From positions 384,001 through 448,000 of the forward strand of contig CAWGYD010000004.1 in the NCBI GenBank assembly GCA_963826785.1: a stretch of DNA of 64,000 nt, read 5' to 3'. The DNA comes from an uncultured delta proteobacterium. Its GTDB lineage: Bacteria > Desulfobacterota > Desulfobacteria > Desulfobacterales > Desulfosalsimonadaceae. Under the pieces are notes generated by a model. That model was not told the origin of the DNA. It saw only the letters and a program-made list of their open reading frames with translations, and did no database searches. Below, piece after piece: positions 1 through 64,000 of the stretch. Position 1 is the first letter of the stretch. Every line of letters begins with the position of its first letter. The position numbers were made by a program, and so were the translations under genes.

Positions 1-428
1 TGCACCCCATTTCATGCCATCATGATCCCGCCGGCGCGGCCCGGGACTATGATGCCCTGCTGCGGGATTTTTTTGCCCCGGAAGGCCCCACTTTTGACCT
101 GGTTCTGCTGGGTCTTGGTGAAAACGGGCATACCGCATCCCTGTTTCCCCACACCGAAGCGCTGGATGCACAGGCGCACTGGGCCGCCCGTGTCCGGGTG
201 GCGGGGCAGGACTATGAGCGGGTGACCCTGACCGCCCCCGTGATCAACCGGGCGCAGCGGGTGGTCTTTCTGGTCTCCGGCGCCCAGAAAGCCGCTGTTT
301 TAAAAGAAGTCCTCACCGGCCCGCCGGATCCCCTGCGTCTGCCGGCCCAACTGATCCGGCCCGGGGAGGAAAATCTCATCTGGCTGGCGGACCGGGCGGC
401 CGCCGCCAGGCTGGAGAAAACATCATGA
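1..428 (+). CDS. pgl: 6-phosphogluconolactonase, 5'-truncated by window edge
   Basis: Frame 3 is open from the window start: FDLVLLGLGENGHTASLFP, RVTLTAPVINRA, LVSGAQKA, LPAQLI, WLADRAAA. Confidence 0.9.
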   Translation, partial: HPISCHHDPAGAARDYDALLRDFFAPEGPTFDLVLLGLGENGHTASLFPHTEALDAQAHWAARVRVAGQDYERVTLTAPVINRAQRVVFLVSGAQKAAVLKEVLTGPPDPLRLPAQLIRPGEENLIWLADRAAAARLEKTS

Positions 429-1091
429 AAAGACTTTCCGTATCGATTCTTCCTTGTGATTTCGGTCACCTGGCCAGTCAGATCAAGGCGGTGGAGGAGG
501 CGGGGGCCGACTGGGATCCATGTGGATGTCATGGACGGCCATTTCGTCCCCAACCTGACCATGGGCCCGCCCATCGTCAAAGCCATCCGCAAAGCCGCCA
601 CCGTTCCCCTGGATGTGCACCTGATGATCGAGAACCCGGATGAATACCTCGAGGCGTATGCAAAGGCCGGGGCCGACCGGATCGGGGTCCAGGTGGAGGC
701 CTGCCGGCACCTGAACCGCACGGTCCAGCGCATCCACGAACTGGGGAAAAAGGCAACGGTGACCTTAAATCCCGCCACCCCCCTCACCGTCCTCGACTAT
801 GTCCTCTCCGATGTGGACATGGTGCTGTTGATGTCGGTCAACCCGGGATTTTCCGGCCAGGAATTCATCTCCTCCGTCCTGCCCAAGATCAGGGACCTCC
901 GGCAGCGGATCGACCGCCTTGATCTGCCGGTGCTGCTGGAAGTGGACGGCGGCATTCACCCCGGCATCGCCCAGGCGGTGGCGGCTGCGGGCGCCGACGT
1001 CCTGGTGACCGGCTCTGCGGTGTTCAATGAAAAGGACATCGGCGGCAACATTTCTGAATTGAAGCGCGAAATAAAGAAAGGAAGCAGGTGA
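425..1091 (+). CDS. rpe: Ribulose-phosphate 3-epimerase, with one +1 frameshift near 512-514
   Basis: MKRLSVSILPCDF..AGADW joins IHVDVMDGHFVPNLTMGP, DVHLMIENP, MSVNPGFSGQ, EVDGG if one G is removed from tgggatc. Confidence 0.9.
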
Positions 1092-2057
1092 TGGCCGGAG
1101 CCGGATATGCCATCGGCGTCGATCTGGGCGGCACCAAGATCGAATATGCGCTGGTGGATGAAAAGGGTCGGATCGAGGCGCAGATGCGGCACCCCACCGA
1201 TGTCAAAGGGGGGACGGCGGCAGTGGAAAAGCAGATCGCCCAAGGGGTCCGGGAACTTCAAAGCCGGGCGGATTCACCTGTGGCGGGCATCGGGATCGGC
1301 GTGGCCGGGCAGATCGAAAAAGATTCCGGCATTGTCCACATGGCGCCCAACCTGGACTGGCATGATGAACCCCTCAAGGAAAATCTCGATCAAATGCTCG
1401 ACCTTCCGGTCACGGTGACCAATGATGTGCGCGCCGCGGCCTGGGGGGAGTGGCTGCACGGCGCCGGCAGGGGGTGTGAGGACCTGTTGTGCGTGTTCGT
1501 GGGCACCGGGGTGGGAGGGGCGGTCGTGTCGGGCGGCCGGATGCTGACCGGCAGTTCCAACACATTCGGTGAAATCGGCCATATCCCGGTCGATCTGCAC
1601 GGCCCCGTCTGCCACTGCGGCAACCGGGGATGTCTGGAGACCCTGGCCGGGGGGAGGTCCATCGCCGATCGGGCCAGGAAGATCGCCGCGGCGCGTTCCC
1701 GCTCCGGGGCCCGGCTTCTGGCGCTGGCGGACGGCGACCCCTGAAAACATCACCGCTGAGACCGTGATCGATGCGTTCCGCAAAGGCGACCCGCTGGCCC
1801 GGTCCCTGGTGGAAGAAGCCGCTCACGCCCTGATCGTCGGGATCTCCGGGATGGTGAACCTGGTCAATCCCGCCCGTATTATTTTCGGGGGCGGCATCAC
1901 CGAAGGCCTGCCGGAGGTGGCGGAATGGGTGGATGAGGGGATCCGCCACCGCGCACTGGCTTCCGCGACGCGTCATCTCGACGTGGCCGCCGCTGAACTG
2001 GGGAACCGGGCCGGTGTCGTGGGGGCCGCGGCACTGGCTCTGCGTTCCTTTGCATGA
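1088..2057 (+). CDS. ROK-family sugar kinase (glucokinase-like), with +1 frameshift near 1738-1741
   Basis: GVDLGGTK, NDVRAAAWGE, GTGVGG, GEIGH, CHCGNRGCLE; C-terminus (FGGG, LGNRAGVVGAA) continues in another frame after a CCCC run. Confidence 0.85.
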
Positions 2058-2060
2058 TCA

Positions 2061-4603
2061 TCACCGCTGCCACAGGATCTGAGGCGCCTCCAGGGGGAGC
2101 CTGACATCGCTGTGTTGGGCAATGGCGCGCACCGTATAATCGTCTGCCGGGCGGACCGCCCTTATGCCGGCGCGGTACAAAAACCCCCCGGTGCTTTCCG
2201 GCAGCGGCCGGATGCGGTCCATGGCCTTGCGCACCGGGGCGTCCCCTTCGGCGTATAGTTCGACCTGGACCATGTCCGGATCGAGCTCACCGAAAAAGAC
2301 TTCCACCTCGAACCGGTGGTTTCCGGCCTCTGTTATTGCGCGTACATCCCCGAAGGAAAGCCCCTCCCATCCTTTCTCCAGGGTTTGCCGCCATGCGTCG
2401 ATCTGTTTGCCCCTGGCGCCGCGGTCCGCTGCACGGTCCCGAAACGCCAATGCTGCGGGCAGATAATGGGTTTCGGTATATTCGCGCACCGCCCGGCCGG
2501 CGCTGTATTGAAGGGTCAGGCCCGTCATGCTCGCCCGCATGCGCGCCACCCAGGGGCCGGGCAAACCGCTCGGGTCCCGGTCGTAGAACGCCGGGATCAC
2601 CTCGCGCTCGAGCAGGTCATAGAGGGTGTGGGCCTCGGCGGCATCATGGGCCGGATCATCCCCGTGCTCCAGTCCGTCCCCAGGGCCCACCCCACTTCCG
2701 GCGTATAGGCTTCGGCCCACCATCCGTCGCGTTCCGACAGGTTAAGCCCGCCGTTGACCAGGACCTTCATGCCGCTGGTGCCGCAGGCCTCCCAGGGACG
2801 CCGGGGGGTGTTCAGCCAGACATCCACGCCCTGCACCAGGTGCTCGGTGAGCAGCATGTCATAGTCGCTCAAAAAGACGGCGTGGGGCCGGATCTCGGGC
2901 TGGCGGATAAACCGGATCCATTCCCGGATAATGGCCTGCCCGGCCCAATCCGCCGGATGGGCCTTGCCGGCGATGATCAGCTGCACCGGCTGCTTTGAAT
3001 TGGTCAGCAGGCGCTTCAGCCGTTCGGGATCGTGCAGGAGCAGGTCCGGGCGCTTATAGGTGGCAAATCGGCGGGCGAACCCCAGGGTGAGCGTATCTAT
3101 GTCCAGCAGGTGCCGGGCGCCCTGCACCTCCTCCGGAGTTGCGCCGGACGCGGCCAGGGTCCGGGACAGGTGCTGCCGGGCGAATACGATGATCTGCTTC
3201 CGGGCGGCATTGCGCAGCTGCCAGAAGCGTTCATCTGAAATTTTGCGCACCGGGTGTTTGATTTTTTCGGTCTGCTCCGGCCAGACTGCCTCCCCGTGGG
3301 CTTCGATCCAGAGTTTATCGGCCAGTTCCGAAGCCCAGCTGGGGGTGTGGACCCCATTGGTCACATGCCCGATGGGGACTTCCCCTTCCGGCCAGCGGGG
3401 AAACAGGGGGGCGAAAATGCGGCGGCTCACCCGGCCATGGAGTTCGCTCACCCCGTTGACCGCCCCGCTGCCCCGGACCGCCAGCCAGGCCATGTTGAAG
3501 GGCTCTGACGGGTCGTCGGGATTCTGGCGGCCCAGCCCGAGCAGCCGGGCAGGGGAGATGCCGAGCTGGTTTCCGGCGTAAGCGCCGAGATATTGTTCCA
3601 CAAGGTCCGGGGCAAATCGGTCGAATCCGGCGGGGACCGCCGTGTGCGTGGTAAAGAGGTTGCCCGCCCGGGTGACCGCCAGGGCCGTGTCGAAGGATGC
3701 CCCTGTTTCCTGCATGAAGTCACGGGCACGCTCCAGCACGGCAAAGGCGGCATGCCCCTCGTTCAGGTGGCATACTTCCGGCTTCAGGCCAAGGGCGCGC
3801 AGCAGACGCCATCCCCCGATACCCAGGGCCAGCTCCTGCTTGATGCGCAGTTCCTGGCCGCCGCCATACAACTCGCTGGTGATCCCCCGGTGGGCGGGAA
3901 AATTGGCCGCGTCATTGCTGTCGAGCAGATAGAGCGTTATCCTGCCCACCTGCACCTGCCAGGCGCGCAGCCACACCGCGTATCCCGGCAGGTCGATTTC
4001 GAGCCGCAGCCACTCGCCATCCGCATCGCGCACCGGAGTAATCGGCAGCTGGCCGGGATCATTGTATGGAAAAAGCGCCTGCTGGCCGCCGTCCTTATCG
4101 ATCACCTGGCGAAAATACCCCTGCTGGTAAAGCAGCCCCACCCCCACCACCGGCACCCCCAGATCACTGGCGGCCTTGAGTTGATCCCCCGCCACATTGC
4201 CGAGGCCTCCCGAGTAGATGGGAAGGGCCTCACTCAGCATGAATTCCATGCTGAAGTAGGCCACCGCCGTCAGATTCGGGTCAGGATGATGCCTCTGGAA
4301 CCAGCAGGGAGAGTTTGCCGCTTCCCGCTTGGACTGCACGAGCCGGTCGACTTCACGGCGGAAGGCGTCATCCGACAACAGGATTTGCAAACGCCTGCGG
4401 GAAATGGTCTGGAGCAGCCCCCACGGATTGTGGGTCAGCGCCCACAGGTCAGGATCCAGCTGCCGCCATATGTCATCCGCATAATGATTCCATGACCATC
4501 GCATGTCCAGGGCAAGCTCGGCCAGTTGCTGAAATCCCTCTATTTCTGCCGGGAGCAGCGTGAAAGGGGGGCTGCTCGCCTGTTGGGCATCGTCCATGTT
4601 CAC
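2061..4603 (-). CDS. glgP: Alpha-glucan (glycogen/maltodextrin) phosphorylase, with -1 frameshift near 2678-2681
   Basis: YFSMEF, YSGGLG, HLNEGH, ARRFATYKR, AGKAHP, EACGTSGMK (PLP lysine); ORFs 2597-4603 and 2061-2723 join by adding one G. Confidence 0.9.
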
Positions 4604-4715
4604 GTCCTGTATTCACCAGTGCCCCAACGATAAACCGTTTTCGGCATGCAATATTGATTCTGATTGATGCACCCGCATACGCAAGTGGAGAGAAACCGGC
4701 GCGACTGCCGTTGAT

Positions 4716-6152
4716 TTAACCGAACGCCCTGCTGAAAATTTCGATCAGGGGCAGCGGATAGATGCCCAGCCAGACCAGCATTATCGTCAGCAGGGCCATG
4801 GCGATTCCGCCGACCGCCGACAGGGCGGGGACTGGCGCAGGCGCGGGTTCGGGGAGCCGATCGGCAAAAAGGGCGGCCACCACCCGGAGGTAGTAAAAAA
4901 GTCCGATGGTGCTTCCCACCACCAGTATGACCACCAGCGCCCAGCGGGCGGATCCCACGCCGGCGGCCAGGATGTAGACCTTGGCCAGAAACCCGGCGGT
5001 CAGCGGAATGCCGGCCAGTGAAAAGAGCATGGCGGCAAAGATTCCGGCAAGGAAAGGGTGCGTCCTGAACAGTCCCCGGAAGTCGGCGATATCCTCGGTC
5101 TCGTTGTCGGGTCCGGAAAGCAGGGAAATCACCCCGAATGCGCCCAGGATCGTGACAAAATAGGCCACGAGGTAAAACGCCACCGCGGTTTTGGCCAGGT
5201 CCCCGCCGGAAAGGAAGGCCACCATCAGGTATCCCAGGTGGGCGATGGAAGAATAGGCCAGGATGCGCTTGACGTTGTCCTGCAGGAGCGCCAGAAGATT
5301 TCCGGCAATCATGGAGGCCGCGGCGATGAGTGCGAATATCAAAAAGAGCACGGAGCCGGGGTGGATATCCATGGGAAAGAACAGGCGGACCAGCAGCGCC
5401 ACGATGCCGCCTTTGGACACCGATGCCACAAACCCGGCCACGGGCGCCGGCGCCCCCTGGTACACATCGGCGGCCCACCAGTGGAAGGGGACCAGGGCCA
5501 GCTTGAAGGCGATTCCCACCACCAGCAGCGCCGCCCCGGCCATCAGCATGATACCTTCGGCCCCGGCCGGCAGGCGAAGCATCGATTCAGCGATATCGGA
5601 AAATGCCATGTGCCCGGTTCCCGCATAGAGGAGCGCCATGCCGAACAGGAGAAAGGCGGAGGAGGCGGCGGCCAGGACCAGGTATTTCAAGCCGGCCTCG
5701 ATGTGGCGGGTGATCCGCCGGGGATAGGCGATCAGGGCATACAGCGACACGGAAAGAATTTCAAATCCGAGGAAAAAAGAGGCGAAATGGGTGCTCGATG
5801 CCAGTATGCAGGCGCCTAGAGCGGCCAGCAGCAGAAGGATGTAAAATTCCTCCCGGTTTTCCGTATACGACTGCAGGTAGGGGTAGGCGATCAGGACGGT
5901 GAAGGCGGTGCCTGAAAACAAGAGGGCCATGAAAACCGCTGCAAAGGGGTCGAACACGATCAGGGGGGTGACCTGCCGGGCCGGGTTTCCCGAAATCAGG
6001 TACAGGGCTGCCGCCGCCGCTGCCAGGCCGGCCAGGGTGATAATCGCCGTGGCCCCATGGCTGCGCTTAAGGCACAGCACGATCATGATCAATACGGGGG
6101 TGAGCCCCAGGATGATCAGGGGGGAAATGGCAGCCAGTTCCGCACCGTTCAT
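4716..6152 (-). CDS. nuoN: NADH-quinone oxidoreductase subunit N
   Basis: EAGLKY, FKLALVPFHWW..DVYQGAP, KRILAYSSIAH, SLAGIPLTAGF; last gene of operon. Confidence 0.95.
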   Translation of the reverse strand: MNGAELAAISPLIILGLTPVLIMIVLCLKRSHGATAIITLAGLAAAAAALYLISGNPARQVTPLIVFDPFAAVFMALLFSGTAFTVLIAYPYLQSYTENREEFYILLLLAALGACILASSTHFASFFLGFEILSVSLYALIAYPRRITRHIEAGLKYLVLAAASSAFLLFGMALLYAGTGHMAFSDIAESMLRLPAGAEGIMLMAGAALLVVGIAFKLALVPFHWWAADVYQGAPAPVAGFVASVSKGGIVALLVRLFFPMDIHPGSVLFLIFALIAAASMIAGNLLALLQDNVKRILAYSSIAHLGYLMVAFLSGGDLAKTAVAFYLVAYFVTILGAFGVISLLSGPDNETEDIADFRGLFRTHPFLAGIFAAMLFSLAGIPLTAGFLAKVYILAAGVGSARWALVVILVVGSTIGLFYYLRVVAALFADRLPEPAPAPVPALSAVGGIAMALLTIMLVWLGIYPLPLIEIFSRAFG

Positions 6153-7726
6153 GGCGCACCTCCCTGCATGTATTGCACCCGGACATCCTCTGCGCTGTTT
6201 TCCCGCTGTGGCGCCTTTACGTGGATGGCGCCCGGCGGCAGCCCGCCCTTCACCGACTTCTCGATGGAAGCCATGGCCGGGGCGGCGGTTTTAAACACCG
6301 GAGTAGGGTAGAGCCCCAGCCAGAAGATCGCCAGGGCCAGTGCTCCCATCACCGTCATTTCCCTTCCGGTCAGGTCGCTGGCGCCTTTCCATCTGCCGGT
6401 ATCCTGCCCATGAAGCACGCGCTGTACGATCCACACCGCGTAAATGGTGGCGGTGATAAACCCCACGGTGGCGGCCGCGGTCAGTCCGATGCTGGCGCGA
6501 TAGGCGCCGATCAGGACCAGAAATTCTCCCACGAAATTGCCCATCCCGGGAAGCCCCATGGAGGCCATGGAGAAAAGGAGCATGGCCGCTCCCATGCGGG
6601 GGGCCGCCCCCTTGAATCCGCCCATTTGCGAAAGATCGCGAGTATGGGTCCGTTCCTGGATGGACCCCACCAGGATAAACAGGGCGCCGGTGCTCACGCC
6701 GTGGGCCAGGATGGTCATCACCACCCCCTGGAGGGCCAGCCGGTTGAAGGCGAAGATCCCCAGGAGCACGAACCCCATATGGCTGACACTGGTGTAGGCC
6801 ACCAGCCGTTTGAGATCCTCTTGAGCAAAGGCCATTACTGCGCCGTAGAGGATGGAGATCACCCCCAGGGTCATCATGTAGGGGGCAAAGGCGACGGCCG
6901 CGGCCGGAAAAAGGGGCACGGCAAAGCGCATCAGGCCATAAGCCCCGGTTTTCAGCAGCAGCCCGGCCAGGATGACGCTGCCGGCGGTGGGCGCCTGGGT
7001 GTGGGCATCGGGTAGCCAGGTATGCAGCGGCACCACCGGGAGCTTGACGGCAAAGGCGGCAAAAAAGGCCAGCATCAGCCAGAATCCGGCCGCCGGGGAC
7101 AGATCGGTGCCCAGCAGCGCCGGGTAGTCGAAGGTGTAAACCCCCGTGGCCCTTCCATGAATGAAAAAAAGCGCCAGGATGGCCACCAGCATGAACAGCC
7201 CGCTGATCTGGGTGAACAGGAAAAATTTGACCGCCGCATATTGACGGTTCTCATGCCCCCAGACCGCAATGATAAAATACATGGGGACCAGCATCAGCTC
7301 CCAGAAGAAATAAAACAAAAACAGGTCCATGGCGGAAAACACCCCCAGGATGCCGGCCAGCACCCACATGAGGTTGAGATGGAAGAACCCGGTCTTTTCG
7401 GAGATCTCGGTCCAGGCCGATCCCAGGGCCATGATCCCCAGAAAACCGGTCAGAAAGATCAGCAGCAGGGAAAATCCGTCCACGGCCAGGTGAAAGCCGA
7501 TGCCCAAAGACGGCATCCAGGGCAGGTTCAGTTCGGCCAGCCAGGGGCCGCCGGCGGAAAGGCTCAGGGTGTTCCTGGCGCCGATTGCAATCATGGCGGC
7601 CAATGCCATCTGGGCCAGCAGGGCAGACAGGCAGATCCAGCGGGGCCAGCGGTCCGAAATGCGTCCTGCGGCGGCGGCGAGGACGCCGCCGCCGATCAGT
7701 ATGAGGATCATCCATAAAAGAATCAT
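6149..7726 (-). CDS. nuoM: NADH-quinone oxidoreductase subunit M
   Basis: FFWELMLVPMY, VKLPVVPLHTWLPDAH, LKRLVAYTSVSHMG, GLPGMGNFVGE. Confidence 0.95.
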   Translation of the reverse strand: MILLWMILILIGGGVLAAAAGRISDRWPRWICLSALLAQMALAAMIAIGARNTLSLSAGGPWLAELNLPWMPSLGIGFHLAVDGFSLLLIFLTGFLGIMALGSAWTEISEKTGFFHLNLMWVLAGILGVFSAMDLFLFYFFWELMLVPMYFIIAVWGHENRQYAAVKFFLFTQISGLFMLVAILALFFIHGRATGVYTFDYPALLGTDLSPAAGFWLMLAFFAAFAVKLPVVPLHTWLPDAHTQAPTAGSVILAGLLLKTGAYGLMRFAVPLFPAAAVAFAPYMMTLGVISILYGAVMAFAQEDLKRLVAYTSVSHMGFVLLGIFAFNRLALQGVVMTILAHGVSTGALFILVGSIQERTHTRDLSQMGGFKGAAPRMGAAMLLFSMASMGLPGMGNFVGEFLVLIGAYRASIGLTAAATVGFITATIYAVWIVQRVLHGQDTGRWKGASDLTGREMTVMGALALAIFWLGLYPTPVFKTAAPAMASIEKSVKGGLPPGAIHVKAPQRENSAEDVRVQYMQGGAP

Positions 7727-9621
7727 AAGAACACCGCCATTCCCACGATGAGAACCGCCCCCGCGGCAATTCCGAAGGCATAATGCCGCATTCTGCCGGA
7801 CTGGGTAAGGCTCAGGCCGGTAAAACCGTCTACGCTGACCCTGGCCATGGCCCGGTAGATAAAATCCACGGCATCGGCGCGGTTGATGCGGGAGAAATAC
7901 ACATAGGGGCGCACCAGCAGCCGATCGTAGATCCAGTCAAATCCCCATCCCGCAAACCACAGCTCCCGCCACAAGGTACCGATCTGCGAACGGGCGATCT
8001 GCGATGCGATCCGGGGCAGGCCCATGATGAAAACAAAGACGATAAAAATACCGCCCAAAGAGATCAGGGCCGAAAGGATGGCAAACCAGGCCTCGTATCC
8101 TTCCCATGCCGATGCCGCAAGGGTGCGGGGCAGCGAATTTTGCAGGAAGTCCGCCAGCAGGGGGAAATTTCCCAGCATGGGCGGCAGCTGGATGAACCCG
8201 CCGATGATCGACAGCAGGGCCAGCACGATCAGGGGGATTTTCATGATTATCCCCGGCCGTCTGCTTATCCGTGTTTTCGCCTCTCCGAAAAAGGTGAGGA
8301 CCACCATGCGAAACGTATACAGGGAAGTTAAAAAGGCGCCGAAAATGGCGGCCAGCCAGAACCAGACGGAACCCTGGGGGGATGACAGGGCGTTCCAGAT
8401 GATCTGGTCCTTGCTGTAAAACCCCGCCGTCACCAGCGGTACGGCCGCCAGTGCACCGCTTCCGGCCAGGAAGGTCCAGAAGGTGACCGGCAGCTGTCGC
8501 CGCAGCCCCCCCATTTTGAACATGTTGTGCTCATGATCCAGGCAATGGATGATGGATCCGGCGCCCAGAAAGAGCAGTGCCTTGAAAAAGGCGTGGATCA
8601 TGAAATGAAACACCGCCGCGCTCCAGGCGCCCACCCCCAGGGCTAAAAACATGTACCCGATCTGGCTGATGGTGGAATAGGCCAGCACCCGCTTGATGTC
8701 GATCTGGGCCAGTGCGGCAAAGCCCGCCAGGAGCAGGGTGAGGGCGCCTATGGCCGCTACCAGGATCATGACCGCCGGAGAGAGGGCAAACAGCACATGG
8801 GTGCGGGCGATGAGGTATACTCCGGCCGTCACCATGGTGGCGGCATGGATCAGCGCACTCACCGGCGTGGGGCCGGCCATGGCATCGGGGAGCCAGGTCT
8901 GCAGCGGGAACTGGGCGGATTTGCCCACGGCGCCGCCCAGCAGGAGCAGCGCCGCCGCGGTGGGATAGAAGGAGCCCGCCGGCCATACTGCCTGGGCCCG
9001 GTGCATGAGGTCCTGAATCTGCAGTGTCCCCAGCTGGGTAAACAGCAGAAACAGGCCGATGGCCATGGCCGTGTCCCCCACCCGGGTCACCACGAAGGCC
9101 TTTCTGGCCGCGTATCCGTTGGCCGGGTCCCTGTACCAGAAGCCGATGAGCAGGTAGCTGCACAGCCCCACCCCCTCCCACCCCAGGTAGAGCAGCACCA
9201 GGTTGTCCGCCAGCACCAGGACCAGCATGGAGCCGACAAACAGGTTCATGTAGGCGAAAAACCGGCTGTAGTCCTCGTCTTCGGCCATGAATTCGGTGGA
9301 GTAGAAAATGATCAGAAATCCCACCCCGGTGATCACCATCATCCAGACCAGGGAGACGGCGTCCAGATAAAAAGCGATGGCCGGATGGAAACCGCCGGCC
9401 TGCCACCAGGTCCACAGGTGCTGGGTGTAGTGCCAGTCCGGCGGCGGATGGGTGACAAAGCTTGCGCATATGGCCACGCTGATGGCGGCTGATACGCCCA
9501 CCGCCCCGGCACCCAGGACCGCCGCTGCGAAACGGGGCATCCGGGACCCGGCCAGCACCAGCAGCAATGCGGCGGCATAGGGCAGGGCAGGAACGATAAA
9601 CAGTAGGTCAAGCATGATCAT
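7723..9621 (-). CDS. nuoL: NADH-quinone oxidoreductase subunit L
   Basis: [58 protein letters not shown]. Confidence 0.95.
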
Positions 9622-9926
9622 CCCCGCATTTCACTGGCCTGGTCGGAATCCAGTGTCCCCAGGTGGTGATACATGGCCAGGATCAGGGCCAGCCCCACCG
9701 AGACTTCCGCCGCGGCCATGGCTAAAATGAATAGAAACATGATCTGTCCGTCGGGCTCCCCCCATCGGGCGCCCGCAGTGATGAAGGCCAGCCCGGCGGC
9801 ATTGAGCATGATCTCGATGGACAGGAGCATGAAGATGATGTTGCGCCGGGCCAGAAGACCTGCAAGCCCCAGCACGAACAGGATCGCCGCCAGGATGAGT
9901 CCGGGGAAAAGCGGGTTGACCACCAT
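9618..9926 (-). CDS. nuoK: NADH-quinone oxidoreductase subunit K
   Basis: [30 protein letters not shown]. Confidence 0.95.
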
Positions 9927-10449
9927 TATTCCCCTCCTTTAGCAGTGACGGCCGGGGTGTTGCGCCGCCCCAGGTGCCAGGCCCCGATCAGGCCGGCCAG
10001 GAGCAGCATGGATGCGAGTTCGACTCCCAGCAGGTAAGGCCCGAACAGTGCATTCCCCACCGTTCTCGGGGAGACCATCTGCGCCTCGCCCATGACCGGG
10101 ATTCCCCCCAGGCTGCGCGGACCAGCTCGGCCAGCAGCACCGCACAGAGCAGTGACGGCCCGATCCAGATGCGCGGACTGAGCAGCGCGCTTTCCTGAGA
10201 GGGCGCTTTTGCACCGGCCTGCACCATCATGATCACGAAAACAAACAGCACCATGATGGCGCCGGCATAGATGATCACCTCCAGCGCGGCGATATAGGGC
10301 GCGCCCAGCACGTAGAAAATGACCGCCACCGCCAGCAGCGAAACGATCAGGTACAGCAGGGCATGCACCGCGTTCTTCCGGGTGATCACCATGATGGTGG
10401 CCAGCACCGCCACGGCCGCCGAAATATGAAAGGTCACGTTCATTCCCAT
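9926..10449 (-). CDS. nuoJ: NADH-quinone oxidoreductase subunit J, with -1 frameshift in G-run at 10104-10109
   Basis: [28 protein letters not shown]; adding one G restores the C-terminal [30 protein letters not shown] ending at TAA overlapping the nuoK ATG. Confidence 0.9.
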
Positions 10450-10483
10450 TTTTTTTCCCCGTAACGCGTCATTCCCATTTTAC

Positions 10484-10999
10484 CTAAGGGAGGAGGCTGT
10501 ATACATCCACCGGCGGGTTTTCGTTTTCCGCCTCTCCCTTGTCCTTCCCGCCGACGGCCAGCCCCGCCACCTTGTAAAAGTTGTAATCCGGGTATTTTCC
10601 CGGTCCGCTGATCATCAGGTCTTTTTTTTCGTACACCATGTTCTGCCGGACATATTCGCAGTATTCGAAATCCGGCGTCAGCTGGATGGCATAGGTGGGG
10701 CAGGCCTCCTCACAGTAGCCGCACAGGATGCAGCGGGAAAAATTGATCCGGAAAAAAGCCGGATACCGGCGTCCCGATTCATCTTCTGCGGCCTGCAGGG
10801 CGATGCAGTCCACCGGACAGGCTACCGCGCACAGGTAGCAGGCCACGCAGCGCTCCTTGCCGTCCGGGTCGCACGAAAGGATGATGCGGCCCCTGAAGCG
10901 CGGCGGCAGGTAAATCTTTTCATCCGGATACTGCACCGTCACCCGTTTCCGGAAGGTGTGCCGCAGGATGACCCAGATCGATTCAAGTATGGAGATCAA
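10484..10999 (-). CDS. nuoI: NADH-quinone oxidoreductase subunit I
   Basis: TVQYP, RFRGR, two ferredoxin motifs [12 protein letters not shown] and [12 protein letters not shown]. Confidence 0.95.
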
Positions 11000-11014
11000 A
11001 GCAAACCCCTAATC

Positions 11015-11160
11015 AGTGCCTGAACGGAAAGTGCAGATTTTGGTTCAAGACAAGGCCGCCGGAATTTTTTGACCGCAGGCGTAGTGTGGCTACGTTGAGG
11101 ATCAAAAAATTCCAAAGAACGCAGTATTGGGCCAAAAGATGTGCTTTCCGTTCTGGCACT
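11015..11160 (+). repeat. ~146-nt long-hairpin structured element, copy A (MITE-like or ncRNA), between nuoH and nuoI
   Basis: Nested inverted repeats: AGTGCC(T)GAACGGAAAG/CTTTCCGTTC(T)GGCACT, TTTTGGTTCAA/TTGGGCCAAAA, GGAATTTTTTGA/TCAAAAAATTCC, GCGTAG/CTACGT. Confidence 0.85.
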
Positions 11161-12112
11161 ATCTGAATGCCAGCAGTACGCCGGCGGTTCCCACCAGGTT
11201 CAACAGGCTCACCGGCAGCAGGATTTTCCAGGCCACCGCCATGAGCTGATCATAGCGGGGCCGGGGCAATGCCGCCCGCATCAGGATAAAGCCGCACGCA
11301 AACACGAACATCTTGATCAGAAACCAGACGACCGGCGGCAGAAAAGGGCCCAGCCATCCGCCGAAGAACATCGTGGTGATCAGGCACGAGATCAGCAGGA
11401 TGCTCAAATATTCGCCCACGAAGAAAAGCCCGAATTTCATTCCCGAATACTCGGTGTGGTAGCCGGCCACCAGCTCGCTTTCCGCCTCGGGAAGATCGAA
11501 GGGAAGCCGGTGGGATTCGGCCAGGCCGGCAATCAAAAAGGGCACCATGCCGAGAAACTGGGGGCCGCAGAACCACATCCCCTTCTGGGCCTCCACGATT
11601 TCGACCAGGTTGAAGGAGCCGGTCATCATCACCACTCCCATGAGGGACAGGCCCATGAACACCTCGTAGCTGAGCAGCTGGGCAGCGGCCCGCACCCCGC
11701 CCAGCAGGGAATATTTGCTGTGCGACGCCCATCCTCCCAGGATCACGCTGTAGACGCCCAGGGAGAACATGGCCAGGAAGAAGAGCACCCCGATGTTGAG
11801 ATTGGTGATGAAAATGTCCTGGGCAAAAGGCACCACGGCAAAGGAGAGCAGAACGGTCATCAGCAGTATGGCCGGCGCCGCGATAAACACCATCCGGTCC
11901 GCAAAAGGCGGGACCCAGTCCTCCTTGAAAAAGATCTTGAGCATGTCCGCCACCACCTGAAGAAGGCCGAAAGGCCCCACCCGGTTGGGTCCGTACCGGT
12001 CCTGCCACACCCCCAGCAGGCGCCGCTCCACCCAGATCATCATGGCGCTTCCCGTCAGGGCGAAGATCAGGACCCCGAATACGATCAGCAGGTGACGCAG
12101 TATTTCAGGCAT
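11159..12112 (-). CDS. nuoH: NADH-quinone oxidoreductase subunit H
   Basis: ERR..QDRYGPNRVGPFG, KYSLLGG.R, SYEV, RLPFDLPEAESELVAGYHTEYSG; start placed at MPEIL after a GGAGG RBS. Confidence 0.95.
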   Translation of the reverse strand: MPEILRHLLIVFGVLIFALTGSAMMIWVERRLLGVWQDRYGPNRVGPFGLLQVVADMLKIFFKEDWVPPFADRMVFIAAPAILLMTVLLSFAVVPFAQDIFITNLNIGVLFFLAMFSLGVYSVILGGWASHSKYSLLGGVRAAAQLLSYEVFMGLSLMGVVMMTGSFNLVEIVEAQKGMWFCGPQFLGMVPFLIAGLAESHRLPFDLPEAESELVAGYHTEYSGMKFGLFFVGEYLSILLISCLITTMFFGGWLGPFLPPVVWFLIKMFVFACGFILMRAALPRPRYDQLMAVAWKILLPVSLLNLVGTAGVLLAFR

Positions 12113-14834
12113 GATCTTTCCTCCTTTGGATCGAGACCACCTCCCGCTTAAAAGCCCCCTGGCGTTTTGTGAGCCCGACCGGAAGCCCGGCGGTTTGGGC
12201 TGCAAGGCCGGGCATGATCCGCACCGGCAGGTCCAGCACCGTTTCTCCCAGTGTGACGCTCACCATGTCTTCGGCCTCGATTCCCATAGACGCCGCATCC
12301 TCGGGGGAAAGCGCCAGATAGGGGGCCGGAGCCCGGGCTGCGATACCGGGTGCATGCATGCTCAGTTCTTCCGAGCCGAATACGTGGTGGATGGGGACCA
12401 GGTGCCGCTGATTCTCCCCCAGTTTCCGGATCGGCGGGATATTTGAAAAATATGCGCCTTTTTCTTCCGGGGAGCTCTTGAGCAACTTGTTTCCCGCGCT
12501 TCCGCCGCGCAGGGGCCCGGCGATTTCCTCCTGGAATTTTTTGAGCGACTGCACCGAATTCCATCCGGGCCACCAGAACCGGGGGATCAGGGCGGCCGGG
12601 GGGAGGGGCGCTTCGTGTCCTTCCATGGAAAAGACCAGGGGCGCATCACGGTCATTTGCCGGCGGAAATTCATGGACGTTGACATTTGCGTGCATGGCGG
12701 TCCGGCCGCTGTAGCGATGACTCTGGCGCGGGACTTTGCGGCCCACGATGCGAAAGGCTGCATCCGGCGCTGCTTTTGCCGGATCGGCCCCCTCCGGCAG
12801 GGATGCGGTCATGGCGGCCAGCACATCATCGATTGTCTGCCATTTCCCGACCGGGAGCCGGCCCGCGGCAGAGGCCATATCCCGAATCCAGCGCCAGCTG
12901 TCGCGCACGCCGTTGCTGGGGGCATATACCTGGAAATACCGCTGGGCACGGCCTTCATTGTTGACCAGTGTGCCGGTCGACTCGGCGAAAACCGTTGCCG
13001 GAAGCACCAGATCCGCCCGTTTGGTGGTGGCGTGCGCCAGGTGGTCCAGGCAGATGACATGCCGGGCGGCGGCCAGGATTTTTTCGGCCCGATCCGCATC
13101 GATCCGGTCGAACAGATCATTTTCCAGGATGACCAGCGTGTCGGCCTGCCCGTTTTGAAGGGCGTCAAGGGCGCTGTCCAGCCCCCCCCGCCCTCCCAGA
13201 AGCCCCAGTCCCAGGCTGTTGCACTCGTCAAAAGTGTAAAGCAGCCGTGCATCCAAACCCGCGGCATGCAGCGCCAAGGCGACATCGGCGGCGGCTTCCA
13301 GCAGGGGAAGGCTGCCATACCCGGTTCCTGAAATCACCATGGGGCGCCTGGCCTTGCCGAGGCCCTCGGCAATGGAGGCGGCCGAATCCCGCAGGTCATC
13401 GGGCAGGCCTTCTACCGGAGGGGCCGACGGATCCAGGAGGGAGGCCACCTGCGATCCCAGGCGCGCCATGTTGTCGCGGTCGGTGCAGCAGACGCGCTTG
13501 GCCACGTTATCCAGGCGGGTGGGATAGGCCGTGGCGATATATAAGGTTTCCTTTTCATATTGGGCGACTTCCCGGAGGCCGGCGTCGTCCCATGCCGGTA
13601 TCCGGGTGCTGCGGGCGATCCGGGCCGCCTGGAGGTGGATGAGCTGGCGCAGTTTCAATGCCAGGATGGGGGCGGTGTCGGAAACATTTTCTCCCAGCAC
13701 GAATACCGCATCCGATTCGGCGGCTTCCCGAAGCGATCCCACTGGAACGGGGCTCTTTGCGAGAATGTCTGCGGCCCGGTGCAGGATCTGCCAGTCCGGT
13801 TCGGACAACCCGGCAAAAAAATGATCGGCCCCGGCAAGGGCCTTTAGCATGAAATTGGACTCAAGGGAGGCCCGGGGCGATCCGATGCAGATAACCGACC
13901 GGGCGTTTTTTATCATGGCGGCGGCCATGGCCAGGGCGATGTCTTTATCGATCGGCTGCAAAGGCGCCTTTTTTTGCACGCGGCGCATGGGCTGGCGGAT
14001 CCGCTTTTCGCTGTTGACGAATTCATAGCCGTAGCGGCCCCGGTCGCACAGAAAGTAGCCGTTGATATCGTGGTGGTAGCGGTTGCGGATGCGCCGCAGT
14101 TCACCGTAGCGTTCGCCGGGGATGGTGTTGCACCCCAGGCTGCAGTGGACGCAGACCGAGGGGGCGGTCTGAAGGTCCCATTTTCGGGTGTAATGGCGCT
14201 TTAAGGTCTTGTCGGTGAACACCCCGGTGGGGCAGACCTCCACCAGGTTTCCGGAAAACTCGTTTTCCAGGGTGCCGCTTCCGGACCGGCCGAAAAAAAC
14301 GTGATCATGGCAGCCAAAGGCGTTGAGATCCCGGCCGCCGGCATAATCGCGGTAAAAACGGACACAGCGGTAGCACTGGATGCAGCGGTTCATCTCGTGG
14401 TTGATGAAGGGGCCCAGATCCTGGTTGCGATAGGTGCGTTTGTTGAAGCGGTAGTGCCGGTAGTTGTGGCCGGTCATCACCGTCATGTCCTGGAGATGGC
14501 ATTCCCCCCCTTCGTCGCAGACCGGGCAGTCATGGGGGTGGTTGACCATCAGCCACTCGATAATGCTGGCCCGGAACTGCCGGACCTCTTCGTCGTCAAT
14601 GGAAATCCGGGTGCCGTCTTCGGCCGGAGTCATGCAGGACATGACGATGCGGCCCTTCTTGTCGTCTTCATCCTTGAACTGCTTGACCGCGCACTGGCGG
14701 CAGGCCCCCACCGACCCCATGGCCGGATGCCAGCAGAAATACGGGATGTCAAAGCCCAGGGAAAGGCAGGCATTGAGCAGGTTCTGGCCTTCCTTCACCT
14801 CGTAGGGTTTGTCATCGATGTAGATGGTCGGCAT
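12105..14834 (-). CDS. nuoG: NADH-quinone oxidoreductase subunit G (long, E. coli type)
   Basis: 909 aa; IPYFCWHP..GACRQC, HPHDCPVCDEGGECHLQD, CIQCYRCVR, CVHCSLGC (N7-type motif). Confidence 0.95.
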   Translation of the reverse strand: MPTIYIDDKPYEVKEGQNLLNACLSLGFDIPYFCWHPAMGSVGACRQCAVKQFKDEDDKKGRIVMSCMTPAEDGTRISIDDEEVRQFRASIIEWLMVNHPHDCPVCDEGGECHLQDMTVMTGHNYRHYRFNKRTYRNQDLGPFINHEMNRCIQCYRCVRFYRDYAGGRDLNAFGCHDHVFFGRSGSGTLENEFSGNLVEVCPTGVFTDKTLKRHYTRKWDLQTAPSVCVHCSLGCNTIPGERYGELRRIRNRYHHDINGYFLCDRGRYGYEFVNSEKRIRQPMRRVQKKAPLQPIDKDIALAMAAAMIKNARSVICIGSPRASLESNFMLKALAGADHFFAGLSEPDWQILHRAADILAKSPVPVGSLREAAESDAVFVLGENVSDTAPILALKLRQLIHLQAARIARSTRIPAWDDAGLREVAQYEKETLYIATAYPTRLDNVAKRVCCTDRDNMARLGSQVASLLDPSAPPVEGLPDDLRDSAASIAEGLGKARRPMVISGTGYGSLPLLEAAADVALALHAAGLDARLLYTFDECNSLGLGLLGGRGGLDSALDALQNGQADTLVILENDLFDRIDADRAEKILAAARHVICLDHLAHATTKRADLVLPATVFAESTGTLVNNEGRAQRYFQVYAPSNGVRDSWRWIRDMASAAGRLPVGKWQTIDDVLAAMTASLPEGADPAKAAPDAAFRIVGRKVPRQSHRYSGRTAMHANVNVHEFPPANDRDAPLVFSMEGHEAPLPPAALIPRFWWPGWNSVQSLKKFQEEIAGPLRGGSAGNKLLKSSPEEKGAYFSNIPPIRKLGENQRHLVPIHHVFGSEELSMHAPGIAARAPAPYLALSPEDAASMGIEAEDMVSVTLGETVLDLPVRIMPGLAAQTAGLPVGLTKRQGAFKREVVSIQRRKDHA

Positions 14835-14848
14835 CGGTTATCTCCGGT

Positions 14849-16123
14849 TTATTGAAAAGGGCAGCGCTGATCTCGGATATGGGCCCAAAAATCGTCTTCG
14901 AAGAATTTCAGAGCGCTCTGCAGCGGCTCCATGGCCCCCGGGGCCAGCATGCAGAAGGTGTGTCCCGGCCCCAACAGCTTCGTGTGCCGGCGCAGCATGT
15001 CCATGTCCTCGGGCCGCCCCTGGCCGTTTTCAATGGCGTTAAGCACCTTTGCGATCCAGGGAAGCCCTTCCCGGCAGGGGGTGCACCAGCCGCAGGACTC
15101 CTGGGCGAAAAATTTCATCAGGTTGTGCACCATTCCCACCGGACAGGTCCTGTCGTCTAAAATCACCATGGTGCCGGTCCCCATCCGGCTGCCCGCCTTC
15201 TGGGTGGCGTCGAAATCCATCTGCACGTCCAGGTGCTCCTCCACCAGGAATTCGGTGGACCCCCCGCCCGGGATGACCCCCCTGAATTTGTAGCCGTCCT
15301 GCATGCCGCCCGCATGCTCCTCGATGAGTTCCCGTATGGTCACCCCCATGGGAAGCTCCCACCCGCCGGGTTTTTTGACCCGTCCGCTGGCCCCGAAAAG
15401 CTTGGTGCCGCCGTTGGCCGTGCGGCTGAGTCCGCGGAACCAGTCCGAACCGTTCATGACAATGTGGGGGACATTGCAGAGGGTCTCCACGTTGTTGGTC
15501 ACCGTGGGTTTTCCCCACAGACCCACCACCGGCGGGAAGGGCGGCTTGTTGCGGGGAATCGCCCGTTTTCCTTCCAGAGAATTGAGCAGGGCGGTCTCTT
15601 CGCCGCAGATATAGCGCCCGGCGCTGATATGAAGATAAAGCTCCAGGCTGCGCCCCGAACCCAGGATGTTTTTCCCCAGGTAATTTGCGCGATAGGCTTC
15701 GGCGATCGCTTTTTTAAGATACCGGGCGGCCTTCACATAGGCGTGGCGCAGGAAAATATAGGCGATATCGGCCTCGACGGCATACGCGGCAAGGATGATC
15801 CCTTCGATGAGCTGGTGGGGATTTCCTTCCAAAAGAATCCGGTCCTTGAAGGTGCCGGGTTCCATTTCATCGGCGTTGACCACCACGTACTTGGGGTGGA
15901 CCGCGTCCTTTCCCATGGGAACGAAGCTCCATTTGCTCCCGGTGGGAAATCCGGCGCCCCCCCGGCCCCGCAGGTGGGAGTCTTTCACCACCGAGGTGAC
16001 TTCGCCGGGGGCCATGCTGCCAAGTGCCTTTCGCAGTGCCTGGTATCCCCCGGTCTTTTCATAGGCGGACAAATCGAGGGGTTGGCCATCGGGCCGGATA
16101 TGTCGGGTGAGCGGCTGTTCCAT
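14849..16123 (-). CDS. nuoF: NADH-quinone oxidoreductase subunit F
   Basis: LRGRGGAGFPTG, NADEMEPGTFKDR, YICGEETAL, ESCGWCTPCREG. Confidence 0.95.
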   Translation of the reverse strand: MEQPLTRHIRPDGQPLDLSAYEKTGGYQALRKALGSMAPGEVTSVVKDSHLRGRGGAGFPTGSKWSFVPMGKDAVHPKYVVVNADEMEPGTFKDRILLEGNPHQLIEGIILAAYAVEADIAYIFLRHAYVKAARYLKKAIAEAYRANYLGKNILGSGRSLELYLHISAGRYICGEETALLNSLEGKRAIPRNKPPFPPVVGLWGKPTVTNNVETLCNVPHIVMNGSDWFRGLSRTANGGTKLFGASGRVKKPGGWELPMGVTIRELIEEHAGGMQDGYKFRGVIPGGGSTEFLVEEHLDVQMDFDATQKAGSRMGTGTMVILDDRTCPVGMVHNLMKFFAQESCGWCTPCREGLPWIAKVLNAIENGQGRPEDMDMLRRHTKLLGPGHTFCMLAPGAMEPLQSALKFFEDDFWAHIRDQRCPFQ

Positions 16124-16137
16124 GAAATCATTTCCCT

Positions 16138-16602
16138 TTACGCATAAGATGCCAGAATATCATCGACTTTAGATGCATCCGCGTCCTCGTACAGGTCTTC
16201 ATCGATCATCAGGGCGGGCGCGTGATGGCAGATGCCCAGGCAGACGTGGGGGAGCAGGGTGAAGCGGCCGTCTTTCGTTGTTTCACCCAGGCCGATCTGC
16301 AGCCGTTTCTTTAACGCATTCAGCAGCTCTTCATATCCCATGACCCAGCAGGCGATGCTGTCGCAGACGAATATCACGTGGCGGCCCACGGGCCTCCTGA
16401 AGATGCGGTTGTAGAAGGTCGCCACCCCGTCGAGCTCCTCGCAGGACATGTCCAGAAAGTTCGCCACCGCCTCGAGCAGTTCGTCTGAAACCCAACCATT
16501 TCGCCGCTGGACGATCTTCAAGGCATCGATGCCGGCTGCGGATTTGTGTTCGTAGTGGGAAATTTCCTTTTCGATTTCCGCGATTTCTTCTTGGGTCAAC
16601 AT
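16138..16602 (-). CDS. nuoE: NADH-quinone oxidoreductase subunit E
   Basis: VATFY, VCDSIAC, CLGICHHAP [2Fe-2S] ligands; start placed at MLTQEEI. Confidence 0.93.
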   Translation of the reverse strand: MLTQEEIAEIEKEISHYEHKSAAGIDALKIVQRRNGWVSDELLEAVANFLDMSCEELDGVATFYNRIFRRPVGRHVIFVCDSIACWVMGYEELLNALKKRLQIGLGETTKDGRFTLLPHVCLGICHHAPALMIDEDLYEDADASKVDDILASYA

Positions 16603-16631
16603 GCATCCATCCTGTTTCAAATAATGATCCT

Positions 16632-18383
16632 TCAGCGGTCCACGTCCGCCATGACAAAATCGATACTGCCGAGAATCGAGATCACGTCGGGCACCATCAA
16701 CCCCCGGCACAGCAGGGGCAGGGTCTGGAGGTGGGCGAAGGAGGGGGTCCGGATCCGGGTCCGGTAGGAATGGATTCCCCCGTCGCTCACCAGGAAATAT
16801 CCGTTCCACCCCTTGGTGGCCTCGATGAACACCATTGCCTCTCCCGGAGGGATCACCGGTCCCCAGCTCACCGCCAGGAAGTGGGTAATCAGGGTCTCAA
16901 TATCATGCAGGGTCCGTCCCTTTTCAGGCGGGACCGCCAGGGGGTGATCCGACTTGTAAGGCCCTTCGGGCATGTTTTTCAGGCACTGGGCGATGATGCG
17001 AAGGCTCTGCCGGATTTCCTCGGACCGCATCACCGCCCGGTCATAGCAGTCCCCGTGCGTTCCGGTGGGGATATCGAACTCGAACTGATCGTAGCCGGAA
17101 TAGGGCCGCTTTTTCCGCAGGTCCCAGCCCACGCCGCAGGCCCTCAGGTTGGGGCCGGTCACGCCCCAGTCGACAGCCTCTTCCGGAGTGTAGCCGCCGA
17201 TGTCACGCGTCCGGCTTTTAAAAATCCGGTTTTTGAGCACCAGTTTTTCATACTCCCCTATTTTTCCGGACATGTAGTCGAGAAATTCACGGACCATCCG
17301 ATCCCATCCCCGGGGCAGGTTCTGGGCCACTCCGCCGATGCGGAACCAGCTCGGGTGCATCCGCCCGCCGGTAATGGCCATGACGATATCCAAAAGACGC
17401 TCACGGTCGTTGAACATATAAAAAACCGGCGACATCATCCCCACATCCTGGGCAAACGTCCCGTAGTAGACCAGGTGGCTGGAAATCCGGAACAGCTCCA
17501 CCATCATCACCCGGATCACCTTGACCCGATCGGGCACATCGATGCCGGCCAGCTTTTCCACCGTGAGCACATAGGGGAGGTTGTTCATCACCCCGCCCAG
17601 GTAGTCGATGCGGTCGGTATAGGGGATGTAGGTGTGCCAGGTCTGGCGCTCCCCCATTTTTTCCGCGCCCCGGTGGTGAAAACCGATTTCGGGGACCAGG
17701 TCCACGATCTCTTCCCCGTCGAGCTGCAGCACCACCCTGAATACGCCGTGGGTTCCGGGATGCTGCGGGCCCATGTTGAGGAAGATCAGGTCCGTGTCCT
17801 CGCCCCGGCGCTTCATGCCCCACTGCTCCGGTTCAAATCGCATGGCCGCTTCCTCGGCCGCCTGTTTTCCTGGCGGCATCTGGAAAAAGCCCATTTCGGT
17901 GGCCCGGGCCGGGTGCTCCTTGCGCAGGGGATGCCCCTCCCAGGTGTTCGGCATCAGGATGCGCCGCAGCCGGGGATGGCCGAAAAATTCAATGCCGAAC
18001 ATGTCCCAGGCTTCCCGTTCGTACCACTCCGCATTGGGCCACAGGTCGGTGATGGTGGGAAGACCGGGATATTCGTCCGTCAGGGGCACCTTGATGCGGA
18101 TGTCCGCGTTGCGGTCAAGCGAGATCAGATAGTAGATCACCGTGAAGGTGCTTGCCGGCTGGTGTGCCCGGTGCATCCGCATCCGCTCGTCGATGGCACT
18201 CAGGTCGAACAGCATGCAAAACGGGTCCCGCAGCCCGGTCTTCAAAAAGCGCAGCACCTCGTGTACGGCATCCGGCGATATCCACAGGGTGGGCACATCG
18301 TCCTTGACCGGCTGCACCGTAAGAATGGACTCAAAAAACCGGTCTTTGAGTTCTGCTATGACATCGGGAGCGTTCGCCGACAT
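16632..18383 (-). CDS. nuoCD: Fused NADH-quinone oxidoreductase subunit C/D
   Basis: [18 protein letters not shown] (C part); [17 protein letters not shown], ending DFVMADVDR (D part). Confidence 0.95.
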
Positions 18384-18389
18384 GCCCTA

Positions 18390-18470
18390 ACACCCCCCTT
18401 GATCCCCCCCCAAGGGGGGAATAAAAAAGTGGGCACCAGAAATATCTTTTTTCAATCCCCCCCTGATGAG
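18390..18470. repeat. C6/G6 palindromic repeat family copy (right arm decayed) between nuoB and nuoCD
   Basis: ACACCCCCCTTGATCCCCCCCCAAGGGGGGA matches copies at 35547, 48837 and 51025. Confidence 0.75.
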
Positions 18471-18581
18471 GCAACAAAAGCCGCCCATCCTGCCGGAAAA
18501 ACAATGGAAACCGTTTTTTTTTGCCGCGCTGCATCTATCGGTGTGCAATGACCTGAGCCTTTTCATGGGATTCATCTTGTT

Positions 18582-19220
18582 TCAAACCTCGTCCGGCGGC
18601 CGCAGCAGCGTGGCTTCCCGGCGTCTTTCCCGGGCCTCGTCGCGCATCGAGGGCGCCGGCTCCTTGTAGATTTCCTGGGGACCGACCATGTAGCTCAGCG
18701 GCCGCCTTTCGCTTCCCACCGCTTTCTGCAGCAGTCCCAACCCCTGCATGAAGGCGCCGGGGCTGGGGGGGCACCCCGGGACGTAGACATCCACCGGCAG
18801 GATCTTGTCCACGCCCTGAATCACGGAATAGATGTCGTACATGCCGCCGGAATTGGCGCAGGACCCCATGGAAATCACCCATTTGGGTTCCATCATCTGT
18901 TCATAGAGCCGCAGGATCAGGGGGGCGCATTTGAGAAAGGGAGTTCCTGCAATGACCATCAGGTCCGCTTCCCGGGGAGATGCCCGGATGACCTCGGCCC
19001 CGAACCGGGCGATGTCGTACTTGCTGGTCAGGCTGGTGGCCATTTCCACATAGCAGCACGACAGTCCGAAATTAAACGGCCACAGCGAGTTCTTCCGGCC
19101 CCAGCTGACCAGCCGCTCAAGCGTTGAAAGGACCACGCTGCGCCGCATGGCATCTTCCAGCGGGTCGGTCTGCTGTCCGGGGATCTCCAGTTTCCCCCGG
19201 GAATTTTTTAACCACCGCAT
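18582..19220 (-). CDS. nuoB: NADH-quinone oxidoreductase subunit B
   Basis: [38 protein letters not shown]. Confidence 0.95.
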
Positions 19221-19286
19221 ATTAAAATCGCCGAAATCTATGTGTTATTTGAAAAGGGTCAATACGGATTCATCAATACAATACTC

Positions 19287-19431
19287 GGTGTCCACTCAGA
19301 GATGGTGGATTTGGGTTCAGGCCGAGGCCGCAGGGGTTTGGAAACCGGAGGCGCAGCAGCGCTGCGTTGAGGATTTCCAAATCACGAGAACGAAGGCCTG
19401 GGCCCAAAGACGCCATTTCTGAGTGGACACC
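19287..19431 (+). repeat. ~145-nt long-hairpin structured element, copy B, between CBS gene and nuoB
   Basis: GGTGTCCACTCAGAGATGGTG/CGCCATTTCTGAGTGGACACC, TTTGGGTTCAGGCC/GGCCTGGGCCCAAA, TTTGGAAA/TTTCCAAA, GCGCAG/CTGCGT; same loop motifs as copy A. Confidence 0.85.
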
Positions 19432-19865
19432 TACTTCCATCCCTTGATGTAATCTTCCAATTGTTCGATGACGAACTGCTTGTGGGTAATGATCCCCTTG
19501 ACGATGTCGCCGATGGAAATGATGCCCGCCACCTGTTCGTTTTCGATTACCGGCAGGTGCCGCACCCGTTTATGGGTCAGCAGTTCCATGCATTCCTCCA
19601 GGTTCTTGTCCGGATCGACGGTAATCACTTCGGTGGTCATGATCTCGCTGACCAGCAGATCCTGGGAGCGCTTCCCCTTCAGGATGACCTTCCGGGCATA
19701 ATCGCGTTCGGAAATCAGGCCGATGATGCGTTTGTCCTTGAGCACCAGCAGCGCCCCGATATTTTTTTCGGCCATGATGCCCAGTGCCTCGTAGACCGTT
19801 TGATCGGGTGCAATGGACTCCACCCGGGTCCCTTTGTCCCTGAGGATATCCCTGACTTTTCTCAT
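19431..19865 (-). CDS. Tandem CBS-domain protein inside the nuo operon
   Basis: MRKVRDIL..NIGALLV..GLISERDY..VSEIMT..RHLPV..GIISIGDIVK; ATGA overlap with the nuoA stop. Confidence 0.9.
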   Translation of the reverse strand: MRKVRDILRDKGTRVESIAPDQTVYEALGIMAEKNIGALLVLKDKRIIGLISERDYARKVILKGKRSQDLLVSEIMTTEVITVDPDKNLEECMELLTHKRVRHLPVIENEQVAGIISIGDIVKGIITHKQFVIEQLEDYIKGWK

Positions 19866-20293
19866 GATGTCCCCCCCTTTGATTGAGGTTCCGATTTCCG
19901 GCGGGCCTTGAGATACCGGATCGTGCCCCAGTCCAGCGCCCCGTTGCGCCAGAGATAGACCAGCGCCGCCAGCAGGATGGCGATGAAAATGTTGATCTCG
20001 ATATAACCGGCCCATCCCAGGTCACGAAAAGTGACCGCATACAGATAGACGAAAATGGCCTCCAGATCGAAGATGACGAAAAACATGGCCATCAGGTAGA
20101 ATTTGGCGGCAAAGCGGACATTGGCCGACCCCGTCGAAACCAGTCCTGATTCGTATGTTTCTTTTGCCGCACCATCCCGCCGGCTGCGATGCTGACCCAG
20201 CACGGCGGAGAGTGCGATGATCAAACCGGTCAGGCCCGCCACGCAGAAAAAGTAGAGGACCAGCGGCCAGAGTAAAAGGTTTGACGAATTCAA
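19862..20293 (-). CDS. nuoA: NADH-quinone oxidoreductase subunit A
   Basis: YESG, KFYLMAMFFVIFDLEA, YLWRNGALDW; exact start uncertain (TTG). Confidence 0.92.
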   Translation of the reverse strand: MNSSNLLLWPLVLYFFCVAGLTGLIIALSAVLGQHRSRRDGAAKETYESGLVSTGSANVRFAAKFYLMAMFFVIFDLEAIFVYLYAVTFRDLGWAGYIEINIFIAILLAALVYLWRNGALDWGTIRYLKARRKSEPQSKGGTS

Positions 20294-20393
20294 TTACAGC
20301 ATCCTTCTATAGTAGACCAGAACCGGGTTATCACTGAAAATAATGACCACCGGGTCGGAAAAGTAAAGAAAAAGGTCGTAAAAACGACCGTTT

Positions 20394-21641
20394 TCAATGG
20401 GTGACCGTAAAGGTCAGGCCCGCGTTGGCGATCAGGCGGTCGAGCAGTTTGTTCCCCATGGCGCTGGCGGGCGTCCAGAATCCGCCCTGGACCTCCTTTT
20501 TGTCGATGTCCTTGAACAGGCAGACCGCGGCTTCTCCCAGCATCTTTCGGGTGGAGCCGTAGCCCGGATCGCGATCCCCCGTCACCGTGACCCTCAGTTC
20601 ATTTCCGCTGATATCTTTGCCGATCAAATGCAGTTTGTAAAAGCCCTTTTCCTGCTTTTCAGGGGAGGGGCCCTGCCCGGGTTTGGGCAGAAGGGTTTTC
20701 TTCAAAATTTCCCGGGTCGGCGCAAAAGCGCCTCCGACGATGAATGCCCCGACGGCTGCCGATAAAGAGGCGGCGCGAAGACGCCCTTTGATGCCCTGAC
20801 CCATGATCATGGCTTCATCATATTTGAAATCACTCCCATAGGGGTAGCGCATCAGGGCATTGGTCCGGTGCACGACCCGGGTGTTGACCGCGGCCATGAT
20901 GAACGGTCCCACCCAGCTGTCCACATCTTTATCGTATTCAAACAGATTGACGCCGGGCTGGCGGATGCCGCTTCGCATTCCCTCGGGCGCCAGGGCATAG
21001 GGATTTCTGACAATTTTGGCGACTTCAGGATCTTTCCGGACTTCCTCGATGATGTTTAAGATGCTGGCAACGGTCCCCCCGCTGGCCCCGCCGCGCATGG
21101 ACCTGACCCGCAGCTTCACCCGGTTCATGGCATGGCCGAATTTTTTATGCGCCTGGTTCTGCAGGAAGTACACCCCCATGTCCGAGGGGATGGAGTCAAA
21201 CCCGCAGGCCGGGACGATGCGGGCGCCGGATGCTTCCGCATCTTTCTGGTGCGCATTGATCATGCGGTGTATCCACTGGGTCTCCCCGGCCAGGTCGCAG
21301 TAGTCGGTGCCGTTGGCGGCGCAGGCGGCCACCAGCTTTGATCCCAGCTTCGCATAGGGGCCGACCGTGGAAACGACGAGCCTGGCCTTTTTCGTCATGG
21401 CATCGAGAAAGGCCTCGTCGAATGCGTCGCCGACGATTAAGGGCAGGCGGTCGTCGGCATTGAGTTCGCGGTGCACCGATTCCAGTTCCTGCCGGCTGTT
21501 GCCGCCCAGTGCGAAGCGGATTTCATCGGTTTTGCCATACCGCGGCCACACATAGGTCGCCAGCAGCTTTCCGATAAATCCGGTGGCGCCCCACAACACG
21601 ATATCCGCTTCTGGCAGGTCTTTTTCTTTTAGAGCACTCAT
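20394..21641 (-). CDS. Saccharopine-dehydrogenase-like NADP-binding oxidoreductase (trans-acting enoyl reductase family)
   Basis: GATGFIG, TVGPY, DYCDLAGE, CGFDSIPSD, SGGT, GDRDPGYGST. Confidence 0.85.
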   Translation of the reverse strand: MSALKEKDLPEADIVLWGATGFIGKLLATYVWPRYGKTDEIRFALGGNSRQELESVHRELNADDRLPLIVGDAFDEAFLDAMTKKARLVVSTVGPYAKLGSKLVAACAANGTDYCDLAGETQWIHRMINAHQKDAEASGARIVPACGFDSIPSDMGVYFLQNQAHKKFGHAMNRVKLRVRSMRGGASGGTVASILNIIEEVRKDPEVAKIVRNPYALAPEGMRSGIRQPGVNLFEYDKDVDSWVGPFIMAAVNTRVVHRTNALMRYPYGSDFKYDEAMIMGQGIKGRLRAASLSAAVGAFIVGGAFAPTREILKKTLLPKPGQGPSPEKQEKGFYKLHLIGKDISGNELRVTVTGDRDPGYGSTRKMLGEAAVCLFKDIDKKEVQGGFWTPASAMGNKLLDRLIANAGLTFTVTH

Positions 21642-21883
21642 GCCGTACCTCCATCAAAAAATTTTCCGACACCGGACTTTTCGATCATCTTGTCATAAGT
21701 ATAAGGATAAAAAGGCGCCGGCGCCATATTATTTTCATCGTAATACAGGAATGAAAAACGCATCTTTTGCGTCAAGCGCGCTCCATTTGCGCCTTCTACT
21801 ATCATATTGACCGGAGTCGATCATCTTGTTACCATCCTGAAAAATGACATAAAGGAATCTATGCAATAATCAAGGAGTGCGTC

Positions 21884-23152
21884 ATGAAATTGAATAAACA
21901 GTTGAGCGGTCTGCTTGTTTTGTCAATTTTCGGGTTGGCCATGCTGTCTGCATGTGCATCCTCCACCCCGCCGCTGGTGACTGCGGCCGGCCAGGGGGAA
22001 ACCGAAGCCGTCAATCAGCTGATCGCCTCCGGGGTAGATGTGAATGCGGCGACGAAACAGGGGATTACCCCGCTGTTCGCGGCTGCGGCCGCAGGCCGAA
22101 AAGAGATGACGGCCCGGCTGCTGGAAAGGGGTGCCGACGTGAATGCGGCCGCAACGCAGGCGCATGTCCTTGATGAGATGATGGTTTATCCGGGAATGAC
22201 CCCCCTGATGGCCGCGCTGGCAAATGCGCATCCAGAGGTCGCCCGTCTCCTGGTCGAAAGCGGGGCGGATGTGAACATGAAAACCGCATCCGGCCTTACG
22301 GCGATGATGATCGCTTCTTTCAATGGAAATGACGAAATGGTGAAGCTTCTGCTGGAGAAAAAGGCCGATCCGAATGCCGCCCTCACCGAAGACATCGTTT
22401 TTGCCCAGCATCCCGTATACACCGGCAGCTGCCCCGTTCTGGCCGCAGCCAATGCCGGCAGCGTCAAATGCATGCAGCTGCTGCTCCGGGCCGGAGCGGA
22501 TTTTAATGCCGCCGACCGGCTGGGCAATTCATTGCTGATGGAAGCAGCCGCCAAAGGCAACCTGCATGCGGTAAAATTCCTGATTGCGCACGGGGCGGAC
22601 GTGAACGGCCGGTCCACCGAGACGCTCAAGATCGGCCAGGACGTCACGCCCAAGGGGTATTCCGTTTTGTCCGCCGCCGCGGCTAACGGGCATGCGGAGG
22701 TGGTAAAATACCTCATCGAAAAGGGCGCGGACGTCAACACCAAAGATGATGAAATGCTCATCGACCCCCTTTTCCTGGCATCCGGCAAGGGCCACATGGA
22801 GGTGGTGGAAATTCTGGTGGAAAACGGCGCGGATGTGTTTGCCCTTTCCAAAATGGGAACCGCCCTGAATACGTCAAGACACAACGGGTATGACAATATC
22901 GCCAAGTATATCATGAGCGCCCGGGCTGCCCAATTGGCCGCAGAGCAGGCCGCTGCGGAGGAAAAAGCAAAGCCCAAGGAAAAACCTGAGGAAATGCAGG
23001 ATAAAGAAGCAATATTCGATTGGGCCGGGCAGCAATTAAGGCGCCCGCCGTTTCGATTAATTGTTTTAATCCCAATGGCAAAGCTAAGCGTGAGTCTCCC
23101 AGATAGAGACAAAAGGTTTAGCGAAAAAGGCAAAGAGGAGAACGCTGATTAA
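21884..23152 (+). CDS. Ankyrin-repeat lipoprotein
   Basis: Signal peptide with lipobox LSAC; repeated TPL..AA..G....V..LL..GADVN units; C-terminal end uncertain. Confidence 0.85.
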   Translation: MKLNKQLSGLLVLSIFGLAMLSACASSTPPLVTAAGQGETEAVNQLIASGVDVNAATKQGITPLFAAAAAGRKEMTARLLERGADVNAAATQAHVLDEMMVYPGMTPLMAALANAHPEVARLLVESGADVNMKTASGLTAMMIASFNGNDEMVKLLLEKKADPNAALTEDIVFAQHPVYTGSCPVLAAANAGSVKCMQLLLRAGADFNAADRLGNSLLMEAAAKGNLHAVKFLIAHGADVNGRSTETLKIGQDVTPKGYSVLSAAAANGHAEVVKYLIEKGADVNTKDDEMLIDPLFLASGKGHMEVVEILVENGADVFALSKMGTALNTSRHNGYDNIAKYIMSARAAQLAAEQAAAEEKAKPKEKPEEMQDKEAIFDWAGQQLRRPPFRLIVLIPMAKLSVSLPDRDKRFSEKGKEENAD

Positions 23153-23180
23153 CAGAATTGCATCGCGACCGGATCTGTCT

Positions 23181-25037
23181 GTGCCGCTCCTCTGCCTGTT
23201 TCTTATTTTGCTGAATGCGGGCCCCGCCATCGGGGATACACGCCTTTCGATCCGGGTCACCGATCCCCTGCCGGAAGAATACAGCCTCGTTCTGAAGCAG
23301 GATATCGGGGCGGGGTCGCTGCTGAGGCTGCAGGCGGACTCCATCCAGCAATTCAACCATTTCAGTATCCTTGAAGTCAGTGTGGCCGGGCATGTCCTGA
23401 AGGAAGTCCATCATGGTTCAGATGAAGAACTGCGAAAAGACTGGAACTGGTTTATTGCCACGCTGCCCATGGTCACCGTCGTGACGGCCGAACCCCTCCG
23501 GGCGGGTGATCGGATCGATATCCGCACGAAGAATAACAGGCAAAATCAGGCAAATCCCGGGGTCTCAAGCTACAGCGGTCTGAACTGGTCGATTCGCTTC
23601 GTGCAGGTCGACGATATCCGGGCGGTGGATGCAAAACCGGTGAGCGAAACCGTGACCATTGAATTTGTTCCGGGCGAGCCGGTGGGGCTGGAAGCCTATT
23701 TAAAGCCAGACGGCCGGCTGCTGGTCACGCCCTGTGATGTTTTCGGCAACCCGGCCAGGCGCGCGGGAATGGGAATCTCCGTAAATGACGGCAGCCGCAT
23801 CCACACGGCCAGGTTAGACGATGCCGTGCCGACCGTGTTGACGCTCTCACCTTCGGTCGAGCGGGTGGAGGTGAGGGACGCCTTCGACCGATGTGCGCTC
23901 AGCAACGCCCTTCCCATTGCCCTTGACGGAACCCCCGTCTGGTTTGGTGACTTTCACTGGCATACCCTGGTCAGCGGCGACGGTCAGCGCGATCCGGAAA
24001 AGGCCATGCGGGCCGCACGCGACGAGTTGGGCCTCGATTTTGCCGGACCGAGCGACCATATCGCCGCCGACGGCGACTATCACAACCGGTTCGATCTTCA
24101 TGTTTCAGATCTGACCGGTCTGGTTGGCCGCTTCGAATCGCCGGGAACATTTGCCGTTATCACCGGGGCCGAACGGAGCACCCGCCACGGCCACGCCAAT
24201 ATCTATGCGGACAGCGACGAAATATGGGCGCAGGTTACGGGAAAATGCGCCGCATCCGGCATGAACCGGCAGGTCAACACCTTCCCGCACCAGGAGATCC
24301 AGAAGATTCTCCCGGCCGGGCATGCATTCTATGTTCCCCATCATACCAACGTGGATTCATTTGTGGAAGGCGGGGTTACTTCTGCCGTTGACGGGCTTCC
24401 GCTCTGGTATGCCATGTCTTTTCCCCTGCCCGCCGATCGCGATTTCGTGCGGCTGTTCGAAATGTGCCAGCTGCGCGGCTGTTTTGAAACCGAGGAACTT
24501 TGTCCGGAATGGGGCGTACGGTACGGCGGTTTCGGTGCCAGTGCGCGATCGGCCCTGGGCCGCGGCTATCATATCGGATTCACGGGGGGCAGCGACAACC
24601 ATTGCGGCTGGCCCACCCGCGCACCGGGCAAGACCGTCGGATTGACCGGCGTGGTATCGGCGCAATTGGACCGCAAATCGATCTTTGACGCCCTTTACGC
24701 CCGGCGCTGTTATGCCACCACCGGTGCGCGCATCGTGGCCGATGCGGCATTGAACGGGTATCCCATCGGAAGCGAGCTGAAGCTCAATCCCGGTGAAGCG
24801 CGTATTTTTGAGATCATGATCAAGGGAACCGCACCGATCGAGAAGGTGCAGGTGATCTCGGCCGGAACGGTGCTGGCCGACCTGCCGGTAAAAGGGGCCT
24901 CCCTTGATTTTTCGTGTGAGTGGCAAGATGACCGACCGGGCAGGCCCCTGGATGACACCTATTATTATGTGCGCGCCCGTCAGGCGGATGGACACTGCGT
25001 CTGGCTCAGCCCCTGGTGGATCGATCTGCCCGAGTAA
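23181..25037 (+). CDS. Exported PHP-like metallohydrolase (DUF3604 / CehA-McbA-like)
   Basis: Hydrophobic N-terminus; WFGDFHWHT..SGDG, LDF...SDH, GGSDNH, ALYARRCYATTG, YYYVRARQADG..WLSP. Confidence 0.7.
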   Translation: MPLLCLFLILLNAGPAIGDTRLSIRVTDPLPEEYSLVLKQDIGAGSLLRLQADSIQQFNHFSILEVSVAGHVLKEVHHGSDEELRKDWNWFIATLPMVTVVTAEPLRAGDRIDIRTKNNRQNQANPGVSSYSGLNWSIRFVQVDDIRAVDAKPVSETVTIEFVPGEPVGLEAYLKPDGRLLVTPCDVFGNPARRAGMGISVNDGSRIHTARLDDAVPTVLTLSPSVERVEVRDAFDRCALSNALPIALDGTPVWFGDFHWHTLVSGDGQRDPEKAMRAARDELGLDFAGPSDHIAADGDYHNRFDLHVSDLTGLVGRFESPGTFAVITGAERSTRHGHANIYADSDEIWAQVTGKCAASGMNRQVNTFPHQEIQKILPAGHAFYVPHHTNVDSFVEGGVTSAVDGLPLWYAMSFPLPADRDFVRLFEMCQLRGCFETEELCPEWGVRYGGFGASARSALGRGYHIGFTGGSDNHCGWPTRAPGKTVGLTGVVSAQLDRKSIFDALYARRCYATTGARIVADAALNGYPIGSELKLNPGEARIFEIMIKGTAPIEKVQVISAGTVLADLPVKGASLDFSCEWQDDRPGRPLDDTYYYVRARQADGHCVWLSPWWIDLPE

Positions 25038-25135
25038 ACGGTTGATGTAAACGATTGTGCGATCGGCAAGATGAAAAATTTCGTCATTTTCTTCTGCGCG
25101 GGCATTACGATAACCCGGTTCTCTGTTTTTCGAAT

Positions 25136-26011
25136 TTATATCCCTGCCATTTCTGCAAAATTTTTGCCCTTGATCATCTCCTTTTCTTCGGCGGATACCG
25201 GCAGACGATTGATCTCGGTGAGAATGGCGCCGTGGTCGTACAGGTGATCCTCGGGTGACGGATATCCGAAGGGGCCGTCGGTACCGTAGAAGCATTTTTT
25301 TGGCCCCAGTGCGGCAACGGCGGCCCGACGGAGCGGCTCATCCAGGTAGGGGCTGGACAGGTCGATGTACACGTTCTTCTTGTCCTCGATGTATGCCCAC
25401 AGTTTTTTGTAAAACGGCACCCCGGCATGGGCATATACCAGCTTGAGCTTCGGGTGCCGCTCCGGCAGGTGTCTGAAATCCCCATTTGCGCTGTTTCCCC
25501 CCAGGTGCAGCAGCAGGGGCAGACCGCGCTCCACGCAGAAAGCGGCCGCATCATCGAGCTGGCTTACCGGGTAGCGGTGCCAGTACGGGTGGCACTTGAT
25601 GCCGATCCATTTCTTGGAGTCAAGCCCCCTCTCCATTGCCCCAACCGCGTCTTCTTTTGCCGGGTTGATGAAGAACCAACCGTAAAACCGGTCCGGGTGC
25701 GCTTTTAATGCGGCTGCCACGGGCTGGTTGTCGGGCTGTTGATCGATATCGTATTTCTTGCCCAGTATGTTGAACTGGCCGTTTTTGGTGACGACGCTTT
25801 CATATACCTTCCGCCCGAGAAAATTCCATCTTCCCGCCTGGAGGTTGCGGACAAATTTCGCCAGCTTTTCAGCCGTTCCCTCCACGTGAAAGGGATCCAC
25901 CATGGGCGGCACCAGGGCGATGCGGTCGATGCCGTGCCGGTCCATCTGGGCGATGAGCCGGTCCATTGTCTCCATCCGTTCATCCAGGTGATAATGCATG
26001 TCGATGATCAT
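25136..26011 (-). CDS. Amidohydrolase_2 family metal-dependent hydrolase
   Basis: IIDMHYH, GIKCHP, LLLHLG, AHAG, YIDLS, FYGTDGP. Confidence 0.85.
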   Translation of the reverse strand: MIIDMHYHLDERMETMDRLIAQMDRHGIDRIALVPPMVDPFHVEGTAEKLAKFVRNLQAGRWNFLGRKVYESVVTKNGQFNILGKKYDIDQQPDNQPVAAALKAHPDRFYGWFFINPAKEDAVGAMERGLDSKKWIGIKCHPYWHRYPVSQLDDAAAFCVERGLPLLLHLGGNSANGDFRHLPERHPKLKLVYAHAGVPFYKKLWAYIEDKKNVYIDLSSPYLDEPLRRAAVAALGPKKCFYGTDGPFGYPSPEDHLYDHGAILTEINRLPVSAEEKEMIKGKNFAEMAGI

Positions 26012-26122
26012 CTCGCGCCTCCTTTTTTGAGGGTAAACGGGCTTTTATTTTTTGGTTTGAAGTGATTCAGCCTTCGGCCTGGCATCCCCGGTCCCCCCGA
26101 TATGGGAGGAATAAGGTGAGGG

Positions 26123-27547
26123 TTACCCGTTGATGGACGCAAACAGGTGTTCAGCTGTTTTGACCCATTGGGCAAATGCGGCGCCATCCCATTTCTCCGG
26201 ATACTTCCGGTAGTGGCTGAATATCTTTTTGCCCATGGTGGTGGCCCGGTTCAGCTTCATCAGCAGCCCGGGGCGGGTGATCCCGTTGACCAGGGTGCTG
26301 ACCATGGTCGCAAGATCCGGGGGTTCGAAGATGCCGTTGATGGTGGGGGTCAGCATATTGCCGCTCATGATGTCTTTTTTCATCAGAAACGTGAGATCCT
26401 CGTGGGACAGGTCCTGCAAAATTTCCTTCAGTGCCGCCAGTGCCGCAAAGTGGCTGCCGCGCCGGGTGAACCAGAGATGATTATACGGCCAGAGATTCTC
26501 CATGGTGCAGGCTTCTTTCTTCAAGGCGGCCTGGATGGTTTCGGCCGCCAGCAGTGCGCCGGTCAACGCCCCGCCCACGCCGCACCCCGTGGTGGGGATC
26601 ACCTGGCCGGCGGCATCGCCCACGGCCAGGAACCCGGGGGCAGCCAGTGACCAGGGGGACTTGCCCACCAGGACGATGCCGCCGCCCCCGCGCAGTTCCT
26701 CTCCGGTAATCGACGGCCGCTCGGCGATCATTTCCCCGATGACTTTCAAGGGATCGACCCGGCCGGGCTCTTCCCGGACCCCGCCGCCGATATCGATGGA
26801 ATCCTTATGATGCAGATGCGTCCAGAAGTATCCCTTGAAGGCGCCGTATCGGTAATGGTCCGTCAGATCGTCATCTGCTGCAAGCTTGACATCGAGCCGC
26901 CGAACCGTTCGGCAGGCATATGCCAGGTCTCCCCCGGAAAATGCCGTTCGGATTTCCGGTGCGCCCGCAAGTTTCGTGCGCAGCTGGGAAAGATACCCGG
27001 TGGCGTCCACCACCATGTCCGCTGAAATTTCAGCAGTGGACCCGGTTTCCATATCGGTGACGATCAGCCCCTCCACCCGGATGCTTTCCAAAGATGCGTC
27101 CGTGTTTCCGATCAGCCCGTCCACCCGGTGCCGGTAGAATATCTTGGCCCCGGCGGCTCCCGCCTGTTTTGCCAGGCGGGAGCCGAGCACCTTCCGGTCG
27201 GTGGTGATGTACCTGAATTCCACCCCGCTGCGGGTGGCCCCTGAAAGGTCGGGAAACCGGATCTGGAGCGGATCGATCCGGTGGGGTTCGAAGATGTTGT
27301 CGTCGTCTTCGCCGGATTTGACCAGCTTTCCTTTGAATCGGCCGTCCACCACCGCAGGGATATCGAATCCCGCAGCGGCCAGTGCCGATTTCTCCACCGC
27401 GTCGGACCAGTTGTGCCCAAGCGTGCCTTCCGATTTCAGTTCAAAGACCGCCACCGAGATTCCGGCTGAAGCCAGCTGCCGGGCCAGCAGGGTGCCCCCC
27501 GGCCCTGCGCCGGCGATGACGACCTGGTAATCCTTTGGAGATTTCAT
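26123..27547 (-). CDS. FAD-dependent oxidoreductase, geranylgeranyl-reductase family
   Basis: IAGAGPGG, VVDATG, GYFW, VGDAAGQVIPTTGCG. Confidence 0.8.
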   Translation of the reverse strand: MKSPKDYQVVIAGAGPGGTLLARQLASAGISVAVFELKSEGTLGHNWSDAVEKSALAAAGFDIPAVVDGRFKGKLVKSGEDDDNIFEPHRIDPLQIRFPDLSGATRSGVEFRYITTDRKVLGSRLAKQAGAAGAKIFYRHRVDGLIGNTDASLESIRVEGLIVTDMETGSTAEISADMVVDATGYLSQLRTKLAGAPEIRTAFSGGDLAYACRTVRRLDVKLAADDDLTDHYRYGAFKGYFWTHLHHKDSIDIGGGVREEPGRVDPLKVIGEMIAERPSITGEELRGGGGIVLVGKSPWSLAAPGFLAVGDAAGQVIPTTGCGVGGALTGALLAAETIQAALKKEACTMENLWPYNHLWFTRRGSHFAALAALKEILQDLSHEDLTFLMKKDIMSGNMLTPTINGIFEPPDLATMVSTLVNGITRPGLLMKLNRATTMGKKIFSHYRKYPEKWDGAAFAQWVKTAEHLFASING

Positions 27548-27922
27548 GAGATCTTCCCCTCCCAATTTGGATGATAATGATGAAATCTAACTCTTTATCG
27601 GAACAACCGTCAACCAGTTTCAGAAAGAGGTAGCGCGACTGTTCGATTTTGTCGGGATTTACTGGTCGCACACTGTCTTTGGCGCCATGTTTTACCGAGC
27701 CGTGTGCCCATGACAACGTTTATGGCCATCACCGCATCCACGCGCCGGCTTTTCAGAAACTTATTTAATCTTGTGAATTGAATAAATCAATTATGATCAA
27801 AATTACAATAGAAATTAAGAATTTGACTCAACATGGCCCCTGGTCTATGGCTTACCCATAAACTGGCGCGATCACGGATCTGTTTGCTCCGCCGCCAAAA
27901 ATATCAAACCGGAGTGTAGACC

Positions 27923-29125
27923 ATGAATAATGATCCATCCACCTTTGAGCCCTTGATTAACGATGGTCTAAACGGCCAGCCGCCTGCCAAGCGGGTGCTG
28001 AAGTATGTTCAGTCCAGAAAAGAGAGGGGCGCGCCCATCGCAGGCGTCTATTGCGCCTATGCGCCGGTGGAACTCCTGCAGGCCATGGGCATTGTGCCCG
28101 CGGTGTTGTGCGCATTCTCGAAAATCCCCATCGAGTCCGCCGAGTCCGTTCTTCCGGCCAATTTGTGCCCGTTGATCAAGTCCAGCTACGGCTTTGTCCT
28201 GGAGGGGACCTGTCCCTTTTTCGCCATGGCCGATACCGTCATTGCCGAAACCACATGCGACGGCAAGAAAAAGATGTTTGAACTCATCTCCGAGGTCAAG
28301 CCCATCCACGTGATGGATCTGCCCCAGCTTCCCGATGAAGCCGAGGCGCAGGCCAATTGGCGCCAGATGATTATCAAGCTCAAGAATTTCCTGGAGAATC
28401 GTTTTAATATCAATGTTTCCGACCGGCAGATCGAAGAAAACCTTCAGATGTCCAACCGCAAAAACCGGCTGATGCGAAAGATTTTTGATTTTGCCGCCAT
28501 GCATCCGCCGGTGATCAGCTGGCAGGAAATGTACGAGGTCTGCTGGCTGGCACTGCCGTCAACGGGGCAGGAGATCATCCCGCTGCTGGAATCGGTGGTG
28601 CAAAAGCTGGAAAACCGTGCGGCCGCCGGCTGCCACTTCGGAACACCGGATTCCCCCCGGGTGCTGGTAACGGGAAGCCCCGTCAGCGGGGATGCGGCCA
28701 AGATCTTCAAGGTCATCGAAGCGGCCGGGGGGGTGGTGGTGGCCCCGGATAACTGCACGGGGATGAAGCCTTTCATGGGTGATTTTGCCGAAAACACGGG
28801 AGATCCCATCGGATCACTGGCAAGCCGGTATCTTAAAATCCCGTGCGCCTGCATGTCCCCCAATACCCGCCGCCTGGATGCGCTTTCGGAAATGATTGAA
28901 AAATTTGCGCCCGACGTGGTGATCGACTTTATTCTCCAGGCCTGCCATGCCTATAATGTAGAATCCTACAAGGTCGGCAACCACGTGACCGAAAACCACG
29001 GGGTGGCCTTCCTGAAAGTGGAATCCGACTATTCTGAGACCGACATCGGACAGATCAGGACCCGCATCGAAGCCGTTTTTGAAATGCTGCCCGCCAAAAA
29101 GAAGGCCGGGGCAGGGGCATTGTAG
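27923..29125 (+). CDS. 2-hydroxyacyl-CoA dehydratase family, probably double-cubane [8Fe-9S] cluster reductase (DCCP-like)
   Basis: YCAYAP.E, LPANLCPLIKSSYG, CPFF, ETTCDGKKK, NCTG, CACMSPN, QACH, ESDYS..D.GQI.TR.EA. Confidence 0.75.
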   Translation: MNNDPSTFEPLINDGLNGQPPAKRVLKYVQSRKERGAPIAGVYCAYAPVELLQAMGIVPAVLCAFSKIPIESAESVLPANLCPLIKSSYGFVLEGTCPFFAMADTVIAETTCDGKKKMFELISEVKPIHVMDLPQLPDEAEAQANWRQMIIKLKNFLENRFNINVSDRQIEENLQMSNRKNRLMRKIFDFAAMHPPVISWQEMYEVCWLALPSTGQEIIPLLESVVQKLENRAAAGCHFGTPDSPRVLVTGSPVSGDAAKIFKVIEAAGGVVVAPDNCTGMKPFMGDFAENTGDPIGSLASRYLKIPCACMSPNTRRLDALSEMIEKFAPDVVIDFILQACHAYNVESYKVGNHVTENHGVAFLKVESDYSETDIGQIRTRIEAVFEMLPAKKKAGAGAL

Positions 29126-29232
29126 TGCCCTGATCACTTTGTCAGGATGCCAGGCGGTCGGCTTTGACCTTCAATCATGCCGCCGCTGCATCGGGGACCA
29201 GACGGTCAATCCCTTTTTTTCTCGTTTTTCAA

Positions 29233-29260
29233 CCCCCCCCGCCATTTTCTGCGCGGGGGG
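29233..29260. terminator. GC hairpin between convergent genes
   Basis: CCCCCCGC..GCGGGGGG stem with nearby T-rich tracts. Confidence 0.4.
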
Positions 29261-29284
29261 CATTTCTCAGCCCCTTTCAGGACT

Positions 29285-30031
29285 TCAGTCGCGTTTATTC
29301 AAGGGGCATACCTTCAGGCATTCGTCGCAGGCCAGCCAGTAGTCATTTCCCGCCGTGTTGATCACCCGTTCGATATGCTTGAGGCCCTGTTCGTCCTTGA
29401 GGGCCAGGGGATAGATGGCATGTTTGATGGTATGGCCCAGGCAGGTCATCTTCTGAAACTCCCCGGTTTCAGAAAAAGCGCTGGACTGGCATTTCTGCTG
29501 GCAGGCATGGCATTTTTCCGGGCAGGGCATCTGGTCGTTTACCGGGTCTGCCGGCATTGGCGCGCTGGTGATCACGGCCCCGAGCCGCAGCAATGCGCCG
29601 TATTGCGGATGATACATCAATCCGCTTCTCCCGAAGGCCCCCAGGCCGGCGTTTACGGCCGCATGCTTCAGTGAAATCATTCCCCACGGTTCAAATTCAT
29701 GAAAAACCAGCGGGGCGTAGCTCGGGATCATCACCGTATCGAAGCGGCCCTGATCCTCGATGAAGTTGCACAATTCGAAACTGATCTCGTCCAGGTGCCG
29801 GTAGACCGTATGATAGGCGCGCTGAAGAAGATGCAGATTGTACGCCGGAGACGACAGAACGCCCCTGGACACGGGGATGCCAAATACGATCACGGTCCGG
29901 GCATCCTTGCACACCCTTCCCGGATGATGCGCCTCCGGTGCGGCATTAAACCGGTCGATGGAAGCAAAGCCGAGTGCGGAGACCCTGCCGGAAAGAAACT
30001 TTGTGATCGATTCTTTCAAAGCCATATTCAT
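29285..30031 (-). CDS. Epoxyqueuosine-reductase-like 4Fe-4S protein
   Basis: SLKHAAVNAGLG.FG..GL..HP.YG..LRLG.VIT, CPEKCHACQQKC, C, CDECLKVCP. Confidence 0.75.
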   Translation of the reverse strand: MNMALKESITKFLSGRVSALGFASIDRFNAAPEAHHPGRVCKDARTVIVFGIPVSRGVLSSPAYNLHLLQRAYHTVYRHLDEISFELCNFIEDQGRFDTVMIPSYAPLVFHEFEPWGMISLKHAAVNAGLGAFGRSGLMYHPQYGALLRLGAVITSAPMPADPVNDQMPCPEKCHACQQKCQSSAFSETGEFQKMTCLGHTIKHAIYPLALKDEQGLKHIERVINTAGNDYWLACDECLKVCPLNKRD

Positions 30032-30072
30032 TTTATTTCCTCCTTCGTCTTCTTTGCGCAGGTCTGAAGAAG

Positions 30073-30105
30073 TGTATGCTGCCATACAAGTTACTTGCAT
30101 ACAAG
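30073..30105. promoter_or_regulatory. Candidate MarR operator
   Basis: Palindrome TGTATG-CTGC-CATACA plus CTTGCATACAAG; an 11/12 match lies inverted at 30733-30744 upstream of marR. Confidence 0.55.
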
Positions 30106-30268
30106 GTTTGCCGGCTGAAACCGTTCGGTTACCCGCCGGGCTCGATAGATGCGGTTTTTTTGATTCATTGAATCAGACAGAGTGAATTTTCGCGGTCTTT
30201 GCGTCCTGACGAGCGATTCAGGCTTTTTGCAGTTTCATCCAAATTTTTCTGCCATTAAGACCGAAAAA

Positions 30269-30691
30269 TTACCCGATCGCCTGCTGCCGGACTTTCAGGA
30301 GCAGTTCTTTTAACATCGCCTGTTCGGCCGAACTGAGCGGCTGCAGGAACTCCCGGTTGGCCTCATCCGAAAGGGCCCGGATCTTGAGGGTGGTGCCGCG
30401 GCCTTTTTCGGTCAGGCAGATTCGGATGGCCCGCCGGTCTTCGGGATGGGGCCGCCGCTCGATGAAATTCCCCGCTTCCAGCCGGTCCAGTATGCCGGTA
30501 AGGGTCGCGCTGTCCAGAAGGGTCCGGCTGCCCAGTTCGCAGGAGGGGATTTCGTCCTCGTCCCCCAGGAAACCCAGTACCATTGCCTGGGCCGTGGTGA
30601 GGCTCAAGCAGGAAACGACATTGGACCAGAACCGGGCCCCCGCCTGGTTGGCCTTTGCCAGATGAAAAAATATGCAATCCGTGACTTTCAT
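30269..30691 (-). CDS. MarR-family transcriptional regulator
   Basis: LT.AQ..VL, D.ATLTGILDRLE..NFIERR.HPEDRRA..I.LTEKG. Confidence 0.92.
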   Translation of the reverse strand: MKVTDCIFFHLAKANQAGARFWSNVVSCLSLTTAQAMVLGFLGDEDEIPSCELGSRTLLDSATLTGILDRLEAGNFIERRPHPEDRRAIRICLTEKGRGTTLKIRALSDEANREFLQPLSSAEQAMLKELLLKVRQQAIG

Positions 30692-30952
30692 GATGATATG
30701 GGGATATCCTTCGATTATGGTTATGTATGTGGCTCGTATGCAAGCATTAATGTGAGCGTTTAGTCAAGATAAATTGCGTCAACTCTTTTTTCTTTCCAAA
30801 ATACCTTTTGCAGGGCCGTCAAATACATCATCTACCCCATATGCACATCCCCTGCTGCTGAAGGAAATTGAGTTTGACTTTGACGCTTTTTCAATAATTC
30901 AAATGAAGCGCAGAAGCGAAGCGAAAGTTTTTAAATTGAAAGGCGGTGCGGG

Positions 30953-32227
30953 ATGATGAAATCGGGGGGCGGCATGAATACAGACAAAATGCGCAAAATG
31001 TCCGGTACGATCCGGATTCTGGCCATTGCGGTGGTGCTTGTTTTTGCGGTGTTCCTGGGTCGGCAGGTCTTCAGCGGGTTTACCCCGTCGGACCGGATAC
31101 CGGCGGATGCCAAATCTGATTTCGGTTTGATGGCCGAGGCATGGAATGCCATCCAGGCCCACTACGTGGACAGGTCGTCCGTAAAACCGGTGCCAATGAC
31201 ATATGGCGCCATCAGCGGCATGGTGGCTGCCCTGGGGGATGATGACCACAGCACATTTCTCACCCCGGAGATGCTCAAGAAGGAAAACGAATATACGCAG
31301 GGCCAGTATAAGGGGATCGGTGCCGAGGTGAAGATGAAAAATGGACAGGTGACCGTGGTAACGCCAATTGACGGCTCCCCGGCGCAGAAGGCTGGCCTCA
31401 AACCCGGCGAAGTCATCCTGGCGGTTGACGGCCAGAATGTTTCCGGTCTCAAGCTGATTCAAGTGGTCAAACGGATTGCCGGTCCGGAGGGTACCGAGGT
31501 CACCCTTTCGATTCTCGACCCGGTTACCGGCAAAACCCGCAAAGTTACATTGGTGCGGGCCGAAATTACCGTGGACAACGTGAGCCTGCAGCGGCTTCCC
31601 GGAACCCGGATCGACCATTTGCGGATCGCGGGGTTCAGCGAAAATGTCACGAAAAACCTGAAAACAGCCCTCATGAAGCTAAAGAGCGACGACTCCGCAG
31701 GGATTATCCTGGACCTGCGAAACAATCCGGGCGGTCTTCTGGAAAAAGCCGTTTCCGTCGCCAGTCAGTTCCTGGCCGGGGGGAATGTGCTTCTGGAAAA
31801 AAACGCCCGGGGGAAGATCAAAAAGGTCCCCGTGGAAAAGGGGGGCGCGGCACTGCATATACCCATGGTGGCATTGGTGAACGGCGGCACCGCCAGCGCC
31901 GCTGAAATTGTGGCCGGGGCGCTTCAGGACCACGGCCGGGCAGAGCTGGTGGGAACCAAAACGTTTGGCACCGGGACGGTGCTTCGGGAGTTTCCCCTGT
32001 CTGACGGTTCGGTCATGCTTCTGGCAGTGGAGGAGTGGCTGACGCCGGATGGCAGAACCATCTGGCACAAGGGAATCGAGCCCAACCGGGTAATCGATCT
32101 GCCGGAAGGTACCGCCCCGCTGTTTCCTATGGAAGAACGCAACATGACCCCGCAGCAGCTTGAACAGAGCAAAGACCGGCAATTGCTTTACGCCTTGGGC
32201 CTTCTCACCGAAAAGCAGGGCCGATGA
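30953..32227 (+). CDS. C-terminal processing protease (S41A, PDZ)
   Basis: GIGA, GSPAQKAGL, ILDLRNNPGG, TASAAEIVAGALQD, TFGTG. Confidence 0.9.
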   Translation: MMKSGGGMNTDKMRKMSGTIRILAIAVVLVFAVFLGRQVFSGFTPSDRIPADAKSDFGLMAEAWNAIQAHYVDRSSVKPVPMTYGAISGMVAALGDDDHSTFLTPEMLKKENEYTQGQYKGIGAEVKMKNGQVTVVTPIDGSPAQKAGLKPGEVILAVDGQNVSGLKLIQVVKRIAGPEGTEVTLSILDPVTGKTRKVTLVRAEITVDNVSLQRLPGTRIDHLRIAGFSENVTKNLKTALMKLKSDDSAGIILDLRNNPGGLLEKAVSVASQFLAGGNVLLEKNARGKIKKVPVEKGGAALHIPMVALVNGGTASAAEIVAGALQDHGRAELVGTKTFGTGTVLREFPLSDGSVMLLAVEEWLTPDGRTIWHKGIEPNRVIDLPEGTAPLFPMEERNMTPQQLEQSKDRQLLYALGLLTEKQGR

Positions 32228-32289
32228 TGCCCCAATTCGGAACGCGGCCCGGTTATTCTTGTATCCTGGAGATCACGCACGGCTCGGGC

Positions 32290-32630
32290 CCTTCCTTTTC
32301 AAATATGCAGGGCCGCTAAGTAGATGCCGGCCCCGTTGGTGGAAAATGCGAACCGCACCAAAAGTTTTTCGGCATACCGCTTGGCCTGGGCCAGCCCCTC
32401 GGTGTCGGCACATCCCGGCGCTTGGCCTCGATCACGGCAAGCTTCTGGCCCCGGTAGATCAACACATAATCGGCAATCTCAGCTTTTGCCCGCTGCCCCG
32501 CCCCCTGAATCCGGCCCGGCGCGATCACCTCCCGGCCGATCCGGCTGGCTGCCACCAAGGCCCATCCGGCGGCCTTTAAAGCCGGATCAATCAGTTCGGC
32601 GCGGGTTTCGGCTTCATTCATCGGCGACAT
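32290..32630 (-). pseudogene. hsdR: Type I restriction subunit HsdR, N-terminal remnant (EcoEI/EcoAI-like)
   Basis: MNEAETRAELIDPAL..GW, ADYVL, LAVIEAK, then frameshifted G.AQAKRYA..L..FSTNG; no helicase domain follows. Confidence 0.85.
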
Positions 32631-33627
32631 CCCGGATCAGCATGTTCATGATCAGCCGTATCATAGTCTCCTTGTTGACGGGATCGGATTCGGCCACCAG
32701 CAGCGTGAGGGCGGTCAGCCCGATATCATTTATTACCGGCTCCCCCTGCTGGTTTGCCAGCCGGCCGTTCCGGTGCAGAAAATCGATAAAGAGAAAGGCC
32801 GCACTGCGCTTGTTGCCGTCGGCAAACGGGTGGTTTTTGACCACAAAGTAGAGCAGATGCGCCGCCTTTGCCTCCACGCTGGGATAGGCCGGCTCACCGA
32901 ACACCGTCTGATCCAGGTTGCCCAGCAGCGCGGCCAGGCCGTCTTTGTTTTCCCGCGCAAACAGGTCGGTGGCTTCTCCGCGGGCCATCAAATCGGCTTT
33001 CAATCCGGCCAGCGCAGCCCTGGCTTCGTTCACCGAAGGCAGGCGTCCGCCGGATTCCGCCCTGGGCTCGGTCAGCAGCCCCTCGTCATAGCGCTGCAGC
33101 AGTAAAAAAGTCTGGGCATACCGGGTGATGATCTCCACCAGACCCCGCCCGCTGTCGGTAGTCAGCTCCCGGCTCCGGGCGGCCTTGTGCACCAGGTCCA
33201 TGGCCGCTTCCAGCTCCCGGGCGTTTTCCTCGAAGCGCCGCCGGTTCAGGGTCCAGCCCCGGGTGAGATGCTCCCGCAGCACCCGGGTGGCCCACTGGCG
33301 AAATCGGGTGCCCTGATGCGATTTAACCCGATAACCTACTGATATAATGATATCCAAATTGTAATGCTCTATCTCCCGTGAAACCCTCCTGGAACCCTCC
33401 TGGCGAACTATCCGGAATTTCCGGATGGTTGGTTTCCGCTCAAGTTCACACTCGGCAAAAACATTCTGGATATGCTCATTCACCGTTCGCACATCCTTGC
33501 CGAAAAGCGATGACATCTGCTTCTGTGTCAACCATACAGTGTCACTCTCGGGGTCCAGCAGCACCTCTACCGGTTTATTGGCATCCTGATAAATAACGAC
33601 AGCGCCTTGGGTGTCGGCATTGTTCAT
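32614..33627 (-). CDS. RhuM-like N-terminal domain fused to Fic/Doc domain
   Basis: WLTQKQMS.LF, EHYNLDIIISVGYRVKS..G..FR.WA (RhuM-like); HPFADGNKR (Fic/Doc motif). Confidence 0.9.
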   Translation of the reverse strand: MNNADTQGAVVIYQDANKPVEVLLDPESDTVWLTQKQMSSLFGKDVRTVNEHIQNVFAECELERKPTIRKFRIVRQEGSRRVSREIEHYNLDIIISVGYRVKSHQGTRFRQWATRVLREHLTRGWTLNRRRFEENARELEAAMDLVHKAARSRELTTDSGRGLVEIITRYAQTFLLLQRYDEGLLTEPRAESGGRLPSVNEARAALAGLKADLMARGEATDLFARENKDGLAALLGNLDQTVFGEPAYPSVEAKAAHLLYFVVKNHPFADGNKRSAAFLFIDFLHRNGRLANQQGEPVINDIGLTALTLLVAESDPVNKETMIRLIMNMLIRDVADE

Positions 33628-34061
33628 GCGGCGGCCTCTTTGATCTGACGGGTGTCGGAATATCCGCTCTGAAACCGGCTGCGGATCTCTCCGAAAATCT
33701 CGCCAATCTTATATTCTATGGTGTCCGGACCGGCGGCCCGTTGCTTAAACCCCCGCAAATAGGAAAAGAGTTTTCTGTTCACGAAATCGACCAGGTCGTC
33801 TCCGGTAAGCGCCGTGTCATGGTCGAAACCGCCGCCGGCCTTTTTGGGCGCGGCCCATGTTGACCAGCGGAAATGATCCTCGATGATGTAATCATAGGAT
33901 TTTCCCACCAGGGCGGCCTGCATGGCCCGCTCGTGTTCCAGATCATCGAGATACTTTAAAAACAGCATCCAGGAGGTCTGCTCGGTATAGTCCAGCTCCG
34001 TGGCGCATCCCGCCTCTTTCCGGAGCACGTCATCGATATTTCGAAAGGTTTGTTCGAACAT
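33624..34061 (-). pseudogene. hsdM: Type I methyltransferase HsdM, N-terminal remnant
   Basis: MFEQTFRNIDDVLRKEAGC.TELDY.EQTSW.LFLKYL..; ends after FQSGY without SAM-binding or NPPF motifs. Confidence 0.85.
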
Positions 34062-34127
34062 TTTTTTCGTCTTTTCAGTTTGTCTGCCGTGATGCCGCCC
34101 GCCGCAGGTGTTTTCGGTCCGATGCGG

Positions 34128-34385
34128 TTACAACCCTGAACGCTTGCGCATGACATTGTCATGCGCTAACTGGTATTCATAATGCGCTGCGATATCATTT
34201 ACATTGTGTTCATCAATTTCCAGTGCTTCTTTTGGAACCTTTTCATTGGCTTTTTTTATCGCTTTCAGGATTCCTTTCCCCTTGCGAAGCCATCTTAATA
34301 CCTCATTATCATAGCGTACCTGGTCTTTGGTGCGATCACCGATAACTTCATTTGCGTTTTTCAGATATTGTTCAAGCAGGTCCAT
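34128..34385 (-). CDS. Small hypothetical protein
   Basis: 85-aa AT-rich ORF (MDLLEQYLKNA..) with GGAG RBS; no recognised motif. Confidence 0.55.
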   Translation of the reverse strand: MDLLEQYLKNANEVIGDRTKDQVRYDNEVLRWLRKGKGILKAIKKANEKVPKEALEIDEHNVNDIAAHYEYQLAHDNVMRKRSGL

Positions 34386-34791
34386 AATCTCCCATTTCCG
34401 TAATTGTTCAGACAAACCGCAGTTCAGCCGTCCGGTGATAATCCAGCCGGAGATTTGCATAAATTGTGCATTTCGGAATGTCCTGTTGAAAAAAATCACA
34501 TTAACAGCATGATTTTTTTATATAAAGAATAATCTGTGGTGTCAACTCAGGAAATGATGAAAAGACGAAAAGATGCTGCCGCGGCACACGGGAACCATCT
34601 GTTTGTCGAAATGCGCATTCTTCTAAGGAAGTGGATTCAATTAAAACCGCCTTGACGCTGCACTTGTCTCGTTGTATCGATTTATTTTATGGAATAATAT
34701 GTTTCAATTCAGAAAGTCGATCCATGCGTCGGCTCGGAGATCCAAAAGAAAAATGATGGCCGGTCCGGCATGGCCTGGAAGAGGAGAATTC

Positions 34792-35409
34792 ATGAAATGC
34801 GATTGCAGGCACTGGGATGCCATATTTTCCAATACGGAAGATTCCAAACTGGGGTGGTATGAAAAAGACACGTCAAAAACCTTTGCGCTGCTTAAAAAAA
34901 TACCCGGCTGGGATAAAGCATCTGTATTTCTGCCCGGAGCGGGCACCTCGGTGTTGATCGAGGATCTGCTTTCCCGGGAGGTCCGGCTGATAGTAAACGA
35001 CATCAGCAGCGAAGCGCTAAACCGGGTCCGGCAAAGACTTGAGGATCACTCCCGTATATGCGGCTGGCTGTGCCAGGACATCGCCCGGCCGATTCCGGAG
35101 CCCGTTCCGGCAGCCGACATATGGATCGACCGGGCGGTGCTGCATTTTCTTACCGATGAAGAAGACATCAACGGGTATTTTCAAAATGTCCGATCCGTTT
35201 TAAGGGTCGGCGGCCATGCGGTATTTGCGGAATTTTCATTGACGGGGGCACCCAGATGCGCAGGGCTGGTCCTCCATCGCTACTCGGTGGATGAACTGGC
35301 GCAGCGCCTGGGGCCGTCCTTTGAGATGATCGATCAGTTTGACCACACCTATATCAATCCCTTCGGCGATCCCCGGCCCTATATCTACGCTCTGTTCAAA
35401 AGAGTATGA
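34792..35409 (+). CDS. Class I SAM-dependent methyltransferase
   Basis: HWD.IF....LGWYE, GAGTS.L, NDIS..AL, DRAVLHFL, G..RCAGL; GAGGAG RBS. Confidence 0.8.
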   Translation: MKCDCRHWDAIFSNTEDSKLGWYEKDTSKTFALLKKIPGWDKASVFLPGAGTSVLIEDLLSREVRLIVNDISSEALNRVRQRLEDHSRICGWLCQDIARPIPEPVPAADIWIDRAVLHFLTDEEDINGYFQNVRSVLRVGGHAVFAEFSLTGAPRCAGLVLHRYSVDELAQRLGPSFEMIDQFDHTYINPFGDPRPYIYALFKRV

Positions 35410-35546
35410 TAAAGATCACAAGAGTGCTTTGAAATCGCGGCTTGGGAGTTCAATGTATAGTTGAAGGTTTGGTTTGGAAACCGCTTTCAAGGTCTCTAAT
35501 TCGGTAAATGCTTAAATAATTTCATTTTTTTGTTTCCGCAGGTCCG

Positions 35547-35577
35547 ACACCCCCCTTTGTCCCCCCTCAAGGGGGGA
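35547..35577. repeat. C6/G6 palindromic repeat family, single arm
   Basis: ACACCCCCCTTTGTCCCCCCTCAAGGGGGGA; upstream flank TTCATTTTTTTGT..TCCGCAGGT is also shared with the 48810 copy. Confidence 0.8.
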
Positions 35578-35620
35578 ATGAATGGGAGCGGCGGTTCGGT
35601 TTCATCCAATCGGCGCGATT

Positions 35621-36670
35621 TTAAAACTGCTGCCGCATGCTGCCGGCCAGCACCTCCGGCGGGGTGAGGATCAGTTCGTTTCGCAGCAGCTTCTGGAGGA
35701 AGTAATCGTCGGTGCGGTAGTTTTCATAGACGTTCTGCCGGGAGATGATGCGGATGAAGCACCGGAAGGATTCCCTGCGCTGGTCCAGGGGGCCGGAGTA
35801 GAGCGCAAAGTTAAAGGTCGAGATCCCCATGCCCGCATAGCCGTGGAGCACCTTGACCAGTCCTGCGGCAAGGCCCTTCACGTCATCTATATCCATTTCC
35901 CGGAAATGGGTGCGTTTGGTCAGCACGCCCATGACTTCATTGGCGCCCTGGGGGGAGAAGGCGGTGATCCACTCCACCGGCCCGGTGGCGCCGATGTAGC
36001 GCTCCCCGGCAACTTTTTCCTGCTGGACCAGATCGTACCAGTAGCAGCTGTGATGGGCTTCGTAATACCGCTCGCCCGCGTCGAGAAGCGATTCGAGAAA
36101 GGTGAAGGGAAGATCGCCGCCCATCATCTGGAAATGGGGATGGGCGATGGATGCGCCCGCAGGGCCCAGGTAGTTGCCGTTGAGGGTCAGGTATTTGACG
36201 CTTTTATCCTTGGACAGCGCCTGCGCCAGCTCCAGGGAGGCCTGGAACGCTTCTTCCACCGGTGCCGCATTGAATTGATCCAGCGGGACGTAATGCTTTT
36301 CTCCCACCCGGATAACGGCATGGATCTGGCCGGCGGGGAAAATGTTGGGGAACAGCACCGCCTGGCCCACCTGGATGCGCCCTTCGGGGACCACGTCCGT
36401 GGGGTATGTCGGCGTCATGGCCGCCCACCGGTCCTCGCATAAAAAGCACCGGGACTCGCTTTCTTTCGCCATTTTTTCAATCAGGGCCATGTCGCTGCTG
36501 CCGTAGAACATGGCCACCTTGTCCTGAAGCCGCGGATTGAACACGCTCTGGGCGCCGGTCAGCGGGTCTTTCCGGATCTCCAGCTCCTGGGTATCCAGAT
36601 CGTTGTTCATCATGGGGTTGTGGATGGTCGACTTCTGGGTGTGCTTTCTAAATTCGATTTTTCGGGTCAT
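35621..36670 (-). CDS. GalT-like (HxHxQ) nucleotidyltransferase
   Basis: IRKDPLTG, CFLC, FPNIFP, GASIAHPHFQ; start placed at MTRKIEF after GGGAGG. Confidence 0.75.
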   Translation of the reverse strand: MTRKIEFRKHTQKSTIHNPMMNNDLDTQELEIRKDPLTGAQSVFNPRLQDKVAMFYGSSDMALIEKMAKESESRCFLCEDRWAAMTPTYPTDVVPEGRIQVGQAVLFPNIFPAGQIHAVIRVGEKHYVPLDQFNAAPVEEAFQASLELAQALSKDKSVKYLTLNGNYLGPAGASIAHPHFQMMGGDLPFTFLESLLDAGERYYEAHHSCYWYDLVQQEKVAGERYIGATGPVEWITAFSPQGANEVMGVLTKRTHFREMDIDDVKGLAAGLVKVLHGYAGMGISTFNFALYSGPLDQRRESFRCFIRIISRQNVYENYRTDDYFLQKLLRNELILTPPEVLAGSMRQQF

Positions 36671-36753
36671 GGGTGGCCTCCCTGCGGGAATTAACATACT
36701 GAATTCGGACCGGTTGTCAAGGTTTCCGTTTACACATCGAAATGCGGTTTTGA

Positions 36754-37845
36754 TCATGGGAAATCTATCAATGGACCCATTGCGGGTACGATATCGCATA
36801 CGGTCAGGCCTTCCTGGGGCCATCTGACCTGGTCGACTTTTTCAAGATATTTCCCGGCAAGTTCCTCGCCGAGCCAGTGCCTGGCCAGGGCCGGGTCATG
36901 ATCTTTTTGCTGGTTTCCGGCATAGGGGACGAAAAGATCTTTTAGCAGCAGGGCGCGGTACAAGCGGCGTTCTGCGAAAAGGGGCGCCATTCCCTTTTCC
37001 TGCCGGTATCCATTGATGCGCATGGGAATGGCGATTCCGGTGGGGTCGAGGTCGCCAAAATAGGCGATGCCATTTGCGGCGACCCGGGTTTCGATCTCCA
37101 TAAGACCGTCGCTGGCCCGTTCGGCCGCACAGGCCTGAAAGCCCTGGCCGTAAACCACCGCCGCGAAACACCGCAGGATTTCGTTTGCCCGGCAGCAGCT
37201 CCAATAGCTATTGGAATTTTCGACCACCAGGAGCGGTTTGCCGCCGGTTTCGCGGATGTCCAGGGAAAAGGGGTGGAAGGGAAGAGGTTCCGGACAGTAG
37301 AAACAGTCCAGGTCCGCCAGGGTGATCCGTCCCCCGAACAGGCCGTGCCGGACATGGCGATCCAGCGCTTTCTCGTCTCCGAAGATTTCCAGTGACCGTT
37401 CCCGATGGGGGAGAGGCGTTGCATCCGGTTTCCGGGTGCGCAGGTAATGATTCACCCGCTTTGCCCGTTTAAGCTCCTCGATATCCGAGAGGGTATGGGC
37501 AAAGGCCACCATTCGCGTCGGTTCCCAGGCCGTTTCGTTTCTCAGGCCATCACGGGTTTCCCGGCGCTTTTGCCGGGCCGCGTCTTCTTCGGTGCGCACC
37601 GCCGTCACAAAACGCGGCAGGCCCGTTTGCCGGTCCCAGCATTGCGTTGTGGCCGGGAGGCGAAGAAGGCCTTCCCCGGCCAGGTTATGAAGGATTTGCA
37701 GGATCCGGTCCCGGATTTCGAAATCGCTCAACGGGCCGAGCGGCTGCCGGCGGACTTCGGCCAGAATCGTTTCCATTTTTACCCGTTTCCCCCGGCCAGA
37801 TGCGATTCGGGCGATCACGGCTTCACGCAGGATACGGTCCATCAT
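36754..37845 (-). CDS. jetD: Wadjet JetD-like TOPRIM nuclease (DUF2220-like)
   Basis: RERSLEIFGDEK, LLVVEN..SY, VYGQG, YFGDLDPTG (DxD), PQE; directly after the SMC gene. Confidence 0.8.
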   Translation of the reverse strand: MMDRILREAVIARIASGRGKRVKMETILAEVRRQPLGPLSDFEIRDRILQILHNLAGEGLLRLPATTQCWDRQTGLPRFVTAVRTEEDAARQKRRETRDGLRNETAWEPTRMVAFAHTLSDIEELKRAKRVNHYLRTRKPDATPLPHRERSLEIFGDEKALDRHVRHGLFGGRITLADLDCFYCPEPLPFHPFSLDIRETGGKPLLVVENSNSYWSCCRANEILRCFAAVVYGQGFQACAAERASDGLMEIETRVAANGIAYFGDLDPTGIAIPMRINGYRQEKGMAPLFAERRLYRALLLKDLFVPYAGNQQKDHDPALARHWLGEELAGKYLEKVDQVRWPQEGLTVCDIVPAMGPLIDFP

Positions 37846-40800
37846 GCTTCTCCCGGCGTTTTTCCACGTTTAGTTCCGTGATTTCAAGGCAGTCATACGT
37901 AACGTTGTCGATTTCGAGCTTTTTGTCCCCTTTCCGGATGGCCACCCGGAGTTCGAACAGGTCGAGTGATTCACGGTCGTTGATTCCGGTCAGGTAGACG
38001 CACTGGATCCCCATGGCCCGGGCCACTTTCAGCTGGGCATCCAGGAAATCGGACCGGTTGCAGACCCCGAGCGGGTTGTCCAGGACCAGGAAGGCCGGGA
38101 TCCGGTCATCGCTCCTGTTCCGCCGTTTTTTTCGCATGGAGATCAGGAGTGAATAGAGGAGCACGGCGGTGGTGAGGGCTTCTCCGCCCGAACCCAGGTC
38201 CTTTCCCACCGGCTCGTAGTTGCGCCCCGTATCGTCACATTTGAGCAGGCGGATGCCGAACACCTTTTTTCCGGATGCCGCCTCCAGGAGCCGGTAGAGC
38301 AACTCCGATCCCAGGCAGTTGCCGGCCTTGGGATTCACCTCGGGAAGGCGGTTCTGCTCGATGAGTTCATTGAGCCAGTTTTCCAGTGATTGGTGAAAAA
38401 TATCCCCGTGCCGGGCGAAATCGAGGCGTGCGCCGGCCCGCAGAATCGGTTTACCGCCATAGATGTAAACGTCGGCGGGAATGGTTTCCTGGGCCGCCGC
38501 CTGGAGCTTCTGGTGGTATTCCCGGCTGCGCTGCAGGAGCATGTCCAGGAGGTTATCCACGATCCGCCGGGAAAGTTCCAGATCGCTTTCGATGTTGCGG
38601 GCGATTTCCTCGCAGCGCTGGATCAGCTCCCGGCCCTGGGAACCGAGGGATTCGGCATCGTGCGCCCGGAGCGCGTCGATTACCGCCGGAAGGTGGTGTT
38701 TGTAGGCTTCACCCTGGAGATCGACCTGGAGCCTTTCAAAAGCGCCGCTCATCTTGCGGCGGAAACCTTCGACGGCTTGCCGGTCCGCTTCCTCGGATGC
38801 GATCATCTCCTGCACCTGGTCCCCCAGGGACTTTACCGCCGCGATCCGCTCCCCGTCCGAGGCGGCGTTCATCAGGTCCGGCCATCTTACCCGGGGGGAC
38901 CGGTTGTCCCATAGCGGCGGAAAAGTACGGATTCCCGCCGCTCCCAGCTGGGCCTCATGGCGCAGCGATTCTATGGTTTTCTTTTCTTCTTCCAGTCTGC
39001 GGCAGCGCTGGCCCAGCCGCTGATGCGTATCTTCGTGCCGCGCCGCCTCGCTTTCGAACCGGTGCATGAGTCCGTCCGGATCATGGCCGGCCATATCGGT
39101 TTCCGTGATATCCGGAACAATTCCTTTTTTCCTTCGAACCGACAATTCCGCATCCAGCTGCCCGAATTCCCTGCGCTGATGGTCGAGATCGGATTCCAGC
39201 CGGGTCCTGGCTTCCTTGCCTTTGTCAAGTTCAGTGGTGATGGCTTCTCTGCGTTCCTCGCGTTCCGTTGCGCTCCGGGCGGCCCAGGTATCTGCGAGAT
39301 TCTCATCATAGAGGGGATGCTCACGACGAAAAACGACGAATCGGGCTTCCCGCCGGGCGATGATCTCCTGGAGCGCATCCAGTTCCTTCCGGAGTGCATC
39401 GATCCCCAGCTCACTGGCCATGAGGCGTTGATCTTCCATTGCCGCCGCATGAAGACCCCGGAGCGTTTTCAGGTCCAGCGAAAGGGCGTCTTCCTGTTCC
39501 GCCGCGGAAACGATAACGTCCCGGGGCCGGGGCACATCGCCGTCCCGGTCGTCCAGACCTTTCAGCTTTTCATTGAGTTCGCGAATATCGCCCGTGAAAC
39601 GCCAGATATCGTCCTGGATTTTTACAAGTATGCCGTCATCGGCCGCAATCCCTTTTTCCATTTCAGCAAGTGAGGATTCTGTCTCTTCCCTTTCCCGCAG
39701 CCAGCAATCGAGATCGGCATAGTCGCGCAGCCATTTTTCCACCTGGCCCAGCCATTCCCCGAACCGGGTCGCCTCCTCCGATAAATGCAGGTGCAGTTGT
39801 TCCTGTTCGCTTCTTTGTTCCCGAAGGGTTTCCGTCCGTTCCTCGGTTTCCCCGATTTTCACGGACAGGGCTGAAAGGGAAACCTCCAGTTCCTTGACCC
39901 GCTCGGACAGCGCCGCCACCGCGGCACGGTCCGGCCAGGTTTCCCGGTAGGCATGAAGGGCCCGGCTCGATTGGGCCATTTCCAGGAGGACGGCTTTTTC
40001 TTCGGCGATCTCCCGGCCAAGTGCATCCAGATGTTCCCGAAGCCGGTCCCGGGTCTCCGCCATGTGGCGCTTCGAATAGACCTGCGGATTTTCCGGCCGG
40101 ATCACGGTATGGGCGATGGGGATTATTGCATCCGGCGGGCAGGGGATTGAAATGACCACCGGACGGTGGAGCCATTCCGGAACCGGCAGGCCGCGCACGG
40201 TTTCGATCACCTCCGGGGTTGCCGCCATGATGCCGGTAAAGCGGCCGGGGTCGCCCTCGATGAATTCGGCCATTTCTTCGGGAAATTCATACAGGTTGGC
40301 CAGGTATTCCGGAAAGGACTTGATCTCGCCGGGGGAGACGCCGGCATGATGGTAATGGGCGATCAATCGCTGGGTCTGATCGTCTGCGGCCAGGGTTTCC
40401 GTCCGGCTGAGGCGTTCCATCTCGCTTTCCAGAGCCATGCGGTTTGCCAGCTTTTCATCCATCCGATCCTGGCGCCGGGCAATGGCATCATCCAGGCGGG
40501 AAATCAGCTCCGCGGCCGTAGGCTCGAAAGCCGGGACCCCCGCCATCCGCTGGAGATGGAGATCATCCCTGAGACGGGAACGCTCCCGGGCTTCTGTTTC
40601 CACCCGCTCCCTTGCCCGGTTGAGGCATGCATCGACATCCGACCGTTCGGTTTGCAGATTCCGCCACTGGCTGTTGCCGATCCGTATCTCCTCTTCAAGG
40701 GCATCCATCCGATTCCGGGCGCCAGTGATGCACGCCCGGATCGATTCGTTTTTCCCCTTCAGGCGATCCCGGGCGTTTGCGGGGGTTTCGCCCGGTTCCA

Positions 40801-42241
40801 GGGGAAGCGCGGCCTGCATGGTTTCCGCGGCCCGGATATTGTCGGTGATCCGGGCGATCTTCTCATCAATCGCCTTTCGTTGCGCCAATGCGGCGGTCCG
40901 GCGTTCGGTGACCGTCTTTTCGGTCTCCCGGGCGGCCTGTTTCCGGTTTTGCAAGGCCTCGATTTCTTCCCCGACCCGTTGCCGGTCCGCATCGAGGCGG
41001 ATGTGGTATTGCATTGCCAGCCCTTTGACCTTGTGCAGCACAGGGGCCAGTTCTGCATTCGCCTGGAGCAGGGCCGCTTCCTTGATTTCCGCCTCGGACC
41101 GTTTTTTCCGGATCTCCGCCAGATGGTCCGCGGCTTTCAGGGCCGTTTCCTCGCTTTGAAGCCGGTCGATCGCTTCCTTTGCCTGCCCGATTTCCGCTTC
41201 CGCGGTTTCAATTTCCCGGTCCAGCTTGTAGATCTGAACCGCCAGGCTGTTGGCTTGTGCGATTTCCATTCGGGAAAGGGCTTCATTCCGCTGAATTTCG
41301 GCTTCCGCGAGGTCCGGCGCGAGGGACTCCAGCTTCCGGCCGGCCGTCTGATCCGCTTCCTGCAGGAGATGGGCCGCCTCTCCCAGTTTCGCCTGCCAGG
41401 CATCGACCGCGCCGCGGGCGTTGCGCCATTGCCCGGCAATGGCGTCGAAATCGGAAATCTGCTCCTTGAGGTTCCGGGCGGCTTGAAGCTGCTTTATTTT
41501 CTGCGGGCGGTCCTTCATCTTGTGCATGGATTGACCGATGGTTTCCCGGAGGGTGGCGGCCGCGTCCATATCGGCCACGCACCCCAGGAAAAAACTCACG
41601 AATTCGGATTCGGACCGGAATTTGAACGCATCCTTGATCCCCCCTTCGGTCCGGGCGAAGTCGATCTGGCGGTCGATAAGCCAGGGATCCAGGCCGAGCC
41701 GCTCCAGGTTGTCGAGCCAATCCTTCTGGGAAGTGGTCTGCTGGATGAGGGGGGAGATGAAATCCCGGACCGCCTTGAACGGCTGTTCCCGGCGGAGAAG
41801 GGGACTCCATTCCCTGCGCAGCGCATCGAAGAAGTCCGCCGACTGGGCGATGAAATGAATGCGATCCGTCTTGTCCGGCGCGCCGGGGTGCCGGTAGAGG
41901 AGTTGTCCGAGAACCAGGTGCTCCATGGGCTCCTGTTCGAACAGGGTGGGTTGGAGCAGGGTCGCCATGTCCAGGAGAACCACGGCCGGTCGGCCCGGGA
42001 TAAGATATTGCTCCAGGGTTTTGTCCCCGCCGGATTGAAGATGCTGGACGAAGCGCTTTTCGGCCGGGCAGAAGACATTCAGGATAAAGGAAAGCAGCGT
42101 TGTCTTGCAGGTGCCGTTGGCGGCGAACAAAACCCCGTGGTCCGCCAGTCCGTTTTCCCGGAAAATGGGAACAAACCCGTTGCGCAGGAGATTTTCTCCC
42201 GCCGTAATGTCGCTGACAAAGATTCTACAGAGCCGATACAT
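37823..42241 (-). CDS. jetC: Wadjet JetC-like SMC ATPase (~1470 aa)
   Basis: N-terminal P-loop-like ANGTCKTT, two long coiled coils around a central globular hinge, C-terminal SGGE signature and LVLDNPLG Walker B. Confidence 0.8.
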   Translation of the reverse strand: MYRLCRIFVSDITAGENLLRNGFVPIFRENGLADHGVLFAANGTCKTTLLSFILNVFCPAEKRFVQHLQSGGDKTLEQYLIPGRPAVVLLDMATLLQPTLFEQEPMEHLVLGQLLYRHPGAPDKTDRIHFIAQSADFFDALRREWSPLLRREQPFKAVRDFISPLIQQTTSQKDWLDNLERLGLDPWLIDRQIDFARTEGGIKDAFKFRSESEFVSFFLGCVADMDAAATLRETIGQSMHKMKDRPQKIKQLQAARNLKEQISDFDAIAGQWRNARGAVDAWQAKLGEAAHLLQEADQTAGRKLESLAPDLAEAEIQRNEALSRMEIAQANSLAVQIYKLDREIETAEAEIGQAKEAIDRLQSEETALKAADHLAEIRKKRSEAEIKEAALLQANAELAPVLHKVKGLAMQYHIRLDADRQRVGEEIEALQNRKQAARETEKTVTERRTAALAQRKAIDEKIARITDNIRAAETMQAALPLEPGETPANARDRLKGKNESIRACITGARNRMDALEEEIRIGNSQWRNLQTERSDVDACLNRARERVETEARERSRLRDDLHLQRMAGVPAFEPTAAELISRLDDAIARRQDRMDEKLANRMALESEMERLSRTETLAADDQTQRLIAHYHHAGVSPGEIKSFPEYLANLYEFPEEMAEFIEGDPGRFTGIMAATPEVIETVRGLPVPEWLHRPVVISIPCPPDAIIPIAHTVIRPENPQVYSKRHMAETRDRLREHLDALGREIAEEKAVLLEMAQSSRALHAYRETWPDRAAVAALSERVKELEVSLSALSVKIGETEERTETLREQRSEQEQLHLHLSEEATRFGEWLGQVEKWLRDYADLDCWLREREETESSLAEMEKGIAADDGILVKIQDDIWRFTGDIRELNEKLKGLDDRDGDVPRPRDVIVSAAEQEDALSLDLKTLRGLHAAAMEDQRLMASELGIDALRKELDALQEIIARREARFVVFRREHPLYDENLADTWAARSATEREERREAITTELDKGKEARTRLESDLDHQRREFGQLDAELSVRRKKGIVPDITETDMAGHDPDGLMHRFESEAARHEDTHQRLGQRCRRLEEEKKTIESLRHEAQLGAAGIRTFPPLWDNRSPRVRWPDLMNAASDGERIAAVKSLGDQVQEMIASEEADRQAVEGFRRKMSGAFERLQVDLQGEAYKHHLPAVIDALRAHDAESLGSQGRELIQRCEEIARNIESDLELSRRIVDNLLDMLLQRSREYHQKLQAAAQETIPADVYIYGGKPILRAGARLDFARHGDIFHQSLENWLNELIEQNRLPEVNPKAGNCLGSELLYRLLEAASGKKVFGIRLLKCDDTGRNYEPVGKDLGSGGEALTTAVLLYSLLISMRKKRRNRSDDRIPAFLVLDNPLGVCNRSDFLDAQLKVARAMGIQCVYLTGINDRESLDLFELRVAIRKGDKKLEIDNVTYDCLEITELNVEKRREKHDGPYPA

Positions 42242-43010
42242 CCGAATCCCCTTCCGGTGCGGACGACGTTTCCCGTAATTCCGCATCTTTTACAATGTCC
42301 CGAAATGCGTGGAAGGAATAGACGATTCCCTCCCGCATGGCGGTCTGGTAGGCCGGAGTGGGCCGGTACTCGATCTCGCCCGGCGTCTCCCGGAACGCCA
42401 GGAGATACCCCGTCTCCACCATGTGCTCCAATACCCGGCTGATCAGGTCCACCCAGCTGTTGCCGGCCCCCGCGCGCAGCCGGTCCGGATTTTCTTCGGG
42501 CAGTTCCCGCAGCCGTTCGGCCACTGTCCGCACCTGGGGATGAAGCCGGTCTTCGTCCTCCGAAAGGGCGGATTCGGCCCGGGCGAATCGGCGCAGGATG
42601 TTGATGACATCGGCCGTCACAATGGCGCCCAGGTCCTCCACGGGCGCATCCAGGTCCGACTCGGTGGGAAAGAATGCGGCGGCAATGGCGCAATGGACCG
42701 GGAGCACGTCTGCTGCCTTGAGGTCGCTCCGGGCCAGGAGCCTGCCGTAGTCCGTCAGGTTGGTGGCGAAAAAGCTGTCCGCCCCCCGTGCCGACAGGCG
42801 CAGCCCGTTGTCTTCGAGGGCCAGGAGCCGGAGGTCCATGGCCCTGAGTCCGGCTTCCACCAGCCGGCGGAACGGCTCCTCGGCCTGAAAGCGCTGGACC
42901 AGCTCGGTCATCTCGCCGCTGTTCTGGGCCACCATCCGCTTGTTGCCGCCGCTGTAAACCAGGCTGAGATAGATGAGCCGATTGGCTTCATACATTATTT
43001 CGACAGTCAT
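42225..43010 (-). CDS. jetB: Wadjet JetB-like (KITE) subunit
   Basis: 261 aa, overlaps both neighbours; winged-helix-like C-terminus (LEHMVETGYLL..EYRPTPAY); assigned mainly by position. Confidence 0.6.
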   Translation of the reverse strand: MTVEIMYEANRLIYLSLVYSGGNKRMVAQNSGEMTELVQRFQAEEPFRRLVEAGLRAMDLRLLALEDNGLRLSARGADSFFATNLTDYGRLLARSDLKAADVLPVHCAIAAAFFPTESDLDAPVEDLGAIVTADVINILRRFARAESALSEDEDRLHPQVRTVAERLRELPEENPDRLRAGAGNSWVDLISRVLEHMVETGYLLAFRETPGEIEYRPTPAYQTAMREGIVYSFHAFRDIVKDAELRETSSAPEGDSDVSAL

Positions 43011-44578
43011 GGGATGTCCTTCATGCGCTTCAGAACCAGTTCATGCCCCCGGTATCGCCTCCCGGCGGGAAGGTCGATCCCGATCCTCTCTTCCGTGTCC
43101 GGCATTTCCACCCGGACACGGGATTTTTTCGCCTGGCGCCGCTCCACCAGACACTGAAAGACCGCCATGGCCAGGGCCACCGGAAACAGGTCCCCTTTTT
43201 CCGCTGCCACCGCATCCGTCAGCAGGGTGCTCAACCGGATTTCGCCTTTCCCCCGAACCGTTACGTGAATCATCTCGAATGCCTGCCGCATCATCGTTTC
43301 GTCCAGCTCGGACACGAACCGCTCGATGGCGGCGCCGTCCACTTCGAGCACCGTCTGGTTCCGGTCTCCGGGGGTATTCTGGCGCTCCAGGGCCCGATCA
43401 CATGCCTCGATCACGGCCGCCGGGTCGAACAGGGGGATTTGCGCCGGCGGGTCGATCCTGGCGATGAACTCAGCACCGATTACAGCGGCGTGGGTCTCCT
43501 CCAGGCGGAAAATCCGTCCCATCACGTCGTCCATGGGCGGAAACGCCCCGAGTGCGCGCCTCCGGAACAGCTTATGGCTGTTGTTGTGATAATCCTCCGG
43601 CAGGTGCTGCAATTCACCGGAAAGCTTCATCAACTGGTGGTTGAGTTTTCCGAGCAGTTCCGCCAGGCGGTGGAGTTTGACCGCGTGTTTCTCCTCCCCG
43701 GTCGTCTGGAGGTTTTCAATGACCATATTGTGAAGGCGGCCCCCTTCCCTCTGAACATCCGTGGCCTGGTTGACGCCTTCTTCGGCCAGGGCATGGACTT
43801 GCTCGAAATCCACGGCATGGATATTGCGCTGAATCAGGCGGCGGGTGTTGCGGACTTCAAGCGCCTTGCGGGCGCATTGCTTGCGGTTGCCGTCCGCCAC
43901 CGAGATGGCGTCATCCACGTTGCCCCTTTCGATGAGCAGTTTGATCCGCAGGTTTCCGATGGCCGTGGCGTCAAGGGCGCTGGTCTCGTGCAGCCCGAAA
44001 TAGGCGGCGTACCCCTCATCGGTAAGGGCGAACAGGGCTTCTCGCCCTTCGCCCGTGTAGACCGTCTTGATGAGCCAGAACTTGCGGGTCAGATATTTCC
44101 CGGACGGCCCGTCGAAATACGTGTAGCTGAAGGGGAGGTACCGGTTCCCCCGGTTGACCAGATGGTCGAATACCTTGTTCAATACCTCGTTGAGTCCGTC
44201 GTCGGTGGCCGCCATTTCGCAGGCCACGACCTGTTTGCGGGCCAGTGGGAGGATTTTTTCGAGCACTTCGGCCCGGGTCGCCCCGGACTGGTATTCGGAA
44301 AGTTCCGAGATGGCATCCAGGATCGCAAAAGCGATCCACATGACATCCATCCCATCCCGGACGGTTGTGATATCATCCGCATCGCTCTGGGGAAAGCGGC
44401 GGGCCTCCAATTCATAAATGGGCCGCATGATCAGGGCGGAATGGACCGCCCGGCTGACATCTGTTGCAAAGCCGGTATCCGAAAGCGCCTGCTGATCCTG
44501 GGGCAACAGGTGATTGGTTTCCGGTTCCGCCGTTTTTTCAGATCTCGTGAAATTAATCAGATCAAGTTGAATTGGCAT
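43007..44578 (-). CDS. jetA: Wadjet JetA-like (kleisin) subunit
   Basis: 523 aa first gene; wHTH-like segment (FALTDEG), helical middle; assigned mainly by size and position. Confidence 0.6.
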   Translation of the reverse strand: MPIQLDLINFTRSEKTAEPETNHLLPQDQQALSDTGFATDVSRAVHSALIMRPIYELEARRFPQSDADDITTVRDGMDVMWIAFAILDAISELSEYQSGATRAEVLEKILPLARKQVVACEMAATDDGLNEVLNKVFDHLVNRGNRYLPFSYTYFDGPSGKYLTRKFWLIKTVYTGEGREALFALTDEGYAAYFGLHETSALDATAIGNLRIKLLIERGNVDDAISVADGNRKQCARKALEVRNTRRLIQRNIHAVDFEQVHALAEEGVNQATDVQREGGRLHNMVIENLQTTGEEKHAVKLHRLAELLGKLNHQLMKLSGELQHLPEDYHNNSHKLFRRRALGAFPPMDDVMGRIFRLEETHAAVIGAEFIARIDPPAQIPLFDPAAVIEACDRALERQNTPGDRNQTVLEVDGAAIERFVSELDETMMRQAFEMIHVTVRGKGEIRLSTLLTDAVAAEKGDLFPVALAMAVFQCLVERRQAKKSRVRVEMPDTEERIGIDLPAGRRYRGHELVLKRMKDIP

Positions 44579-44730
44579 ATTTGTTTTTCATTTTTCGGAA
44601 TGGGTGGATTTTTCGGCCTTCTTTTCCTTTTGGAATAAGGAACTTCGGCTTTGTCGTCAAGGAGATTCCATATTCCGGGATGCGGCGCAAGCGGAAATCG
44701 GCATTTTCAAAAATATGCCTCTTTGGATTG

Positions 44731-45453
44731 TCACGTTTTGCTCAGCGCCGCCCTCCTGCCGATGCCGGGTTTGATTTGCGGGGACTTCTGCCGGTGAGCC
44801 CCGATGTGCAGGCGGATATCCATGGCTGTCTTGATACCGACGAGCGCGAACAGGAGCGGGGCAGGGGAGCCGAGCATCATCACCGGCAAGCCGCCGGCGA
44901 TAATGGTGATGTGCAGCAGCATGATCCGTTTGTAGGGCTGGTTCATCAGGTTCTGGATGGATGCGGTTTTATATTCACCCCGGCGCAGATAGTTCTGGAC
45001 AAACGAGATGCCGTGGCTGATGAACAGACCAAGGATCAGCCATGCCATCTCCGGGGTGAGGTTCAACCATAGACGGTGGATGACCGAGACCAGAAGCTGC
45101 AGGAAAATAAGGTGTCCGGGCCAGTGGGACGAACCGAAGATGTTCCCGGTATCGCCGCCGAATTTCAAAAAGAGCATGAGAAAGAGCCCGTGCACGGCGC
45201 AGAAGCCGCCGAAGTGAAGACAGAAAAACGGAATGGCAAAGAGTTTGCCCAGGTTGGCCAGGGGGGAATCGAGTCGGGCCAGGGCCATTTTCAGGACATT
45301 ATAGACGCCGATGATCAGATTTTCGGTCCAGTAGAGCAGCAGGATCACCGCTACGTCCCATCCCAGCAGCACAACACCGGCAAGCGGCAGGAGATTGGCC
45401 GCGGCCAGGGAAGCGATGGATTCAATGTCCTTTACTCTTAAAAAATCAGCCAT
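44731..45453 (-). CDS. Membrane protein (DUF6498-like)
   Basis: ANLLPL.GV..GW, LLYW.EN, FF..HFG.FC.VHG, PY.RI..LH.TII.G. Confidence 0.7.
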   Translation of the reverse strand: MADFLRVKDIESIASLAAANLLPLAGVVLLGWDVAVILLLYWTENLIIGVYNVLKMALARLDSPLANLGKLFAIPFFCLHFGGFCAVHGLFLMLFLKFGGDTGNIFGSSHWPGHLIFLQLLVSVIHRLWLNLTPEMAWLILGLFISHGISFVQNYLRRGEYKTASIQNLMNQPYKRIMLLHITIIAGGLPVMMLGSPAPLLFALVGIKTAMDIRLHIGAHRQKSPQIKPGIGRRAALSKT

Positions 45454-45547
45454 GGTGCCGGACGGATTCCTCCTCAGAAAATCAATTTTTGCAAATTATT
45501 ATAGGCGATTGACTCTTTTTCAATCGATATCGTCTATCCTGGCCGGC

Positions 45548-45578
45548 GGTCCGACACCCCCCTCAGTCCCCTTTCGAG
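45548..45578. repeat. Decayed C6/G6 repeat arm
   Basis: GGTCCGACACCCCCCT is identical (16 nt) to 35541-35556. Confidence 0.65.
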
Positions 45579-45947
45579 TGACCTGCAATAGCGCATGGTA
45601 ATGTCCATCGCGCGTAAATGCCCCGCTGCCGCTTGTTTTCGTGTTTGAAAATTATCAGAAAGTGATCAGAAGTTAAACAATTATTTGAATATATTGAAAG
45701 GATCAGATAGGATGGCGGCAATTTTTGGTTCATCAACATTGATCCCCTTCGACTGGCCTCTTTTCCGGGCAGCGGGTGGAGGGGGCATTCAATCCGGATG
45801 ATGAAATGGTAATTTGATCTTTCGATCAGTATATGAAATGGCCGGATGTGACAGAAGTCGTCCCAAAGCCCCGGATCGGAAGTTTACACCCAATCTGAAC
45901 ATTTCCTCTTATAAATCGGGGTTCATCCTTATCCGAAAGTATCTGCT

Positions 45948-47597
45948 ATGACCTTGTCTGCTTTTCATCCGCGCCGGATGGCCCGCTGGATTCAATCCGT
46001 CAGCATCGGCATCATACCGGTGACTGTCGGTGTCGTTTTTTTTCTGATCGTGTTTGACAATCAATCTTTCTTCAAAGCGGTTTTAAAAGCCATGGGGCGC
46101 TTTACCCCGGTGGATGCCGCCTTCATGGCATCCCTGGTGGTTTCCCTGGCCGCGGCAATGACATTTATCCTGTCCTTGGTCGCTTTCAAATATCTGTTTA
46201 AGCCCGTGGTCACGCTGCTGCTGGTCACCGCCGCGTTTGCCGCCTATTTCATGGATGCCTACGGGATCATGATCGACAAAAGCATGATGGTCAACATCAT
46301 GCAGACCGATTCGGGGGAAGTCGGGGAATTGATCAATCTCGGCATGTTTTATCACGCGACGCTTTTCGGGATCCTGCCCAGCCTGGTCCTCTGGAAGATC
46401 AAAATCGCTTACCGGCCCTTTTTCAGGGAAATGCTGTCAAAACTCGGCATACTGCTGATCTGCCTGGCGATCCTGGGGGTAAACGCCGCCTTCTTTTACA
46501 AGGATTACGCTTCCATCTTCCGCAACAACCGGTACCTGCGCTATCTGATCAATCCGGTCAACTACATCTATGCGACGCAATCGTATGTGAAACATCAATT
46601 CGACAGCGGCATCAAGATTATCCTCCCCATTGGCGAGGATGCGGTGGCGGCGGTCGGTCCCGCCGGCGGCAAAAAAACGGTGACCATTCTGGTGCTGGGG
46701 GAGACCGCCCGGGCGGCCAATTTTTCCCTGGACGGATATGAAAGAGACACCAATCCGCTCCTGAGCAAGGAAGACATCATCAATTTCAGTCATTTCTATT
46801 CCAGCGGAACCTCCACCGCCGAGTCGCTTCCCCGCATGTTTTCACACCAGACCCGGGATACGTTTTCCGATGACAAGAATTATGAGAATGTACTGGATGT
46901 GCTGTCCCATGCGGGCATGAGCGTCCTGTGGCGGGAGAACAACTCAGGGTGCAAGGGGCTTTGCCAGCGGGTCGATTTCGAAGACCTGCGGGACTCGACC
47001 GTATCCGGATTGTGCCGACCGGACGAATGCTACGATGAAATCCTGCTGCACAATTTAAAGGATTATATTGACAAAGCGGACAATGACATCTTTATTGTGC
47101 TCCATCAGAAGGGGAGCCATGGCCCCACTTACGACCTGCGGTACCCGGATGCGTTCCGCAAGTTTACCCCCGTGTGCAGCAAGGGGCGGATGGAAGACTG
47201 CACCCGGCAGGAGATCATCAATTCCTATGACAATACCATCCTGTACACGGATTATTTCCTGTCCCGGGTGATCGGGTTCCTGCAGGATATTTCAGGTCAA
47301 TATAACACCGCCATGCTCTATGCGTCCGATCACGGCGAGTCGCTGGGTGAAAACAATGTGTACCTGCACGGGCTGCCGTACTGGATGGCACCCGACGAGC
47401 AGACGCATGTACCGTTTATCCTCTGGTTTTCAAAAGGATTCACGGACCGGTTCAAAATCGACATTCCCCGCTTGAGAGCAGAGAGTGATCAGACGTATTC
47501 CCATGACGCACTGTTCAGTTCGATCCTGGGGATGCTGGATATAAAAACCAGCGTATATGACAAATCCCTGGATATTTTTGCGGGATGCAAAAACTAA
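45948..47597 (+). CDS. eptA: Lipid A phosphoethanolamine transferase
   Basis: Five TM segments, LGETARA, GTSTA (catalytic Thr), HQKGSHGP, YDNTILYTD, SDHGESLGE..YLHG. Confidence 0.9.
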   Translation: MTLSAFHPRRMARWIQSVSIGIIPVTVGVVFFLIVFDNQSFFKAVLKAMGRFTPVDAAFMASLVVSLAAAMTFILSLVAFKYLFKPVVTLLLVTAAFAAYFMDAYGIMIDKSMMVNIMQTDSGEVGELINLGMFYHATLFGILPSLVLWKIKIAYRPFFREMLSKLGILLICLAILGVNAAFFYKDYASIFRNNRYLRYLINPVNYIYATQSYVKHQFDSGIKIILPIGEDAVAAVGPAGGKKTVTILVLGETARAANFSLDGYERDTNPLLSKEDIINFSHFYSSGTSTAESLPRMFSHQTRDTFSDDKNYENVLDVLSHAGMSVLWRENNSGCKGLCQRVDFEDLRDSTVSGLCRPDECYDEILLHNLKDYIDKADNDIFIVLHQKGSHGPTYDLRYPDAFRKFTPVCSKGRMEDCTRQEIINSYDNTILYTDYFLSRVIGFLQDISGQYNTAMLYASDHGESLGENNVYLHGLPYWMAPDEQTHVPFILWFSKGFTDRFKIDIPRLRAESDQTYSHDALFSSILGMLDIKTSVYDKSLDIFAGCKN

Positions 47598-48787
47598 TCA
47601 AGAACAACCCCATGTACATCTACCTGATGGTGCTGACCATCTGCGCCACGGGGGGGCTCCAGGCCTGGCGGACCCTTTTTGACAATTATGCCGTCAATAT
47701 TATCGGGTTGAACGGGGAGCATGTGGGGGTGGTGCAGAGCGTCCGGGAAATCCCCGGATTTCTATCCCTGCTGGTGGTGTACGTTCTGCTGGTGGTCAGG
47801 GAATACAAGCTGTCCGCCCTGTCCGTGCTGCTGCTGGGCATCGGGGTGGCGGCAACCGGGCTGGCGCCCTCCTTTTACGGCATTGTCTTTACCACCATGG
47901 TGATGAGCTTCGGGTTTCATTATTTCGAAACCACCAACCAGTCGCTGACCCTGCAGTATTTCGATGTCCGCACCTCTCCGCTGGTGTTCGGAAAACTCAG
48001 AAGTTATGCCGCGGCCTCCAACATCGGCGCGGGGATCGTGATTCTCATCATCGCCCCTCTGATGAGCTATAAGCAGATGTACCTGCTGTTCGGCGCCCTG
48101 ATCATCGGGGCCGCCCTGTGGGCGATGACCCGAAATCCCACCGACAAAAACATCATCCCCCAGCACAGAAAGATGCTGCTCAAGAAACAATACTGGCTGT
48201 TTTACGCGCTGACCTTCATGGCCGGGGCCCGGCGGCAGATCTTCATTGCTTTTGCGGTATACCTGCTGGTGCGTAAATTCGAATTTTCCGTCCAGGAGAT
48301 CGCGGCCCTGTTTCTGGTCAACAACGTGATCAATTATTTCCTGAGCCCGTTTATCGGCAAGTGCATTGTCCGGTTTGGCGAGCGCCGGGTCCTCTCCCTG
48401 GAGTATTTCAGCCTGATTCTGATATTTGTAGCCTATGCGATGGTCCAGTCCAAGCTCCTGGTGGCGTTTTTGTATATCGCGGATCATATATTCTTCAATT
48501 TTGCCATTGCCATCCGGACATTCTTCCAGAAAATCGCCGATCCCCGGCATATCGCCCCCAGCATGGCGGTGGGGTTTACCATCAACCACATTGCCGCGGT
48601 GATCCTGCCGGCCGTGGGCGGCCTTCTGTGGATGGTGGACTATCGGATCCCCTTTGTCGCCGGCGCATTTTTCAGCCTGATCTCCCTGATCCTGGTCCAG
48701 CAGATCACCGGGCAGCTGCAAAAAAACGGCCGCCCCGAAGAAATGCCGGAAATCGCCGCAAAGATAATCCTCCCCAAAACCCTATAA
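47585..48787 (+). CDS. MFS transporter
   Basis: About 12 hydrophobic segments; SVREIPGFL, GARRQIF, GFTINHIAAV. Confidence 0.85.
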   Translation: MQKLIKNNPMYIYLMVLTICATGGLQAWRTLFDNYAVNIIGLNGEHVGVVQSVREIPGFLSLLVVYVLLVVREYKLSALSVLLLGIGVAATGLAPSFYGIVFTTMVMSFGFHYFETTNQSLTLQYFDVRTSPLVFGKLRSYAAASNIGAGIVILIIAPLMSYKQMYLLFGALIIGAALWAMTRNPTDKNIIPQHRKMLLKKQYWLFYALTFMAGARRQIFIAFAVYLLVRKFEFSVQEIAALFLVNNVINYFLSPFIGKCIVRFGERRVLSLEYFSLILIFVAYAMVQSKLLVAFLYIADHIFFNFAIAIRTFFQKIADPRHIAPSMAVGFTINHIAAVILPAVGGLLWMVDYRIPFVAGAFFSLISLILVQQITGQLQKNGRPEEMPEIAAKIILPKTL

Positions 48788-48836
48788 CGTCTTAAAACAG
48801 TTAAGTGACTTCATTTTTTTGTCATCCGCAGGTTCA

Positions 48837-48959
48837 ACACCCCCCCTGCCCCCCTCAAGGGGGGAATTAACGTAATTTCAAAACCTAATCCCCCCTCGGG
48901 ATTTAAACGTAATTTCAAAGCTTAATCCCCCCTTGAGGGGGGGAATTAAAGGGGGGTGT
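48837..48959. repeat. C6/G6 repeat element with both inverted arms and an internal 28-nt direct duplication
   Basis: ACACCCCCC..CCCCCCTCAAGGGGGGA ... TCCCCCCTTGAGGGGGGG..GGGGGGTGT; AACGTAATTTCAAARCYTAATCCCCCCT at 48869 and 48906. Confidence 0.85.
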
Positions 48960-49351
48960 GCCGGCGGCGGCCGTTACGATTCTAAAGTTCCTTTCCTGCA
49001 AAAACACCGCCCAGCGGGGTCGGGCGCTTTTTACAGGGCCATCCAACTTGAAAACATCCTTTTCTGTTTTACTCTAAACACCTGTGATGCATCAGATATG
49101 AATTTGTGTACATCGGTTCCATGGTCTGAAACACGCCGGAGGCCAAGCGAGGTAAAAACGTTGCGTACCGGGGTCCTATGTTTTGTTGTCATGATCATAG
49201 ACTGTAGCTAAATGGGGATTTTCGTTGACTTTTCATGCAAAAAGAATAGTCTGTTCACTTGGTGGTCAATCCAAATACAAGATGTTTCAAGCTGTCCCTG
49301 GAAACGTTTCAAGTCTTTAAAGCGGGTTAATTTCGACGAAAAGGTAAAGGC

Positions 49352-51022
49352 ATGCTGCAAGATGTTCGCTTCGGCGGAATGAAGTTCGTGATCCTGATCG
49401 CTGTTTGCTTGATCCCCCTGTTAGCCGGCCCCGCGCGGGCGGATTCCGAGTCCGGCAAATCAAACGAAGGGGGCCCCGGTCTTTTGGAGATACGGATGAA
49501 GGGTGCTGAAAAAATGCCGCCGGTGCCGTTTCCGCATGCCGGGCACACGAAAAACATCGAGTCTGAAAATGTTGCGGATGGAAATTGTCTGGTGTGCCAT
49601 CTGAAAAAGGATGGAAAGCTGATATTTGATTTCAGGAATGCCGATGTCCTTGGCTATGAAGGCGCCATGGCCCTTTACCATGATGAATGCGGCGGCTGCC
49701 ATAAGAAAATGAAGGCAAAAGGCGAAACATCCGGACCGATGATCAGCAGCTGCCGGGAATGCCACCGCGAGGAAAAGGTGCCGGCACCTGCCTGGCAGCC
49801 CCTGGATTTTGACCGGTCTTTGCATTACCGGCACGTCACATCACCGGAAATCCGGTTCATGCCGCAGGTGTTCGACACCAACTGCGGCGCATGCCACCAC
49901 GTCTATGATGAACAGCTGAAAAAGACGGTTTACAAGGAAGGCGAAGAAGGGTCCTGCCAGTACTGCCACAAGGCCGTGAAAACAGATGACACCCGCTCCT
50001 GGCCGAATGCGGCCCATGCCATGTGCGTCAACTGCCATCTGGACGAGCGGAAACAAAACAAAAAAGCCGGTCCGGTGGAATGCGCCGGCTGTCACAGCCG
50101 GCAGGGACAGGCGAAGATCGAGACGATATCGGAGGTGCCGCGGCTGAAATGGAAACAGCCGGATGCCGTTTTATTGATTCCCTGGCTGAAGGAGGCCGTC
50201 AAACTGGGGAAACTGCCCGAGCAGTTGACCGATCCGGTGGTGTTCAACCACAAAGCCCATGAAGCGGTGACCGGCAAGTGCCGGCAATGCCACCATGCCT
50301 CCATGGAACCCTGTGCCAAATGCCACACCACCCGGGGGAGCAAAGAAGGCGATTTCATTCCCCTGGAAAGGGCCATGCACGAAAAGAAGTCCAATATCAG
50401 CTGCGTGGGGTGCCATCAGGATGCCATGTGGCAGCCCGACTGCGCCGGCTGTCATGCCCGCATGGCCAACCAGCCGTTTGCCGACATGGAATGCCGGCGG
50501 TGCCACAGCATCGATCCGCAGCAGCTGAAAACCCTGCCGGTGACGGATGCGGAAAGAAAACAGATCGCCGAAACAGTGGTCCAGAATCGGGATTTGACCC
50601 AGCAGATGGTGCCCGAAAAGGATATCCCCGAGAAGGTGAAGATCGATATCATGTCCGATGTGTACCAGCCGGCCGAATTTCCCCATCGCAAGATCGTGCT
50701 CGCGCTGGCTGAAAAGACCGGAAAGAGCAAGTTGGCTGCATGGTTTCACGATAAGCCGGAAACCCTGTGCATGGGATGCCATCACAACAGCCCGGCATCA
50801 CTCAGACCGCCGCGATGCGTGAGCTGCCATGCGCTTTCCGGAGCCGGAACGGCCGAAGAGCGGCCCGCCCTCAAGGGGGCGTATCACGGTCAGTGCATCG
50901 GATGCCATATCAAGATGAATATTGAAAAGCCTTCGGCGACCGACTGCATCGGCTGCCATAAGCAGGCAACACGCAACATGAAACAAGAAACAGAAAATAC
51001 GGAAGTACGTCAGCCCTTTTAA
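49352..51022 (+). CDS. hmcA: High-molecular-weight 16-heme cytochrome c
   Basis: Signal peptide; 16 CxxCH motifs counted. Confidence 0.95.
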   Translation: MLQDVRFGGMKFVILIAVCLIPLLAGPARADSESGKSNEGGPGLLEIRMKGAEKMPPVPFPHAGHTKNIESENVADGNCLVCHLKKDGKLIFDFRNADVLGYEGAMALYHDECGGCHKKMKAKGETSGPMISSCRECHREEKVPAPAWQPLDFDRSLHYRHVTSPEIRFMPQVFDTNCGACHHVYDEQLKKTVYKEGEEGSCQYCHKAVKTDDTRSWPNAAHAMCVNCHLDERKQNKKAGPVECAGCHSRQGQAKIETISEVPRLKWKQPDAVLLIPWLKEAVKLGKLPEQLTDPVVFNHKAHEAVTGKCRQCHHASMEPCAKCHTTRGSKEGDFIPLERAMHEKKSNISCVGCHQDAMWQPDCAGCHARMANQPFADMECRRCHSIDPQQLKTLPVTDAERKQIAETVVQNRDLTQQMVPEKDIPEKVKIDIMSDVYQPAEFPHRKIVLALAEKTGKSKLAAWFHDKPETLCMGCHHNSPASLRPPRCVSCHALSGAGTAEERPALKGAYHGQCIGCHIKMNIEKPSATDCIGCHKQATRNMKQETENTEVRQPF

Positions 51023-51024
51023 AG

Positions 51025-51230
51025 ACACCCCCCAAGCCCCCCTCAAGGGGGGAATTGGAGAGTCAGATATAACATTTTAATTCACCCCTTAAGGGGAGCA
51101 TCTGCTTTGAAATCCACCATAGAGTGGGGCACCTGCTTAGTTCCCCCATTGAAAGGGGCACCTTCTTTAAATCCCAACCTAGGGGGGTAATCTCCTTTAA
51201 ATCCCCCCTTGAGGGGGGCTTGGGGGGTGT
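51025..51230. repeat. C6/G6 element with perfect 29-bp terminal inverted repeats and an internal 30-nt-period hairpin array
   Basis: ACACCCCCCAAGCCCCCCTCAAGGGGGGA (51025-51053) is the exact reverse complement of 51202-51230; units at ~51081, 51111, 51141, 51171, 51201. Confidence 0.9.
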
Positions 51231-51257
51231 TGGGTAAGTAACTGAATACAAGGTAAA

Positions 51258-52391
51258 TTGATTATGTCCATCACCCGTAGAAGATTTTTAAGCTGGATCG
51301 CCGCCGGGGCCGGGGCCGGGGCCGGCACCCTGTATGCCAATAAATCATATGCTGCCGGAAACATCCATTTCACGGGATACCCGGGAAGCTCCGGCGTCCT
51401 GCACGATATCACCCGGTGCATCGGTTGCCGCAAGTGCGAGGCGGCCTGCAACCAGGTGAACAAGCTGCCGGCGCCGGAAACGCCCTTTGACAACCTGGAC
51501 GTGCTGAAGGCATACCGGGAGCTGAACCCGGCCATGTACACGGTGGTCAACCGGTTCTACCCGGCATCTCCGCAGCTGCCGGTGCATGTCAAGCGGCAGT
51601 GCAATCACTGCCTGGAGCCGGCTTGCGCCTCTGCCTGCTTCGTCAAGGCCTTGAAAAAACAAAAAACGGGTGCCGTCACCTATGATGCATCCCTGTGCGT
51701 CGGCTGCCGCTACTGCATGGTCGCCTGTCCCTTTAGCGTGCCGGCCTATGAATATCACAACCCCCTGACCCCGAAGGTGATGAAGTGCACCATGTGCCAT
51801 CCCCGGCTGGAAAAGGGGCTGCTGCCCGGGTGCGTGGAAGCCTGCCCCAAGGAGGCGCTGACCTTCGGCAAGCGGGATGAACTGATCCGGGTCGCCCGGC
51901 AGCGGATGTATCAATATCCCGAACGCTATATCGATCACATCTACGGTGAAAACGAAATGGGCGGCACCAGCTGGCTGTATCTGGCGGGAAGCCCCTTCGG
52001 CAGCCTGGGCATGAGAGAAGACCTGGGCGTTACCCCGGCCCCGGCCCTGACGTCCGGCGCCCTGGCCGTGGTGCCCATGGCCGTGACCCTGGGCGTGGTG
52101 CTTCTCACCGGCATCCATGCCATTGCCCAGCGCAGGGATCGGGTAGCCGAAGAGGAGCAGAACCAGGCGGTCGCGCAGACCCGGGCTGAGGCGGATGCCA
52201 GGATGCACGAAAAGCTGGCCGAACAGAAGAAGGCGGCGGAAAAGGAAAAAGAGGCCGCCGTCAAGCGCGAAGTGGAAAAGGCGCTGGCCGAAGCGGCCGA
52301 AAAGGAAAAGAAAGCGCAATCCGCCGGGGCGTCCGTCGAAGACAAACCCGGCCCATCCGCAGCATCGGATGCCGGCGAGGAGGAAGAATAG
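51258..52391 (+). CDS. hmcB: Hmc Fe-S subunit (Tat signal, 4 x [4Fe-4S], TM anchor)
   Basis: [26 protein letters not shown]...[17 protein letters not shown]...CVEACP. Confidence 0.93.
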
Positions 52392-52396
52392 TATTT

Positions 52397-53572
52397 ATGG
52401 AACAGCAGCATTCAGCCGCTCCCCTTCATCAGTCGTACTTTACCCCATTTAATATCGTTTCGGGCCTGATCATCGCCATGGGACTGGTCCTGACGATCCT
52501 GCGGTTCACCGGCGGCCTAGGGGCGGTGACCCACCTGGATCACAACAACCCGTGGGGGCTCTGGATCGGGTTTGACCTGCTGTGCGGCGTGGCCCTGGCC
52601 GCCGGCGGATACATGACCTCGGCGGCGGTCTACATCTTCGGGCTGAAGCGGTACCACAGCGCGGTCCGGCCGGCGATTCTCACCGCTTTTCTGGGATACG
52701 CCCTGGTGGTGCTGGCCCTGCATTACGACGTGGGGCGGCCGTGGCGGCTGCCGTACCCGATATTCCTGTCCCAGGGGACTTCGTCTCTTCTGTTTGAAGT
52801 GGCATTGTGCGTGTTTCTCTACCTGACCGTGCTGTTTATCGAGTTTTCCCCCGCGGCCATGGAATGGCTGGGCATGAAGCGGGCCCGGAACGTGGTGGTC
52901 CGGCTGGTGCTGGTGCTCACCATTTTCGGCGTGATCCTGTCCACCCTGCACCAGTCGTCGCTGGGCGCACTGTATCTCATCGCACCGTCAAAGCTCCATC
53001 CGCTGTGGTACTCCACCTATCTGGCGCTCTTTTTCTATGTATCGAGCATGTTTGCGGGGCTTTCCATGGTGATTTTCGAAAGCACCCTGTCGCATAAGTT
53101 CCTGCATCACAAGATGGATGCCGAACACAAGGCGGAAAGCGACGGAGTGGCGCTCGGTTTTGCCAAGGCCGCCTCCTTCATCATGATGGGGTATGTCTTT
53201 ATCCAGCTGATCGGGCTGGCCGTGGACAACGACTGGCATTACCTGGCCACCGGCTGGGGGGCCTGGTACCTTCTGGAGCTGGTGGGTTTTGTGGCCCTGC
53301 CGTCGTTTTCCTATGCCATCGGGGTGCGGGAGAAAAATATCCGCCTGATCCGGTGGACGGCCCTCTGGACGGTGCTCGGCATCGTGTTGAACCGCTTGAA
53401 CGTCTCCCTGATCGCCTTTAACTGGCAGCTGCCCGCATCCCAGCGGTATTTCCCCAGCTGGATGGAAATCGGGACCACCCTGTTCATCGTTACGCTCGGG
53501 GTGGTGATCTACCGCTTTATCGCCACCCGGATGCCGATTCTCTATGCGCATCCGGAATATCATCAGGATTAG
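52397..53572 (+). CDS. hmcC: Hmc NrfD-family membrane subunit
   Basis: PWGLWIGFD, DVGRPWR, S.LFEVA.C, STLHQSSLG. Confidence 0.93.
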   Translation: MEQQHSAAPLHQSYFTPFNIVSGLIIAMGLVLTILRFTGGLGAVTHLDHNNPWGLWIGFDLLCGVALAAGGYMTSAAVYIFGLKRYHSAVRPAILTAFLGYALVVLALHYDVGRPWRLPYPIFLSQGTSSLLFEVALCVFLYLTVLFIEFSPAAMEWLGMKRARNVVVRLVLVLTIFGVILSTLHQSSLGALYLIAPSKLHPLWYSTYLALFFYVSSMFAGLSMVIFESTLSHKFLHHKMDAEHKAESDGVALGFAKAASFIMMGYVFIQLIGLAVDNDWHYLATGWGAWYLLELVGFVALPSFSYAIGVREKNIRLIRWTALWTVLGIVLNRLNVSLIAFNWQLPASQRYFPSWMEIGTTLFIVTLGVVIYRFIATRMPILYAHPEYHQD

Positions 53573-53584
53573 GAAACTTTTAAA

Positions 53585-53728
53585 ATGGAAAATGCGTTTT
53601 TCACACTGCAGGATTTCATGCTTCACTCGAAAGCGATGGCCTACCTGCTCATGGCCGCGGCCCTGATCGGATTGCCCCTGTTCTGGACCTTTCTGACCGG
53701 TCGGGACAAAAAAAAACGGACGTTTTGA
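53585..53728 (+). CDS. hmcD: Hmc small membrane subunit, 47 aa (absent from the ORF track)
   Basis: Hand-translated MENAFFTLQDFMLHSKAMAYLLMAAALIGLPLFWTFLTGRDKKKRTF; one TM; lies between hmcC and hmcE. Confidence 0.85.
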   Translation: MENAFFTLQDFMLHSKAMAYLLMAAALIGLPLFWTFLTGRDKKKRTF

Positions 53729-53771
53729 TCATGTTTCATTTACGCGTGTCGCGGCAAGGAGGCAAAGCACA

Positions 53772-54455
53772 ATGTATGCGTTTTTAACCGGGCCGATGTT
53801 TTATCTTTCCCTGGCGGTGTTCGTCATCGGCCTGATCGTCCGGGTGGTCCTTTATATCCGGGGGCTGGACTGGAAACTCGATCGGGTGGCCTACCGGGCC
53901 CATCCCAAAGCAGGGATCCGGGGTGCCCTGCGTTCGGTCTTTTTCTGGCTGATCCCTTTCGGGACCCGCAGCTGGCGGACCCAGCCGTTCATGACGGTGG
54001 TATTCTTCATTTTCCATATCGGCGTGGTGCTGGTGCCGCTGTTTCTGCTGGGCCACAACCTGTTTTTGCAGGAAGCGCTCGGGTTTTCCTTTTTCTTCAC
54101 CCTCCCGCCGGCGGCGGCCGACGCGCTGACCTGGGGGGTGGTGGTCTCGGCAATCCTGCTGGCGCTGCGGCGGGTGGCCCTGCCGGAAGTCCGGATACTG
54201 ACCACCGGGTATGATTACCTGATCCTGGCCATTTCCGCGGCCCCGTTTGTCACCGGCCTGGTCTGCCGCTACGGCGCAGGCGATTATTCGGCCTGGATCA
54301 CCGCTCATGTCGTGGCCGGGGAACTGCTGCTAATCGCCGCGCCGTTCACCAAATTGTCCCATATCGTCTTGTATTTCATGTCCCGGGGCCAGATCGGAAT
54401 GGATTTCGGCATCAAACGCGGCGGCATGAAGAAGAACGGGGATATGGCCTGGTAA
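53772..54455 (+). CDS. hmcE: Hmc NarI-like membrane cytochrome b
   Basis: FLTGP, FH.G....P.FL.GH, H...GE.LLI.APFTKLSH. Confidence 0.92.
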   Translation: MYAFLTGPMFYLSLAVFVIGLIVRVVLYIRGLDWKLDRVAYRAHPKAGIRGALRSVFFWLIPFGTRSWRTQPFMTVVFFIFHIGVVLVPLFLLGHNLFLQEALGFSFFFTLPPAAADALTWGVVVSAILLALRRVALPEVRILTTGYDYLILAISAAPFVTGLVCRYGAGDYSAWITAHVVAGELLLIAAPFTKLSHIVLYFMSRGQIGMDFGIKRGGMKKNGDMAW

Positions 54456-54502
54456 CATCAGGATCATTTATTTTCTAAGACAATTGAAATCAGGAGTTTG
54501 TC

Positions 54503-55891
54503 ATGCCGGAAGGTACGCTGTGCAACAAGCAGCCGATCAATACCGATGAAGCGCTGAAGACCCTTCTTGGGGACAAGGGGGGCAAGACATATTACGAGGA
54601 AATGAAGCATTTGGAGGTGGACAGCAAAAAGCTGTGGGACACCATCCAGAAAACAATGAAATCCCGCCTGAAGACCTGGCTTTCCATCTGCGCCCACTGC
54701 GGCATGTGCGCCGACAGCTGCTTTTTGTACCGCATCAACGACTGCGACCCCAAACAGGTGCCGGCGTATAAAATCCAGTCCACCCTGGGGGAGATCGTCC
54801 GGAAAAAGGGCCGCGTGAGCAACGAATTCATGCACATGGCCATGGAGACCGCCTGGGCCAAGTGCACCTGCTGCAACCGGTGCGCGCTGTACTGCCCGCA
54901 CGGCATCGACGTGGGGGTGATGATGGGTTATCTTCGGGGCCTGCTTTACCAGCAGGGGTTCGTCCCATGGGAGATGAAGATCGGGGCCGGCATGCACCGG
55001 GTTTACCGGGCCCAGATGGATGTCACCCCCGAGGATTTCATCGAAACCTTCGAGTGGATGGTGGATGAATGGGGTGAGGAATATGCCGGACTGAGCGTAC
55101 CGGTGGATAAGGTCGGGGCCGATATCATGTACACGGTCAACGCCCGGGAGGTCAAACACTACCCCGAGGATCTGGCCGAGGCCGCCATCTTGTTCAACAT
55201 CGCCGGCGAGGACTGGACCGTTCCCAGTTCGGGATGGGAGCTGACCAGCCTGGCCATGTTCGCCGGGGACTGGGAGGCCTGCGCCATGCAGGTAAAAAGC
55301 GTCTATGATGCCATGGAGCGGCTCAAGCCCAAACGGATGGTGGGGACCGAGTGCGGACACGCCCACCGGGCCACCGTGGTGGAAGGGCCCTACTGGGCCG
55401 GCCGGGAGGACGGGCAGACCCCGGTGCCCTCGATTCATTATGTGGAATGGGTGGCCGAGGCGCTGCGGACGGGTAAACTCAAGATCGATCCGGAAAAGCG
55501 GATCAAACGGCCGGTCACCGTTCAGGATTCCTGCAACTACGTCCGCAATCATGGTCTAAAGGAAGCCACCCGGGAAATTATCAGCTACATGGTGGAACCG
55601 GGCTACTTCATCGATATGGCGCCCAACAGGCAGCATAACTACTGCTGCGGCGGCGGCGGCGGGTTCAACGGCATCGGCCTGTTCCGTCCCCAGCGGAACA
55701 AGGCCCTGATCACCAAGCGGGACCAGATCTTAAACACCGGCGCCGAACTGGTCATCGCCCCCTGCCACAACTGCTGGGACGCCATCCGGGATCTCGAGGA
55801 GGAATACAAGATCGGCATCGAATGGTCTTTCTTGAAGCCGCTGCTGATCAAAATGGTGGAGGTGCCCGCGCATATGAAGGTGGAGGAATGA
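54503..55891 (+). CDS. hmcF: Hmc HdrD-like Fe-S/CCG subunit
   Basis: [18 protein letters not shown]...CP, ECGH, DSC, CCGGGGG, CHNC. Confidence 0.92.
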
Positions 55892-55913
55892 ACTGGCGAC
55901 CTTGATTTTACGC

Positions 55914-55949
55914 TTGACAACATGGCAAAGTGTAAATACGGTAATTACA
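55914..55949 (+). promoter_or_regulatory. Sigma70-like promoter with overlapping inverted repeat for the TA operon
   Basis: TTGACA-N17-TACGGT; TGTAA..TTACA inverted repeat spans the -10. Confidence 0.55.
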
Positions 55950-55979
55950 AAAGTTATGATCAAACAAGGAGCCAAACCC

Positions 55980-56252
55980 ATGGAAAATCACATAAGAGTA
56001 AGAGATGCAAAACTGATTCCGATTGGAAACTCAAAGGGGGTTCGTATACCCAAAGCGCTCCTCCAAAAATACGGTCTGAAAGGTTCTCTTTTAATTGAAG
56101 AAACCGACAAGGGGCTGCTGCTTCGGAATAAAGAGGAAAGTAAGCTTTCCTGGGAAGAAACATATAAATCCATGGCAATGGAAAAGGAACATTGGGCCGA
56201 TTTTGACACAACGCTTCTTGATGGGTTGGAGGATGAGGACTTTGAGTATTAA
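55980..56252 (+). CDS. AbrB/MazE-family antitoxin
   Basis: IGNSKGVRIPK; acidic C-terminus; AGGAG RBS; overlaps toxin. Confidence 0.9.
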   Translation: MENHIRVRDAKLIPIGNSKGVRIPKALLQKYGLKGSLLIEETDKGLLLRNKEESKLSWEETYKSMAMEKEHWADFDTTLLDGLEDEDFEY

Positions 56253-56568
56253 AAGGTACGAGATATATTTTGCAGATCTCAATCCCGCGATAGGAAGCGA
56301 AATAAAAAAGAGTCGCCCCGTGGTCATCATCAGCCAGGATGAAATGAATAAATATCTGGAAACGGTAGTTGTATGTCCATTAACATCAAAATTGCATCCT
56401 CAATGGAGGACCCGGATCCAGATTAAATGCGCGAAAAAAAATGCTGAAATCGCTGTTGACCAAATTCGTACCATTAGCAAACAAAGATTGAAGGACAAAA
56501 TTGATCAGCTATCGAATAGCAAAACCGCCCAACTACGAAAACTCATAACCGATATGTACGGTGAATAA
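56233..56568 (+). CDS. PemK/MazF-family endoribonuclease toxin
   Basis: ADLNPAIGSEIKKSRPVVIIS, CPLTS, DQIRTISKQRL. Confidence 0.9.
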   Translation: MRTLSIKRYEIYFADLNPAIGSEIKKSRPVVIISQDEMNKYLETVVVCPLTSKLHPQWRTRIQIKCAKKNAEIAVDQIRTISKQRLKDKIDQLSNSKTAQLRKLITDMYGE

Positions 56569-56576
56569 TTGACTGC

Positions 56577-58307
56577 TCAGTCCTGCATGCTGAGCACATC
56601 GCCGCCGGGCAGGCCCAGTTCCATGGCCCGCAGCACCCGGCGCAGGAGTTTGCCCGAGCGGGTTTTGGGGAGTTTTTCGATGAATACCAGCTCCCGGACG
56701 TAGATGTCCCCCGAAAGATTGCCCTTCAAAAACGCCTTGATTTCGTAATTGAGCCGGTTGGATGAGGCAAATCCTTTTTTCAGGGTCACAAAGGCCTTGA
56801 GAAAGGAGATGCCCTGGCCCGGCGCGGTCCCCTTGGAAATCACCGCGGCTTCCGCCACCGCCGGGTGCATGGTGAGTACCTGTTCGATTTCAAACGGCCC
56901 CAGTATCCGGTCCCCGCCGGCCTTGATCAGGTCATCGTTTCTCCCCTGGTGATAAAAATAGCCTTCCTCGTCCGCCACCGCCACGTCGCCCGTGATGAAC
57001 CATCCGTTCATGAAATACCGGGAATACCGCTCCTCATCATGCCACAGGCCGGTCATCAGGCCCGGCCAGTTCACCTTGACGGCCAGTTCGCCCAATGTCA
57101 GGGCCGGCAGGGGCTCACCGTTTTCATCGATGACGGCCGCTTCGATGCCGGGAAGGGGTTTGCCCATGGAACCGGGTTTGATGTCCATGCCCGGATAATT
57201 GGCGATGCAGATAATGCCGGTTTCGGTCATCCACCAGTTGTCATGGGGGGTGCGCCTCAGATTTTCCCGAACCCAGTAGAGGAGGTCCGGCACCAGGGGC
57301 GCCCCCACCGTTGCGATATGCCGCAGGGCGGACAGGTCGTACCGGGTGGGCAGGTCTTCCCCCGACTCCATGAGGTCGCGAAGGATGCGGGGGGTGGTGT
57401 ACCAGGTGGTAACCCGGTGTTTTTCCAGCGCACGGTACCAGTTGGCAGCGGAAAAGTGGTTTCCGATGAACAGGCTGGTGATGCCGCAGAGCCACGGGGC
57501 GAAGGCACCGTAAACCGTGCCCGTGACCCATGCCGGATCCGCATCCGCCCACAAAATGGTATCTTCCTTGATGTCCAGCACCCATTTGGCCGAGGTGTAG
57601 ATGCCGGTCATGTCACCATGGGAATGGATGATACCCTTGGGGGGGCGGGTCGACCCGGAGGTGAACATCAGGTAGAGCGGCGTTTCTTCGGGAAACAATG
57701 CCGCCGGGAGGTGGGCCGGGTAGCGGTCCGGGGTGTTGTCGATGACGGTTTCGCTGGAAAACAGGCCGGGGGCCGGGCCGTGAACCAGAAGAATGTGGCG
57801 CAGTTGATCGGCAAATTCAAACGATATTTTTTCCACCAGGTCGGGATGGGTCAGCACACCCCGGGGGGCGATGCTTTCCAGGCGGACTTCGATTTCATAG
57901 AAGTTGGAGGTGGAAAAGATCGGGCAGAACAGGACCCCCAGCCGGGCGCAGGCGGCCATGGCGTAAAATGTTTCCGGGCAGGGGGGCAGAAAGATGACCA
58001 GCCGGTCGCCTTTAGCGAATCCGAAATCGCTGAGCATGCCGGCCCACTGGCAGGATTTGGCGTAAAGCTGCGCATAGGTGCATTGCTCTTTCCTGAAATG
58101 CGATTCGAATACCAGGGCCAGATGGTCTTTTTTTTCCGGGTGCGCCGCCCATTTGTCGATGGACTCGGCAATGATGTTCATTTCGGTCGCGCTGCCTGCG
58201 GAAAACCGCTCCTTGAGCTTTTCCCAGGAAAACCCGGCGCGCGCTTCGTCATAGGCGGCCAGGTTGGCATCTTGAGGGTTCTCGGCGGGGATTCGGGCTT
58301 TGATCAT
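56577..58307 (-). CDS. Acyl-CoA synthetase, AcsA-like paralog
   Basis: [49 protein letters not shown]. Confidence 0.85.
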   Translation of the reverse strand: MIKARIPAENPQDANLAAYDEARAGFSWEKLKERFSAGSATEMNIIAESIDKWAAHPEKKDHLALVFESHFRKEQCTYAQLYAKSCQWAGMLSDFGFAKGDRLVIFLPPCPETFYAMAACARLGVLFCPIFSTSNFYEIEVRLESIAPRGVLTHPDLVEKISFEFADQLRHILLVHGPAPGLFSSETVIDNTPDRYPAHLPAALFPEETPLYLMFTSGSTRPPKGIIHSHGDMTGIYTSAKWVLDIKEDTILWADADPAWVTGTVYGAFAPWLCGITSLFIGNHFSAANWYRALEKHRVTTWYTTPRILRDLMESGEDLPTRYDLSALRHIATVGAPLVPDLLYWVRENLRRTPHDNWWMTETGIICIANYPGMDIKPGSMGKPLPGIEAAVIDENGEPLPALTLGELAVKVNWPGLMTGLWHDEERYSRYFMNGWFITGDVAVADEEGYFYHQGRNDDLIKAGGDRILGPFEIEQVLTMHPAVAEAAVISKGTAPGQGISFLKAFVTLKKGFASSNRLNYEIKAFLKGNLSGDIYVRELVFIEKLPKTRSGKLLRRVLRAMELGLPGGDVLSMQD

Positions 58308-58417
58308 AATCTGGGTTTTCCGTTGAATTTAGATTTTTCTGGCAGCGAAGTCCCCATTTAAAGGGGGATTTGATAGCCGAATTATGGTAAATCCGTTGGT
58401 GCTTCCCCGAATTTTCT

Positions 58418-59485
58418 TCAGGCCTGCAGTTCCGTCATCACCCCAAACTGCCGGTGAATGCTTCTGACGGAAGCGATCAGATCCCTGACCGCGGGTGATC
58501 CGGCGCCGGGGTGCGGCACCGGCGGAAGATCGGCCCCCTCTAATGCCGACAGCACCGATTTTATGCAGTTGGCCAGCGCCATCGGCTCGTATCCGCCCTC
58601 CAGGGCCAAAAACAGGGGCGGGGCCGGATCGGACACGGATGCGGCCGAGTCCATGATCAGCCGGGTGATGCGGCCGTATACCTGTTCGGAAAACCGGGAC
58701 CGGCCGATGGGGTCATCGTTGTGGGCATCGAATCCGGCGGCTACCATGATGAGCTGGGGCTTGTACCCGGCAATGACCGGCCCCAGGGTTTGATCATAGA
58801 GCAGCACCAGGTCATCGTCCGTAAACGACCGGTCGATGGGGATATTCATGGTGTGGCCCGCCCCGATCCCCACCCCGGTCTGGGTCATTTCCCCGGAGTA
58901 GGGGTAGAGCATAAGATCATGGGTGGAATAATAATAGACATTTTTTTGGCCGTAAAAAGTATCGTTTAAGCCGTTTCCGTGATGGATGTCCCAGTCCACG
59001 ATCAGGATCCGTTCGATGGGATGATTGTCCATTGCGTAGCGGGCGGCGATGGCGATGTTGTTGAAGATACAGAACCCGGAAGACTTGTCGGCAAGGGCGT
59101 GGTGGCCCGGGGGGCGCACCAGGGCGAAAAATGCGTCGCAGCGGCCGGCCATCAAAAGATCCACTCCCTGGATGCAGGCCCCGGCCGCCAGCCAGGCGGA
59201 CAGGTAGCTATGGGCCGAAACCGGCGTATCCGGTGCCAGGCTGGTGATGCGCTGGTCCGCTGTTTTTAAGATCCGCCGGGTGTGGGCCGGGGTATGCACC
59301 CGCTCCACCTGCTGGAGCGTGGCGGGTTCGGCCCGGATCTCCAGGAACCGGCCGGCAAAATCCCGGGCAAGCATTCGAAAGACAGCGGAGAGCCGCTTGG
59401 GATGCTCGGGATGAAAATGGCCGGTTTTATGTTCGCCGAACCGTTCGTCGCGGACAATGCCGACCCGATAGGGTTTAATGGTCAA
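58418..59485 (-). CDS. Zn-dependent histone-deacetylase-family protein deacetylase
   Basis: HPE.P.RL, RPPGHHA, GFCIFNN, DWDIHHGNG, GFDAH..DP, LEGGY. Confidence 0.92.
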   Translation of the reverse strand: MTIKPYRVGIVRDERFGEHKTGHFHPEHPKRLSAVFRMLARDFAGRFLEIRAEPATLQQVERVHTPAHTRRILKTADQRITSLAPDTPVSAHSYLSAWLAAGACIQGVDLLMAGRCDAFFALVRPPGHHALADKSSGFCIFNNIAIAARYAMDNHPIERILIVDWDIHHGNGLNDTFYGQKNVYYYSTHDLMLYPYSGEMTQTGVGIGAGHTMNIPIDRSFTDDDLVLLYDQTLGPVIAGYKPQLIMVAAGFDAHNDDPIGRSRFSEQVYGRITRLIMDSAASVSDPAPPLFLALEGGYEPMALANCIKSVLSALEGADLPPVPHPGAGSPAVRDLIASVRSIHRQFGVMTELQA

Positions 59486-59511
59486 AATTCACCGGAATTG
59501 ATGTTTTGCCC

Positions 59512-59590
59512 GCAGGGGCAGGCACGGGGGCCTGCCCTGCGGTATTCTCGGATTGATGCATTGCAGGGGCGGCCCCCTGTGGCCGCCCCC
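59512..59590. repeat. Inverted pair of REP-like GCAGGG(G)C palindromes downstream of acs
   Basis: GCAGGGGCAGGCACGGGGGCCTGCCCTGC and GCAGGGGCGGCCCCCTGTGGCCGCCCC, each a GC hairpin. Confidence 0.65.
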
Positions 59591-59605
59591 TTAAATCCGC
59601 AATTT

Positions 59606-61564
<1,959 letters not shown>

Positions 61565-61620
61565 AGGATCTCCTTTTTCCTGTGGTGTGGTGGTGATTTT
61601 CCCTTTCCTGTCTTCATGCC

Positions 61621-63504
61621 TTATGATTTCGCTTCCGGTGCTTCAAACCGGCAATTTAAGATCATCATACCGTCATCAAGCGTCGTCTTGACCTTGTAGG
61701 GGAGAGTTTTAAACAGCTTGATCATCCCCTTGTTTTCGGGTGCGGTATAGGCGACCAGCCCGGATACCCCGTTGTCCTGAGCCGCTTCGGCCAGCTTCAT
61801 CAGGATCACCCGGGCGATTCCTTTTCCCTGCCAGGGCCGGGCCACGGAAAAAGCCACTTCCGCGATGTTGTTTTTGGATTCGAGCATATAGGCGCCCACC
61901 CCGATGACCGTGCCGAATCCGAATTCCCCGGTCAGCGCCAGGATGGTAAGGTTTTTCACATAATCGGTCTCGATCATGGAGTCCACGAACTCTTCGCGAA
62001 GAAAGCTGGTCTTTTCGTAAAAGAACCGGGAGATGACGTCCTTTTTGTCCAGGTTGTAAAAATGCTCCTGGATTCGCCGGTCGTCAACGGGCTTGGCCGG
62101 CCGGAACTTGACCACCTGGGCCCCGAAGCGGCGGGTTTCTTCCAGCCCGGCCGGGTACACGCTGCGAAGGGATTCCCCAAGGCGCCGCCCGGCACTCATC
62201 AGGTTGAGTTCCTTTGCCATCTGGAACAGTTCGTCCCGGAACTTGGGATGCGCCAGGCTGATCATGGCGATGGCGCGCTCCTGAAGGTTTTTGCCGAACA
62301 GGTTGACCGCGCCGTATTCGCTCACCACGTAGGACACATCGCCCCTGGGGATGACGACCGCACCGTCTTTGATTTCCGGGACGATGCGGCTGGCGGCCCC
62401 GTCCATGGAAGTGGAAGGGATCAGCAGGATCGATTTGCCTTCCGGCGCCGCCGCCGCCCCCCGCATGAAATCGAGGATGGAAGAGACCCCGGCGAAATAG
62501 TTGTGGGGCAGGGCGTCCACCGCCGCCTGTCCGGTAAGATCCATTTCCAGGACCATGTTCACCACCACCATCTTGTTGTGCTGGGCGATGATTCCCGGAT
62601 TGTTGACGTAATCGGACGGGTAAAATTCGATGGAGGGGTTGTCGTGGACAAACTCATAGAGGTTTTTCGACCCCACGGCATTGCTGGCCACGATCTTTCC
62701 TTCGTTTAAGCCTTTATACCGGTTGGTGATAACGCCCCTGGATACCAGGTCCATGAGTCCGTCGATGACGAACTGGGTATGAATGCCCAGGTCGTTTTTG
62801 CCGGACAGTGCCAGGAGAATGGCCTTGGGCGTGGCCCCCAGCCCCAGTTGAAAGGTGGAGCCGTCTTCCACCAGGTTGGCCACCAGGCGGGCGATCTTGT
62901 GGGCGGATTCAAATTCCGGGAGCTGCTCGATGGTGAGCAGGTCTTCCTCGTATTCGACAACCACGTCCACATCATTGACGTGGATGAAGCTGTGGCCGAG
63001 CACCCGGGGCATATTGGAGTTGACATGGGCGATCACCAGGTCTGCGGCCCGGGCGGCGGCCAGCCCCACGTCCACCGATATCCCCAGGCTCATCCATCCG
63101 AAATCGTCCGGCGGGGAGGTCTGGATGAGGGCGGCATTGATGGGCAGATGCCTTTTCTTGAACAGATTGGGGACCGCCGAGATATTCATGGGCGTGATGA
63201 ACGGCTTGCTGGACGCAAGGTGTTTGGCTGCAGCCGAACCCTGGTAGATGTTGCGGATACTGAAATTTTCCAGTTTGGCTTTTTCCGCCAGCTTCGTGAT
63301 CGGTGAATTTTCCAGGCTCATCAGCCGGACGATTTCAAGATCCGAAAAGCGGTCGGCCATGGATACCAGGGTTCGGACCAGGTGCTGGGGTTCCCCGCAG
63401 GAAGAGCCGATGAAGATGCGCTGACCGGATTTGATCCGGGATATCGCCTCCTGGGCGGTTCGGCGTTTGTTCAGGTATTCATCCGGCCAGTAACGATTCT
63501 CCAT
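61621..63504 (-). CDS. Acetyl-CoA hydrolase/CoA-transferase-like domain fused to C-terminal GNAT acetyltransferase
   Basis: [42 protein letters not shown]...ERA; then AEVAFSV...WQGKGIA..N..M..LF. Confidence 0.9.
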
Positions 63505-63770
63505 GGCGCAACTCCGTTTCTACAATTGTGAAATGAGATGGTGGACGCCTGATCATCATTGTAAACACTGTACCAAGTACCACAGGCGATTTTCAATTGA
63601 CAACAAAATTCTGCTCACTAAAGGGCTTCGGAAATAGCGAAAAAGTGCATCTGAAACCTGAAATGCGGTTTTAGAACGGTATGTTGAATGCACGCAGCGG
63701 CTCGATCCCTGGGACGTCAAATATCCGGGCGCAATCCGCCCTCGCGCCCCGGCCATTGTTTTCAAGCTGC

Positions 63771-64000
63771 CTACAGGAAGGATTCGATAAATTTCCGAAC
63801 TTCTTTTTTCCCCCTGAATATTCCGAAATGCCCCTCGCAAAGGATGTCCGCGTCCAGCTCAGCCAGTTTTCTGAGAGACTTCGCGTAGTCATTCTGGTCG
63901 GATTTGAGCACCGGGTGAAGCGGGCCATGCACGTCCTGGCCGAACAGGACCCGCTGGCCGTCGGAATCCATCATGTAGGCGACCGATCCGGGCGAGTGGC
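63771..64000 (-). CDS. Metallo-beta-lactamase-fold hydrolase, C-terminal part
   Basis: HSPGS..Y, LFGQD, DILCEGH; start lies beyond the window. Confidence 0.75.
   Translation of the reverse strand, partial: HSPGSVAYMMDSDGQRVLFGQDVHGPLHPVLKSDQNDYAKSLRKLAELDADILCEGHFGIFRGKKEVRKFIESFL

Follow-up and report, generated by a model that had tools for sequence, protein, structure and literature searches.

We find that two copies of a structured repeat, A and B, which lie in the nuo operon within the 64,000-nucleotide stretch of DNA analysed here (the window), are MITEs that combine an ERIC-type core with exchangeable ends and are probably moved in trans by DDE transposases of the IS5 clan. Both copies are short, non-coding, multicopy and intergenic, they carry the terminal inverted repeats (TIRs) of insertion sequences (IS), and their sites are empty in a relative; a target duplication is found at the level of the family and is inexact at both window copies. 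The preliminary description had proposed either an ncRNA or a non-autonomous mobile element, and it is the mobile element that the IS-type TIRs, the family duplications and the empty sites in genome G010 support.

Reading the sequence, fold and ends together places copy A, a 144-bp MITE, at 11016..11159 and copy B, a 143-bp MITE, at 19288..19430, each with its structured side on the plus strand. Both copies are thus real where they had been described (11015-11160 and 19287-19431), with exact ends one terminal pair shorter. The nuo operon lies on the minus strand, and the positions of the host genes confirm that the structured strand is antisense to nuo. Copy A sits between nuoH (NADHdh, 11159..12205, minus), whose stop codon overlaps it, and nuoI (Fer4, 10484..10999, minus), which starts 16 nt beyond it. 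Copy B abuts the TAG stop (19431-19433) of a CBS-domain gene (19431..20015, minus), which lies between nuoA (19862-20293) and nuoB and whose true start is probably later than 20015; on the other side, nuoB (Oxidored_q6, 18582..19220, minus) starts 67 nt beyond the copy. A CBS-pair gene precedes nuoB in G010 as well (window 19431-20293 here). Elsewhere, this genome has a second nuoI-like gene (C4:35505-36017), and the window holds a gene with RhuM-family and Fic domains (32614-33627, minus).

The two copies have 92 of 144 positions in common, and no ORF of at least 100 aa was found inside either, so neither encodes a DDE transposase. The left arm of copy A (11016..11030, plus) is identical over 15 nt to the left ends of clade-1 ISNCY elements of family NF033593 (e.g. 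L360, L408 and L411), and its right arm (11145..11159, minus) agrees with the clade-1 TIR at 14 of 15 positions, its last base being the G of the nuoH TAG stop. The right arm of copy B (19413..19430, minus) is identical at 16 of 18 positions to the right end of a clade-2 ISNCY element (L431), and the left arm (19288..19305) differs from the L431-type end at one further base. Between the arms of copy A, the core (11033..11142, plus) presents a GA/GA loop, an AAGG/RACGCA loop around an invariant G-C pair, a GSA/GA loop and an apical TA/TA, and scores 92.2 bits with our core model R2; the core of copy B (19305..19413, plus) scores 83.0 bits, both copies being in the training set. To the left of copy A stands TAATCA (11010..11015, plus), which fits a TANNNA target, while the right flank (11160-11165) has diverged, so that copy A retains no exact target duplication; copy B has none either.

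Both sites are empty in G010, the only relative close enough to align, where the spacers measure 12 and 18 nt as opposed to 156 and 210 nt here. These data bear on the reading of copies A and B as regulatory or catalytic ncRNA genes dedicated to the nuo operon, which we consider highly improbable. Strong covariation would suit such genes, as would the occurrence of two copies in one operon and of two in the nuo region of G010, and members in Geobacter have been annotated as predicted short RNAs (PMC2700814, in its accessible part). However, the G010 copies occupy other junctions in the opposite orientation, the number of matches among relatives ranges from 0 to about 97, and the neighbours are unrelated genes. 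No promoter-like or terminator-like site was found on the plus strand at either copy, and the sites are patchy and non-orthologous, so the ncRNA gene half of the original proposal was not upheld.

The arms identify the candidate transposases. A genome search for the arm sequence outside the elements located an intact ISNCY (C8:~209228-211117) whose TIRs match the arms of copy A, with TAATTA on both sides and a transposase of 492 aa at C8:209440-210918 that matches NF033593 at 527.7 bits. A second ISNCY copy (C5:195971-197442) is frameshifted and has decayed ends. Among 80 homologous clade-1 ISNCY loci, 60 near-complete ones were examined for their ends: 49 of the 60 have an inverted end pair by the rule we applied (about 4 spurious, about 45 of copy-A type), and 17 of the near-full loci have an exact 6-bp duplication. 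Clade 2, which is about 25% identical to clade 1, has ends of copy-B type at 4 of 9 new loci and at L108. Since the arms match ISNCY clades 1 and 2, the outer stems of copies A and B differ in being the ends of separate transposase clades.

Arms of a third type consist of the TIR of an IS5 element (NF033581), and further core-bearing elements have arms of the GGSTG, GCCATCTC and GATG types. We found no cognate IS for the GCCATCTC or GATG types, no transposase beside the GATG type in nine viral loci and no ISNCY relatives in viral contigs. In this genome, DUF772 was not found, four DDE_Tnp_1 matches lack related ends or core, and clade-2 ISNCY gave 0 matches at E<=1e-60. Clade-1 ISNCY was detected in 7 of 31 genomes, two of which (G006 and G025) have no match to the full-length model R1, and the element in 25 of 31; this co-occurrence gives no support to the pairing of IS and element, though draft genomes lose IS.

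We counted target duplications in 61 elements with clear ends. Elements with GTG arms had exact 6-bp duplications in 15 of 37 cases (control 1.9), and those with GAG arms had exact 5-bp duplications in 8 of 24 and 4-bp duplications in 6 of 24 (controls 0.0 and 0.04). Our counts show that the length of the target duplication follows the arm type (6 bp vs 4-5 bp). Element lengths are tightly grouped as well, with 30 of 37 GTG-armed elements at 141 or 143 bp and 21 of 24 GAG-armed elements at 142 bp.

TIRs and duplications that match DDE elements also argue against movement as single-stranded DNA by an HUH (Y1/RAYT) enzyme, as in a REPIN-like repeat, a reading that we hold to be very unlikely. 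A fold favoured on one strand and containing G-T pairs is what such a repeat would show, this genome has five Y1 matches, one of them with a copy 316 nt upstream, and in G061 two copies flank a Y1-like gene. On the other hand, all five Y1 loci are flanked by inverted repeats of other sequence, and clustering of 818 flanking ORFs gave no recurrent partner; the largest clusters include shadow ORFs that run across an element, or else genes for unrelated housekeeping and regulatory functions. Replication-strand bias, which would also be relevant here, was absent (11 of 28, p=0.34, with strands inferred from GC skew). The linked HUH/Y1 partner that had been suggested was therefore not found, and what the ends and duplications indicate is a DDE transposase of the IS5/ISNCY clan.

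Core and arms behave as exchangeable modules. We classified 140 elements, with arm classes assigned from loose patterns, and found that each of the two core types can have either type of ISNCY arm, and that core type II is further combined with IS5 and GGSTG arms. In this genome, ISNCY-1 and ISNCY-2 arms enclose a 71-nt core without a single difference (100% identity; the copies at C3:320223 and C5:27754), and between ISNCY and IS5 arms core identity is 96-97%; in 5 of the 140 elements, the two arms belong to different ISNCY types. One structured core thus likely rides on several transposases. The autonomous elements themselves had no core inside 80 clade-1 ISNCY loci, where the sole match lay outside the left end, or in two IS5 loci. 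In one decayed clade-2 ISNCY, a core-bearing element is nested between the stop codon and the right end with a short direct repeat flanking it; such nesting in the 3' end of an IS, observed a single time, could plausibly supply new arms.

Several other arrangements were observed. A left half of copy-B type at C6:1090680-1090890 (L094) is cut short by a core-bearing element of another subfamily and represents a nested insertion, and internally deleted copies survive as short hairpins made of the arms alone (C8:278522, C4:123454, C6:488656, C3:390269, C5:59608 and C8:315650). Shorter variants in the viral contigs L057, L058 and L059 keep the inner loop and have a middle stem that is shorter by about 10 bp on either side. 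This genome also contains an unrelated, very young family of 132-bp MITEs, with about 20 near-identical full copies (e.g. C10:28968-29099, C5:285134-285265 and C8:431106-431237), GATG-type TIRs and two small REP-like hairpins inside; its arm type is also seen on core-bearing copies. Two of its copies (C5:280852-282831 and C5:304620-306606) are interrupted by an insert of about 1.85 kb, whose ends resemble, by eye, a putative group II intron in antisense.

The plus strand of copy A folds as an unbranched rod of -76.0 kcal/mol as RNA (z -9.94) and that of copy B as one of -100.1 kcal/mol (z -13.20), with 0 of 200 shuffles as good in either case; the minus strands are weaker, at -59.3 and -75.0 kcal/mol, respectively. 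All the stems and loops quoted in the preliminary description were found in the sequence, with the refinement that the 5-nt apical loop is predicted as 3 nt and a closing pair. Across 36 diverse cores, 86% of cells are paired, two-sided changes number 275 vs 87 after shuffling, and covariation reaches 0.573 vs 0.189 for shuffled and 0.09-0.25 for slid controls, so the covariation first noticed between two copies is upheld in the family; the structure was drawn from these same sequences, which favours the score, and the 36 were hand-picked, with badly anchored rows omitted, when 47 references had been produced. In this set, the AAGG/RACGCA loop around its G-C pair and the apical TA/TA are almost invariant, and G22, A21, A91, C92 and G96 are invariant in 36 of 36.

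Mismatch types distinguish the strands. In 59 non-redundant elements among the matches listed for the exact core pattern, with pattern-fixed positions excluded, the outer stem has G-T and A-C at 87:14 and G-A and C-T at 82:5, and the arms have G-T and A-C at 38:15. The folded strand is the more stable in 58 of the 59, with RNA and with DNA parameters alike, so the energies do not separate RNA from DNA. Together with covariation above controls, the 87:14 ratio bears out the earlier claim of selection on a folded single strand: structural selection acts on one of the two strands, whose fold is kept by compensatory change. Template switching, a known property of quasi-palindromes, could in principle yield covariation as a mutational by-product with no selection on structure. 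It could homogenise arms, and internally deleted and hybrid copies exist; yet it should erase loops, whereas the five positions named above are invariant and recur in E. coli ERIC, and it predicts equal G-T and A-C on each strand. As the sole cause, template switching is contradicted by these data and is to our minds highly improbable, although it may contribute to arm exchange.

Cut-and-paste transposition does not explain a one-strand fold, since its chemistry needs no folded strand. One possibility, which we regard as tentative, is that the core is a folded-DNA module in transposition, in which the transposase or some conserved host factor would bind a hairpin or cruciform containing sheared G-A loops, and the bound structure would bring together the ends of an element of about 142 bp. 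The element would still be a MITE, with selection on DNA and not on RNA. The tight length clusters agree with such a module, as do the G-T bias that reaches into the arms, the lack of promoter-like sites on the plus strand and the compensatory changes in subfamily consensus sequences, which imply that the founders were selected. However, a cruciform would favour neither strand, leading and lagging strands are used without bias, the autonomous elements have no core, and the unrelated 132-bp MITE spreads in the same genome without one. We suggest, with less certainty than for any other part of the model, that the purine-loop strand works single-stranded, most likely as RNA. For the role of the core, RNA in transcripts has close to an even chance, folded DNA aiding transposition is less probable, and some other role slightly less probable again.

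Placement next to genes is consistent with an effect of the folded strand in mRNA. Nearly all of 84 elements are intergenic, and among those with a stop codon within 15 nt, the folded strand is antisense to the gene in 30 and sense in 9, compared to 43 antisense and 39 sense at any distance; these counts rest on heuristic gene calls in related genomes, and nuoH was missed by them, so copy A is not among the 30. A second set of 61 elements gave 13 antisense vs 6 sense (p=0.17). For the ERIC elements of Yersinia, De Gregorio and colleagues reportedly described, in 2005, one preferred orientation next to stop codons.

ERIC, known since 1990-91, proved to be the named family to which the core is related. 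Our core model R2, built without enterobacterial sequence, scored 40.3 bits (E 7.7e-8 in 15 kb) against the spacer between aceF and lpd in E. coli, at a repeat in which 20 of the 22 ERIC2 primer nucleotides are present (primer sequence from the table in PMC11734338). Of 13 E. coli ERIC-like loci related to the aceF-lpd copy, R2 matched 12, each on the equivalent strand, half of them (6) at E<=0.002 and the other 6 at 0.05-0.1, and in these alignments every loop motif is kept at nearly the same spacing and the invariant core bases recur. In a genome-wide E. coli run in which 4 candidates were scored, the best match was an ERIC copy (E 1e-7) and the second had E 0.068; the aceF-lpd copy was missed. 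The full-length model R1 did not find ERIC, whereas the core model alone did. As a negative control, no 132-bp MITE appeared among R2's 28 matches in its own genome. A 126-bp bridging copy outside the training set (C6:1081599-1081724) aligns to six ERICs with z of 4.5-5.7, while copies A and B compared with ERIC by sequence alone are not above chance (z -1.2 to 2.6). The link to ERIC thus comes from the covariance model and the bridging copy and not from the sequences of A and B. On these model alignments, the core appears homologous to ERIC, and copies A and B cannot be classed as ERICs on their sequence, size or ends.

No Rfam match at gathering score was found in the 64-kb window, and none up to E 10 for five copies from this genome. 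The statement that the repeat belongs to no named family therefore holds for Rfam and fails in two other respects, as the core is related to ERIC and members in Geobacter are listed as Gmet_R1001-R1024. The Rfam families Ysr49 (RF02766) and V_AS5 (RF02818) give weak matches, well short of the gathering score, to the folded strand of an E. coli ERIC (L124), a hint that RNAs from this strand of ERIC have already been catalogued as sRNAs.

The family is far larger than the two copies first described, which are real but belong to a set of at least 28 places in this genome according to R2 (150 of 669 candidates scored); iterated nhmmer gave 33 matches, fragments included. Covariance-model searches of the phylum, as had been advised, found further copies, with R2 matching 58 of 141 genomes and R1 matching 25 of 151; among the 31 related genomes, R1 matched 25, with 0 to 97 matches each when both strands are counted. 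The exact core pattern occurred at no fewer than 120 loci in the species collection. Among the matches listed (80 titles), most are Desulfobacterales and other deltaproteobacterial bins, and single bins carry the labels Nitrospiraceae, Nitrospirae, Methylomirabilia, Aegiribacteria, Phycisphaerae and Bacteroidales; given that bins may contain contaminants, reach beyond the phylum is indicative only. Five genomes chosen from the exact-core loci gave 7, 3, 22, at least 150 and 17 matches. Plasmid and phage collections held no match to copy A, and ten regions with tandem or inverted copy pairs had no common passenger gene. In two genomes of a single genus, tandem copies (L130 in G167:C8 and L131 in G134:C29) stand just upstream of similar small genes with no NCBIfam match, which presumably resemble ORF6N-domain proteins. 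In G108:C1, core-bearing copies (L127-L129) are part of longer repeated units in repeat-rich DNA beside rRNA operons.

From these observations we propose how the elements might move. A transposase, for copies A and B one from each of two ISNCY clades, would excise the element as double-stranded DNA and insert it at TANNNA sites. Stop codons could supply the TA, and the first G of the element can restore a TAG, so that insertions inside operons would survive. New arms would likely be gained when a core-bearing element lands in another IS or recombines with another member. A stable rod in mRNA right after a stop codon would likely be harmful and such copies would be lost, which would explain why copies near stops, A and B among them, point the other way. 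A bolder proposal, which we put forward as speculation, is that ERIC is one branch of a cross-phylum superfamily whose core is a selfish unit that captures and exchanges the ends of any IS5-clan transposase active at the time. The invariant AAGG/RACGCA and GA loops would then be a specific site, in RNA or ssDNA, at which the transposase or some conserved host factor binds and increases the spread of the core. If true, this would add a hitherto undescribed nucleic-acid-structure step to DDE transposition.

The significance of the MITE reading is that an ERIC-type core lies between ends of named transposase families, with a matching duplication length and an intact candidate transposase in the same genome. 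Matching ends and the intact transposase make the mobility of an ERIC-type element directly testable. A 2007 review gives bacterial repeats other than RUP as having no TIR matches to IS and mobilisation by transposases as having no experimental support (PMC2229807, in the accessible text). The identical core under different transposase ends shows that the interior of a MITE can be under its own selection and change vehicles, and a one-strand fold kept from Desulfobacterota to E. coli is unexplained by cut-and-paste chemistry. Were the core merely a tolerated mRNA structure, our findings would usefully extend a known repeat family and call for caution in ncRNA annotation of these genomes. In a literature search that left subscription journals mostly uncovered, we found nothing that joins ERIC, these families and cognate transposases.

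Among known systems, REP/REPIN sequences are likewise hairpin repeats in intergenic DNA, structured on one strand and frequently close to the ends of genes; they differ in that our elements have no linked RAYT and instead have DDE-type TIRs and target duplications. With ISNCY (NF033593) and IS5 (NF033581) the elements have the TIR sequence in common, and with ISNCY also the 6-bp TANNNA duplication, but a MITE encodes nothing and the autonomous elements normally have no core. Chunjie of Geobacter uraniireducens is likewise a deltaproteobacterial MITE with a stable predicted fold inside an operon, and is set apart, by its description, through a length of 178-235 bp, a 21-bp TIR and a 9-bp direct repeat (PMC3184786, in part); neither that length nor a 9-bp direct repeat was found in the elements here. 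Multicopy sequences are also listed in supplements to a Pelobacter paper (PMC3543383, accessible part).

Also comparable are Gmet_R1001-R1024 of Geobacter metallireducens, listed in 2009 as 'predicted short RNA elements' (PMC2700814), a comparison that draws on the legend and supplement of that paper. Their central palindrome, as given in the legend, is the reverse complement of the centre here; by eye, R1003, R1015 and R1021 have the same inner loop motif (Additional file 4), and rows of the R1002 type have the AAGG/RACGCA motif (supplement). They differ in being about 113 nt long and described on the opposite strand, and the accessible parts of the paper do not give ends, duplication, transposase or a link to ERIC.

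ERIC, also called IRU or RU-1, has been described from Enterobacteriaceae and Vibrionaceae (PMC10969869, accessible part), and reviews, as far as their accessible text goes, assign it to enterobacteria and vibrios and note that, in Yersinia, its effect on mRNA depends on orientation (PMC3184786, PMC2229807, PMC2267715, PMC10969869). At 127 bp, with 7-bp TIRs and TA termini (PMC2229807, Table 1), it differs from copies A and B, which measure 143-144 bp, lack the ERIC primer sites and have arms of about 20 bp that match ISNCY TIRs, with a 6-bp duplication. On the other hand, ERIC lies in intergenic, co-transcribed positions, as do the elements here (PMC2229807, accessible part), and it has the same rod, loop motifs and strand as their core, at nearly the same spacing.
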